In this document: one piece after another, positions 1-64,000 of the stretch
Layout: every line of letters starts with the position of its first letter
How positions within the stretch are numbered: the stretch's first letter is position 1
NCBI GenBank assembly: GCA_951406725.2
Contig: OX597837.1
Coordinates: 5,704,001 to 5,768,000, forward strand
DNA from: Octopus vulgaris
Lineage: Eukaryota
Length of the DNA stretch: 64,000 nucleotides
Direction of reading: 5' to 3'
Translations under genes and position numbers: made by a program
Notes under the pieces: generated by a model
Told to the model about the DNA's origin: nothing
The model's database searches: none
The model's input: only the letters and a program-made list of their open reading frames with translations

Positions 1-172
1 TTGTGTGTTTACGTCCCCTTAACCTAGCAGTTCGGCAAAAGAAACCGATAGAATAATTACTAGGCTTAAAAAGAATAAGGCCTGGAGTCGATTTGCTCGA
101 CTAAAGGCTATGCTCCTGCATGGCCGCAGTCAAATGACTGAAACAAGTAAAAGAGTATAAGAGTAAAAAAGA
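1..172 (+). mobile_element. SINE family A, 3' part
   Basis: Matches the 3' half of the copies at 32447-32862 and 42325-42735 (...gcatggccgcagtcaaatgactgaaacaagtaaaagag). Confidence 0.85.
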
Positions 173-534
173 GTTGGATCAAACCCAAAGCCGTGGGTCT
201 CTGGTTTGTTACTTTACGTCCCAACGCAGATCTGTGGCATTTGTCAGTTACACACCACTCCAGATCATAATGATATGAATTAAAATTTGAAATTTACTGT
301 AGCAAGCTGCCAAGATTTCAACTGCTTCTTCGCTAATCTTCCAAAGCTTTATGATCTACTATATGACTGATGTTCTGACTACGGGCTGTATTTAAAGTAA
401 TATTTTTTATCAGTAATAAAATATTTTGTTATCATGAAGACTAAACGTTTGGTTTTAAAACAAGATAACAACTGGAATGCAAGAAAGCTGATGATAAATT
501 CTATTTTGGAGTTTGTAAATCGCATTGAAAGTGT

Positions 535-734
535 GGATTGTAGAAAAGTTCTTGATTTTAAGGCTAGGCAGGAGGCCCAACTTTCGAGTTCTTTTACAGG
601 GCTTAGAAAAACAGAAGGACTGGTGCAATAAGCGTGTGAATCTGAGAGGGGAATATATTGGATAAAATCCTAATTAACCTGTCGTTCTGTATTTTCTTTT
701 ATTCAAACCCAGAAACTTTCCGCACTCCCTCATG
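535..734 (+). mobile_element. Mariner-derived MITE, degraded
   Basis: Similar to 1155-1359. TIR-like ends gaaaagttc / gaaactttc; internal gtgtgaatctgagaggggaatat resembles the mariner C-terminus CVNLRGEYVE. Confidence 0.6.
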
Positions 735-737
735 TAT

Positions 738-780
<43 letters not shown>

Positions 781-782
781 AA

Positions 783-1100
783 GGAGCACTCCGTCGGTTA
801 CGACGACGAGGGTCCCAGCTGATACGATCAACAGAACAGCCTGCTCGTGAAATTAACGTGCAAGTGGCTGAGCACTCCACAGACACGTGTACCCTTAACG
901 TAGTTCTCAGGGAGATTCAGCGTGACACAGTGTGACAAGGCCGGATCTTTGAAATACAGGTACAACTCATTTTTGCCAGCTGAGTGGACTGGAGCAACAT
1001 GAAATAAAGTGTCTTGCTCAAGGACACAACCCGTCGCTTGGAATCGAACTCACGACCTTACAATCGTGAGCCGAATGTCCTAACCACTAATCCACGCGCT
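783..1100 (-). mobile_element. tRNA-headed SINE (head F + tail X)
   Basis: Minus strand has A/B-box-like tagtggttagg...gagttcgattcc, then gtgtccttgagcaagacacttta; the 3' ~190 bp match the tail of 25347-25729. Confidence 0.85.
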
Positions 1101-1154
1101 TTCTATATATATATATATACACACACACACACCTGCACACACACACGCACACAC

Positions 1155-1359
1155 TAGTGGAGAATTGAAAAGTTCCTGGCTTTAAGAGTATTGCAAAAGG
1201 CCTGGTTTGAGACCCAACCTTCCAAGTTATTTTAAAACGCTTAGAATAAACGGGAAGACCACAGCAATAAGGGTGTTAATCTCAGGGCGGAATATGTTGA
1301 ATAAAATCATAACTATTTTATTTTACCCAATGCTGGGAACTTTCCACCACTACCTCATA
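1155..1359 (+). mobile_element. Mariner-derived MITE
   Basis: Imperfect TIRs gaaaagttcctggc / gctgggaactttcc; internal remnant encodes VNLRAEYVE*, like a mariner C-terminus. Confidence 0.65.
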
Positions 1360-1389
1360 TAGTGTTTCATCGTTCTGGGTATTTATCTA

Positions 1390-1520
1390 AGGTTGAGAAC
1401 TACATTTAAGGTACGCATGTCAGTGAAGTACTCAGTGAATTGTACGGTAATTTTACGAGCAGAATGTTCTGTTAATCGGGTAAATAAGAAACTTCGGCTT
1501 CGCAACCGACGGTGTGCCGT
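1390..1520 (+). mobile_element. SINE tail X fragment, diverged
   Basis: gagaactac...caaccgacggtgtgcc aligns to 25600-25725. Confidence 0.65.
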
Positions 1521-1586
1521 ATTTTTGGATACTCAAATGGCCCCAGTTTCTCGAAGCTGGCTGGTTTCGAAACACTACCGACTACC

Positions 1587-1816
1587 TATTTCTTTATTAC
1601 CCACAAGGGGCTAAACACAGAGGGGACAAACAAGGACAGACATAGGTATTAAGTCGATTAGATCGACCCCAGTGCATAACTGGTACTTAATTTATCGACC
1701 CCGAAAGGATGAAAGGCAAAGTCGACCTCGGCGGAATTTGAACTCACAACGTAACGACAAACGAAATATCGCTAACCATTTCGCCCGGCGTGCTAACGTT
1801 TCTGCCAGCTCGCCGC
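1587..1816 (-). mobile_element. SINE family C, full length
   Basis: Reverse complement of the 56249-56480 copy; accgactacc is repeated on both flanks (probable TSD). Confidence 0.9.
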
Positions 1817-2505
1817 AACACCGACTACCGCAACACCGACCGTCTGACATGCCTTTCTACCTTGCCACTAGCCTCGGTGACTATTCCTTTCTCCACAAAA
1901 TGTTGACCCTCTGGAATCTGCTCCCTACTCATTATATTTTTTTCCTGTTTAAAGTGATTCAGATCAACTTGATCTGAATGGTTTTAAACGGAAAAAAATC
2001 AACGGCATTTAAATTCACTACTCACAGAGAATATACAAAGGTCAAGGCCACTGCCCCATCACTTCCTCCATAACCAACAAATAAAACCAAAAAATACCAA
2101 CAAAAATAAAACAAAAAATAAAATAAAAAAAAAACAACGGAGTTTTACGAACAAATATTTGTTCCTCGTCGATTTCAAACCTCCTTTGTAATCTCACCGT
2201 CAGAAATAGATTGCAACCCGTGTTTTGCTCATTAGAGATCCGTAATCAAAGGCGATATTGTTCACAATTCGCGATCTAAAATATAATAAATAAACAAATA
2301 AAGCGCGATACTGCCTCATAATAGTTGAAGTAATTACATCAGACTGCTATAGTTCATTGTGGTAAGCTAATATTTAAAAATAACATAATGGTACAGTTTA
2401 TCGTTGCGAGTTTAATTAGGTGCAACTCTGTGATGAAGTCCATTGTAATGTTAATATATGAAATGTTGCGTCACGAGTCGAGTATTTTTGTTTATTGGTC
2501 TCCGT

Positions 2506-2507
2506 CA

Positions 2508-2540
<33 letters not shown>

Positions 2541-2666
2541 GTACTCTTCCTCTCTCATTCATTCTCTGCAGTTCTCTTTCTCTCTCTCACTCACATATAC
2601 GAACTGTGTGTTGTGTGCACGCGCGTGTGCGTGTGTGTGTGCGTATGTATGTGTGTGTGTGTGTGA
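2506..2666. repeat. (CT)n/(GT)n compound microsatellite
   Basis: Seen directly. Confidence 0.9.
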
Positions 2667-3499
2667 GTGTTTCTCTGGAAAGAGAAAAAAGTGATTGTAT
2701 TGAATGTGTTGGTAGAGAAAGAAAGAAAGAATATATTCAAAGTGCATTAAATGGATAAGCAGTTAGGTGAGGGCTTGGAAGAGTGAAAGTTAGAGAGATA
2801 GCTAGAGAGATATCTACCTACAGAGCTAGGTAGATAGATAGATAGACAGAGAGAGAGAGAGAGAGGGGGTGGAAAGTGGGAGGAAGAAATAAACAGCAGT
2901 CACTAAGTCTCAGAAAATGCGAAGTGAAATACTGGGGGAAAAGACCGCAGGGAATAAAAAATCGAGAGAAGAAATAATAAGGGAAAGGTGAATGAAGGAA
3001 GGGAAAAAGAAAGAGGGGGAACGGTCAATAATTGAAGGGTGCGATCAGAGAGATGACGTGATAAAATAATAGAGGTAGACAGCATATAGCAAGTGAACAA
3101 AAAGCGGGAACGACGGACAAGGAAAGAGAGAGCAGGAACAAGAAAGTCATTTGTGATGGCGACATGGAAAAGGTGGGAGGTTGTGAAATAAAGATAAGAA
3201 TTAAAGGTTGATCTTAGATGCGAGGAGAAAAAAGCGATAAAAGGATCTATGGGTGTCTGTAAGTGTGGATAGCATGTAGACTTCTAGCCCAATTTTTTGT
3301 ATATATTTGTAAGAGGTTTATAGCCTCTAAATATGTTGTTTTTAACGAACAATGATTTAGAGAAGCAGGGAGGCGGTGGGCGCTTTCTGCCTTCTCCCAT
3401 CTTTATCATCTTGTATTGCTATCATTGGCCTCATGAATGTCTTGTCCAGCCCGCAAACCTACGTATCTGTGTACCTCCATTATTGCAAATGATATAAAA

Positions 3500-3628
3500 T
3501 AATGTAGTTTTGGGGTATAGCTTCTACGTTTTTGTTCATATGTTCTTATTTTAATCATGCTTAATGCTCCAATTATTACTGGTATTGTTTTCTCCTTAAT
3601 GCCCAACATCTTCACAACTTCAATTGAA

Positions 3629-3630
<2 letters not shown>
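3500..3630 (-). mobile_element. R4/Dong-type LINE 3' ORF fragment
   Basis: Encodes IEVVKMLGIKEKTIPVIIGALSMIK, homologous to 3816-4199 and 53061-53203; abuts (TAA)n. Confidence 0.65.
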
Positions 3631-3688
<58 letters not shown>

Positions 3689-3689
3689 C

Positions 3690-3727
<38 letters not shown>

Positions 3728-3728
3728 C

Positions 3729-4197
3729 ATTGTTATTTTTTTAATCTGCATGTTTGTTACAATGACTTGCTGAAACACACCCTGCGTCCTAGGGCGAGTG
3801 AAGGTTTAAGAGATGTTACAGTATGACTGGGGAAGAGGCAGGGTAGTAGAGAAGCAGCTTCACATAATACAACTCAGACATTGAAATTGATAGGGTTTTT
3901 CTACGGATGTGGGCAGTACTTGTCATCACAATCTTTTGGATTTCTCTGAGATATGGTTCTCCTGGGATGTTGTCTAGTTGTTTCTGATATCCCTTTATTA
4001 TCATACCGAAGGCACCTACAATAAGAGGAACAGCTCTTGCTTTAAGATGCCACATCTTTTTTTATTTTAATTTCCAGTTGCATACATTTACTTAATTTGT
4101 CAAATTCCTTTACAGATATATTTTTATCAGTGGGAAAACTTACATCTATTAGTCGACAAGTATTTTATTCCGTGTCTTTAATAATTAAGTCTGGTCG

Positions 4198-4199
<2 letters not shown>
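3729..4199 (-). mobile_element. 5'-truncated R4/Dong-clade non-LTR retrotransposon (restriction-like endonuclease C-terminus and 3' UTR)
   Basis: RPDLIIKD...LIDVSFPTDKNISVKEFDKLSKY (PD-D-K motif), then WHLKARAVPLIVGAFGMI...IPGEPYLREIQKIVMTSTAHI; flanked by trinucleotide repeats. Clade assigned by motif recall. Confidence 0.8.
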
Positions 4200-4660
<461 letters not shown>

Positions 4661-4915
4661 GGTAGGTGTAGTAGGTGAATGGTTACAACAGACTGACAGA
4701 GTCGATAGTAGTAAGTTTAAGTTACTTTTACTGATATCATCAAGAAATATGTTTAGTACATTTGTTAAATTTAAGAGATACTGCTGATGTGATTTAAGAG
4801 AAATTTCGCTATGATACCCCGAGCGAAGTTGGACCGTGGGTAAACGACAACAACAATAACAAGAACATCGTATATTTACATATATGAACACATATATACC
4901 TCTACACATATATAC

Positions 4916-7030
<2,115 letters not shown>

Positions 7031-7346
7031 GTGTCCTCACAGTCGTATTTGCTACTCATGCTGCTTTTTTTGTTCATTGTTTTGTTTTTTTGTTTTCCTT
7101 TTCTTTTTATATTCCTCTTGCGAAACTTCGACGGACAATTGAATTAAACGTTCGCAGAGAATAAAATATCAACGATAGCAATGGCCGCCATGTCTTCATT
7201 AATTTTCTGCAATTACAAAATCTAAACACACACACAAACAGACACACACACACGCACACACGCACTTACACACACACACACACACACAAGCACATACACA
7301 CACATGTGCACACGTCGCTCTTCTTGTCTCTTTCTCATTCTTCCTG

Positions 7347-7398
<52 letters not shown>

Positions 7399-7790
7399 AC
7401 CCTCTCTGTCTCTCCTTATTGCCATTTCTGCAACACGATTCTGGAAAAACTGACAGAAAGCAATTCTTGTCGACACTCCACAAAAATAGATGTTTGCAAA
7501 TAAGATGCAACGTCAGGCGACAGAAGCATGTGAATATAAAAACTGAGTTTACACTCACACACACACATACACGCATACACACACTCACACACACAGATAT
7601 ATTTATATACTTATATATATATCAATGTGTTCATGTGTGTTTATATATATATACATATATACATATATATGTATATATACATATATACATATGTATATAC
7701 ATATATGTGATTATATATGTTTATGTTTATGTTTATATATATATATATATATACATATATATGCTTATGTATATATATGTACATACATAT

Positions 7791-7841
<51 letters not shown>

Positions 7842-7918
7842 GTTTATATGTGTGTGTTTTTGTCCGTCTCTTTCTGTAGGTACGTTATGCGGGCAGCTAT
7901 GTATATGTATAATATGCT

Positions 7919-7953
<35 letters not shown>

Positions 7954-8609
7954 ATGTTCATACATATTGTGTATGTGAACGTGTGTATGTGTATGTGTGT
8001 GTCTGTGTGTGTGTGTGTGTATTTTAAAAATCTGAAAATTCTTTCTAATTCGTTGAATTACAATTTATGCAATCTCACATGATAACATGATTAAGTTTAA
8101 ACGTTCCATGGCATACAGATTGTTATAGTGAGTGTCAGCGTTGTTTCTTCTATTAGACATTTCTCTCAGACACTCTCTTAGGCGGAATTCCTATGTAAAA
8201 GGGAACAGAGTATTCTAGAAATGCATGAATAGCTGTCCTGTTTTTCAGCAGACGACACCGACACACCTGAAATATATATGTTATGGGAGTAATGAAACAA
8301 GATTTTATTACAAACTAACTTGTTCATAACCTACAGATTCTGCAAGTAAAGATAGATTTAGTATGAGCAGTATTTATCACAGAATACTGGAATAAAGATC
8401 TAGACTTTCTCAAGAAATATAGGGCTTCGAATTTGATCCCATACGACTCTTTGTGGAATATTTGATTCCTTAGATATAAAGTGATGGTTGCATGAAAATA
8501 GTTGAAATAAAAGCTTCGAAGTGGTTTAAATACTATCTAAGAATAATATTGGCAAATAAATCTGATATATAGTGTTTTTTTGCAGTGTTATATAAATATA
8601 TATGTTCAT

Positions 8610-8960
8610 TTCTGCTTTAAGCACATGGCCCGAAAATTTAGGGGAAGAGGCCAGTCGATTAGATCAACCCCAGTAAGCAACTGGTATTTAATTTATCGAC
8701 GCCGAAAGGATAAAAGGCAAAGTCGATCTCAACGAAATTTTAACTCAGAACGTAAATACAGACGAAATATCTATTTGTTTACTACCCACAAGGGGCTAAA
8801 CACAGAGGGGACAAACAAGGACAGACAAACGGATTAAGTCGTTTATATCGACCCGAGTGCGTAACTGGTACTTCGGCGGAATTTAAACTCATAACGTAGC
8901 CGCAGACGAAATACCACTAAACATTTCGCGTGATGCATTAATGCTTCTTCCAGCTCACCG
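8610..8960 (-). mobile_element. SINE family C tandem dimer
   Basis: Two partial units joined at gacgaaatatc|tatttgtttact (~8770). Confidence 0.8.
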
Positions 8961-8994
8961 ACTCTAAAATAAACATATAAATATATATATATGC

Positions 8995-9190
8995 TATGAT
9001 AGATCGCTAGCCATTAAAGCTTTTCTATTTTCTCTCCTCGTTTATTTCTGTGTTCCTTTCTGTTGAAGAGCGTAGGCTCGAAACGTAAAAGACTGTCTCA
9101 CATCCCGAGCGTTAACCTAATACATCTGTTTGTTGTTTACACACCCGTCTTCGTCTTTAGTTTTTTTGTAAATTCTCACTAAATATAGGA
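8995..9190 (+). mobile_element. Family D: ~200-bp TA-embedded Penelope pLTR-like element with a variant hammerhead at 9056-9091
   Basis: cttt CTGTTGA a GAGC-gtag-GCTC GAAAC GTA aaag; other copies at 29.8, 35.1, 43.5, 51.0 and 60.8 kb. Confidence 0.7.
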
Positions 9191-9428
9191 TATATACCTG
9201 TGAGTGTTCGTCCATGTTTACGTATGTGTTTTTGTTTGCGTTGCAGATTCCTTTGTGTGAAGGCGTTAGTACCGTTTTTTATCTGTATTTTGCATGTATA
9301 TACATAGTTATTATGTAATGACTTGCCAGCCGTGACGAAACAGCTATATAACCATACCAAAGTGATATTCCCTGAGGTGACATTCTCTTAAGATTCGCAT
9401 ATTCCAAGGCCACGTCTCTCAATATATC

Positions 9429-9658
9429 TATTTCGTTACTACCCACAAGGGGCTAAACACGGAGAGGACAAACAAGGACTGACAAACGGATTAAGTCGAT
9501 TATATCGACCCCACTGCGTAACTAGTACTTGATTTATCGACCTCGAAAGGATCAAAGGCAAAGTTGACCTCGGCGGAATTTGAACTCAGAACGTAACGGC
9601 AGATGAAATACGGCTACGCATTTCGCCCGGCGTGCTAACGTTTCTGCCAGCTCACCGT
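9429..9658 (-). mobile_element. SINE family C
   Basis: Full unit; tctctcaatata on both flanks (TSD). Confidence 0.9.
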
Positions 9659-10139
9659 CTCTCTCAATATACCGTTCAAATTTCCATGCGTTATTATAAG
9701 AATTAAATTTGCTCTGCCTTACAAGTTGAGCAGCCTTGTAAAATTCCTTCTCCGGTTTTAATTAATCTTTTTTTATATACACAACAAAATGGGCAGATAA
9801 TACTAAAGGACATGAAGTTGGTAACCTGGAGCGAGAAACCGAACGGCAGTGGTAGAAAACGAAAATAAAGACTCATATATATATGGAAAGCGCGGATCCT
9901 TTTATAATATCAGAGAATCCGGCTGCACTGATTTATTGATATGGAGGTAATTAACCTTGTAAAGTTTATTGTTAATAATTATCGACATTTCAAATACTTC
10001 TCTCTTATGTGAAGGAATGGAGCACATAAAAACCACAAGCAGATCTAAAGAATCTGCGTTTGAACAACAATATTGCATCATAGAAGCATGGAAGTAATTA
10101 TATCTGGCGGTCATTGACATTTGAATTATATATAATTGT

Positions 10140-10178
<39 letters not shown>

Positions 10179-10199
10179 TGTGTGAGTGTATGTGTGTGA

Positions 10200-10252
<53 letters not shown>

Positions 10253-10571
10253 CATGCTAGCTGAAACAGATAAGATTTAAAAGACTGATTCTGGAAGACA
10301 TGTAAATGTACACACTTATATACAAACACACACACACGTAAGCACGCACGCACATGCAAACACACACACACACACATAAATATATACTATATATGTTTGT
10401 AAATATATATATATATTATATGTATGAATATATATATATATATATAGTTATATTAGCACGGAAAAGTTTAATCTTTGTGTGCATGTGTATATAAGTGTAT
10501 GTATCCATGTCTATAATTGAAATCTTAAATCTTCAGAAATATATACGTACACGCATTCATATACCCACAAT

Positions 10572-10603
<32 letters not shown>

Positions 10604-10744
10604 GCGCACACACACCGGCATACACACAAACACACACGAGCACATACTAGGATGGGAATGTTTAATCATAATTTTTTTTTGTTTCCAACACACACCGTCC
10701 ACTGAAAAACGCAGTAAACGATCATTTAACGCATTCATGTTGCT

Positions 10745-11025
10745 GTGAGGTCAGAGGTCACACTATAATGGATGAGAGGCATAATTCTTTAAACACAACC
10801 ACCCGCTTTAACAACACCATGTGATCTCCGGGGTGCAGGTCTTCGGGTTGGATTTAAGTTCCATTATTCTTGTAACAATCTAAATACGGTCACGTGTGCG
10901 CACCTCTTTGACGTCACAAAATCACAAAATGAGACAAAACAAGATAAACGATGAAAGTATAGAGATCCAGGAACCGGCAACAATTAAATTGCCGTAATAC
11001 GTAGATGACTGATTGATTAATATAA
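10745..11025. promoter_or_regulatory. Candidate cis-regulatory module
   Basis: Non-repetitive stretch with perfect DR1 AGGTCAgAGGTCA (10748-10760), GTCACGTG E-box (10889-10896), CRE TGACGTCA (10909-10916) and TGATTGATTAAT (11010-11021). Function is inferred only. Confidence 0.35.
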
Positions 11026-11415
11026 TTAACATCAAGTTTAAAATTCATTAACATCAAGAGCAAAAGTAGATGTTTGATTACGGAATTTACTATATTAGCG
11101 TTTCTGTAAGTTTAATTAAATCTTCTTTGTAATTAGATAAATAGTCAGATGCTCACTGAACTTGCTATCGCTGTGTTCTGATTAATTAGACCTTCTCTGT
11201 CAGTAGTTAAACAAATAGTGTTTCCTGAATTTGCTGTCGTAGAGGTCAGCGTCTTTATATGACCTTTATTGTTCTGTATTGTTCTATATATGTGATTAGA
11301 CCTTCATTAATTAAACCTCCTTTGTGTTCAGCTGAATAACCGGATGTGCACTGAAATTGCTACCGCGCAGATCTATATCTTTAATTAGACATTCGTCAAG
11401 CCTTCTTTGGAATTA

Positions 11416-11716
11416 GATTTCCTTATTGGCCACGCAGGGCTAAATACAGAAGGGACAAAATGCAAAATAGAGCTTTTCTTTTGGGGAAGAAAAGGGGAAA
11501 AAAGAGAAAAGAAAAATGGAATTCCGATCAAAAGGGATCGTGAAAAAAAAGTGGGGGGACTCCCATCAAAAGGGATCGTGAAAAAAAAGGAGGGACTCCG
11601 ATCAAAAGGGATCGTGAAAAAAAAAGTTGGGCCGATTAATAGGGATCGTGTATCACAGAAATGTCAATGTAAAAAGGGAAACCAGATTAGGTTTGTCCGT
11701 GGATAGAAAAGCCTTA
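11416..11716 (-). mobile_element. SINE-like family E with internal ~28-bp repeats
   Basis: Reverse complement of copies at 45320-45505 and 46520-46800; about four ccgatcaaaagggatcgtg units; tail gtggccaataaggaaa resembles the family C tail. Confidence 0.75.
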
Positions 11717-12644
11717 GCTAAATAGATGAATACTCACTGAATTTGCTGTTTGATTAGACTACCGCTGTAAGTAACTGAATAAATAGATGTTTACAGCTTT
11801 CTAGCTCTTTAATTGACTTTTATTGTAGCTAACTAAATAGTCGGATATGCACCAGATTTGCTATCGGAACGCCCTACTATTTCTGTTAGGCCATTACTCT
11901 AATTATCTAAAGACATAGATGGCCACTGAATTTGCTCTCGTAGCGTTCTAATTATTTAATCAGACCTTTATAGTGATCAGCTAAATAAACTGTTTCTCAC
12001 TGACTTTGCTATCATAGAGTTGTATCTGTTTAATTAGACCTTCTCCATAATTGCCTAGATAAATAAATGCTGATTTGGCTATCGTTTAATTAGATCATCT
12101 CTCTCATTATCAAATGTAGATAGACTTTCACTAAATTCGCTAATATATCTTTCTATCTGCTTAACTATGATATCTTCTGTAATTAGATGAATATTAATTT
12201 TATCAGGTAAATTCATTATGGTGTGGTTTTTTTACCTGGCACTCCATGGCCTTAAATCAGAAAACAGGTGAAATTTACTCAAATTTTAAAACAATCGTTA
12301 AGCAAATATTATAGAGGAAGGGCAGACAGAGTATAAAACCAACAGAAAACCGCCCCACGATAAAAAAATATTGTCGTATTCATTCAAATAATATCGGAAA
12401 GGGTTGAAATGAATGGAAATAAAAACAAACAACTTTATTCGATAAAAACAAACAACTTTATTAGATGGTCAATGAATTTGTTTTCATAGCTCCCGATCAG
12501 TTTAATTAGATAAACAAATGAAAGTGCAGTGAATTTGCTATGATTGTGTTCTACCTGTTTAATTAGACCTCTTCTGTAATTAGCTAAATTTCTAGATGGT
12601 TACTTAATTTGCTGTTGAGACGTTCTACCCTTCTAATTAAATGA

Positions 12645-12845
12645 GACATAGGCAACCTTCTTCGAGGGCCGCATGGGACATGACCCATCATCAGGTGGTC
12701 TGCATAATACATGGATCATCATCAGGCGGGCTGCATAATACATGGCTCATCATCAGGCGGGCCGCATCTACTAAAAATATTCAAGGTCATTTTTCTCTTA
12801 GGCGTGTCGCTCCGAAAGTCCTGTGAACCGAGGTTTGCCCCCGTA
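12645..12845. mobile_element. hAT-like MITE remnant with three ~31-bp internal repeats
   Basis: Ends cataggcaacct / aggtttgcc and internal gcgggccgcat; second copy at 13028-13165. Confidence 0.5.
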
Positions 12846-13027
12846 GCTACATTAGCTTCAATGTAAATAGTTAATTAGATCTCTGTAATTAACTATATAT
12901 ATGAACGTGCACTGAATTTACTATCATGGCGTTCTATCTGTTTAATTAGACCTCTTCTGTAATTAACTAAATAGCTTAATGTTTATTTAATTTTCTATCA
13001 AAGAGCACTGCCTTTCTAATTAAACGA

Positions 13028-13165
13028 GGCATAAGCAACCTTGTTCGAGAAACGGGGCCGCATGAAACATGGCTGATCATCACACGCACTGCAACTACAA
13101 AAATTATCCACGATAATTTTTAGGCGTGTCACTCTGAAAGTCCCCCGGGTCTCTTTTTCCTCGTA
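13028..13165. mobile_element. Second copy of the hAT-like MITE remnant (part of a ~380-bp duplication within the satellite)
   Basis: Aligns to 12645-12845, including the flanking satellite sequence. Confidence 0.5.
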
Positions 13166-13869
13166 AATGAATTTAAATTAATGTAAATAGCTCAATAGAT
13201 ATTCGAGGAATTTGCTATGATAGCATTCTACCTAAGTAATTAGAACTTCCCTGTAATTAACTAAGTGTATAGATGCTCAGCTAATTTGCTATTGTAACGT
13301 TCTATCTGTTTAATTAGACCTTTACATAAACTAGCTAAGTAATGATGATTGTCTGACTAATTAAATGTTCAATAATTTACAAGAATATTAACATTGACCA
13401 ATATTGCCATTTTCATATAGCTTAATTATTATAATTAACTTCGTAATAAAATAATTATATAGCTTTTTAATTTTCTCTATATTAAATACATTAATAGTAA
13501 TTTCCATAATATTTTAAAATCCGTTATTTGCATAAATGCAAATAATTATTTGTATAATTTATCACCGTAATTAATTATTAGAAATATGTTAATTTTACAC
13601 GTAAGCTATGTATTAGTCTGAAAGCCGGTTTCAGATAGCTTCAGAAGCGATGTTCTCCAAAGACATGCTGCTGTTCCCATCTGCCTGCGTTTGGTTTTTA
13701 TCTTTACAACAGGGTATCCTCGGATCTTATTACACAGTATAACAAATTCTTTTTTGTCTTTGGTTGGTAATTGTTATTTCCTATTTGCTTTTATCGCGAA
13801 ATCAAAAAAGAAGAAAAAGACATTACTATTCCCTTAAGACTTTTCCTCTGTGATCTGGACATCAATATT

Positions 13870-14035
13870 TGACAATCGGTGCTGGATTATTTTCTCCCCA
13901 GTAACTTAGCAGTTCGGCAATAGATATCAATATAGTAAGCACCACAATTTAAAAGATGGACTGGGGTTGATTCGTTCGACTACACTATTCACGGTGGTGC
14001 CCAAGATTGGCCCCAATCTAAATACGAAAATAAGA
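13870..14035 (+). mobile_element. SINE family A 3' fragment, diverged
   Basis: gtaacttagcagttcggcaa...ctggggttgattcgttcgact. Confidence 0.6.
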
Positions 14036-14612
14036 GCATGACAAACAGATTCTGCATGGGGCATAGAACCTCTCATGTTTATTTAATATACTTCTTCAAA
14101 TTTTCTTATAAGCATTTCAAGGACTGCGTTTTTACTGATATATAGGTATCGTAGAAGTATACAAAAATAAATGATTGGTTCTCAGACTTGAACTTACACC
14201 GAAAGCCATAAAAATACCTGAATATTTTACAGTCAAAGTAAAACTATGTGTACAACTCAAAACGTACACAAAAAAATATTTTTAAAATATATAATAACGT
14301 CAAAATCAAACACCAGAATGTACAAAACAAATGTAATTGAAGTATGGGGATTGGCCAGTTGAAAAATGATAAAACAGAATACCCATTAAGAAGAAGACCA
14401 TTCCTCTCTTGGAAAGACCATAAAGATATATTGTTAATGGAAAACTTCAGAAATGATATATTATGTACGGTGACCAACATAGGTATTGTAGAAGAAATGA
14501 AATATGAAGTTAAGAAGGGACGAGACTAAAACGCTGGGACAATAATAGAAGGCTGGTTGGTTGATTTCCCCTGTCACGCTTTACGCCATATAGAAACGTA
14601 AGAAGGGAGAGT

Positions 14613-14662
<50 letters not shown>

Positions 14663-14684
14663 AAGAGAGTATATAAGGGAGTGG

Positions 14685-15115
14685 GAGATGGTGGGCCGAT
14701 AGAGTCGTTAGCACAACGAGCGAAATGCTTTGTCATTACGTTCCGAGTTCAAATTCCACCGAGGTCCACTTTGTCGTTTATCCGTTCGTGGAGCGATGAA
14801 ATAAGAACCAGTTGAGTACTGCGGTTGACGTAAGCGACTTAACCCCTTCCCTAATCTTTCTGGCCTTGTGCCAAAATTTGAAAACAGTAAGGGTGGGGCA
14901 AAAGGTGGCGAGTTAGTAGAATCGTTAGCACATTGGACGAAATGCTTAGCGGTATTTCCTTCGTCTTCGCATTCTGAGATCGAATTCCACTACGGTCGAA
15001 TTTGCCTTTTATCATTTCGGGGACTATAAAAGACTTAGCAGTTGGATGCTGGGGTTGATGTGATCGACTGACCTCTTCCCCGAAATTGGTGGTCTCGTGC
15101 CAAAATTTGAAACCT
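14685..15115 (+). mobile_element. Two diverged SINE family C copies (short-tail variant ending gccaaaatttgaaa)
   Basis: gtcgttagcac...gagttcaaattccaccgaggtc...ggccttgtgccaaaatttg occurs twice. Confidence 0.8.
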
Positions 15116-15129
15116 ATCGCATCGGTTTT

Positions 15130-15472
15130 ATACTCTTTTACTCTTTTAAACGTTTCAGTCATTTGACAGCGGCCATGCTGGAGCACCGCCTTTAGTCAAA
15201 GAAATCGACACAGAACTTATTGTTTGTAAGCTTATTGGTCTCTTTTGCCGAACCGATACGTTTCGGGGACGTAAACATACCAGCATCGGTTGTCAAGCGA
15301 TGGTGGGGGGACAAGCACAAACACAATGACACACACACACACACACATACGATGGGCTTCTTTCAGTTTCCGTCTACTAAATCCACTCACAAGGCTTTGG
15401 TCGGCTCGAGGCTATAGTAGAAGACACTTGCCCAAGATACCAAGCAGTGAGACTGAACCCGGAACCTTGTGG
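15130..15472 (-). mobile_element. SINE family A
   Basis: Reverse complement of 32447-32862. Confidence 0.85.
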
Positions 15473-15474
15473 TA

Positions 15475-16296
15475 TCTTTCGAGTCAGATGAAGAACGTGG
15501 TGAAGAGGAAGCAGAGAAGGGTGACAGTTCCGGATTACAGAATAGCCCATACTTTGATAAAGCACTCTTCTCTAGACCACATCTCATAACACAAGGTGAA
15601 CCCTATGACCTTGCCAGGGATCTACAACCACCTAAGAAAAGGCAGAGCTGCTAGGCTCTCGTCTTAAACAGTGGAATCTCCTTACAACTGACGTGAATGT
15701 TTCAAAATTTCATGAGTGTCATCAGCAGTTCACCCATTTCTTCATATTGGAATGGAATTTATTGACCTGCAGCAGTATTAATTGTATGATGGAAGCACTT
15801 GGTATTGAATACGAACCCAGTAACTGGAGGCTGTTCATAGATTCATCAAAACCCAACCTGAAGGGCTGCTTGCTGTATAATGACAATAGTGAGCTATCAG
15901 TTCCTGTTTGCTATGCATTACACATGAAAGAAACTTAGAAGAATATAAAGCATGTGTTGGAATACATAAAATATGAAGAACATTAGCAGCATCTCTGTGG
16001 TGGCTTAAAGATTGTTGTTCTTGCGATGAGCTTGGAGAGTGCTACTTTCTGTGTGAATGGGACAGCCGTGCAGGAGAGACTGGCAACTTTGGCACTCATT
16101 GGGGCCTCGGATTCAGCATCTATCTGGCGTTTAGCACCCATCTCTCACTGAACCAAGCAAAATTTTGCTACCACCACTACACGTAAAACTAGAGCTCATG
16201 AAAAGTTTTGTAAATGCTATGGAGAAATTCGGTCAGAAATTGAAGTATTTAACCTCAAACTCCTCCTAACCTAGCAACGCTAAAGTAAAAGGAGTC

Positions 16297-16300
<4 letters not shown>
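15475..16300 (+). pseudogene. Chapaev3-like (CMC superfamily) DNA transposase relic
   Basis: PHLITQGE.YDLARDL / AELLGSRLKQWNLL / WRLFIDSSK..LK..LL / HMKET / CGGLK / CEWDSRA / KILLPPLHVKLELMKSFVNAM, with frameshifts and stops. Family assigned by motif recall. Confidence 0.75.
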
Positions 16301-16336
<36 letters not shown>

Positions 16337-16338
<2 letters not shown>

Positions 16339-16490
16339 CCGTAATAATGAAGGGTGAAATTAATTAATTTGGAATAATTATCAATTACACCAAGTAGTCT
16401 TCGGCATGTAAAAGCCTCATTCGAGGAAAATTTAAGTAATACTAAGCAATAAATTCGTTGCTAAACCCTTTATTGCTTAGTATTATTATA
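16337..16490. mobile_element. Short TA-embedded element with a terminal inverted repeat (16437-16453 / 16469-16485)
   Basis: taatactaagcaataaa / tttattgcttagtatta; its left part resembles 24281-24345. Confidence 0.55.
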
Positions 16491-16880
16491 TATATATATA
16501 TATATACACGCTCACGTGGTTAGCCCTGTTTGATCATAACTGAACTTCCCATTCTCTTGGACTTTACCACTTTACCACATCCAGACCTTTCAGCCCCTCT
16601 CTTCATTCACATACCAGCAATCCACCCGGATGACCACTGGATCTTCGTTGTCTTTTGAACTTTTCCTTCACAGATCTCACTGATCATTTTCGTTCATGTA
16701 AAGCCCTCTAATCTACCACGACTTTTGAATCTTTAAATGTCATTTGAGATTTATATTGAGCTAAACAATCACTCTTATGATTTATTCTAAATTTGGCGGT
16801 TAGTATTTGCGCTTTCTTAATAGACTTATAGACCGTGCAAGCTTTCGCTATTCTGTATGTATTTGTAAAGTTATTTCGAA

Positions 16881-17261
16881 CTAGCGTTATAGCCCGGCGT
16901 TGCTCGGATTTCTCTTTTAGTAGCTCTTAAAATGGCAGACTGCATTATGTAGCTTTTTATTCTCTTTAAGTGAACATTTTTCTGGTTGAAATACACCGAA
17001 AAATGGCAACACAGCAGTCAAAGAATCGTAAAAAACAAGGGATTTTCATAGAACAAAAACCCTCAAATTTTTGATGTAAATACTTTTTGGTCTTAACATG
17101 GTTCGATTTGAATTTTTTCTTCTACGGAATAAAGAGAAAGCCTTCTTCTATCAAACTCTCAATTTTGGTCAAATTGCGCCGCAGGGTCTCGGAGGAGATA
17201 GTGTTAGTTGAAGGCTACCAAGCCTGCCACACACAGACAATTTCAGCTTTATTTATATAGA
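16881..17261 (-). mobile_element. Non-autonomous Helitron, complete
   Basis: Minus strand starts TC(TATATAAATAAAG), ends with the imperfect hairpin CCGAGCAACGCCGG and CTAG, and sits between A and T with no TSD. Confidence 0.85.
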
Positions 17262-17307
17262 TAAGTCAGGAGTTTGACGATGTAAATCTTACAGAAGCAA
17301 TTCGTTT

Positions 17308-17365
<58 letters not shown>

Positions 17366-17886
17366 AAATGATTTCCTACGTTTTTGAGCGTTCTAGTATA
17401 GTTTTTGTAAAGAAAGCTTTTGTAAGGTGCTTACATAAGACGACATTTTATATTTTTTATCTTCTCAAATAACTTCCCATAATTTGCTACGTGGTGGACA
17501 GTTACTTATCCTAAAGCTATATATTCGGTAACTAGAGGCGTCGTGTTATTGGGAAAGAAATAGGATCTCCAGCGAAGGATTCTGTTTTCCAGGATTTCTG
17601 CGTTTTCTAATACGTACATACATACACACATACATAACTGAGTGTGTGTGTAGGTGTGTGTCCGTGTCCAGAGAGAGATAGAGACAGAGACAGAAATATT
17701 TAAGAGATAGAAGATATATATGTGCTTGTGTGTGCGCGTGTGTATGCTCATATATCGTTATCGTAATAATCTATGTATATATATATATATTCAAATACAT
17801 ATATATATCTATATATATATATATCTATATATCTATATATATATATAATAACATTTTTGAATTCATTATTATTATTATCATCATCT

Positions 17887-17923
<37 letters not shown>

Positions 17924-17930
17924 GATTATG

Positions 17931-17985
<55 letters not shown>

Positions 17986-18342
17986 GTAGTAGTAGTAGTA
18001 GTAGTAGATTTATCATTGTCATCCTCATTTTTATTGGCTGTCGTGTATGACTTGGTCGCAAAAGATGATTTTTTTTTGTTTTTTGTTTCAATTAAAAAAC
18101 GATAGCAATGAGATTTCGTTCACAATGATTTGCTTTTCCGCTTTGCGATTTTATGACCCAAAAATATTTCAACCTTTTCTCAGGCTTTAAAGAATATTAT
18201 TGGCAGAGTTTGTGTGGTAGCTCTTGCTGGTAGCATGTGTAATCCAGCATTGCCGCAAACAAGAGAATGAGGAACATTTCAAAGAGAGATACAGTCATAC
18301 ATGACAGCCAATAAAAATGAGGATGATGATGAAAATGATAAA

Positions 18343-18382
<40 letters not shown>

Positions 18383-18435
18383 ATGCCTGCTGCTGCTGCT
18401 ACTACTACTACTGCCTGCTGCTGGTGCTGCTGCTG

Positions 18436-18501
<66 letters not shown>

Positions 18502-18519
18502 ATAATAATATAATTGAGG

Positions 18520-18660
18520 CAGAAGGCTGAGAAGTGGCAGAATCGTTAGGACACTGGACGGAATGCTTAGTGAAGCGTCATGTCATCCGTCATTACATTC
18601 TTAGTTCAAATTGCATCAGCGCCGAATTTGCTATTAATACATTCAGGGTCGATAAATTGG
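18520..18660 (+). mobile_element. SINE family C 5' fragment
   Basis: gtggcagaatcgttagg...ttagttcaaatt...gggtcgataaatt. Confidence 0.7.
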
Positions 18661-18979
18661 TGTTCTTATTTTCGTGTTTTGATGCAAAATGGAGAGGATG
18701 ACCAATTAAAGTATGTGATCGGCAAGAAAAAAATTGTTAAGATACTTTCTTAGCATGAAACAAACGGTAGCCTTAATATACAAATAAATACTTTTCCCTC
18801 TTTATTTCTTAGTATGTAGTGAAAAATTTATCTGAGCATGAGAGAAAACGGAAAGGACCTGCATACAGTGCTGCCAACGGAGGTTTAACAACATCGTTGC
18901 GCACAAAAATGTGAGTACAAGAAGTAAAGCTTCCTTCAAGGCAGAGCTAGAAATGCCCCTGTCAAGGAGGCAAGAGACT

Positions 18980-19220
18980 TTAAACAAGAGCGATATATTC
19001 GAAACTGGTAAAACTAAAAATTGTCGAGGATAATACAAATTTATTATTGATAATGAATATATTAGTGTCCCAAAATCTAACCCGTTCGTGCCAAACACGA
19101 GGCCAAACATCCCTGAAAATTTCATTCGAATCCATCCAGCTGTTCTTGAGATATCTTGTCCACAGCCGAAGAAACACGACTGGAAACAATACCTCCGCCT
19201 TGGCTTAGGCGGATGCAATA
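18980..19220 (+). mobile_element. Helentron/HINE-like non-autonomous element
   Basis: aaaatttcattcgaatccatcc...ttgagatatc, then aaacaatacctccgcct-tggctt-aggcgg terminal hairpin. Left boundary uncertain. Confidence 0.55.
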
Positions 19221-19361
19221 GACAAACGCAGTAACAAAATGGAAAACTCTACACCATTGAGAGTATCAAAACCATCACCACCACCACCACCACCACCACC
19301 ACCACCATCACCAGCACCACCACCACCACCATCACTGGCACCACCACCGCCGCCGCCACTA

Positions 19362-19580
19362 TCTATTTCTTTACTAACCAAAAGGGGCCAAACACAGAGA
19401 GGACAAAAGGATAAAGTAGATTACATCGACCCCAGTGCGTAACTGGTACTTATTTAATCGACCCCGAAAGGATGAAAGGCAAAGTCGACCTCAGCGGAAT
19501 TTGAACTCAGAACGTAACGGCAGACAAAATACCACTAGGCATTTCGCCCGGCGTGCTAACGATTCTGCCAGCTCGCCGCC
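19362..19580 (-). mobile_element. SINE family C inside a (CAC)n tract
   Basis: Full unit. Confidence 0.9.
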
Positions 19581-19583
19581 AGC

Positions 19584-19880
19584 ACTATCACCACCACCAC
19601 CACCACCACCACATCACCACCACCACCATCACCACCACCACCACAACCACCACCACCACCATCACCACCAGCACCACCATCACCATCACCACCACCACCA
19701 CCATCACCACCACCACCACCATCACCATCACCAGCACCACCACCATCACCCCCCATCCGCATCATCACTACCACCACCACCATCACCACCACCATTAACA
19801 TCACCATCACCACCATCACCATCACCACCAGCACCACCACCAGCATCACCACTACCACCACCATCACGACAACAACAACA
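19584..19880. repeat. (CAC/CAT)n microsatellite
   Basis: Seen directly. Confidence 0.95.
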
Positions 19881-20280
19881 ATAACTACAACAACGAGAAA
19901 ACCAATAACGATGACAACAGTAATAACAAAATTCTTGTTATTGCAAATATATTTGATTGTGATTTTTTTTCTGATATGCAGGAAGGTTTTCAATTATGGA
20001 ACTGGGAAATTTAATTGAATTATTAATTAAAATTATCAGATAACAAAAACACACACAAAAGCATCCAATAACAACGAGGAATAAATTCCATGAAGAATAT
20101 TTGGTCTTTTCAACTCTCCATATTTTCTGTGACCCGAATCTTTTGGAATAATTATGGAAAATGTGATCTTTCACATTCGAGATTTTCAATCCCATAATTT
20201 CATTGGAATTTTCTTCTTGCCACCTGTCTGCCGGCCTATCACCATTTTCTCCCTCCCTCTCTTTCTCTATCTCTCTCTCC

Positions 20281-20330
<50 letters not shown>

Positions 20331-20358
20331 CCATCTTCCGTCTTTCGTTTGCCATATA

Positions 20359-20454
<96 letters not shown>

Positions 20455-20519
20455 ATAATAAATAAAACATATGCATACATACATATATGTACATACCTAC
20501 ATCTATATCTATATATATA

Positions 20520-21170
20520 CAAGCATATATGGGTACAGGACACCAAAAAACGTAGAATGCAATGAGGAACGAAAGCATAAACACAAAAACATGGAAACGG
20601 ACTTTTTTCAAACAACGAAAAAATAGATTACAAGACGTACAACACCAGGAATATTCCCCTTCTTCAGTTGCCCCTGTTTCGGAGGTAAGAGCAAGACACG
20701 ACTTCGTTGAAACAGTCCTTCCCGCAAAGCAATAAAATAAAATTTGGGATTTTTTGCGGAGGCGTAAAAGATGAGAGACAGATGTTCTCCGTATAGAATA
20801 CATATCGTAATGCTCAAGAGGTTTAAACTTGAACAGGTAGAGGATTAAATATAAAGAGTAAGTTAAATTAGGTAAGTTTATATGCAAAGAATATTAAATA
20901 CATTTAATACAAATATTGTACATGTTTACATATAAAAATAGTCCGACTTACACGAAATAGAAATGATATCCAGAATAAAAGGATTTGAATAAGAGCTTTA
21001 CTAGAGCAACAGCTGTTTCTGAGGGCTTGGTTGTCGAAAATAATGATTGTAAATTTATTCAATCATTGGATAATACCAGCTTCTGTCATCAGGGAAGAAT
21101 TTTGCATTTGAGTTGCTCACAGAGATATTAATCTCCTGTCTTTTCAATATATTGTCAGGTTTAAAAACCA
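20520..21170 (-). mobile_element. TA-flanked Penelope-like 3' end/pLTR relics with a degenerate hammerhead at 21008-21092
   Basis: Minus strand: FKPDNILKRQE (like a PLE C-terminus), then CTGATGA...long hairpin...GAAAC AGCT GTT. Confidence 0.45.
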
Positions 21171-21737
21171 TATATATATATATATATATATACAGATTTA
21201 CGTGTGTATATATGAATACATTTATATAAGTATGGATATACATACATTTACACGTATATATGCGTTTATACCCACAGTATATGTTTTACATACATACATG
21301 TACATTCATTTGTTTATCTATGTACGAATGCGTATCTTTTGGATTTATATCTTCTCATGTATGTTTGTATTTGTATATGAGTGTGCATACCGTATACATA
21401 CACAAAATTTACCGCGAGACAAAATATGGTAAGAAATTGAAAATCTGATACAGGCCAAGAAAAATATGTAACTAATAAGTACATGCGTATATTTTAAAAA
21501 GAGTAATTATATCTAAAATTGAGGGTTTATTTTATTTTAATACATGATAGTTTATTTAGGTGTAATTTTAACATTTCGTCATTAGTTTTTGCACTTTCGT
21601 GTTTGCGGTAAATTGAGACTAATTTTCTTGAAAAATATTCTAATGAATTCGTATACGGTAAAACAAGTACACATACAACAGCTCATATATTATTTATCTT
21701 TTTGCGTATCTCTCTCTCTCTCTATCTTTTCCTATCG

Positions 21738-21799
<62 letters not shown>

Positions 21800-21869
21800 G
21801 TCTGACTGTCTGTCTATCCATTTATATGCACATATATAAATACATAATCATGTAGATATATGTCTGTAC

Positions 21870-21909
<40 letters not shown>

Positions 21910-21934
21910 TTGTACGTATATATATGTGCTTGTA

Positions 21935-22002
<68 letters not shown>

Positions 22003-22005
22003 TGT

Positions 22006-22318
22006 GTGGAGGCGCAATGACCCAGTGGTTAGGGCAGCGGACTCGTGGTCGTAGGATCGTGGTTTCGATACCCAGACCGGGCGTTGTGAGTGTTTATTGA
22101 GCGAAAACACCTAAAGTTCCACGAGGCTCCGGCAGGGGATGGTGGCGATCCCTGCTGTACTCTTTCGCTACAAGTTTCTCTCACTCTTTCTTCTGTTGGC
22201 CTGCTCAATTAGCCAGTGGAGTGGCGTCATTTGAAGGCTAAAACAATGCGAAGCGCATTGTGACCAGCGATGTGTACGAACATCTGATAGCCTGGTCGGT
22301 CACGGTGATCATGGTGAT
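22006..22318 (+). mobile_element. tRNA-headed SINE B with alternative tail Y
   Basis: First ~185 bp match 25347-25535; the 3' part is unrelated to tail X. Confidence 0.85.
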
Positions 22319-22605
22319 ATATATATATATATATAACATTTATAGAAATATACCGTAATATATTTGCAAATATGAGTTTAGGGATGCGTATGAACAAATT
22401 TGTACAGGACAAATGCTAAATTTATATGGAAATATTTCTGTGTATATAAATATGTATCTTTATATACATGTACCCCTTATTCACATAATCACCGAACCTG
22501 GAACTTAACTATGGTCTATCTATAGCACTTATTTGGCATTACCTGACCCCCTTGGGTCTCAATGACACTATTACCTCTTATAACCTCTCTCTCTATATAT
22601 ATATA

Positions 22606-22644
<39 letters not shown>

Positions 22645-22696
22645 TATGCATTTATATACTCATGTACATATATATATGTATATACATATATATATG

Positions 22697-22742
<46 letters not shown>

Positions 22743-23004
22743 CAATTAAGGACAACTACTTAATAAGGAAAACTTAACAAGAAATTGTAGGTAGATAGCG
22801 TGAAAACCTCATAAGAGAATAAATTTCGAAAATAATTATTTCTTATTGAACATATTAATTTATATATAGAGGGCATTATACATACATGCCAGCGGGCATT
22901 ATACATACATGCCACACGCTAAGAGGGACAATTAGTCATTTCTACCAAAAAATATTACTAATCCCACCGAGTGCAATTTTTCAAAGTAAGACATTTAAAA
23001 ATAT

Positions 23005-23052
23005 AGACCTGTATCACAGTGATTTCATACTTACGTACTCATCAGCAGGCCT
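23005..23052 (-). ncRNA. Type I hammerhead ribozyme (inverted copy)
   Basis: Exact reverse complement of 23256-23303. Confidence 0.85.
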
Positions 23053-23255
23053 GAATGTATCATACATAAACAAACGACCCTGCCCCGCTTAAGTCGATCA
23101 GCTAACTGATCAACATCAACGAAGCACATGGGTGTAAAAGTATGCCATTTACAGGATGTAATATATGTAAACTCACCCATGTGCTTCGTTGATGTTGATC
23201 AGTTAGCTGATCGACTTAAGCGGGGCAGGGTCGTTTGTTTATGTATGATACATTC

Positions 23256-23303
23256 AGGCCTGCTGATGAGTACGTAAGTATGAAATCACTGTGATACAGG
23301 TCT
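23256..23303 (+). ncRNA. Type I hammerhead ribozyme
   Basis: Stem I AGGCCTG/CAGGTCT; core CTGATGA; stem II GTAC-GTAA-GTAT; GAAA; palindromic stem III ATCAC-T-GTGAT; cleavage triplet AUA (after 23296). Confidence 0.9.
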
Positions 23304-23734
23304 ATATTTTTAAATGTCTTACTTTGAAAAATTGCACTCGGTGGGATTAGTAATATTTTTGGTAGAAATGACTAATTGTCCCTCTTAGCGTGTGGCATGT
23401 ATGTATAATGCCCGCTGGCATGTATGTATAATGCCCTCTATATATAAATTAATATGTTCAATAAGAAATAATTATTTTCGAAATTTATTCTCTTATGAGG
23501 TTTTCACGCTATCTACCTGACAATTACTTGTTAAGTTTTCCTTATTAAGTAGTTGTCCTTAATTGCTAAATTTTTATTCCGAAAAAACTTTTCCTCTCCC
23601 GAAATGCAATTCGTAAAAGTATGCCATTTACAGGATGTAATATATGTAAACTCACCCATGTGCTTCGTTGATGTTGATCAGTTAGCTGATCGACTTAAGC
23701 GGGGCAGGGTCGTTTGTTTATGTATGATACATTC

Positions 23735-23782
23735 AGGCCTGCTGATGAGTACGTAAGTATGAAATCACTGTGATACAGGTCT
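23735..23782 (+). ncRNA. Type I hammerhead ribozyme (tandem copy)
   Basis: Identical to 23256-23303; predicted cleavage after 23775. Confidence 0.9.
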
Positions 23783-24224
23783 ATATTTTTAAATGTCTTA
23801 CTTTGAAAAATTGCACTCGGTGGGATTAGTAATATTTTTTGGTAGAAATGACTAATTGTCCCTCTTAGCGTGTGGCATGTATGTATAATGCCCGCTGGCA
23901 TGTATGTATAATGCCCTCTATATATAAATATATATATATATATATATGTATGTATATATATATACATATGCATGTATATATGTATATATACATATATAAG
24001 TATGCCTATGTGCATGTATCTATACGTGTGTGCGTTACCTTTCGGGATGGCAATTTTTTTGTGAAATAAACATACGCAACAAATTCATAAACGTATACAG
24101 ATGCATGTTCATACACACACACACACACGCACAGACACACACACACATATATATATACATACATATATATATATACATATATATACATAGATATACATAT
24201 ACATATATACGTACATACATACAA

Positions 24225-24280
<56 letters not shown>

Positions 24281-24286
<6 letters not shown>

Positions 24287-24812
24287 GAATAAGGGTAGAA
24301 ATTGATATTAATCAATAAAAACCAGTGGCCTAGCATATTAAAAAAATCCGAAGATTAAAATATTTTTTACATACAAAATTTAAAGGACTGACCACTAAAA
24401 ATGGACGGTCAATATGCTAGATATAGACGTCAAAATCGCTATTTTCCGCGAAGAATGTGTTCTCAAGAAAAGATATACATAACTATAATTTGTTGAACTC
24501 TATGTATGCGGGACTCCGGTCAAACGTTATGTATCTAGTTTTGGAAATTATGTTTGTATACGACAGACTATACTGATGAGCTTGCAGATTTTCGCGTATG
24601 CATATACGTGAATATTAACAAGTGAAACTGATCGGTACATAGGTAATCGTTTTTATTTCGTATATTTTCATTTGTCTTGCTTATTTTTTTACACTTTGGT
24701 TTTGTGCTGAGTTTTTTCTTGAGAACACATTCTTCGTGGAAAATAGCGATTTTGACGACTATATCTAGCATATTCACAGTCCACTTTTAGTGGTCAGTCC
24801 TTTAAATTTTAT
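24281..24812 (+). mobile_element. TA-flanked Penelope pLTR-like element with ~97-bp inverted arms (24375-24471 / 24714-24810)
   Basis: Arms are imperfect reverse complements; a hammerhead lies between them. Confidence 0.75.
24568..24642 (+). ncRNA. Type I hammerhead with extended stem II
   Basis: CTGATGA, GCTTG...ttcgcgtat-gcat-atacgtgaa...CAAGT, GAAA, self-complementary ACTGATCGGT, GUA site; stem I ctat/atag with a mismatch at the first pair. Confidence 0.7.
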
Positions 24813-25346
24813 ATATATGCAAACACACATATACTGTCGCACAACCCAGCGCACTTATTAAATAAGCAGCACAAAGCATTCTTCCCATGTGTTCATAGTT
24901 TCCACAAAACTTTTACATTTTACGACAAATCGAAATACTTTAAGACTACAACCTCTGTATTGCTATCAAACTCTTTGTTTTCAGATTATATGATATAGAG
25001 TACAGATATGACATAAGCTTGGTATTAACTTAATGAAATTAGTATATTTACATTATCATCACATTGCTTCATATTATACATTCTTACTTTATTTTGTTTT
25101 CACTTAATTACTATTTCTACCTTTCACCTAGCTTATAATTTATGTAACAGCTATCAGAATTAAATCCTGCTTAAACTAAACTGTATACACTTAACTTACC
25201 ACAATTTTCAGTCATCATTTTTATTTACTTTATTCCATCATTGATATTGTATCTGTTCTATTCAGCATTATTTTATTTATTTCATTCTTATGTTTTATAA
25301 ATGCTTCGATTCGAATCTAGTGATAACTCATATTATATTAAGTAAG

Positions 25347-25729
25347 TGGAGGCGCAATGGCCCAGTGGTTAGGGCAGCGGACTCGCGGTCGTAGGATCGC
25401 GGTTTCGATTCCCAGATCGGGCGTTGTGAGTGTTTATTGAGCAAAAACACCTAAAGCTCCATGAGGCTCCGGCAGGGGATGGTGGTGATCCCTGCTGTAC
25501 TCTTTCCCCAAAACTTTCTCTCACTCTTACTTCCTGTTTCTGTTGTACCGGTATTTCGAAGGGCCGGCCTTGTCACACTCTGTGTCACGCTGAATATCTC
25601 CAAGAACTACGTTAAAGGTACACGTGTCTGTGGAGTGCTCAGCCACTTACACGTTAATTTCATGAGCAGGCTGTTCCGTTGATCGGATCAACCGGAACCC
25701 TCGTCGTCGTAACCGACGGAGTGCTTCCA
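25347..25729 (+). mobile_element. Full-length tRNA-headed SINE B + tail X
   Basis: tRNA-like head (tggcccagtggttagg...gtttcgattcc); 13-bp TSD tatattaagtaag at 25334-25346 and 25730-25742. Confidence 0.92.
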
Positions 25730-25829
25730 TATATTAAGTAAGCATATCATATAATGTGAAAACGATGCCTATGGCTATCCACAACAAAGGTGAAATATTC
25801 AAATATAGAATAATGATGTGTTTCTAATT

Positions 25830-26030
25830 TTGCACATGACGCGCAATTTCGGTGGCAGCGGGTTCAAATCACTTTCATTGTCCTTAGTAGTATTCAACTC
25901 AAATCGTATTTCTATCGACTCTGGTTAAATGAAAAGCAAAGTCGACCACGGTGAAACTTCAACCCAAAACGTAATGGTTCCGAAAAATGCGTTTAAGTAT
26001 TTAGTTCGATGCGCTAAAGATTCGTAGTGA
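25830..26030 (-). mobile_element. Old SINE family C copy
   Basis: tatcgact...gaaaagcaaagtcgaccacgg. Confidence 0.6.
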
Positions 26031-26579
26031 GTGGTAAAATATAAAATAATGAACGACTATTTGCATATTTATGCTTAAAACACCGAAACCGGTTAGGACA
26101 CAAAATATGCTAGTCAGTGCAGTGTATGTCGTAAGAGAATAACTTGTTTATTTTACGACGACACTCTGTTCAAACAAACAGTTCATTGTCCCACGACGTT
26201 CCGGGAGAATGCTGTTTCAACGTGTTTCGTCTCGTCTTTCATCGTAAACTGCTCAAACTTAGCTTGATTTATTTGCCTTAGGTTATACAATTCTGACGAT
26301 TTCGAAGAAGGATGAAATGGGTCTGTACATGATAACTGATACATAGAAATTTTTGATTTCTTTTTAAGGAGTAAGTAGAAAAATTATTATGTATATTCTA
26401 TGAATCTTAAAAATTACTAATTGATTTAAATTTCATGCTTTTAATTCTGTCAAGATTGATCTGAAAAGGATTATCTCTCTTATAATACTTAACCAGCAGG
26501 ACACAACACGTGATGAAATCACTCAAAACCCACGCACGTCAAGACACAGCAATTCCTCCATCAACATTACCTGATCAAA

Positions 26580-26880
26580 AAGCAAACCATATGTCTCTTT
26601 AGCTCTCATGTCCACTTATCACCGTTGCTCATCCGTCACCTTTGGAGCTTTCTCATGCCTCCTTTAGCAACAGCTTGTCCATGTACGGCCAAATTAAGTA
26701 GAGAGCGTGACACTTGTTACAGTGCTTTATGACCAAACCAATTTATTTTCTACTTTTTCACAAATGGCAGATCAATTTCGTGTTTCGCACGCTTCCAAAC
26801 AATTTTACTCATGATGAATTCTTTTGTTCGCTGTTCTGTCACTGCGACGCTTAACATCCATGTCTCCTGCTGGGTCCGCA
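26580..26880 (-). mobile_element. Possible degraded RTE LINE 3' fragment
   Basis: Minus strand contains a NWFGH motif in an interrupted frame. Confidence 0.35.
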
Positions 26881-27048
26881 GCATGAATTAATATATAAAC
26901 CAAAATTAAAATTAAATAAATTAGTGTCAACGCGACAGTGTGTTTCCGTAGTACATAATTAGGATGGTTGCAAACGGATGCAATTAGGACATATGCATTC
27001 CTGCATCATATGCATGCATGCATGTATGTATATATATATATATATATG

Positions 27049-27097
<49 letters not shown>

Positions 27098-27195
27098 ATA
27101 AATGTGCGTATATATATATAAATGCGTGTATATATATATATACACATATATACATACATATACATACAAATATACATACATAAATAAATATATAC

Positions 27196-27234
<39 letters not shown>

Positions 27235-27826
27235 CATATAAATATATATATATGTATACACATATATATGTTTATATACGTACGTATGAATTCAGACACA
27301 CAAGTATGTATATATACAAATATATACATGTTTACTTATTTGTATATATATGTACGCACGTCTGAGTATATATGAGTGTGTGAGTGTGAATGTGCGTGTA
27401 TGTGTGTGTATGTGTGCATGAGTGGTTTTCTCACTACGTAGCTAAGAGCTCATTTACTTTCTCCTCTGCGATCTTCGGACGCGGAGAGTGGATGGGAGTT
27501 AAATTGTTGCTTACTTTAACAGAATATTGAAATGTATGCATGTATATATGTATATACATAGGAAAAAAAGTGTTTATGTAGATATGTGTGTATGTGTATG
27601 TGCGTACGCGTGTGTGTGTTTGTGTGTGTAAAGACATGAATATTTTAAAAGATCACACATCTCGTACGAAGGCATAGATACAAGCTCACGCACAACCGTA
27701 CGCACTCGAATATATATATATATATATATGTATAATCAGGAACACAGACACATACACACACAGACACACGCGCACACACACATACACACAGATATATAAA
27801 GAAGAATAAAGTTACATATGCCGATG

Positions 27827-27892
<66 letters not shown>

Positions 27893-27930
27893 CATATATA
27901 CATATCTATATGTACACGTATACATATGCC

Positions 27931-27961
<31 letters not shown>

Positions 27962-27994
27962 TCATATATACAGGTATGTGTATATATATGTATG

Positions 27995-28030
<36 letters not shown>

Positions 28031-28114
28031 GATATGTATGTATATATACATATATATATTCATATATAGAGACATGTATATATATCTGTATGTATATATA
28101 TTTAAATATATATG

Positions 28115-28222
<108 letters not shown>

Positions 28223-28576
28223 TATATACACCCCTTAAAACGAAATATCGATTTCTCCAAATATTAGCAGATTTCTGCTGAAACGCCATGTGACGAGTAT
28301 GTACGCTTAAAAGCATTTCCTCTCTATTCTTATGCTCACCTAGTTTAACTAAGTGCATGCCATTCAACCCCTTCATATATTCTTATATTCTTATATTCTT
28401 ACGTTCTCATATTCTTATATTTAGACAGTGCTGGGGTGCTGAGGTTTGTATTAGTATATTCCTAAGTACTATGCTGAAATCGTGTCTAATCTAGAAAGCT
28501 AATCCGTGTTTTAGTGCGTCTGCGTGCATAAATATTTCTGCGTAGGTGTGTGGTGGTGTAAGTATGCGCGCGCGTG

Positions 28577-28615
<39 letters not shown>

Positions 28616-28711
28616 ATGTGGATGTATGTGTATATGTGTGATTGTGTGTGGGTAAAGAGCTAAAGTGAAAATCATGAACTTTTCTTAATGTATGGCCATG
28701 ATGCCTGTATG

Positions 28712-28762
<51 letters not shown>

Positions 28763-28824
28763 ATGTATATATATCTATCTATATATATATATATATATAG
28801 TATGTATCTGTGTATCTATTTATC

Positions 28825-28953
<129 letters not shown>

Positions 28954-29006
28954 TATATATATATATACGCACACACATATATATACATATATATACATAT
29001 ACATCT

Positions 29007-29095
<89 letters not shown>

Positions 29096-29804
29096 CAAAC
29101 ATGGACGTAAGTAGTGCTAATTTAGTTCATACAAGCGAGATGTTTTTAACGACTGATATAGTGCACAACTATGTTAATAGTATTTGCTGCAATGACTGTA
29201 TTTCTCTATGACAAGAGAAATCACTATGATGAGTTTCAATACATATCAGATGCAGGAACTATGAAACATTTATCTGACATTATTCCGTAGAATATCAAAC
29301 AAGTCCTTCATTTTTGGTCCAATGTCATTCGTTTAGTCATACAATATAGTGCTGTTGCTGCTTCCATCGGACTTTTGAACGCATCTTTTGAAAAGAATTC
29401 TGATGAAGTGCATAAGTTCCCCTCTCCACACGCACAGATCTCGTCAGGCTCGTACAGCAGCGAATGACATATTTCCGAGAATTGTTCTGGATGCTGGGCT
29501 GATAACAATCAACGCAGGTCACCAGTTATTGTTTGTTTAGTAGCGACATCAATTCCCATCAATATTCCTTGTCTGTAAATTACTAGGACAGAGTGTTTGT
29601 TGCGACCCTCCTCAGTCTGTGAAGGGGTTTTTGGTGTTTTAGAGACATCAGTTCGCTGCTGTATAAATTTGACTGACGTGTGCGTATCTTGTAATGTGTA
29701 TGTATTTTGTGCATCACACACGCCGGATACGCACACGCAAATAGTGACACACACATCAGGTATGCACGCACGCACTAAAGCGTGCAGACATACACAAAGA
29801 TACA

Positions 29805-29837
<33 letters not shown>

Positions 29838-29838
<1 letters not shown>

Positions 29839-30258
29839 CACTTCCCGAGCGTTATACTAATACGTCTGTTTGTTGTCTACATCATCATCATTCATCATTC
29901 TTCGACCGTGGTCGAGACAATGGAATTTATCATGCTACGCCAGACTTCACGGTCCATTGTGGCATTACGGTGGTCCTGTTTCTTGATGTCTGTATCCCTG
30001 GAGATTACATCAGGGTAGGAGAGCGTGCGCCCTCTGGTATTGCGAGTAGATGGCTTCCAGAGGAGAAGAGTAGAAATTACCTCTTTTTCAGCTCTACAAC
30101 AATGTCCAGCAAACTGGACTCTCTTACCTTTCACAAGACATGACACAGGTGGTAGTTTCCCATATATTTGCACTTTGGTTGGATGGCGCTTCCACGAGAG
30201 ATTTTGTTGTCTACACCACCTGTCTTCATCTTTTGTTTTTTTTTTGTGAATTTTCCCG
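29838..30258 (+). mobile_element. Family D partial copy split by an RTE insertion
   Basis: cccgagcgttatactaatac...ttgtctac | insertion | accacctgtcttc. Confidence 0.8.
29881..30202 (-). mobile_element. 5'-truncated RTE-clade LINE
   Basis: LSWKRHPT..IYGKLPPVS..RVQFAGHCCR..LLWKP..RGR..Y.D...MDREVWR; (TGA)-type tail; 12-bp TSD tttgttgtctac at 29869-29880 and 30203-30214. Confidence 0.9.
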
Positions 30259-30281
30259 ATATATATATATATATACACATG

Positions 30282-30331
<50 letters not shown>

Positions 30332-31314
30332 CACACACTCGCATATGAGAATAAAAGGACGTTGGACCTGAGTTCTAGAAAATAGCGCTTGGAGGAGAGT
30401 ACCTATTAGAACGAAACGGTCTTATGACTAACAAGAAGCTCAACAAAGAAATGATGCGTCTGGAAAGACATGTTTAAAATTCTTGACAAAAGTTCCTAGA
30501 CGGAAATATTCATTAGAGCAATGATCAATGAAATTCCTATAGAAAAATTAGAATGAAGGTACATTTCGACAATGAATTAAAGTCTCCAACGTGTTAAAAA
30601 GAAGAGGACCCCATTATGTTATCAACTCGATTCCGAATTCGTCCAAGTTAAGTTAGCATCATGCCTTATTTGGAAGCTGGTCTTGCAAGACATAACAGCC
30701 AAAACGCTGCCAAAATGCACTCTATTTTTTTATGGTGATGTTTCTTGACTATAGAGGAATAAACCTCGGGACGGTTACATTTTCGGATGCCATTGAACAT
30801 ACGCCAGCTCATTCAGAGCTAGTCTGAGGACTAAAAAACCCACAAGAACAAAAACCATAATGGCAGAGAAGGCACATATATGCTGTTACCTGACTCTAGA
30901 AATAGCGCCTAAATCTTTTGAGAATCCCTGGCATCATAACATAATACTACAAAGGTCATGATTTGAATATCTTTGACCATATGACTGCTGGACTGGACTA
31001 ACAAAGGGTTAAGAAATAATCTCTACACACTTACAGTAATGTAGCCCAAGCGATCACATTATTTCTAATGTAAAGCTACTCCACTAAGCTTTCATATTTC
31101 GAAATGTCTCCCTGTCAACCATGGGCTAAACCTCAAACTGTAAGTCTTATAGTAATGCAGAATACGTAGGTGCATTTTTATTTTTAATGCAACCGCTAAT
31201 GCTAATCCTGTAAAATCTCCATATTTTAAAATCTCGCCGTAATAATCTAATGTCCATTAATAATAATTCTAAAGTTAATTCCATGTTGTTTCCATATTAT
31301 TTCCAAATATAGAA

Positions 31315-31785
31315 CGCGGAGAAGGGCAGCAAAAGGCGGCGAAGTGTGGCGAAGGCAGCGAAATGCGGCGATGGGTGGCATAGGGCGACGAAGAGCGGCG
31401 AATAGCGGTGAAGGGCGGTGAAGGGCGGTGAAGGGCGGTGAAGGTCGTCGAAGGGCGGCGAATGCAGCGAAGGGCGCCATCGGGTTGCGTAGGGCGGCGT
31501 AGGGCGGCGTAGGGCGGCGTAGGGCGGCGTAGGGCGGCGTAGGGCGGCGAAGTGCGGCGAAGTGCGGCGAAGTGCGGCGAAGTGCGGCGAAGTGCGGCGA
31601 GGGCAGTGAAATGCGGTGATGGGCGGCAAAGTGCGGCGAAGAGCGGTGAAGGGTAGCGAAGGTCGTCGAAGGGCAGCCAATGCAGCGAAGGGCGGCGAAT
31701 GCAGCGAAGGGCGCCGCCGGGTGGCGTAGGGCGGCGTAGGGCGGCGTAGGGCGGCGAAAGGTGTCGTAGGGTGATGAAAGGGCAA
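31315..31785. repeat. GC-rich 10-bp minisatellite (AGGGCGGCGT / AAGTGCGGCG / AAGGGCGGTG)
   Basis: Blocks of variant decamers seen directly. Confidence 0.9.
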
Positions 31786-31819
31786 ATGAGGTGGGGGTAA
31801 AGGACGGCTGAGGTTGGTG

Positions 31820-32030
31820 GTAAGCGGCCTGCTAGCAGGGTCGTTAGAGTGTCGGAAAAAATGCTTTCAAGATTTCTTCCGTTTGTATGTCTGTGAGTTC
31901 AAATTCCACCGACATCAACGTCTTTAATCCTTTCGAGGTCAATAAAATAAATTAATATTCACGCACTGGAATCGAAGACATCGGTTCCTCTATTATCCAA
32001 ATTGCAGTCTTTGAGTCTAAAACAGAAGCA
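31820..32030 (+). mobile_element. Diverged SINE family C
   Basis: gtcgttagag...gagttcaaattccaccgac. Confidence 0.65.
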
Positions 32031-32139
32031 GACATTTTTTATTAATCCACAAGATGTCTGCACAACGCCATCATGACAGGAGACGCCATACCATATCACA
32101 CAATGGGGTCAGTATACAGGTACCACAGTACACTACGCC

Positions 32140-32260
32140 AGCACTGGATTAACCATTAAGCAAAATACGCATGTGCTTAGGGCATCAAGGGAATCAGATA
32201 TATGGAGACACCAAAAGCTTTCATGTGCTTAGGGGCTCTATGGGTCTTAATCCGGCCATA
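32140..32260. mobile_element. Small MITE remnant
   Basis: Imperfect TIRs ctggattaa / ttaatccgg; internal catgtgcttaggg occurs twice. Confidence 0.4.
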
Positions 32261-32446
32261 CCCATGCTGTAGAATAACGTCAGAGGTCTATCACTACAGG
32301 ACCTCAGATTCACACCAAAATCCGCGCTATGACCCCCGGTCAGCACGTCACGTAATAGAAGTAACCACTCTGTAAATACACCCACACCACTGCAAGAAGA
32401 GAGAAAATGGCCTTGATCATTTGACCATTAGTACAAAACTCAGCCG

Positions 32447-32605
32447 TTGGCTGTGTGGTAAGTAGCTTGCTTACCAGCCACATTGTTCCGTGTTCAATCC
32501 CACTGCGTAGCACCTTGGGCAAGTGTTTTCTACTACTATAGCCTCGGGCCGACCAAAGCCTTGTGAGTGGATTTGGTAGACGGAAACTGAAAGAAGCCCG
32601 TCGTA

Positions 32606-32646
<41 letters not shown>

Positions 32647-32862
32647 GTGTGTTTGTGTGTCTGTCTTTCTCTCCCAACATCGCTTTACAACCGATGCTAG
32701 TGTGTTTACGTTCGCGTCACTTAGCGGTTCGGCAAAAGGGACCCTATAGAATATGTACTAGGCTTACAAAGAATAAGTCGTGGGGTCGATTTGCTCGACT
32801 AAAGGCGGTACTCCAGCATGGCCACATTCAAATGAGTGAACCAAGTAAAAGAGTAAAGAGAG
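32447..32862 (+). mobile_element. Full-length SINE family A
   Basis: tRNA-like head, CORE-like accttgggcaagt, internal TA/TG tract, tail gtaaaagag. Confidence 0.9.
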
Positions 32863-33559
32863 TAATCGATCACGCCATGTGAGGCCAACCTCATCACTGC
32901 TCCGCCTTGTTATGCGCTTACTACACCACACTGTACCACATCACACCACGTCACCAGAGCTACAGAATCTTACGTGGCTATAAGAAACTACCAGTCGGTC
33001 CCCCGCCAATCCAATCCAAGCCATATCTGACCATGCCCTCGTTACTCTACTACCGTCACCACCACCATCACCACCACCACTACCACCACCGCTATGGCAT
33101 CACGTTACAACATCCCATGAACTGTAATTGTCCACGGTATATTATACCTTAATGTCATTACCGCGCCACAACCAAATCGTTACCACGCCGCTGCTCGGCA
33201 ACAGAAACGGACACAGCGATAAGATACGACTGGACACTGTCGACACCCCGCTCCGCCATCGCCAAACCACGCCGTTTCCAACTCTAAACGAGTATCGGCT
33301 CGCTTCGCTTCGCCTTTTCTGCTACCTTCCTGCACTCCTCCGCCTCCTCCTTGCTCTTGACGCTATGTTACATGCACTGTAATTGCTCTTTGTCTCACGC
33401 CTCGCATCATTATGTGTTGATTGCAATTAACACAAAAGGAGAAGCCACAGCCGAAGATTTTACGAGCGGATAACTAACTCGTGATAAATATCGCTTCCTA
33501 TATCATCATCGTCGTCGTCTTCCCTTACCGTTACCCATTTTACGATTCCACTCCGCCCA

Positions 33560-34001
33560 AACAGCACCGTCACAGCCACCGTTACCACAACCAAAAGAAT
33601 CAGCAGAAGCACCACCATCACCACCACCACCACCATCACAACCAACATCACCACTACAACCGCTACCATCACGTTCACCATTACAACCAACATCACCACC
33701 ACCATCACCACCACTACAACCAACATCAACACCACAACCACTAACACCACCGCCACCAGCACCATCACAACCACTACCATCACCAACAGCACCACAACCA
33801 TAACTACCACTACCTCCACCACCACCAACAACAACACCATCACTACCTCCACCACCACCACCACCAACAACACGACCACCACCTCCACCACCACCACCAT
33901 CACCATCACTAACACCATCACTACCACCACGACGAAGACGACGACGACCACCACCACCAACACTACCACCATCATAACCACCCCGCCCCACCCCCAATAC
34001 T

Positions 34002-34051
<50 letters not shown>

Positions 34052-34560
34052 AACCACCACCACCATCACCACCGCCACCACCACCACTACTACTTAGCCG
34101 CAGAAAGCATGTAACTAGCATTATCATTACAACCACAGCCACTACTACCATCACGGCATCCACAATCACACACATTACCACCGCCATCACCACCACCACC
34201 ACCACCACCACAACAACCGCCGCCACCACTAACACCAAAACCACCGCTGCCTCCACTACAACTACTACTACTACCCCCCCCCAGTCACTACTACGACTAC
34301 TACTACTACTACTATTATCACCAGAGCCGACACTACCACAGATCTGCCATCACAGTAAGGACTACTGCCAATTCGAACCTCCTCATCCACCTCCACCACG
34401 ACCATCTCCACCACCATTACACCGCCATCTTCACAACGAACGCGTTACCACCACTACTGCTAGAACCATCTCGATCCTCACCCATCACAGCCCCTAACTT
34501 CCCAAAGCTGCCACCACAACTACCACCATGACCAGTATAATTATCACCACCACTAACTCT
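33560..34560. repeat. Degenerate (CAC/TAC)n low-complexity tract
   Basis: Seen directly. Confidence 0.9.
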
Positions 34561-34768
34561 ACTTCTACTCTATCCTAACCCCTCCTCCTTCTCCTTCCCT
34601 TATTTTCACCTCCTCCCTTTCTTCGCCTCCCCCCTTCCTCTTTTCCCCTACAGCTAACTTTGGTACCTCGTTACAATTTACTATGACAGCCAGCCCTAAA
34701 TATCACGTCACAACAAGGAATAAAACGAATGTCTTGATTGGCCGGTTATTAATCAACTTGTTCCTTCA

Positions 34769-34799
<31 letters not shown>

Positions 34800-35054
34800 T
34801 ACACGAACGCACGCACGCATGCACGCGCACACACACACGACACTACACCACAAGTCGCACACACATTCACATGCACATGCATATATAGATACATGTATAG
34901 ATTTGTATGCTTATGAATTGAATTGAACTAGTTTAGATTCAGCTCACGAGGTGTGGCCATGCTGGAGTATAGATATATATTTCACACACACACACACACA
35001 CATGCACACACACACACATGCACACACACACACATACATACACACACACACATA

Positions 35055-35246
35055 TAAAGGGAAAGTTTACGAAAATAAACAAAAGAGGAAGACAGGTGGT
35101 ATACAAAACAAGCAAATGTATTAGTATAACGCTCAGGAATAGAAAAAACTATTTTACGTTTCGAGCCTATGCTCTTCTACAGAAAGGGACACAGAAAAAA
35201 CAAGGAGAGAAAAAAATACGTGTAGTAGCTAACGATCTATCATGGC

Positions 35247-35247
<1 letters not shown>
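35055..35247 (-). mobile_element. Family D with a variant hammerhead (35152-35186)
   Basis: Minus strand: cttt CTGTAGA a GAGC-atag-GCTC GAAAC GTA aaa. Confidence 0.75.
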
Positions 35248-35283
<36 letters not shown>

Positions 35284-35291
<8 letters not shown>

Positions 35292-35594
35292 ATGTTACAT
35301 TACTCGGTAGTCAAGATAAAACTCTGAGTTTCAGATGCCGAAGTGGAAATCCACAACACCATCTCTTCGGTTATCTGGCTATTTGAAAACGTTATGAAAA
35401 AATACCCTATTTTTTCATAACGTTTTCAAATAGCCAGATAACCGAAGAGATGGTGTTGTGGATTTCCACTTCGGCATCTGAAACTCAGAGTTTTATCTTG
35501 ACTACCGAGTAATGTAACATATTGTATAGATAAATTTCCTCTATTTACATAATATTGAGGTCTCTTTCTTTCTTTTGTTATCTTACCGTTTTAT

Positions 35595-35598
<4 letters not shown>
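35284..35598 (+). mobile_element. TA-flanked pLTR-like element with a perfect 121-bp inverted repeat
   Basis: 35284-35404 is the reverse complement of 35408-35528 (spacer ccc); related fragment at 42800-42915. Confidence 0.8.
35436..35498 (+). ncRNA. Variant type I hammerhead (mirror copy on minus strand at 35314-35376)
   Basis: Stem I AGATAA/TTATCT; core CCGAAGA; stem II GATG..GTGG-attt-CCAC..CATC with one extra T; GAAA; stem III ACTC-A-GAGT; GUU site. Confidence 0.7.
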
Positions 35599-35687
<89 letters not shown>

Positions 35688-35980
35688 GTCATCCATAAAT
35701 AATGCGGTTTTTGAATAATACTATGTAACAAAATTATAATATAATTAATTCTTGTCTCCTGTGTTATTTCGTATTTGCTTCTACCTAGAAAGCAAAGGAA
35801 ATGACAACTATTTCCTCCTAACTTTACTTTTGATCTGGACATCAATGTTTTGAAACTCACCTATATTCCATTTCGTCTCCGAAAGATTCGGCACTGAATT
35901 TGAAACCAGAGATATCGTTACAGCAAATATTCTACTCAATATCACAGATCTGCTTGTTTTTAGTCAGTATGATGAAAATC

Positions 35981-36285
35981 GAGGAGGCACATAGCCTAGT
36001 GGTTAGAGCAGCGGACTGGCGGTCGAGGTATCGTGGGCTCGAATCTCAGACCGGGTGATGTGTGTGTTTATGAGCGAAAACACCTAAGCTCCACGCGGCT
36101 CCGGCAGAAGGTAATGGCGAACCTCTGCTGACACTTTCGCCACAACTTTTCTCTCACTTTTTCCTCCTGCATCTTGCATCTCACCTGCGACGGACCGGCG
36201 TCCCATCAAGGTGGGGAACCTATACGCCACGGAAACCGGGAAACTGGCCCTATGAGCCAGGGATGGCTATAGAAGGCTCAAACAA
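35981..36285 (+). mobile_element. SINE B-type head + tail Z
   Basis: 10-bp TSD gatgaaaatc (35971-35980 and 36286-36295); same family as 47811-48121. Confidence 0.9.
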
Positions 36286-36299
36286 GATGAAAATCCTTT

Positions 36300-36880
36300 C
36301 TAATTTTGGGGAAAGGAGACCAAACCGATTACATCGACCCCAGGATTTGACTAGTATTTGAACCTATCTGTCCCCGATGGGATAAAAGTTAAAGTTGACC
36401 TCGACTGGATATGAACGCAGAAAGTAAAGAGCTTGAATACCGCTAAATATTTTGTTCGACGCAATGACACTAACTCTATCAACTGTAAATAAAGCCAGAG
36501 ATTAGGAGAGAGCTAGTTGATTACAGCGACTCCAGTTTTGGAATGGTAATTTATTTGATCGATCCCCGAAAATATAAAAGGCAAACATGACCGCGGAGGG
36601 GGTTAGAGCCAAAATAAATGTTCTTAAGCAATATTGCCCGAACAGATAACGACTCTTACTCGACTCCTTAAGTCATAAACAACAAGGACTAACATTTTTT
36701 TGGGAAAGGGATAGACAATAACATCGTACTCAATGCATGAGGGGTAGATTTTCGTCGATCCCGTAAAGGTACTTTAGGCTAGATTGACCTCTACAGGTAA
36801 AGGGCTCAGAACGTAAACAACCATAAGAAATGGCGCTAAACATTATTGAGTTAACAATTTTGCTAACTCGTCGCGTTAAG
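36300..36880 (-). mobile_element. Three old SINE family C relics in series
   Basis: Repeated tacatcgacccc...aaagttgacctc-like segments ~190-200 bp apart. Confidence 0.6.
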
Positions 36881-37266
36881 GTATAAGCAACAACTATAAC
36901 AACCCATATAATTTCAATCAATCACTCTTAATGTCCTACTTGAAATCTTAATCTGCCTGCTCGTGTTTCCTTAATTAAATTCTGTTCACATCACATTTCC
37001 AGTGATTCTGTTCTAATTACTGTCACATTTCTGCTCGCTCGCCACAATATACTCATACGTCGTTATTTCGCTCATTCAATTTGTTATACAATTCATTAAA
37101 ACTTTTGGCTCCTTTCGGAGAAATTTACTTTGTTTATAATCATTACTGAATTCTTTACATTTAATATATTGCTTCCCGCCCGCCTCCTACGATCATTATT
37201 AATTCGTGAGTTTCATTAGCATATAGAGTATGATTTTTAGAGTTTTGCTTTGTATTTAAACGTGTG

Positions 37267-37362
<96 letters not shown>

Positions 37363-37487
37363 GTTTGTGTGTCTGTGTGTGTATGTATATATATAGATAT
37401 ATATCCATATTCATACATGTATGCATATATAGATACATATATATGCATGTATGTATAAATATATATATATATACACATAAGATTTTA

Positions 37488-37526
<39 letters not shown>

Positions 37527-37706
37527 ACATACACACATATACACGCTCACACACACACCTATGTAGTAAGCTAGTGGAAAAGTAATTACGCGTTTAAATC
37601 ATCAAATTTAAATATATCTCAGTTCAGAACATATTAATTAAATGAATCTGAATTAGAATTCCTTTTTTATTCTATTATTACTATTATCATTATTATTATT
37701 ATTGAA

Positions 37707-37783
<77 letters not shown>

Positions 37784-37850
37784 TGTTATTATTATTATTA
37801 CTATTGTTATTATTATTATTACTATTGTTATTATTATTATTATTATCATC

Positions 37851-37903
<53 letters not shown>

Positions 37904-37904
<1 letters not shown>

Positions 37905-38457
37905 GAGTGAGCGAGCAGAGCATGCTATCAAAGTGACACTGGGGTAAAATATACGAAGCCCAGTATACCCATCATGACTACCCGTCTGATAAAGGTACAC
38001 CAGGCACATGCATCACAACCAAATGTGCGCGACATGGTGATCTTATATCAAGATAAACAGCACATGACCTTGCAGGTGGAGCCCAGTTAGAATTTTCTTC
38101 AGATCGAGTAACCCATCCCCTCAAAAGGTCCCTGAATAAGGGTTGTTTAAGGACGTTGAACGAAACACCCATGTTTCCAGAGGTGAATCATTCAAACCCC
38201 AAAGAATCCCTCTCAACACATGGCTATGATGCTCCCCCACTACTTCTGCTCGTGATCAGAGATGCACATATCGTCAGCCACTAAGGGACATGCTCAACTG
38301 GTTAAGGTCAAACAACTGACAAGCAAATCTGTGGTATTGAGCAGAATATTTGCTGTAGCCCATCTTTTATACCAAGACAAAACAATGTACATGATAACAC
38401 TTCCAATCAGTTAAGATCAGAAGCCATGAGAGCCACTGCCTGGTACTGCATCAGGGC

Positions 38458-38460
<3 letters not shown>
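37904..38460. mobile_element. ~555-bp interspersed element inserted in (TTA)n, unclassified
   Basis: Complex sequence bounded by (TTA)n on both sides; a fragment (tacagcaaatattct.ctcaata.cacagat) recurs at 35918-35957. Confidence 0.6.
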
Positions 38461-38489
<29 letters not shown>

Positions 38490-38490
<1 letters not shown>

Positions 38491-38760
38491 TTTTTTTTTC
38501 TTCTTTCAAATCTGCTTCCATTTCTTGCCGACTGTCTTCCCGACTCCTAGGGCAAAGAAACTCATTGTATATATTGGTAGGCCATTAAACCAAACTCAGT
38601 AATTCGTTCATTTTTTTTTTTTTAATTAAAATACATGAGCAGCAACAGTTCTCACATCGACAATGCTCTTCTCAATACGTGTGATGTACCAGTTAAGACA
38701 ATCTTTTGCACTTCTTGCAGGGATGGTAAGCCAGGGATCATTCTCATATAATTTTCGGTT
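38490..38760 (-). mobile_element. R4/Dong-clade LINE 3' end
   Basis: MIPGLPSLQEVQKIVLTGTSHVLRRALSM* plus 3' UTR running into (TAA)n. Confidence 0.8.
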
Positions 38761-38819
38761 CTTCTTCTTCTTCTTCTTCTTCTTCTTCTTCTTCTTCTTC
38801 TTCTTCTTCTTCTTCTTCT

Positions 38820-38866
<47 letters not shown>

Positions 38867-38935
38867 TTCTTCTTCTTCTTCTTCTTCTTCTTCTTCTTCT
38901 TCTTCTTCTTCTCTCTTCTTCTTCTTCTTCTTCTT

Positions 38936-39033
<98 letters not shown>

Positions 39034-39040
39034 TATTATT
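38759..39040. repeat. (TTC)n then (TTA)n microsatellite
   Basis: Seen directly. Confidence 0.95.
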
Positions 39041-39842
39041 TTGTAAACTGAGAAACAAGATTAGTCATTCAGGTGTCATAGAATTTGAGGAATTCTGGAA
39101 CAAATGAGTTCTTCGAGGATATCACTAAAATTCTGTTTCTTAGTTGTTTATAAACGTGTCCGCTGTCGAGGGTATAAGAATAAAGTAGCAGGCTGGAGAG
39201 AAAAGCTTGATTCGTCTCCTAGTTCTCTGAAATTCGCCGATTTTCTTCAGGATCTTATGAAAGTCGTCTGATATTTTGCTATGAAGATGTATCTGCCTCA
39301 CTTTGAATAAGCAATGGATGACGTAGATTTTGCAGTTATCAGCGGTGCATTTTTCGCTTGCAGTATTTGTGTACTATGATGTTTTAGACAGATCCAAGAC
39401 AATGTTAAAGAAGATTCTAACCAAACTCCAAATATGAGCAAATAATAAAAGTGATAATATAAGTATAAATCAATACAGAAAAAACTAAACTATTTCTGAA
39501 ATTTTATATTTTCGGGACGTAACAATATAAATAGTAATCACAAATGGAAGGTAAAACTGTAAACTATTTTTCTATGCAGCTTAACTTTGGAAAGTGTTCC
39601 GGAATTTCAGCTCACTCCTGTTTTTATGTGAAACGCCGTCGGTTGCTGTATAGGATTTGCTTTTTGTCGCACGGCACAATGCGTCCAAGAAAGTAATCAT
39701 ATTTTTGCTGCTGCCATAAGTTGCTTTGTGTTGTGTCCTTTTAATAAGGTCATACGCTTGTTGTTACTTGCCAAACATCACTTCTCTCATTTTCTTATCA
39801 GGTGTCAGCTCTAGGAGAATCTATATTATATCTGTTTAAGGT

Positions 39843-40250
39843 TAAGGCAGCGATCTGGCAGGAACATTAGCACGCCGGGATAGATGCTTAGCGTCATTCC
39901 GTCCTTCTGGGTTCAAACTCCACTGAGATCAACATTGCTTTTCATCCTCTGGGATCGACAAGTGTCAGTTGAGCAGAGGGGTGACGTTATCGACTAAAAC
40001 CGTCCCCCGAAATTGCTTCCCTTGTGTCAAAATTTCCAATCAGTATTGATCTATTGAAAGGCGACGAGCTGGCAGAGTCATTAGCTCGTCGGGCGAAATG
40101 CTTAGCAGCATTCCGTCCGTCTTACGTTCTAAGTTCAAATTCCGCAGATGCCAACTTTGCTTTTTATTCTTTCGGAGTTCGGCACTGGGGTCGACGTAAT
40201 CTACTAAACTCTTCACCCACGAAATTACTGTCCTCAATATCTGTTTCAAG
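39843..40250 (+). mobile_element. Two diverged SINE family C copies
   Basis: aaggc.gcga.ctggcag heads at ~39845 and ~40058. Confidence 0.75.
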
Positions 40251-40771
40251 TTGTCAGGGACTTTCCTTATCTTCATAGTCCGTGAACCATTACGATTATT
40301 TTTAGAAAATGTGTTTAAAATCTTTAGCGATTTTTGTCATCTTCAAACTTCTTGTCACCACTAAGAAATTGTTTCACATTTGCTGAATTACAGTACAAAA
40401 AATGATGATTCTCCGGCCGAAATATTAGTGATATACGACAAGCAGTTCTCCTAGCGTGCGCTTAAATTTGAACGGATCAAATATAGTAGTGAATTTGTTA
40501 TCTTGTTAACCTTTAGTTTGAAAGTGGGAAGGAAAAACGGGAATAAAATGCAAAAGCTAGTGTCTTTAGTAAAATTGAAAACAAGATCTGCTCTTTAAAA
40601 ATGTCATTTAAGGTAAATATAATGAAATACATTTTATTGTAAGGTAAAACTAAAGTTTAATGAAAAAATACAGCGAAGCAAAATTATTTTGCACTGAAGT
40701 GTACTCATAAAAATAATTAGACAATCACATTTACTATCTATACACAAGCATGAGAAGTCACAAATGCATAC

Positions 40772-40824
<53 letters not shown>

Positions 40825-40849
40825 TACATACATACATATACAAACATAT

Positions 40850-40880
<31 letters not shown>

Positions 40881-41027
40881 TATATATATATATACACCAA
40901 TTCAGAGTCTGTGCGTGCAACAATGCATATATGCATGCAGTATGCAATGTATGTGTATATATGTACATATAAATACGTATATTCATATATGCATGTATGC
41001 ATGCATCTACTGATAAATTAAAATGCA

Positions 41028-41058
<31 letters not shown>

Positions 41059-41064
41059 GTATAA

Positions 41065-41095
<31 letters not shown>

Positions 41096-41810
41096 TGTTT
41101 TTCTATATGTACGTATGTATGTAGGTATGTATGGGTTTGTGTATATATGTTTATACATACTGCTATTTACAGAAAGAAAAGGAGTGCTGAATTATTTAGT
41201 CTTATCTCATAAGTAAGTCATTTACGCAAGCCATTTTGGCATCTTCAGAGATAACTAAACTTACTAACTATATAAAGGCTGCACATATGTGTGAATGTGT
41301 GTGTGTGTGTGTGTGTTTGTGTGTGTGTGTGCGTGTGTGTGTACATTTTCATTGTACCTGTTTCAACGAAAAATAGAAACTAGGAAATATTCGCTAGTGA
41401 TGAAGAATCGAACAATAAATGACACAAATGTATATTTAGCAGAAGAAAAATGAAAGTGCGGTTATGGAAACGGTATAAAGGTCATAGGTCAACCTTATTG
41501 TTATACTGGAGCGTCTTCAAGAAGTGTTTATCAACGAACGGATCTAAGTAAATGTTGATAAACTCGAAAGCAGCGAAAAGAAAACGCACTTTAAATAATG
41601 AAGGATGATGGAATGGAATACAAATAAACAGAGACATGGTTTTTGGAAATCTTTTAAATCTTCCATTGTCCTCTGACCTCATTAGCATGAAAGGAACTCA
41701 TAGATTACACGTAACTATGAAATATTTATACATTCGGAGATATATGTACGTGTGTATGCATATGAATATATTCATATATATATATAGATATATATATACA
41801 TATACATATA

Positions 41811-41859
<49 letters not shown>

Positions 41860-41865
<6 letters not shown>

Positions 41866-42150
41866 AATCCAAACGGGAAACAAAAAACAACAACAATGGA
41901 ACAATTACAGTATTATTATTAATAGGCGCTCAGGAAATGGAAGCAGGGAAGTATGACGTTTCGAGCGGAGCTCTTCGTCGGAAACATAAAGAAGGAAGAG
42001 AGAGGAAAGAAAGATCCCAGAGCGGGCCACGGAGATAGAGAAAAAAACGACTGGTGTTAGGAGTTACACATGGTGAAAGGCGGATGTTTACGATAACAAG
42101 AGCAAAGTGGGTTTTTAAAGGCAAAAGAGTGGAGACAAGGTTGGTAACGC
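41860..42150 (-). mobile_element. Penelope pLTR-like element with a minimal hammerhead (41951-41985)
   Basis: Minus strand: CCGACGA a GAGC-tcc-GCTC GAAAC GTC, palindromic ACGT stem III; next to (TA)n. Confidence 0.7.
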
Positions 42151-42289
42151 AACAGATGTGTGTGTATGTGTGAGTGTGAGCGTGTGCGTGTGTGTATGTG
42201 TGTGTGTGAGGCGAGATAAAAAAACAAAAAATATATGTATGTGTTAGTGTGTGCGTCTGTGTGTAGGCGTGTGAGGTAGGGCGAGACGG

Positions 42290-42321
<32 letters not shown>

Positions 42322-42324
42322 TCT

Positions 42325-42735
42325 CTCTTTTCTCTCTTTTACTCTTTTACTTGTTTCAGTCATTTGACTGCGGCCATGCTGGAGCACCGCCTTTTGTCGA
42401 GCAAATCGACCCCGGGACTTATTCTTTGTAAGCCCAGTACTTATTCTATCGGTCTCTTTTGCCGAACCGCTAAGTGACGGGGACGTAAACACACCAGCAT
42501 CGATTGTCAAGCAATGCTAGGGGGACAAACACAGACACACAAACATATACACACACACATATATATATACATATATACGACAGGCTTCTTTCAGTTTCCG
42601 TCTACCAAATCCACTCACAAGGCATTGGTCAGCCCGGAGCTATAGCAGAAGACACTTGCCCAAGATGCCACGCAGTGCAGTGGGTCTGAACCCGGAACCA
42701 TGTGGTTGGTAAGCAAGCTACTTACTACACAGCCA
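42325..42735 (-). mobile_element. Full-length SINE family A
   Basis: Reverse complement of 32447-32862. Confidence 0.9.
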
Positions 42736-42743
42736 TATATATA

Positions 42744-42781
<38 letters not shown>

Positions 42782-42984
42782 AACATATACATATACATAA
42801 ACTCGCTGTTTTATCATGGCTACCGAATAACTGTCACATATTAATTTACAGATAAATTCCTCTATTTACATAATATCGATGTCTCTTTCATTCTTTTGTT
42901 GTATTGCCATTTCTATATGTACAAAGTGCAGGAGTAGGTGTGTTGTAATAAGCTTCCCTCCATATATATATATATATATATATA

Positions 42985-43130
42985 ACAGGTTTCTTTCAGT
43001 TTACGTTTTCTACTGCCGAGACTGTGGTCGGCCCGAAACTATAGCAGAAGACACTTGCCCATGATGCCACTTAGTGGGACTGAGCCCGGAACAATGTGGT
43101 TGGGAAGCAAGCTTATTACAACACACCTAC
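42985..43130 (-). mobile_element. SINE family A 5' fragment
   Basis: ctatagcagaagacacttgccc...cccggaac.atgtggttgg. Confidence 0.75.
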
Positions 43131-43199
43131 TTCTGCACCTTGTATATAAATTTATATATAATTTTTGGTATGTACGTGCATGTGTGTGTTTGTGTGTGT

Positions 43200-43241
<42 letters not shown>

Positions 43242-43449
43242 GTTAGTGAGAGAGAGAGAGATTAAGAAAGATCCCGATAACGTGAATACTCATTACGATA
43301 AAGATTCGGAGTTTATCAGCATCACTATATAATTGTCTTTTGTTATTTCGTAAGGCCGACGAAATCCTTGTGAGTAGATCTGGTAGATGGAAGCATGGAA
43401 ATTGTAAGAGGCTTCCATATCTACGTATGCATGTATCAATATATATATA

Positions 43450-43649
43450 GGGAGAGTTTACGAAAAGAACAAAAGACGAAGACAGGTGGTGTACAATACA
43501 AATAGATGTATTAGTAAAACGTTCAGGAATAGAAAAAGTCTTTTACGTTTCAAGCCTACACTCTTCTACAGAAAGGGACAGAGAAAAACAAGGAGAGAAA
43601 CAAGGAGAGAAAAATATGTGTGTAGTGGCTAACGATCTATCATGGCGAC

Positions 43650-43650
<1 letters not shown>
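43450..43650 (-). mobile_element. Family D copy
   Basis: Aligns to 60843-61040; hammerhead-like segment 43540-43575 has a decayed stem II. Confidence 0.8.
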
Positions 43651-43694
<44 letters not shown>

Positions 43695-44314
43695 TTGTGC
43701 ATATATATGTATGTATATATGCGTATATGCATGTATATCAACATTATATACACAAACATATATATACATACATATATTGTCGCGAAACCTTTCGTCTCTC
43801 GCTCAAGATTCAACGGAAGATATCTAACCACATTACCTGTATTAATAGCTTGTAGGTATTTCCTGAAAATACAAAGTATCACTTTTGAATAACTAATTTA
43901 TTCTGGATAACTATGCATCAGTTGGCAACATAATTAAAAAGTAATTAAATGTTATATTTTTCAATACTTGGTTTTACATATTAATGAGAAAATATAGATG
44001 TTGCATGGCATCTTAACACATTCATGCGTTAGAGAAAGATTACCAGGAGGCGGCAAAATCATTGAAATTATTCAAAAGTTGATATGTACTATAGTTGCGT
44101 GATGGAAAACTGGATGTAATAAATATTTATTAGAAATTCATGAGGCGAAATTTTATGTCTGTCTGTATGTCTAGCTGTTTGGCTGTCTGTCTGTATGAAT
44201 TATGTCATTATTCAGTTTTATTTAACGATTTCTTGCCAATAAAGAAAGAGCCGGGTTCTCACCGAGATCCAAGTCTCCTTCATAGGAATTTCAACAACAT
44301 CAACAGGATATCTT

Positions 44315-44990
44315 TGTATGTGTGTATGTATGTATGTATGTATGTATGTATGTATGTATGAATGTATGTATGTGTGTATGCATATATGTATGTATGTATG
44401 TGTGCATGTGTGTATGAATGTATTATGTGTGTATGAATGTATGTATGTATGATGTATGTATGTATATATGTGTGTATGTATGTATGTATGTATGAATGTA
44501 TGTATGTATGAGTGTACGTATGTATGTATGTACGAATGAATGTATGTATGACTGTATGTATGTATGTATGTATGTATGTATGTATGTGTGTATGAATGTA
44601 TTATGTGTGTATGAATGTATGTATGTATGTATGATGTATGTATGTATGTATATATGTGTGTATGTATGTATGAATGTATGTATGTATGTATGTATGTATG
44701 TATGTACGTAAGCATGTATGTATGTTATGTATGTATTATGTGTGTATGAATGTATGTATGTATGTATGATGTATGTATGTATGTATATATGTGTGTATGT
44801 ATGTATGAATGTATGTATGTATGAATGTATGTATGTATGAGTGTACGTATGTATGTATGTATGTATGTACGAATGAATGTATGTATGACTGTATGTATGT
44901 ATGAATCTATGTATGTATACATGTATGTATGTATGAATGCACGTATGTATGTGTGTATTATTTATGAATGTATGTATGTATGTATATGCA
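44315..44990. repeat. (TATG)n complex satellite with higher-order duplications
   Basis: Seen directly. Confidence 0.95.
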
Positions 44991-45029
44991 TATATATATA
45001 TATATAACGTGACAAATTTGACGTTTTAT

Positions 45030-45180
45030 CTTACAGGTACTACATATTTTTGCCAGCTGAGCGGACTGGTAAAACGATGGGAAATAAAGTACCTTTGTGA
45101 AGGACACAACTCGCTACCGAGAATCGAACTCACGACCTTACGATCATGAGCCGAACACACCAAAACGCTAAACTACGCCC
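45030..45180 (-). mobile_element. SINE head F fragment
   Basis: Matches 955-1100. Confidence 0.75.
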
Positions 45181-45229
45181 CTCTCCTTTCCACACATTCA
45201 CACACACAGACACACACACCAGTATATGC

Positions 45230-45315
<86 letters not shown>

Positions 45316-45319
45316 GTTC

Positions 45320-45505
45320 ATTTTTTCCCTTTTACGATCCCTTTTGATCGAAAACCTACGCCACCTTTTTTTTTGTTTCTTTTGTTTTTTGGGTTTTTTT
45401 TTTCATCCCCCAAAAGAAAAGCTCTACCTTGTAACTTGTCCCATCTGTGTGCAGCCCTGTGTGGCCAATAAAGAAACTTATCTAGTGGCCAATAAAGAAA
45501 GTTAT
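45320..45505 (+). mobile_element. Family E 3' fragment in (TATC)n
   Basis: tttacgatccc...ccccaaaagaaaagctctacc...gtggccaataaagaaa. Confidence 0.8.
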
Positions 45506-46097
45506 CTATACATACATACATGCATACATTTGCATAAATGTTTGTATATATATATATATAAAATACAAACATGCACATGTGCATACACAGAAAAGCTTCC
45601 ACTCCTCTCTCTCTCTTTCTCTTAACTTATCTCTGTCCATCTTCCTCACTCTCTCTCTCTCTCTTATACTTCCCGACATAGAAACATGTTCGAAATAAGT
45701 GTGAAGTAAATAAATAAAAAATGTATGGCAAAACGAATGCAAGCACACTCGAGTATAAATATGGCAAATAACTTTTATGACTCGGAAATAGCGTAAATTA
45801 TCAGAAGATATTTAAGAGCAATTTATAAGAATTTTTTTTAAAAAAGTGTTTACAAACTAATAATGCCATTGACTACTCAAAAAAAAAAAAGAAAAAGTAA
45901 AAAACAAATATAAATAAATGTATTAATTAAGAACGCAATTTCGCACAAAGTCTATTTAATGAGTTGAAAAGTGGATAATGTAAAAATAGAACAAATAAAT
46001 TTATAAATATGTAAATAAATAAGAAATATTAAAAGTTTATATGTAAGTAGATGTATGTATACATATATATATATATATTTGTATTTATATACATCAC

Positions 46098-46164
<67 letters not shown>

Positions 46165-46170
<6 letters not shown>

Positions 46171-46346
46171 AACAGAGAGACGGAACATGGAAGATAGGAG
46201 AATGTTTGTTGCTCACAGCTATTGTTTTGACCCATCTAGCATCGATCCCTCACGGGTGGGGCACTGAACGACTGGTTTATGAGTATTCGTCGATGTAGAT
46301 GTGCCTCTTCAGGTGATTACAACATGTATCGCGTTAAAATAACGAG
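46165..46346 (-). mobile_element. TA-adjacent element with a degenerate long-stem-II hammerhead (46213-46316)
   Basis: Minus strand: TCAC CTGAAGA g..CATCTA CATCGA...TCGATG c TAGATG..c AAAAC aata gct GTGA; GAAA and NUH are mutated. Confidence 0.5.
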
Positions 46347-46519
46347 ATATCTATCGTTTTATCTATCTATCTATCTTTCTATCTATCTATCTATCTATTT
46401 ATTTCTCTCTCTCTCTTCTTTTTTCATTTTTCTTTTCTTTTGTTCCTTTTCCTTTTCTTTTTTTTTCTTGTTATTCTTTTTATTTTTTATTTTGTTTATT
46501 TATTTATTTATTTTGTTCT

Positions 46520-46800
46520 TTTCTTCCCTTTTACGATCCCTCTTGATCGAAAACCTACGCCACCCCCTTTTTTTTTGTTTTTTGTTTTTCATACCCCAAA
46601 AGAAAAGCTCTACCTTGTAACTTGTCCCATCTGTGTGCAGCCCTGTGTGGCCAATAAAGAAACTTATCTATTTCTTTCCATTTACGATCCCTTTTGATCG
46701 AAAACCAAACCCCCTTCTTTTACCCCCAAAAGAAAAGCTCTACCTTGTAATTTTGTCCTGTCTGTGTGCAGCCCTGTGTGGCTAATAAAGAAACATATCT
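46520..46800 (+). mobile_element. Two tandem family E 3' fragments
   Basis: Same motif as 45320-45505, twice. Confidence 0.8.
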
Positions 46801-46847
46801 ATGCAGTTGTCTGCTTGTCTGTCGATCTACATATCTATCTTTATCTG

Positions 46848-46882
<35 letters not shown>

Positions 46883-47108
46883 CACACACACACACAGGCA
46901 CATACACACGCACATACATACACAAACAAGCACACACATAAACGTATTTTGGGGTTACAAAGGGGAGAGTAGAGCCGAACAACATACGAAAGATCGATTC
47001 ATACTCATTTGCTTAACTACGTAACTACGTTTCTAATTACCAATACACGAACCTCTCGGTCTTTGAGCCACTTTGTGACTTCTTCCTTATTAAACAATGA
47101 ACACACAC

Positions 47109-47145
<37 letters not shown>

Positions 47146-47624
47146 ACACACACACACACACATACACACACACGTATACGCAGAGACGGACATTCATATA
47201 AGAATATACACACAAAATAATGCATTTATATAATATATGCTTTGAACTGAGAACAATTCCTTTCAGACAATATCCCAGAGATCAGCAACTAAACCCGTGA
47301 CCAACAGTTCACCGACTGAAATAAATAAACAGTAATAAATATTAATTTATTCAGTTAAAAGATTTGTGTTTTCGCATAAATATTAATCGACTGCGTTCAT
47401 AAAATTTTTTCTTTATTTGTTTTTAGAAAATCTATCCAAATATGCGCAATATCAGAAGTAACGATAATTAATAAAGGTAATTATATATCTAACACAATTA
47501 ATGTGATGATAGTGGAAAGAAAAACGAGTAATATTTAGGATCATAAAATCATTATCAGTAGTTCTCTTTTTCGCTGTTATCGCGGATTCCCATGACGCTC
47601 TGTCACCATCCAATTCCATGACTT

Positions 47625-48420
47625 TTAGCGGTATTTCGTCTGTCTTTGCGTTCTGAGTTCAAATTCTGCCAAGGTCGACTTTGTCTTTCATCCTTTAGAG
47701 GTTGATAAATTAAGTACCAGTTGCTTACTGAGGTCGATCTATTCGACTGGCTCTCCTCTCTCAAAAATGTTGGGCCTTGTGCCTAGAGTAGAAAAGGTAT
47801 TTCGTCTGTCGTGGAGGCACATGGCGTAGTGGTTAAAGCAGTGGACTTGCTGTCGAGGGATTGCGGGTTCGAATCTCGGACCGAGCAATGCGTGTGTTTA
47901 TGAGCGAAACACCTAAGCTCCACGCGGCTCTGGCAGAAAGTAATGGCGACCTTCTGCTGACTTTTTCGTCACAACTTTCTCTCACTCTTTCCTCCTGCGT
48001 CTTGCAGCTCACCTGCGACGGATCTGCGTCCCGTCCAGATGGGGAACCTATACGCCAATGAAATTGGGAAACCGTCCCTTATGAACCAGGCGTGGCTCGA
48101 GAAGGAACAAACAACAACAACATTTCATCTGTCACTAGGTTCTGAGTTAAAATTCTGCCGAGGTCGACTTAGCCTTTCATCCTACCGGCGATCGATGTAA
48201 TAAGTACCAGTAGAACATTGGGTCCATGTAATCGACTAGCCCCTCCCCCAAAATTTCCGGCTTTTGTCATATTCTGTGTCATGCTGAATCTACTTGAGAA
48301 CTATTTGAATCACACGCATGTCTAAGGTATATTCAGCCATTCGCAAGTTAATTTTACGAGCTGGTTGTTCCTGTACGGATCAACTGGAACAAGTCATCAT
48401 CGTATCCAGCGAAGTGCCAT
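47625..48420 (+). mobile_element. Tandem SINE C units; the second is interrupted by a B/Z SINE and ends in tail X
   Basis: ggtatttcgtctgtc at ~47630 and ~47796; C body continues at 48134 and joins tail X near 48260. Confidence 0.75.
47811..48121 (+). mobile_element. SINE B-type head + tail Z, nested
   Basis: TSD atttcgtctgtc / atttcatctgtc (47799-47810 and 48122-48133); (AAC)n tail. Confidence 0.9.
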
Positions 48421-48448
48421 TTTTTAAAAAATCGTATAAATAATATGT

Positions 48449-48820
48449 TGAGGCGCAATAGCCCAGTGGTTAGGGGAACGGAATCGTTTGTCGTAGGATC
48501 GCGGTTTCGATTCCCAGACCAGGCGTTGTAAGTGTTTATTGAGCGAAAACACCTAAATCTCCACGAGGCTCAGGCAGGTAGGAGGTGGCGAGCCCTGCTG
48601 TATACTTTCACCACAACTTTCTCTCACTCTTTCTTCCTTTTTCTGTTGTACCTGTAGTTCAAAGTACCGGCCTTGTGACACACTATGAATCTCCCCGAGA
48701 ACAACGTTAATGGTACACGTGACTGTGGAATACTCAGCCACTTGCACTTTAATTTTACGAGAAGGCTGTTCCGTTGATCGGATTAACTGGAAATCTCATC
48801 ATCGCAACCGACGGAGTGCT
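48449..48820 (+). mobile_element. SINE B + tail X
   Basis: Aligns end to end with 25347-25729. Confidence 0.9.
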
Positions 48821-49263
48821 ACGAATAATGATATAATTTGGATACGGATAATTTTGAAATATTATCCGGTCGTAAGGTTAAAAGTTAGAGGGCAGAGAAT
48901 ACTTAATCAAACATCTATTCATATTAAAATACGCTAATAAACATTTAATACTGGATATATTTAAATGAGCAACAGAGATTAAAGCTAGGGCAGATGAAAA
49001 TGAGAGGCAAAAGGTGAAATAAGATATATAATGATAACAAGTTAATAGTAATATATAATACGATTATTTATTTATGAATGCATCTGTATAATAATGAATA
49101 CTTCTATTGAGTGCATAATTAGCTATTATTTTAAATAGGTGGCGTTATATAAGGAAATTAGCATGATATCCTTAATATATCATATTTCAGGAATATCTTT
49201 ACTTATGACTTCAGACCTAGCATCTCTTCTCATATCAGTGATCCTAAAAATTTTATTTAATTT

Positions 49264-49351
<88 letters not shown>

Positions 49352-49418
49352 GCTAGCTAGCTATCTGTCTAGCTTTCTATATATCTATCCATCTGTCTAT
49401 CTGTCTGTCTATCTGTCC

Positions 49419-49498
<80 letters not shown>

Positions 49499-49855
49499 AT
49501 GTATCTATCTATATAACTATCCATCTATCTATATGTCTGTCTATCTGTCTGTCTATCTATTTATCTATCTATCTATCTATGTATTTATCTATCTATCAGC
49601 CTTGTGTGGCCAATAAAGAAAGTTATCTGTCTGTCTGTCTATCTATCCATCGTGGTAACTACGAACTTATTGTCTGAGTCCGTTTGTCTGTCTTTATGTG
49701 ATCAATCGATTAATTGATCAACCAGTCAATCAATCTATATATCGATCGATAAATCTGTATGAATGTTTGTTTTTATTAAAGCTATGAGATAAACAAACAC
49801 AAAACAAAACACAGTAACATCAAACTGAAGAATTATTCAAAACTTTTCAGTACAG

Positions 49856-50270
49856 AATATATTTTTTATATATTTTTTATATATTTTATATATATTTTTT
49901 ATATATTTTTTATATATTTTATATATATTTTTTATATATTTTATATATATTTTTTATATATTTTTTATATATTTTATATATATTTTTTATATATTTTATA
50001 TATATTTTTTATATATTTTTTATATATTTTATATATATTTTTTATATATTTTATATATATTTTTTATATATTTTTTATATATTTTTTATATATTTTTTAT
50101 ATATTTTATATATATTTTTTATATATTTTATATATATTTTTTATATATTTTTTATATATTTTATATATATTTTTTATATATTTTATATATATTTTTTATA
50201 TATTTTTTATATATTTTATATATATTTTTTATATATTTTTTATATATTTTTTATATATTTTTTATATATT
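49856..50270. repeat. Pure-AT array of TATATA + T-run units (10-12 bp)
   Basis: About 410 bp with no G or C. Confidence 0.95.
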
Positions 50271-50417
50271 CACATAAAAAATGTTGACAGTGAATTTGAA
50301 GTTTCGGTTCGATTGTCTTCGTCAGAGTCTGACAAAAGTAAGCAGAAACTTATATATCACTTTTAACTTGTAAAAATATTATGTATGTATCTGTCTGTTT
50401 GTCCGACTGCCTGTCAA

Positions 50418-50514
<97 letters not shown>

Positions 50515-50529
50515 ATATATATATATATA

Positions 50530-50665
50530 TATAAGGATAAAATCGTTACTTAAAATACCGATTTTATCAGAGGGCTAGCATGGGAATAAAAAACACAAAA
50601 GTAATAATTATTATCAAAATTATAATTAAGTGTATCTAAAAAGATATGTAAGTATTCGAATGTTG

Positions 50666-50714
<49 letters not shown>

Positions 50715-50952
50715 GCATCTACGGGCTATCTGCGTATATTCTACTGATGAAGGCAAAGCATTTCTTATGCAGATCCAGAAACCGAGATCTGGAATTATCC
50801 AGTAATATTTCTTTCTTGGTAGTTTATTTTGTCTCTTTGCCTTCTCTCCTGGTGCAGTGTGAACGTTTAATGTGGTTTTAGAGTCAAAATTTGGCTGCTA
50901 TATCTAGCATGGTGTTATCTCTAAGAGACCCTTAATTATAATTTTAATAATA

Positions 50953-50957
<5 letters not shown>
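50530..50957 (+). mobile_element. pLTR-like element with short inverted arms and a hammerhead at 50738-50795
   Basis: Stem I ATTCTA/TGGAAT, CTGATGA, gg..gcat..atgc..cc, GAAAC, AUC; arms ~50604-50630 and ~50931-50956. Confidence 0.6.
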
Positions 50958-51025
<68 letters not shown>

Positions 51026-51039
51026 ATATGTATATATAC

Positions 51040-51210
51040 ATACAGAAATACAAAAGGTGAAGACAGATGTATGAGTAACAAACAAGTGTATTAGTTTGAC
51101 GCTCGGGAATAATAAAAAAGTCTTTTACGCTTTTCAACAGAAATAAATTAGAGAAAATATGCAGACAGAGAATGAAAAAAACTTGTAGATTCCATCGGTC
51201 CAACATACAG
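51040..51210 (-). mobile_element. Family D partial copy (hammerhead region deleted)
   Basis: gaagacag.tgt...tgtattagtttgacgctcgggaat...aaagtcttttacg. Confidence 0.7.
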
Positions 51211-51429
51211 ATATATATATATAACACAAATAGTCTTTGTTATATCCAGAAATGGCTTTGACGAAATAGCTTTAACTTTCTGAGGTCGTTCAATCTGCCT
51301 CAGTTGATCAACAGACAAACTGAGTAAACCTATCGGTAATGTACCTCTAATGACTACTGGAAACAGCTGTATGCCATATATGCTGAAATAAAGGAATTAT
51401 ATGTAATGGCCATTATTTTTAACTGGTTT

Positions 51430-51564
<135 letters not shown>

Positions 51565-51735
51565 TGTATGTATATAGACACATACACACACATGTATATA
51601 TATATAAGTAAATAACCCGGAGTTTCTACCTTTGAATAGGTCGCTACATCCCTGTTACTTGCGTGAATTTTGCTACCCTGGTAACTGTTTATTGAATTTT
51701 CCATGTTATCGGTAAACAAAGGATAAGTCATCCGT

Positions 51736-51793
<58 letters not shown>

Positions 51794-52429
51794 ATATATA
51801 TGTAGAATTTTATACACGCATACTCATCACACACACGCACGCACCCCATACATACATACATACATACGTACGTACATACATACATACAATCATTAGTGAA
51901 AATAGAAGCGTGATTATGTTTTCGCTGATGCTTTCTTTTATTCCAAATTTCAGATAAAAATCTTTAGCTTATTAATACCCAATTATTATAAAATGATTAC
52001 TATAATTATTATTACAATTAATAAACGTATCATAATTCTTTTCTACCATTTTCATTATTATATAATTACTAAATATATTAACTCTTAATTTTACGAACCG
52101 GAATAGTTCCTGCAATCTCTTTCATATATCTTATTTTAACATTTATGTTTTCGACCATTAAAGCTGTTGGATATATAATTACCTGTTTTAATTAGAGTTA
52201 GTTCTGATATTCTACACGTTTAAATACATTTTCTGAAACATGTTATCAGTTCAGATAGTAAATAATTATGCGAAATCCACATTCTATTTGAGTTAGACAC
52301 ATTGACATCTTAAACGCATACAGACGCATTCACGATATTGGCTTTTGTATGTAGACACGACTCGTTATTATGGTACCCGAACGAAATATGTTAAAAATTG
52401 CTGAAGGCAGGTGCCCTGAATTGTAGATT

Positions 52430-53060
52430 AATATTGGTTTCGAAATCTGGCTCAAGACCAGGAAGCTCCGTGTGGAAATAAGACGATTAGATCACCATCA
52501 AGTGATCAAATGATATTTATGTATATCGAACACAAAAGGACGGAACTCAAAGTTGCCCTCAGCAGAATTTGAACTCATAACATAAAGACAGGCGAAATGC
52601 GGCTAAGCATCTTAGTTGGCATGGTAATGATTCTTATTTCTTTACTGCCCACAAGGGGCTACACACAGAGGAGACAAACAAGGACAAACAAACGGATTAA
52701 GTCGATTATATCGACCCCAGTGCGTAACCGGTACTTAATTTATCGACCCCGAAAGGATGAAAGGCAAAGTCGACCTTGGCGGAATTTGAACTCAGAACGT
52801 AGCGGCAGACGAAATACCTATTTCTTTACTACTCACAAGGGGCTACACACAGAGGGGACAAGGACAGACAAACGGATTAAGTCGATTATATCGACCCCAG
52901 TGCGTAAGTGATACGTATTTAATCGACCCCGAAAGAATAGAAGGCAAAGTCGACCTCGGCGGAATTTGAACTCAGAACGTAGCGGCAGACGAAATACCTA
53001 TTTCGTTACTACTCACAGGGGGCTACACACAGAGGGGACAAACAAGGACAGTCAAAACGG
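52430..53060 (-). mobile_element. Head-to-tail SINE family C array
   Basis: Unit ends tatttc.ttact at ~52636, 52819 and 52999 (period ~180 bp), plus an older copy on the left. Confidence 0.9.
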
Positions 53061-53203
53061 ATTTTGCAATCATTCCTAGGGCACCTATGACAACAGGTAT
53101 TGTTTTAGTCTTCAGGTTCCACATTTTGCTAATTTCTATTTCAAGATCTATATATTTGCTCAGTTTTTGGTAGGTCTTGACAGATACGTTTATATCGATT
53201 GGT
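53061..53203 (-). mobile_element. R4/Dong-clade LINE endonuclease fragment
   Basis: PIDINVSVKTYQKLSKYIDLEIEISKMWNLKTKTIPVVIGALGMIAK; 5' end abuts (TAA)n. Confidence 0.8.
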
Positions 53204-53229
53204 TGTTATTATTATTATCAATATTATTA

Positions 53230-53285
<56 letters not shown>

Positions 53286-53454
53286 GCTCTTCTTTTTCTT
53301 TCTTCTTTTAATTTATTAACCCCTTCTCATTATTCAACCCATTATTTCCTACAGTGAGTTTTTTTCGAGTTTTGACGTCTTTTCCACATTTTGTTTCTCA
53401 ATTATTCAATATTTCATTCTTATTCATTTCAACATTCCGCTCAATTATCCCCCC

Positions 53455-53527
53455 TTCGTCTTCTTTTTCTTCTTCTTCTTCTTCTTCTTCTTCTTCTTCT
53501 TCTTCTTCTTCTTCTTCTCCTTCTTCT

Positions 53528-53566
<39 letters not shown>

Positions 53567-53587
53567 TCTTCTTCCTCTTCTGCTTCT

Positions 53588-53619
<32 letters not shown>

Positions 53620-53632
53620 TTCTTCTTCTTCT

Positions 53633-53671
<39 letters not shown>

Positions 53672-53692
53672 TCTTCTTCCTCTTCTGCTTCT

Positions 53693-53724
<32 letters not shown>

Positions 53725-53792
53725 TTCTTATTATTATTATCATTATTATTCCTCTTCTTCTTTCTCTGCTTCTTCTTGTTCTTCTGCTTCTA

Positions 53793-53875
<83 letters not shown>

Positions 53876-53908
53876 CATTATTAATAATTATTATTATTAT
53901 TATTATTA

Positions 53909-53960
<52 letters not shown>

Positions 53961-53985
53961 CATTATTATTATTATTATTATTATT
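53455..53985. repeat. (TTC)/(TTA) compound microsatellite
   Basis: Seen directly. Confidence 0.95.
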
Positions 53986-54579
53986 TTTCTATGTTATCTT
54001 GTTTAAAATTAACTTTCGTATTTCTCTAATTCTTAACACTATCACGATTTTTTTTATGTCACTGTTTAGTAGGAATGTATGTATACATATGTGCACGTTT
54101 GTGTGTTTATGTCATATACGAATATGCGTACATGTGAATGAGATTGAAAGATAGATAAATAGATAGCTAGATTAAGCGCAAGAGGGAAAAAGAGAAAAAG
54201 AGAGAGAGGTGGGTAGAGACTGAGAGCCTGTGTGTGAGTGAGGGAGGGATTTATTTCTCTAGAGATTAAGCAATATTCCGTTTTCTGGCCAATAATGAAT
54301 CTCGCTATTATGCTGAGCATGACACGTGAAGAGAGGAATATTATTTAATCAATCATCCAGCCGCAGAGTTTTAACGAAGGATCATCATTCACACGTACGC
54401 ACACACATACACACACGCACACACACACACAGAGCCTCATATATATATATATAACACTTTCCCGCACCCGAATAATTAAACACATATTCAGATACATAAA
54501 TGCACTCTTAAACATACACACGCTCACACACATATACATATATACAAACACGCATATGTGCACACACACACACACAGAG

Positions 54580-54619
<40 letters not shown>

Positions 54620-54622
<3 letters not shown>

Positions 54623-54695
54623 ATAGAGGGCATTATTACACATAAATGCCTCACACTAGGAGGGACAAAGTCATTACTACCAAAATTACCAAAAT
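54620..54695 (-). mobile_element. Diverged fragment related to the 22.7-kb retrozyme family
   Basis: tatagagggcattattacacataaatgcctcacactaggagggacaa.gtcatt aligns to 22864-22950; TA-flanked. Confidence 0.6.
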
Positions 54696-54830
54696 ATATA
54701 TATACATACATATAAATCTATTGCTATAGTTATAGCTAGATACATATGTATATAACTATATCTATATAAAATTTTATATGTATGTATGTATACATACACA
54801 TACATATATACGTACACACATACATGTAAA

Positions 54831-54869
<39 letters not shown>

Positions 54870-54941
54870 ATAATATATATGTATATATATATAAATATAT
54901 AATATATATGTATATATATATATATCTATATAATATATATG

Positions 54942-54998
<57 letters not shown>

Positions 54999-55027
54999 GT
55001 ATATAATATATATGTATATATATAATA

Positions 55028-55089
<62 letters not shown>

Positions 55090-55509
55090 CCAAACTTTGT
55101 CAACCATATATAAGCGATTCTACTTATGTTTTTCGTTTTTCTATCTTCGAACTCATTTTTCTTCGTTATTTTTTTATCTATAAATCTTACATATTATGCT
55201 TTATGGGCTCAGCATGACGTATTTCTCAATTACAAATCTAATTTTTACGCGTGTCACGTGACATATTTCTTAATTTCAAATATATTTTATGGGAACCACG
55301 TGACGTATTTTACAATCAGAAATAGCATTTTCATACGTTTGTTTTCCTTTCAATAAGTCATTTTTTTCTCCTTATTTAAAATTTTTAAATATATATATAT
55401 ATTTGATTGCTCAATTTTATTTCTTTAATAATTAATATGTTATAATTAATTATAATTCCGCCCGTTAAAATATTTAATGAAATGATACTTGTTAATATTT
55501 CTTGTAATC

Positions 55510-55925
55510 TGAAGGCGGTGAGCTGGCAGAATCGATAGCACATCAGGCGAAATGCTTTACGTTCTGAGTTCAATTTCGGCCGAGGTCGACTTTGTCTTTC
55601 ATCCTTTGGGGGTCGATAAATTAAGTACCAGTTTCGTACTGGAGTCGATATAATCATCTGGTCTCGTCCTCCAAAATAATAGGCCTTGTGCCTAGTGTAG
55701 AAAAGATAAAAGGTGATCTGGGAGAAACGTTAGTGCGCCAGGCGAAAAGCTTAGCCGTATTTCGTCTGTCTTTATATTTTGAGTTCAAATTCCGCCGAGA
55801 TCGACATTACCTTTCATCATTTAGGGATCGATAAATTAAGTACCTGTTGTGTACTGGAGTGGATCTAATCGCCTAAACCTCTCCCCCAAAGTTTCGGGCC
55901 TTGTGTCGGGAGTAGGAAAGAATAT
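55510..55925 (+). mobile_element. Two SINE family C copies (tail ggccttgtgcctag.gtagaaaag)
   Basis: Direct similarity to other C copies. Confidence 0.85.
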
Positions 55926-55959
55926 TTCTTATAACCTTACGTATTATACGTAATATACG

Positions 55960-56640
55960 CGAGAAATCTGCAGAAAATGTCCGCCTTATTTTCTTGGTAC
56001 GTTGTCAAAAGAGTCTGGGAGCAATCGACTCGTTCCGGTTTCTGAAAACTGTGAATAGCCGGGTAATCCCTCATGCAAACATTTTCTGCATGGCCAAATG
56101 TTCGTGAATGATTTTTTCAACGGATCCTACGCTTATCCTCACCCATTGCGCCTGTTGCAGTATAGTTATGTGGTGATCCTCCAAAATGTCCGCTTCCATT
56201 TTATGGATGGTGTCGTCATCAAAGACGGAATGTGGTCGAGCAGGATTAGGCGGCGAGCTGGCAGAAACGTTAGCACGCCGGGCGAAAAGCTTAGCGGTAT
56301 TTCGTCTGCCGTTACGTTCTGAGATCAAATTCCACCGAGGTCGACTTTGCCTTTCATCTTTTCAGGGTCGATACATTAAGTACCAGTTACGCACTAGGGA
56401 CGATATAATCGACTTAATCCCTTTGTCTGTCCTTGTTTGTCCTCTCTGTGTTTAGCCCCTTGTAGGTAGTAAAGAAATAGGATTAGGAGCAGTTTCCCGC
56501 GATGTCCGACCGCATTTGAACTGGCGATGCTAATACTTGACTACGTCGTATGATGGGAGCATCGTCACCATAAACCCCTTTCATTTCATCGAAGTGTCTT
56601 TTCGTGTACGACCTTTCAAGAACCTGACCACGGATCTACA
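55960..56640 (-). pseudogene. Mariner transposase N-terminal (HTH) relic interrupted by a SINE
   Basis: RPHSVFDDDTIHKMEADILEDHHITI...ISVGSVEKIIHEHLAMQKMFA. Confidence 0.75.
56249..56480 (+). mobile_element. Full-length SINE family C
   Basis: aggattagg on both flanks (56242-56250 and 56479-56487). Confidence 0.92.
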
Positions 56641-56807
56641 TTCAACTGCCTCTATTATAACATCTTAGACCACCTCAGCAGCCGTAAAAAAACAAAGGAA
56701 TAGTAGCGGAATGCTGCCATCTACAATGTGACAGGTAAAGGCACATATGATTATACCTATATAAGTGCCGTTTCCTGCAACAAAGGGAAGTGGGTCAGAG
56801 GAAACGT

Positions 56808-56834
<27 letters not shown>

Positions 56835-56839
<5 letters not shown>

Positions 56840-57144
56840 ATAATAAGGGTTTTTTGCAACAAGTTGCTTAAACCGCATACCGAAAATATTAGAAATAACA
56901 GCCAAAGGACTACTATTTCCTTTTACTACAAAAATAAGTCTCCACAGACAACAATATTTGTAACTCACATATGGCAAAAAAACAGAAGAAAAACAACGAA
57001 ACCACACAGTCTTCGGATTAATTATGGACGCACGTTTCTGGATTAGAATCGTAAGGTTCATTTTCTTATCAACATAATATTTCCCATAAATCTAGAAATG
57101 TTAGGAAAACTTACCTTTTATATTTTCGATCAAGCGACATCGAA

Positions 57145-57147
<3 letters not shown>
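56835..57147 (-). mobile_element. TA-flanked pLTR-like relic
   Basis: Minus strand: long imperfect hairpin followed by GAAAC GTGC GTC (57027-57038); the CUGANGA side has decayed. Confidence 0.4.
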
Positions 57148-57190
<43 letters not shown>

Positions 57191-57193
57191 ATC

Positions 57194-57335
<142 letters not shown>

Positions 57336-57649
57336 GTTGAACAGAATTACTATAACTCATGAATAGAAGCTGCAAACGGCACTTGTGTGATATAAATACT
57401 ATAGAAAAACGATATGATTTATACTAGTAGCATGCTTGACATTACTACGTTACGACACGAAATCGTGACTTAGTTACTCTTTACACTTCTTTCCACATTT
57501 TCAACTCCATGGATTAAATACTCTGTTTTGTTCATAAGAACTTTTTTCTTTCTTCGAAAGTAGCTTCTGTTATTTCCTTGTCTGAGACAAATCTCTCAAA
57601 ATCCACTACGAAATCAGAGGTGACCGGAATGTAATCAATGGGTGTGGAT

Positions 57650-58750
57650 TACTTTGAATTTCTGCGCCAGTAGCAAAGATGCAGCTGCAGGAAGGATTAA
57701 AAGACCACCAGAAGGTCTTTGAAAGGAAATAAACGTGAATTACAATAGTGTGAATGATTTTCTATATTCAGTAGGATAAGGTTTATCAAGAGAAACAGAG
57801 CTTGATCCGAATAGTGTAAGACGGTCCACAGCAAAACCTATCGAAAGAAATGGAAGAAAATATTCTGCGTAAAATTGCAAAACATGAAACGAAAATACGC
57901 GCAGAAAGACTTATCTTTACGCAGCGATATGGCGATTGGAAAGATCTAATACGAAACTAAAGGCGTTGGAGTGGAATCAAAGAAACAAATACTCATAATA
58001 TAGGATATCAGTAAGAAGAAAAATAAAAATAAATGCAGAGGAGATCCTAGAAACGAAAGCAAGGCTTAAGAAAATCTTATCAGTAAAATCAAGCAGAATA
58101 AGAGGTTGCAAGGAGTGGATTGCTTTTTTTTTCTTTTTTACTATAAAGAATTTAGCAAAGACGAGAACGTGGTTCTGGAGAATATGCTAGCATCAATGTA
58201 TTTTCAATAAGTTTTGGAGGAACTTATGGAATGAAAATGTGCAGCACATTCCAAGACCACAATTAATTTTAAGGAAAAGAGTTAATATGTTTTTTGGAAT
58301 TATTGAAGAATGAGCGATAAAAACAAACAAGGAATTCAGGAAAAATTTGAAGACCTATTGTCGCACTTTCGGATGTCTCTACCACTCAACTCTGCTCTCT
58401 CCGACTGATACTCAACTCACGCTACTAAATTCTGTCAACGCTTAGACTTCTCCCTCTATATCTACGCATTGGGCTAGTCTACTTCATCGTCTGGGGGCGT
58501 CCACTCAACAAGACCACAAGAAATGGAAGGTCTCAGATATTGGGAAGTTCTCCAATTGTTGTGCTGGAACATCTCACCAGAATTTATAATTATGTTACAA
58601 TCACATTCGGAGGAAGAGAAAATGGGAGAATTGGCGAGTCACTGCTCACTAGAAGTGAAAACACTTATGATCCGAATTCTTTCCCTGAAGCATATCGACC
58701 TCTGAATCTAGGTACCCATATTGCATTTGCCAACAGCATAAGAAGCTATT
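57650..58750 (+). mobile_element. Highly degraded R4-clade LINE ORF (pre-RT and RT start)
   Basis: KARLKKILSVKSSRIR...FWRNLWNENVQH and SENTYDP...YRPLNL motifs in broken frames. Confidence 0.5.
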
Positions 58751-59347
58751 AAATACATTCTCTACAAATGGTTGGGAAGTAATCATAACTTACTAAAGGA
58801 CCAAAATTCATCGTAATGTGAAGTGGAATTGTATGGAGGCGCCACTGGTAAACCTGGTGATTATTGAAGACATCAAAAAAATAAAAGCAACAACAAAAAA
58901 TGACAATGATTGATTACCAAAACTTACTTGATGCCTACCAAATTCTTGAATATTGGCAATACCTCCGTCAAGAGTGTCGTTCATATATTTTCGAGCTCAG
59001 TCAAGTTAGGCCTCGACACTCTTTACCATAGCTTCCATTGATACAGATAGTAATTACGATACACGTCTCAAAATTTGGATGTCTTTCTTGTACAGAGTGA
59101 ATTGAATCAATAAATGTAATTTCTCTGTTAATAACACACACGAAGTCTCACACTTCGTACATAAAATTTCCCTAAAGTGAATAATTTCGTAGAGTACGAT
59201 CTGATGAGATAAGATGTGATGTGACGGGCTCGAGCATGAAACGATCCGATACAAACCCATACGGCTCTATTAAGTATCGATCTCTGATATTTTCGAATCC
59301 TAGGATAGTTCATTATGAAGCATACCGTCATTAATATAACATATGTC

Positions 59348-59990
59348 AGGCGGACAGCTGGCGGAATATTTAGCACGCCGAGCAAAGTTCATAACGGCAT
59401 TTCGTCCGCCCTTACGTTCTGAGCTCAAATTCCGCCGAGGTCGTCTTTTTCTTTCATCCTTTCTGTGTCGATAAAACAAGTACCAGTTATGCAATGGGGT
59501 CGATGTAATCGACTTGCACCTTCCCCGAACATGGTGGCAGATCTTTTCGGTTTGAACGGCAGTTTTTTTCTAGCGGTGTCATATGAAATTGTCATCCATA
59601 ATTATGACCCTAGTATCGATCTATTGCATTCCAATCTGTTTTAGGGTTAGGGTTAGGGGTGGGGGGAGGGTATATTTTTTTCTTCAGAAACGTAAATAAA
59701 CCCAATCTGTTTCTTAAACGAGGGACATGTTCATACGGCACAGAATGTCTTCTCCTCAATAGACAGTCATTGATTGGTTGAAATTGCAGAAATTGAAAGA
59801 AAAAAAAAACAACAAATATCTTACAAACCATAGAATTTTCTCAATAAAGCCAAGAGAAAAAGATGTTTTATAAACACATTCTACCAGTATACGAAGTTTA
59901 AAAGTGTTTAGTTACCTAGAAATTATGTTAAAAACTGCCGTTCAAACCGAAAAGATCCCATGACGGCTTTATGCCAAAATTTGAAACCAC
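59348..59990 (+). mobile_element. SINE family C split by a MITE
   Basis: C body runs to ~59538 and resumes with ggctttatgccaaaatttgaaacc after 59958. Confidence 0.8.
59539..59958. mobile_element. 420-bp MITE, probably Mutator-like
   Basis: 28-bp perfect TIR gatcttttcggtttgaacggcagttttt; imperfect 9-bp TSD catggtggc / catgacggc; internal (TTAGGG)3. Confidence 0.85.
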
Positions 59991-60183
59991 TGTAACTGAC
60001 ACGTCTGGGCATCACTCAGGTAATTCTGTGTTATAAGATTCAATACTAAACGGTATGTTTGTTGAGGCGCCGTCTATTGGTGATTATCAATCAAGACTAA
60101 ATAATTATTTACTTTCTATAATATAATACTATTGCTCATCACGTATTACACTAATATATCAATGGTTCTTTCGTTCTTCGCAG

Positions 60184-60227
60184 GGGACCGGTAACTCTGG
60201 ACAAGGTATCATGCCAAGTACTGTTAG
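60184..60227 (+). other. Candidate small exon
   Basis: Branch-like cactaat, pyrimidine tract ttctttcgttcttcgcag, 44 nt open as GTGNSGQGIMPSTV, donor AG|gtgagg. No homology recognised. Confidence 0.3.
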
Positions 60228-60842
60228 GTGAGGGCCAACGCAGCCAGGAAAGGTCGACACGCCCCGTAGTTATATCACAGGACACTAATATCCTCCATTC
60301 TTGATGGGTTGTGGGTAGGACCATCCGTGAATATCGATTACATAGAAACAAATGTTTATTGTTATCGACTGGTATTTTTTTCATCGGATGATAAACGATT
60401 AAATGTCTTTGACGATAAGCATTTTTACGAAACAATAAAGGAGCGCCTTATCGGTCATTTGATCCGCTAGAAATAGGAAGTAAAACCCTTTCATGTCAGA
60501 AACTACCATTTTCAAGAACACAAACATTGGAAAGGTCATAACAGCGCAACCTTTGATCTCAGTTCATCTCAATCAAACCTAATCTGGTTCTGAAACCATA
60601 AAAATAAACAACAGCAACGACGATGAAGTTTAATTTTATTATAAATATTAACCTATGAAATTATCAGTTTAACTGTCAAATCACGGATAAATGGTTCGCG
60701 TTCGATCGATGTGTTTGCGGCCTCTTTCCGTTTCAAATTGCTGTTTTTGTAAATTTCTAATAAATCTATTATAAACGGTTGCGTAGGTATGCACATATAC
60801 ATACATACATATACATACATACGTTTATATATATATAGAGAG

Positions 60843-61037
60843 AGATAGATCGTTAGCCACTACACACATTTTTTTCTCTCCTTGTTTCTCTCCTTATTTT
60901 CTGTGTGCCTTTCTGTAGAAGAGCGTAGGCTCGAAACCTAAAAGACTTTTTCTATTCCTGGGCTTTATACTAATACATCTGTTTGTTTTGTACACCACCT
61001 GTCTTCGTCTTTTGTTGTTCTTTTCGTAAACTCTCCC

Positions 61038-61040
<3 letters not shown>
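60843..61040 (+). mobile_element. Family D copy with a variant hammerhead (60909-60944)
   Basis: cttt CTGTAGA a GAGC-gtag-GCTC GAAAC CTA aaag; flanked by TA/GA repeats. Confidence 0.8.
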
Positions 61041-61115
<75 letters not shown>

Positions 61116-61306
61116 CATACACACACAGACACACATACACATATCTATATATATGATTTTCTACGGGAGGATGGCATGCCCTTGCTTACCACCAACCTCA
61201 GTTTGTAGTCATGAGTGGTCTACGATTTTTAAGAAATGTGGTGGAAAACTAGCTCAGGAAGGCAAGGCCCCTACTCCCTGAGACTCCTTTCTGAGCCCCC
61301 TACCTA

Positions 61307-61343
<37 letters not shown>

Positions 61344-61429
61344 GTGTGTGTGTGTTTGTGCGTATGTGTGTGTGTGTATATATGTTTGTATATGTGCATG
61401 TGTGTCGTTGTGTCAGCGTTTGTTACTCC

Positions 61430-61630
61430 CAATGCAATGCTTCACAACTGGTGTTAGTTTGTTTACGTTTCCTTAATATAGCGATTCGGCAAAAAGTGAC
61501 CGATAGATTAAGCACCAGACTTTCATAAAGAGAAAAAAAACCCAGAAAAGCTCAATGAATACTGGGACAGATTCGTTCGACTTCAACACACATTAATGCT
61601 GTGCCGAAGAATGGCTGCAATACAAAAACT
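61430..61630 (+). mobile_element. Old SINE family A 3' fragment
   Basis: gtttacgt...gcgattcggcaaaa...ccgataga...gattcgttcgact. Confidence 0.6.
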
Positions 61631-62373
61631 GGAAAAAAAAAAAAACGATAAAACGATCAATCTTCTAATAAGTGCGAACATGTGTGTTGATAACGTTTCT
61701 GACATATCCATTGTTGTTTGCAAAAGTCTGTAGAAGTTAAGCGTTTGTTTTATACTATGCGCTCCATGATTGTCATATGCTAAACTGCTTGGCGCGTTAC
61801 ACAATTCTCGTCACTTGTTTACTGACACGATTTCCATATTTGTCAGTAAATAGATACAATACGACTATCAATGGCTCTGTATTATTTTTCTCGGTTCTTT
61901 ACCGTTTTTGCAAAAATTTTATTTTACTTGAAATGGTGATAGATATTTGAGATGTTGCACGTGGCGGAACAATATTTCAATCAGATGAGTTGGCATATAG
62001 GTAAGCGCAGAGCACAAAAATGCACTTAGCGCGTGCGACGAGAATCTAAATGGGTAGAGTCTGAAAGTTGGAAGAATAGCCAAAAATAAGAAGAAATAAA
62101 ATAAAAATAAAAATAAAAATAAAATAAAATTATAGAGCGTTTATCTGTACCGAAAGTGTGTACATTATTATATACTCCAAATCTACATGCTGATACGCTT
62201 ACAAGAAAACCATTCAAGGCATTCACACACTCATACAAACACACATGTATACATGAACGCACAGACGTATATAGATGAATATAAACGTACACATGGATAT
62301 CTATATAAACCTAAGTGTATATATAACTTATAATGTAGTATAAATTTGTGTGTGAGTATTTACATCAACATCT

Positions 62374-62407
<34 letters not shown>

Positions 62408-62443
62408 GTATATATAATATATATATAATAAATATATATAAAT

Positions 62444-62505
<62 letters not shown>

Positions 62506-62652
62506 TATGCACTCACAAATATGCGTATGTATGCTTATGAATATATAAAATATATATATGTACATGCGTATAATAATGTATGTGTAATGTATGTATCTGT
62601 ATATATATATAGGCATGCATATATATCCATACTAATGCACATATGTTTGTTG

Positions 62653-62690
<38 letters not shown>

Positions 62691-62784
62691 TATAATAATG
62701 TATGTGTAATGTATGTATATGTATATATATATATAGGCATACATAAATATATACTAATGCATATATGTTTGTATGTATATATGT

Positions 62785-62836
<52 letters not shown>

Positions 62837-63638
62837 GTGAGTAACGAATTATCAGTTGTAAAAATTACTATTACAAAATAGTAGAATAAGTAAAAAAAAA
62901 ATACTCTAAATATAGAAAAAAAAAACAAAACAAAACAGAAAGAACACGCAAAACGGCAGAGAAAAAAAATATATAACAAAAAAAAAATTTTTGACAGGTC
63001 GGCTAGCGAAAGAAAATAACAGAAAATATACATAAAAATTAAAAAGCAGAGATTCGTGAGAGAAATGTTGAATTATCTCATCGCACAGTGGGCATGAAAT
63101 AGTTCTTAGTAGGTTCAATCCCAGGCACTGATGGAAGCTAATATTTCTTAACATTTTTTTTTCTTCTTTTTCTTCTTTAAACATTTCAAACGATGATGAG
63201 ATTTTGAAAGATTTTACGTGACTCAAATTAATATTTCTCTCTCTTTTACACCACATTTCTATTTCCTTTTTTCCTTTTTTTTTGTTTGTTATCGTTTCAT
63301 GCAATTTTTTTTTCTCAATATAAGTTCTGCACAGAAATAGATCGCCATTTTAATGGCCGTATTTACTTACTGTCTACCCATGCATTACTCGACGTGAAGC
63401 CATCAATATATAAGTACATAACACATACGTACATACAGATACGCATATACATGCACATACATGCACAAACCAACACATTGTGTGTGCATGTGTATGTGTA
63501 TGTGCGTGTGTGTGTGCATATGTGTTTGAAAGGGCGAATTTCTATGTCTATCTACTTTTTAGCAACGCTACACCTTTCCTAATAATTTTCGCATATGCAT
63601 GTATACATACGTAGACACATACATACACACACGAATAC

Positions 63639-63685
<47 letters not shown>

Positions 63686-63713
63686 TGTGCATCTATGTGT
63701 GTATACCTGTAGA

Positions 63714-63788
<75 letters not shown>

Positions 63789-63871
63789 GCATATATATAT
63801 ATATACATATATAAGTGTGTGCGTATGTATATATATTTAGAGATAGTTAGAGATGAGTGTGCATAAATATG

Positions 63872-63929
63872 TCTATACGTGGTTATATGAGTATATATAT
63901 ATATATATATACTCATATAACCACGTATA

Positions 63930-63931
<2 letters not shown>
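63872..63931. repeat. Perfect 60-bp palindrome centred on (TA)10
   Basis: tctatacgtggttatatgag-(TA)10-ctcatataaccacgtataga. Confidence 0.9.
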
Positions 63932-63973
<42 letters not shown>

Positions 63974-64000
63974 CACTATATATCTATATCTGTATCTATA

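Follow-up and report, generated by a model that had tools for sequence, protein, structure and literature searches.

A tandem hammerhead repeat in the Octopus vulgaris genome and its probable mobilisation by a Penelope-type enzyme

A short tandem repeat of Octopus vulgaris, which carries one hammerhead ribozyme motif per unit and lies inside a (TA)n microsatellite, is best explained, with a probability of roughly 0.85, as a retrozyme that is non-autonomous and owes its mobility to a Penelope-type enzyme. The whole element spans positions 22740 to about 23925 of the window, a term that designates here the entire stretch of 64,000 nucleotides analysed, and consists of an inverted arm followed by 1.7 tandem units. 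Between its three pieces (inverted arm, unit A and partial unit B), the only differences are one substitution and two 1-nt gaps: a single 1-nt insertion in B is the sole difference between the two units, and the inverted arm (22740-23134) is the reverse complement of 23174-23568 with one substitution and one 1-nt gap. An earlier, sequence-only reading had proposed a recently inserted retrozyme with a tandem, non-coding 479-nt unit, and this proposal is upheld by the lack of a long ORF, by self-pairing, by dispersed arrays and by a covarying hammerhead; its placement of the element's start at 23134 was wrong, the true start, that of the inverted arm, being at about 22740. The parts of the locus, and one relative within the window, are listed below.

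22594..22741, no strand: left (TA)n microsatellite flank, the likely target (Tandem Repeats Finder)
22740..23134, minus strand: inverted arm, unit positions 41 to about 435, whose 3' end is site B, facing outward into (TA)n
23005..23052, minus strand: third hammerhead, within the inverted arm, same sequence as the other two
23134, no strand: head-to-head arm junction with a 1-nt overlap (gap of -1)
23134..23612, plus strand: full 479-nt unit A
23256..23303, plus strand: hammerhead 1, type I, from sequence and covariation (stem I 23256-62/23297-303, core 23263-69, stem II 23270-81, GAA 23282-84, stem III 23285-95)
23297..23775, plus strand: predicted 479-nt monomer between the two predicted cut sites, 34% GC, without a long ORF
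23438..23455, plus strand: internal site A, a TATATA run at unit about 305-322, one of the two fixed 3' ends of the family
23560..23577, plus strand: internal site B at unit about 427-444, the second of these fixed 3' ends
23613..23925, plus strand: partial unit B, which covers unit positions 1 to about 313 and stops at site A, abutting (TA)n
23735..23782, plus strand: hammerhead 2, same sequence as hammerhead 1, with a predicted cut after 23775
23919..23998, no strand: right (TA)n microsatellite flank (Tandem Repeats Finder)
54586..54708, minus strand: older lineage member, 76-82% identical (E 9.5e-21), a 3' fragment that stops at site A, abutting (TA)n

Hammerheads 1 and 2 each comprise a 7-bp stem I (with one G-U pair), CUGAUGA, a 4-bp stem II with a GUAA loop, GAAA, a palindromic stem III and an AUA cleavage site, and the predicted cuts after 23296 and 23775 would delimit 479 nt. 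A scan of both strands of the 64-kb window revealed only three hammerheads, two on the plus strand and one on the minus strand, and agrees with the sequence itself on the two identical type I motifs 479 nt apart that had been claimed. Their description as canonical was slightly generous, given that pair 10.1-11.1 is G-U and that Rfam does not report the motif (no match at the gathering score, and no hammerhead family among 34 weak matches). By its sequence, the motif has the attributes of a type I hammerhead: a CUGANGA/GAAA core, three stems, an NUH site and covarying stems.

The conservation of these stems was followed at two depths. Among 12 diverse members, 94.6% of cells were paired, versus 22-42% in slid controls, and 8 of 14 pairs had changed on both sides; the shuffle control used for this covariation ignores relatedness, and two of the five measures failed to exceed shuffles (75 and 209 of 500). 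In 53 distinct hammerheads from fetched loci, stem I pairs 1-6 were kept in 43-51, with changes on both sides, and pair 7 in only 20; stems I and II covaried across subfamilies. The cut-site base, which had been left free in the search pattern, was A in 32, C in 19, U in 2 and G in none; the core and stem III were fixed by that pattern, and their constancy is therefore no evidence. Variation per base amounted to 0.0105 within the hammerhead and 0.0242 in the rest of the unit.

Folding energies lend the motif a less straightforward character. Two 48-mers cofold best as a crossed double hammerhead (-30.5 kcal/mol, versus 2 x -9.4 kcal/mol for active monomers), and in a single 48-mer an inactive core/stem III pairing (-12.4 kcal/mol) beats the catalytic fold (-9.4 kcal/mol). 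For the stretch 23200-23830, the inactive, dimeric and monomeric folds were computed at -183.1, -178.4 and -175.0 kcal/mol, which places the catalytic folds, in terms of energies only, 3-8 kcal/mol above the inactive one. The double form thus lies below the single forms, but the inactive fold is lowest, which makes the dimer idea reasonable and slow cleavage likely. It had been suggested that a 1-nt stem III loop favours dimeric folding: the preference for the dimer over the monomer is recovered by computation, but a 1-nt loop is sterically impossible, so that a monomer would fold with 4 bp in stem III and 3 nt in its loop, and the misfold is more stable than either. In these models, the hammerhead is likely most effective in the double form, assembled from two adjacent units, and its predicted self-cleavage is likely slow. 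In the parts of the frog study drawn on here (10.64898/2026.07.22.740005), one of nine predicted retrozymes cleaved.

The longest ATG frame in the closed monomer has 50 codons, hence its description as non-coding, and no Penelope-like element (PLE) protein match was found within the 64-kb window. A check of the monomer fold, proposed in the earlier reading, indicated strong self-pairing (-144.4 kcal/mol, z -8.33, with none of 100 shuffles as stable), and site B lies directly 3' of a long predicted hairpin. In a computed read-through transcript entering from the left, hammerhead 1 is wholly paired with the inverted arm in a hairpin of roughly 395 bp; with its ribozyme buried in this manner, the copy at 22740 to about 23925 is probably a product rather than a source. 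An internal 23-nt duplication (23393-23436, unit 260-303) is present in this subfamily only and missing from sister subfamilies. Site A includes a TATA-box-like run (23442-23449), like the pLTRs described in passages of PMC3846280, and this run may double as a promoter and a priming site.

The older relative announced at 54.6 kb is real, although it is a 3' fragment and has no hammerhead. The window is also rich in microsatellites (Tandem Repeats Finder), and harbors a dispersed repeat in five copies (22006-22310, 25346-25538, 35983-36166, 47811-47994 and 48447-48636; 76-92% alike over about 190 nt), the head of which resembles a tRNA-derived SINE. Further features include a MITE-like element at 24368-24817, with 104-nt inverted repeats that are 93% complementary and 242 nt apart; a GC-rich 10-nt tandem repeat of about 43 copies at 31316-31758, in a window that is otherwise AT-rich; and two further repeats at 52635-53041 and 49857-50270, a tandem duplication of 180 nt and an 11/22-nt minisatellite rich in AT.

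The search for relatives covered 2.8 Gb in 227 contigs. The best 39 of 1,262 candidates yielded at least 201 matches to the unit, and the full-length matches among those listed were 92-100% identical. The exact 38-nt hammerhead occurs in 337 copies genome-wide, whereas the reversed pattern has none, which rules out chance; with stem II left free, 462 copies were found, and with stem II, N7 and loop III free, the wider lineage comprises 2,157 hammerheads, the reversed control being zero in both cases. These figures supply the genome copy number that had been proposed as a check. The exact motif recurs at a spacing of about 480 nt in arrays, of which the largest holds about 32 units, and divergence within this long array is 0.0006 over overlapping pieces. 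At G000:C1:64639800-64655250, one inverted arm is accompanied by about 31 near-identical tandem units, with an end at A on one side and at B on the other. Sister subfamilies are 64-90% alike to the unit, with an unchanged layout. A sister retrozyme family, with a long stem II and a 2-nt loop III, is more numerous (3,635 candidates; L093:3395-4400, L165-L194), and one of its subfamilies has a perfect 12-nt stem III palindrome. The family to which the locus belongs is young and dispersed, and, together with the near identity of the copies, this bears out the recent insertion that had been suggested.

Evidence as to mobilisation comes from the ends of the copies. A total of 54 independent insertions were classified, 16 from the best-scoring matches plus the long array and 38 from hammerhead matches on contigs C1-C4. 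Two outward-pointing arms were present in 41, and in 36 of these both ends coincided with fixed sites (in the other five, one end lay elsewhere). The two sites, A at unit position about 313 and B at about 435, are offset by about 120 nt, and all 36 insertions with both ends fixed combined one A with one B, A+A and B+B being absent; by simple arithmetic, an independent and even choice would give this outcome with a probability of 2^-36. The 13 one-armed insertions ended at A in eight cases, at B in four and elsewhere in one. Flanks were TA-rich in most of the 54, and in a (TA)n tract a target-site duplication would be legible only by comparison with empty-site alleles. The 5' ends of arms, by contrast with the fixed 3' ends, were scattered round the unit, and junctions often overlapped by 1-6 nt, the short overlap at 23134 being of a kind common among the inverted loci listed. 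Partial and inverted copies with different end points had been noted in the earlier reading: the copies are real, but their ends fall at two fixed sites in strict pairs.

A spread at the DNA level, as a satellite or minisatellite propagated by rolling-circle DNA or unequal exchange with the hammerhead as a passenger, could have contributed to long homogeneous arrays, which may have grown by unequal exchange after insertion. As an account of the family it is most improbable, in that it gives no reason for fixed 3' ends, for (TA)n targeting or for A+B pairing, all of which, together with the scattered 5' ends, match target-primed reverse transcription by a PLE. In the preferred reading, a non-coding RNA of 479-nt repeats would likely be copied into (TA)n by a Penelope-like enzyme acting in trans. 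A GIY-YIG endonuclease would nick both strands of the (TA)n tract, and two reverse transcriptase (RT) molecules would use one DNA end each as a primer, starting at RNA site A in one case and at B in the other; each would copy a variable length, often exceeding one unit, and the two cDNAs would be joined head to head through a few overlapping bases.

A potential source of such an enzyme exists in the genome, in the form of an intact RT and GIY-YIG element with a 781-aa ORF, an upstream ORF and 504-bp pLTRs. The 781-aa ORF has an RVT_1 match just below the curated cut-off and a GIY-YIG match, and its CX4CX2C motif before the endonuclease fits, at the level of sequence, the Neptune or Nematis clades as described in passages of PMC8557442. 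The two end sites of this element, both facing (TA)n, are separated by 40 nt, and its second arm ended at its own A site in all six B-ended copies with a visible second arm; these six (five of 16 fetched copies plus L076) had been selected for the B end, so that A+A could not appear among them. Published passages give the one-sided tail of endonuclease-bearing (EN+) PLEs as 30-40 bp (PMC8557442, PMC3846280) and trace it to two RT start sites combined with two-strand cleavage (PMC11167929). The element at L065:1244-6460 (G000:C6:133.34 Mb) and its relatives form a young two-ORF Penelope-like family (479 aa and 781 aa, RT/GIY-YIG) with many intact copies, and carry, close to the end of the pLTR, a variant hammerhead-like motif with U for C3. 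A second and larger PLE clade (L255-L304; 14,163 candidates) has open frames of up to 894 aa, and no TA run was seen within 1.4 kb of the endonuclease in its ten long-frame copies L285-L294.

The target, the head-to-head arms and the tail rule are the same as in autonomous elements, which raises the question of whether the units could simply be serving as pLTRs in an ORF-bearing Penelope-like element that left the copies as 5'-truncated insertions, as the sequence-only reading had itself allowed. The inspected loci number about 100 out of a lineage with 2,157 hammerheads, PLE fragments lie nearby in four of 40 regions, and at L131 a piece of the family and a decayed RT fragment are separated by 15 nt of TA. 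This RT fragment stops mid-frame at a fold-back and a TA run, however, and no ORF continuous with the unit was found in the 40 regions, in 30 sister-family loci or in 30 lineage loci. The absence of continuity with a Penelope ORF across these roughly 100 loci leads to the classification of the element as a non-autonomous, non-LTR retrozyme. The units, moreover, stand head to tail with nothing between them in up to about 32 copies, and the sampled pLTRs of two PLE clades are unrelated to them in sequence. That sample consisted of about 64 GIY-YIG loci, fetched from at least 148 matches in the best 150 of 6,136 candidates, and of about 50 loci of the second clade, for which the best 150 of 14,163 candidates were scored, Naiad-type elements lying outside it; the fetched loci shared no sequence with the lineage, and a lineage profile gave nothing significant against the sampled pLTRs (best E 0.35 and 1.1). 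It is consequently very unlikely that the units are pLTRs of this kind, while an ancient descent of the unit from a pLTR is possible. A protein search with the 781-aa ORF returned 865 close relatives and nothing leading to other clades. An AT-rich likeness of 77 nt between the unit and the pLTR of the 781-aa element (score 52, versus about 30 for shuffles) was rejected, given that only three of 14 lineage members beat all shuffles and that it is out of register with the ends.

As regards the RNA template, a linear cleaved monomer was rejected, as none of 100 arms starts at unit 162-166 (seven start at 160-180, P 0.15). The cut site is crossed by 79 of 100 arms, and 49 exceed one unit; since arms run through the cleavage site, the template would be either a ligated circle or an uncleaved multimer, for which the odds are about even. 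Seven arm starts at unit 40-47 form a cluster that was noticed post hoc and is not claimed as a finding. A common source for both arms of an insertion is suggested by 11 locus-private alleles that they share, but divergence within a locus is smaller than the distance to the nearest other locus in just 19 of 49 loci.

These observations evoke the possibility that the ribozyme no longer matters, and that linear uncleaved multimers from long arrays are copied with neither monomer nor circle being formed. The frequent crossing of the cut site, at which no arm starts, would be expected in such a case; the inactive fold is predicted to dominate, source arrays of sufficient length exist, and passages of PMC11167929 report that hammerhead mutants had no effect on insertion in vitro, with unprocessed RNA as the main template. 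Against a loss of function stand compensatory stem I and stem II changes across subfamilies that are about 65-70% alike, the absence of G at the cut site in 53 variants, the lower variation of the hammerhead relative to the rest of the unit, and the circles made by mussel and coral retrozymes (passages of PMC7229834). On balance, a dispensable ribozyme is considered rather unlikely.

Hints at the level of RNA come from sequencing runs, all in the form of contigs, for which the label "RNA" is a computational guess, none being recorded as RNA. RNA-like contigs span the unit, read through the cut site and wrap around with a period of 479-480 nt, an appearance that a circle and a tandem transcript would share. 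In three RNA-like runs of organism B, A>G and T>C places numbered 15/0, 17/0 and 10/1; four of seven smaller runs (X1, X2, X4, X19) had no clear A>G excess, and a large DNA-like run had 3/1 and lacked G at most of these sites. The 17 A>G sites chosen for their rarity or absence in DNA are all preceded on the 5' side by U or A, versus 99 of 136 for all A, and most fall in predicted helices; six sites were left out, five of them variable in DNA and one (23397) being the main letter in organism B. This combination of 5' neighbour and helix resembles the signature of ADAR editing. As the DNA-like run has a different species label and its sequence departs from G000 at some sites, sense-strand A-to-I editing, limited to the hammerhead strand, is retained as a hint; the restriction of A>G to that strand is unlike passive read-through of two-armed copies. 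Genomic copies had no excess of fixed RNA edits (five A>G versus six T>C among 27 locus-private alleles), and A275G, present in all five pieces of L160, coincides with an A>G site of the RNA-like contigs. One RNA-like contig of run X8, at a depth of 2.6, carries G at core position A15.1 (23764), where 136 of 136 genomic pieces have A; this may be an error or an inactivating edit.

A fuller version of the Penelope-type reading can be formulated on this basis, in which a closed 479-nt RNA, cut by double hammerheads and edited by ADAR on its own fold, would be copied round by the two subunits of a PLE dimer, placed on two start sites 120 nt apart of one and the same circle. Every insertion would then be a two-armed rolling-circle copy, with one subunit per nicked (TA)n strand, and the one-A-one-B rule, if this were true, would represent an asymmetric Penelope step unseen in vitro. 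This version is put forward tentatively, at somewhat less than even odds.

The questions addressed by these data are how retrozymes re-enter the genome and how the inverted arms and one-sided tail of PLEs originate. The published link between retrozymes and PLEs rests on co-occurrence and sequence likeness; the family described here offers a countable footprint (A+B in 36 of 36) on a 479-nt RNA, with a long and easily scored offset, in a genome with intact RT and GIY-YIG elements that could be expressed. It could thus serve as a compact substrate for the study of two-strand priming, of circle versus multimer templates and of the role of the hammerhead. The class of element is already known, and the locus is a further member of it; no description of a cephalopod retrozyme was found in the open literature, the scope of a search that did not extend to subscription papers, supplements or repeat databases.

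In L1 twin priming, two primers at one target generate a 5'-inverted insertion joined by microhomology, and the second primer starts at variable internal sites; in the octopus family, by contrast, the start sites are both invariant, and neither arm is limited to one unit in length. Plant LTR retrozymes have a type III hammerhead, a PBS and a PPT, whereas the octopus element is type I and tandem, without an LTR layout. A close likeness is that to the metazoan non-LTR retrozymes of Cervera and de la Pena (2020; PMC7229834), which, in the passages used here, have one type I hammerhead per short tandem unit, low GC, no ORF, a self-paired monomer and forms ranging from dimers to long multimers, and among which that of the axolotl has a similarly short stem III that perhaps needs dimeric folding. 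The octopus unit, at 479 nt, is just above the 150-450 bp given in that source, whose passages describe neither inverted arms nor microsatellite targets; circles have been shown for those retrozymes and are hypothetical for the octopus element. With these provisos, the element corresponds at the level of sequence to a metazoan non-LTR retrozyme as these passages define one.

The frog retrozymes of Li, Clavereau and Pollet (2026; 10.64898/2026.07.22.740005) are, in the portions of that report cited here, likewise tandem hammerhead repeats that lack autonomy, in a genome where EN+ PLEs abound, and the 479-nt unit is within their range of 51-972 bp. Their link to PLEs consists of co-occurrence and pLTR similarity, with no mollusc sampled according to those portions, whereas the octopus link is one of insertion anatomy. 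The element fits the proposal, made in the same portions, that animal retrozymes derive from PLEs and are themselves non-autonomous.

The likeness to EN+ PLEs themselves, as depicted in passages of PMC8557442, PMC3846280 and PMC11167929, includes an inverted, 5'-truncated, head-to-head arm, an extension at one end and an AT-rich or (TA)n target, as well as two RT start sites and the cutting and extension of both strands in vitro (PMC11167929). The octopus unit differs from these elements in that it encodes neither RT nor endonuclease, and its A-B offset of about 120 nt exceeds the published tail of 30-40 by a factor of three to four. Finally, the relevant passages of PMC11167929 record no difference between the strands as to the start site in vitro, whereas the two ends of the octopus element differ in 36 of 36 insertions.
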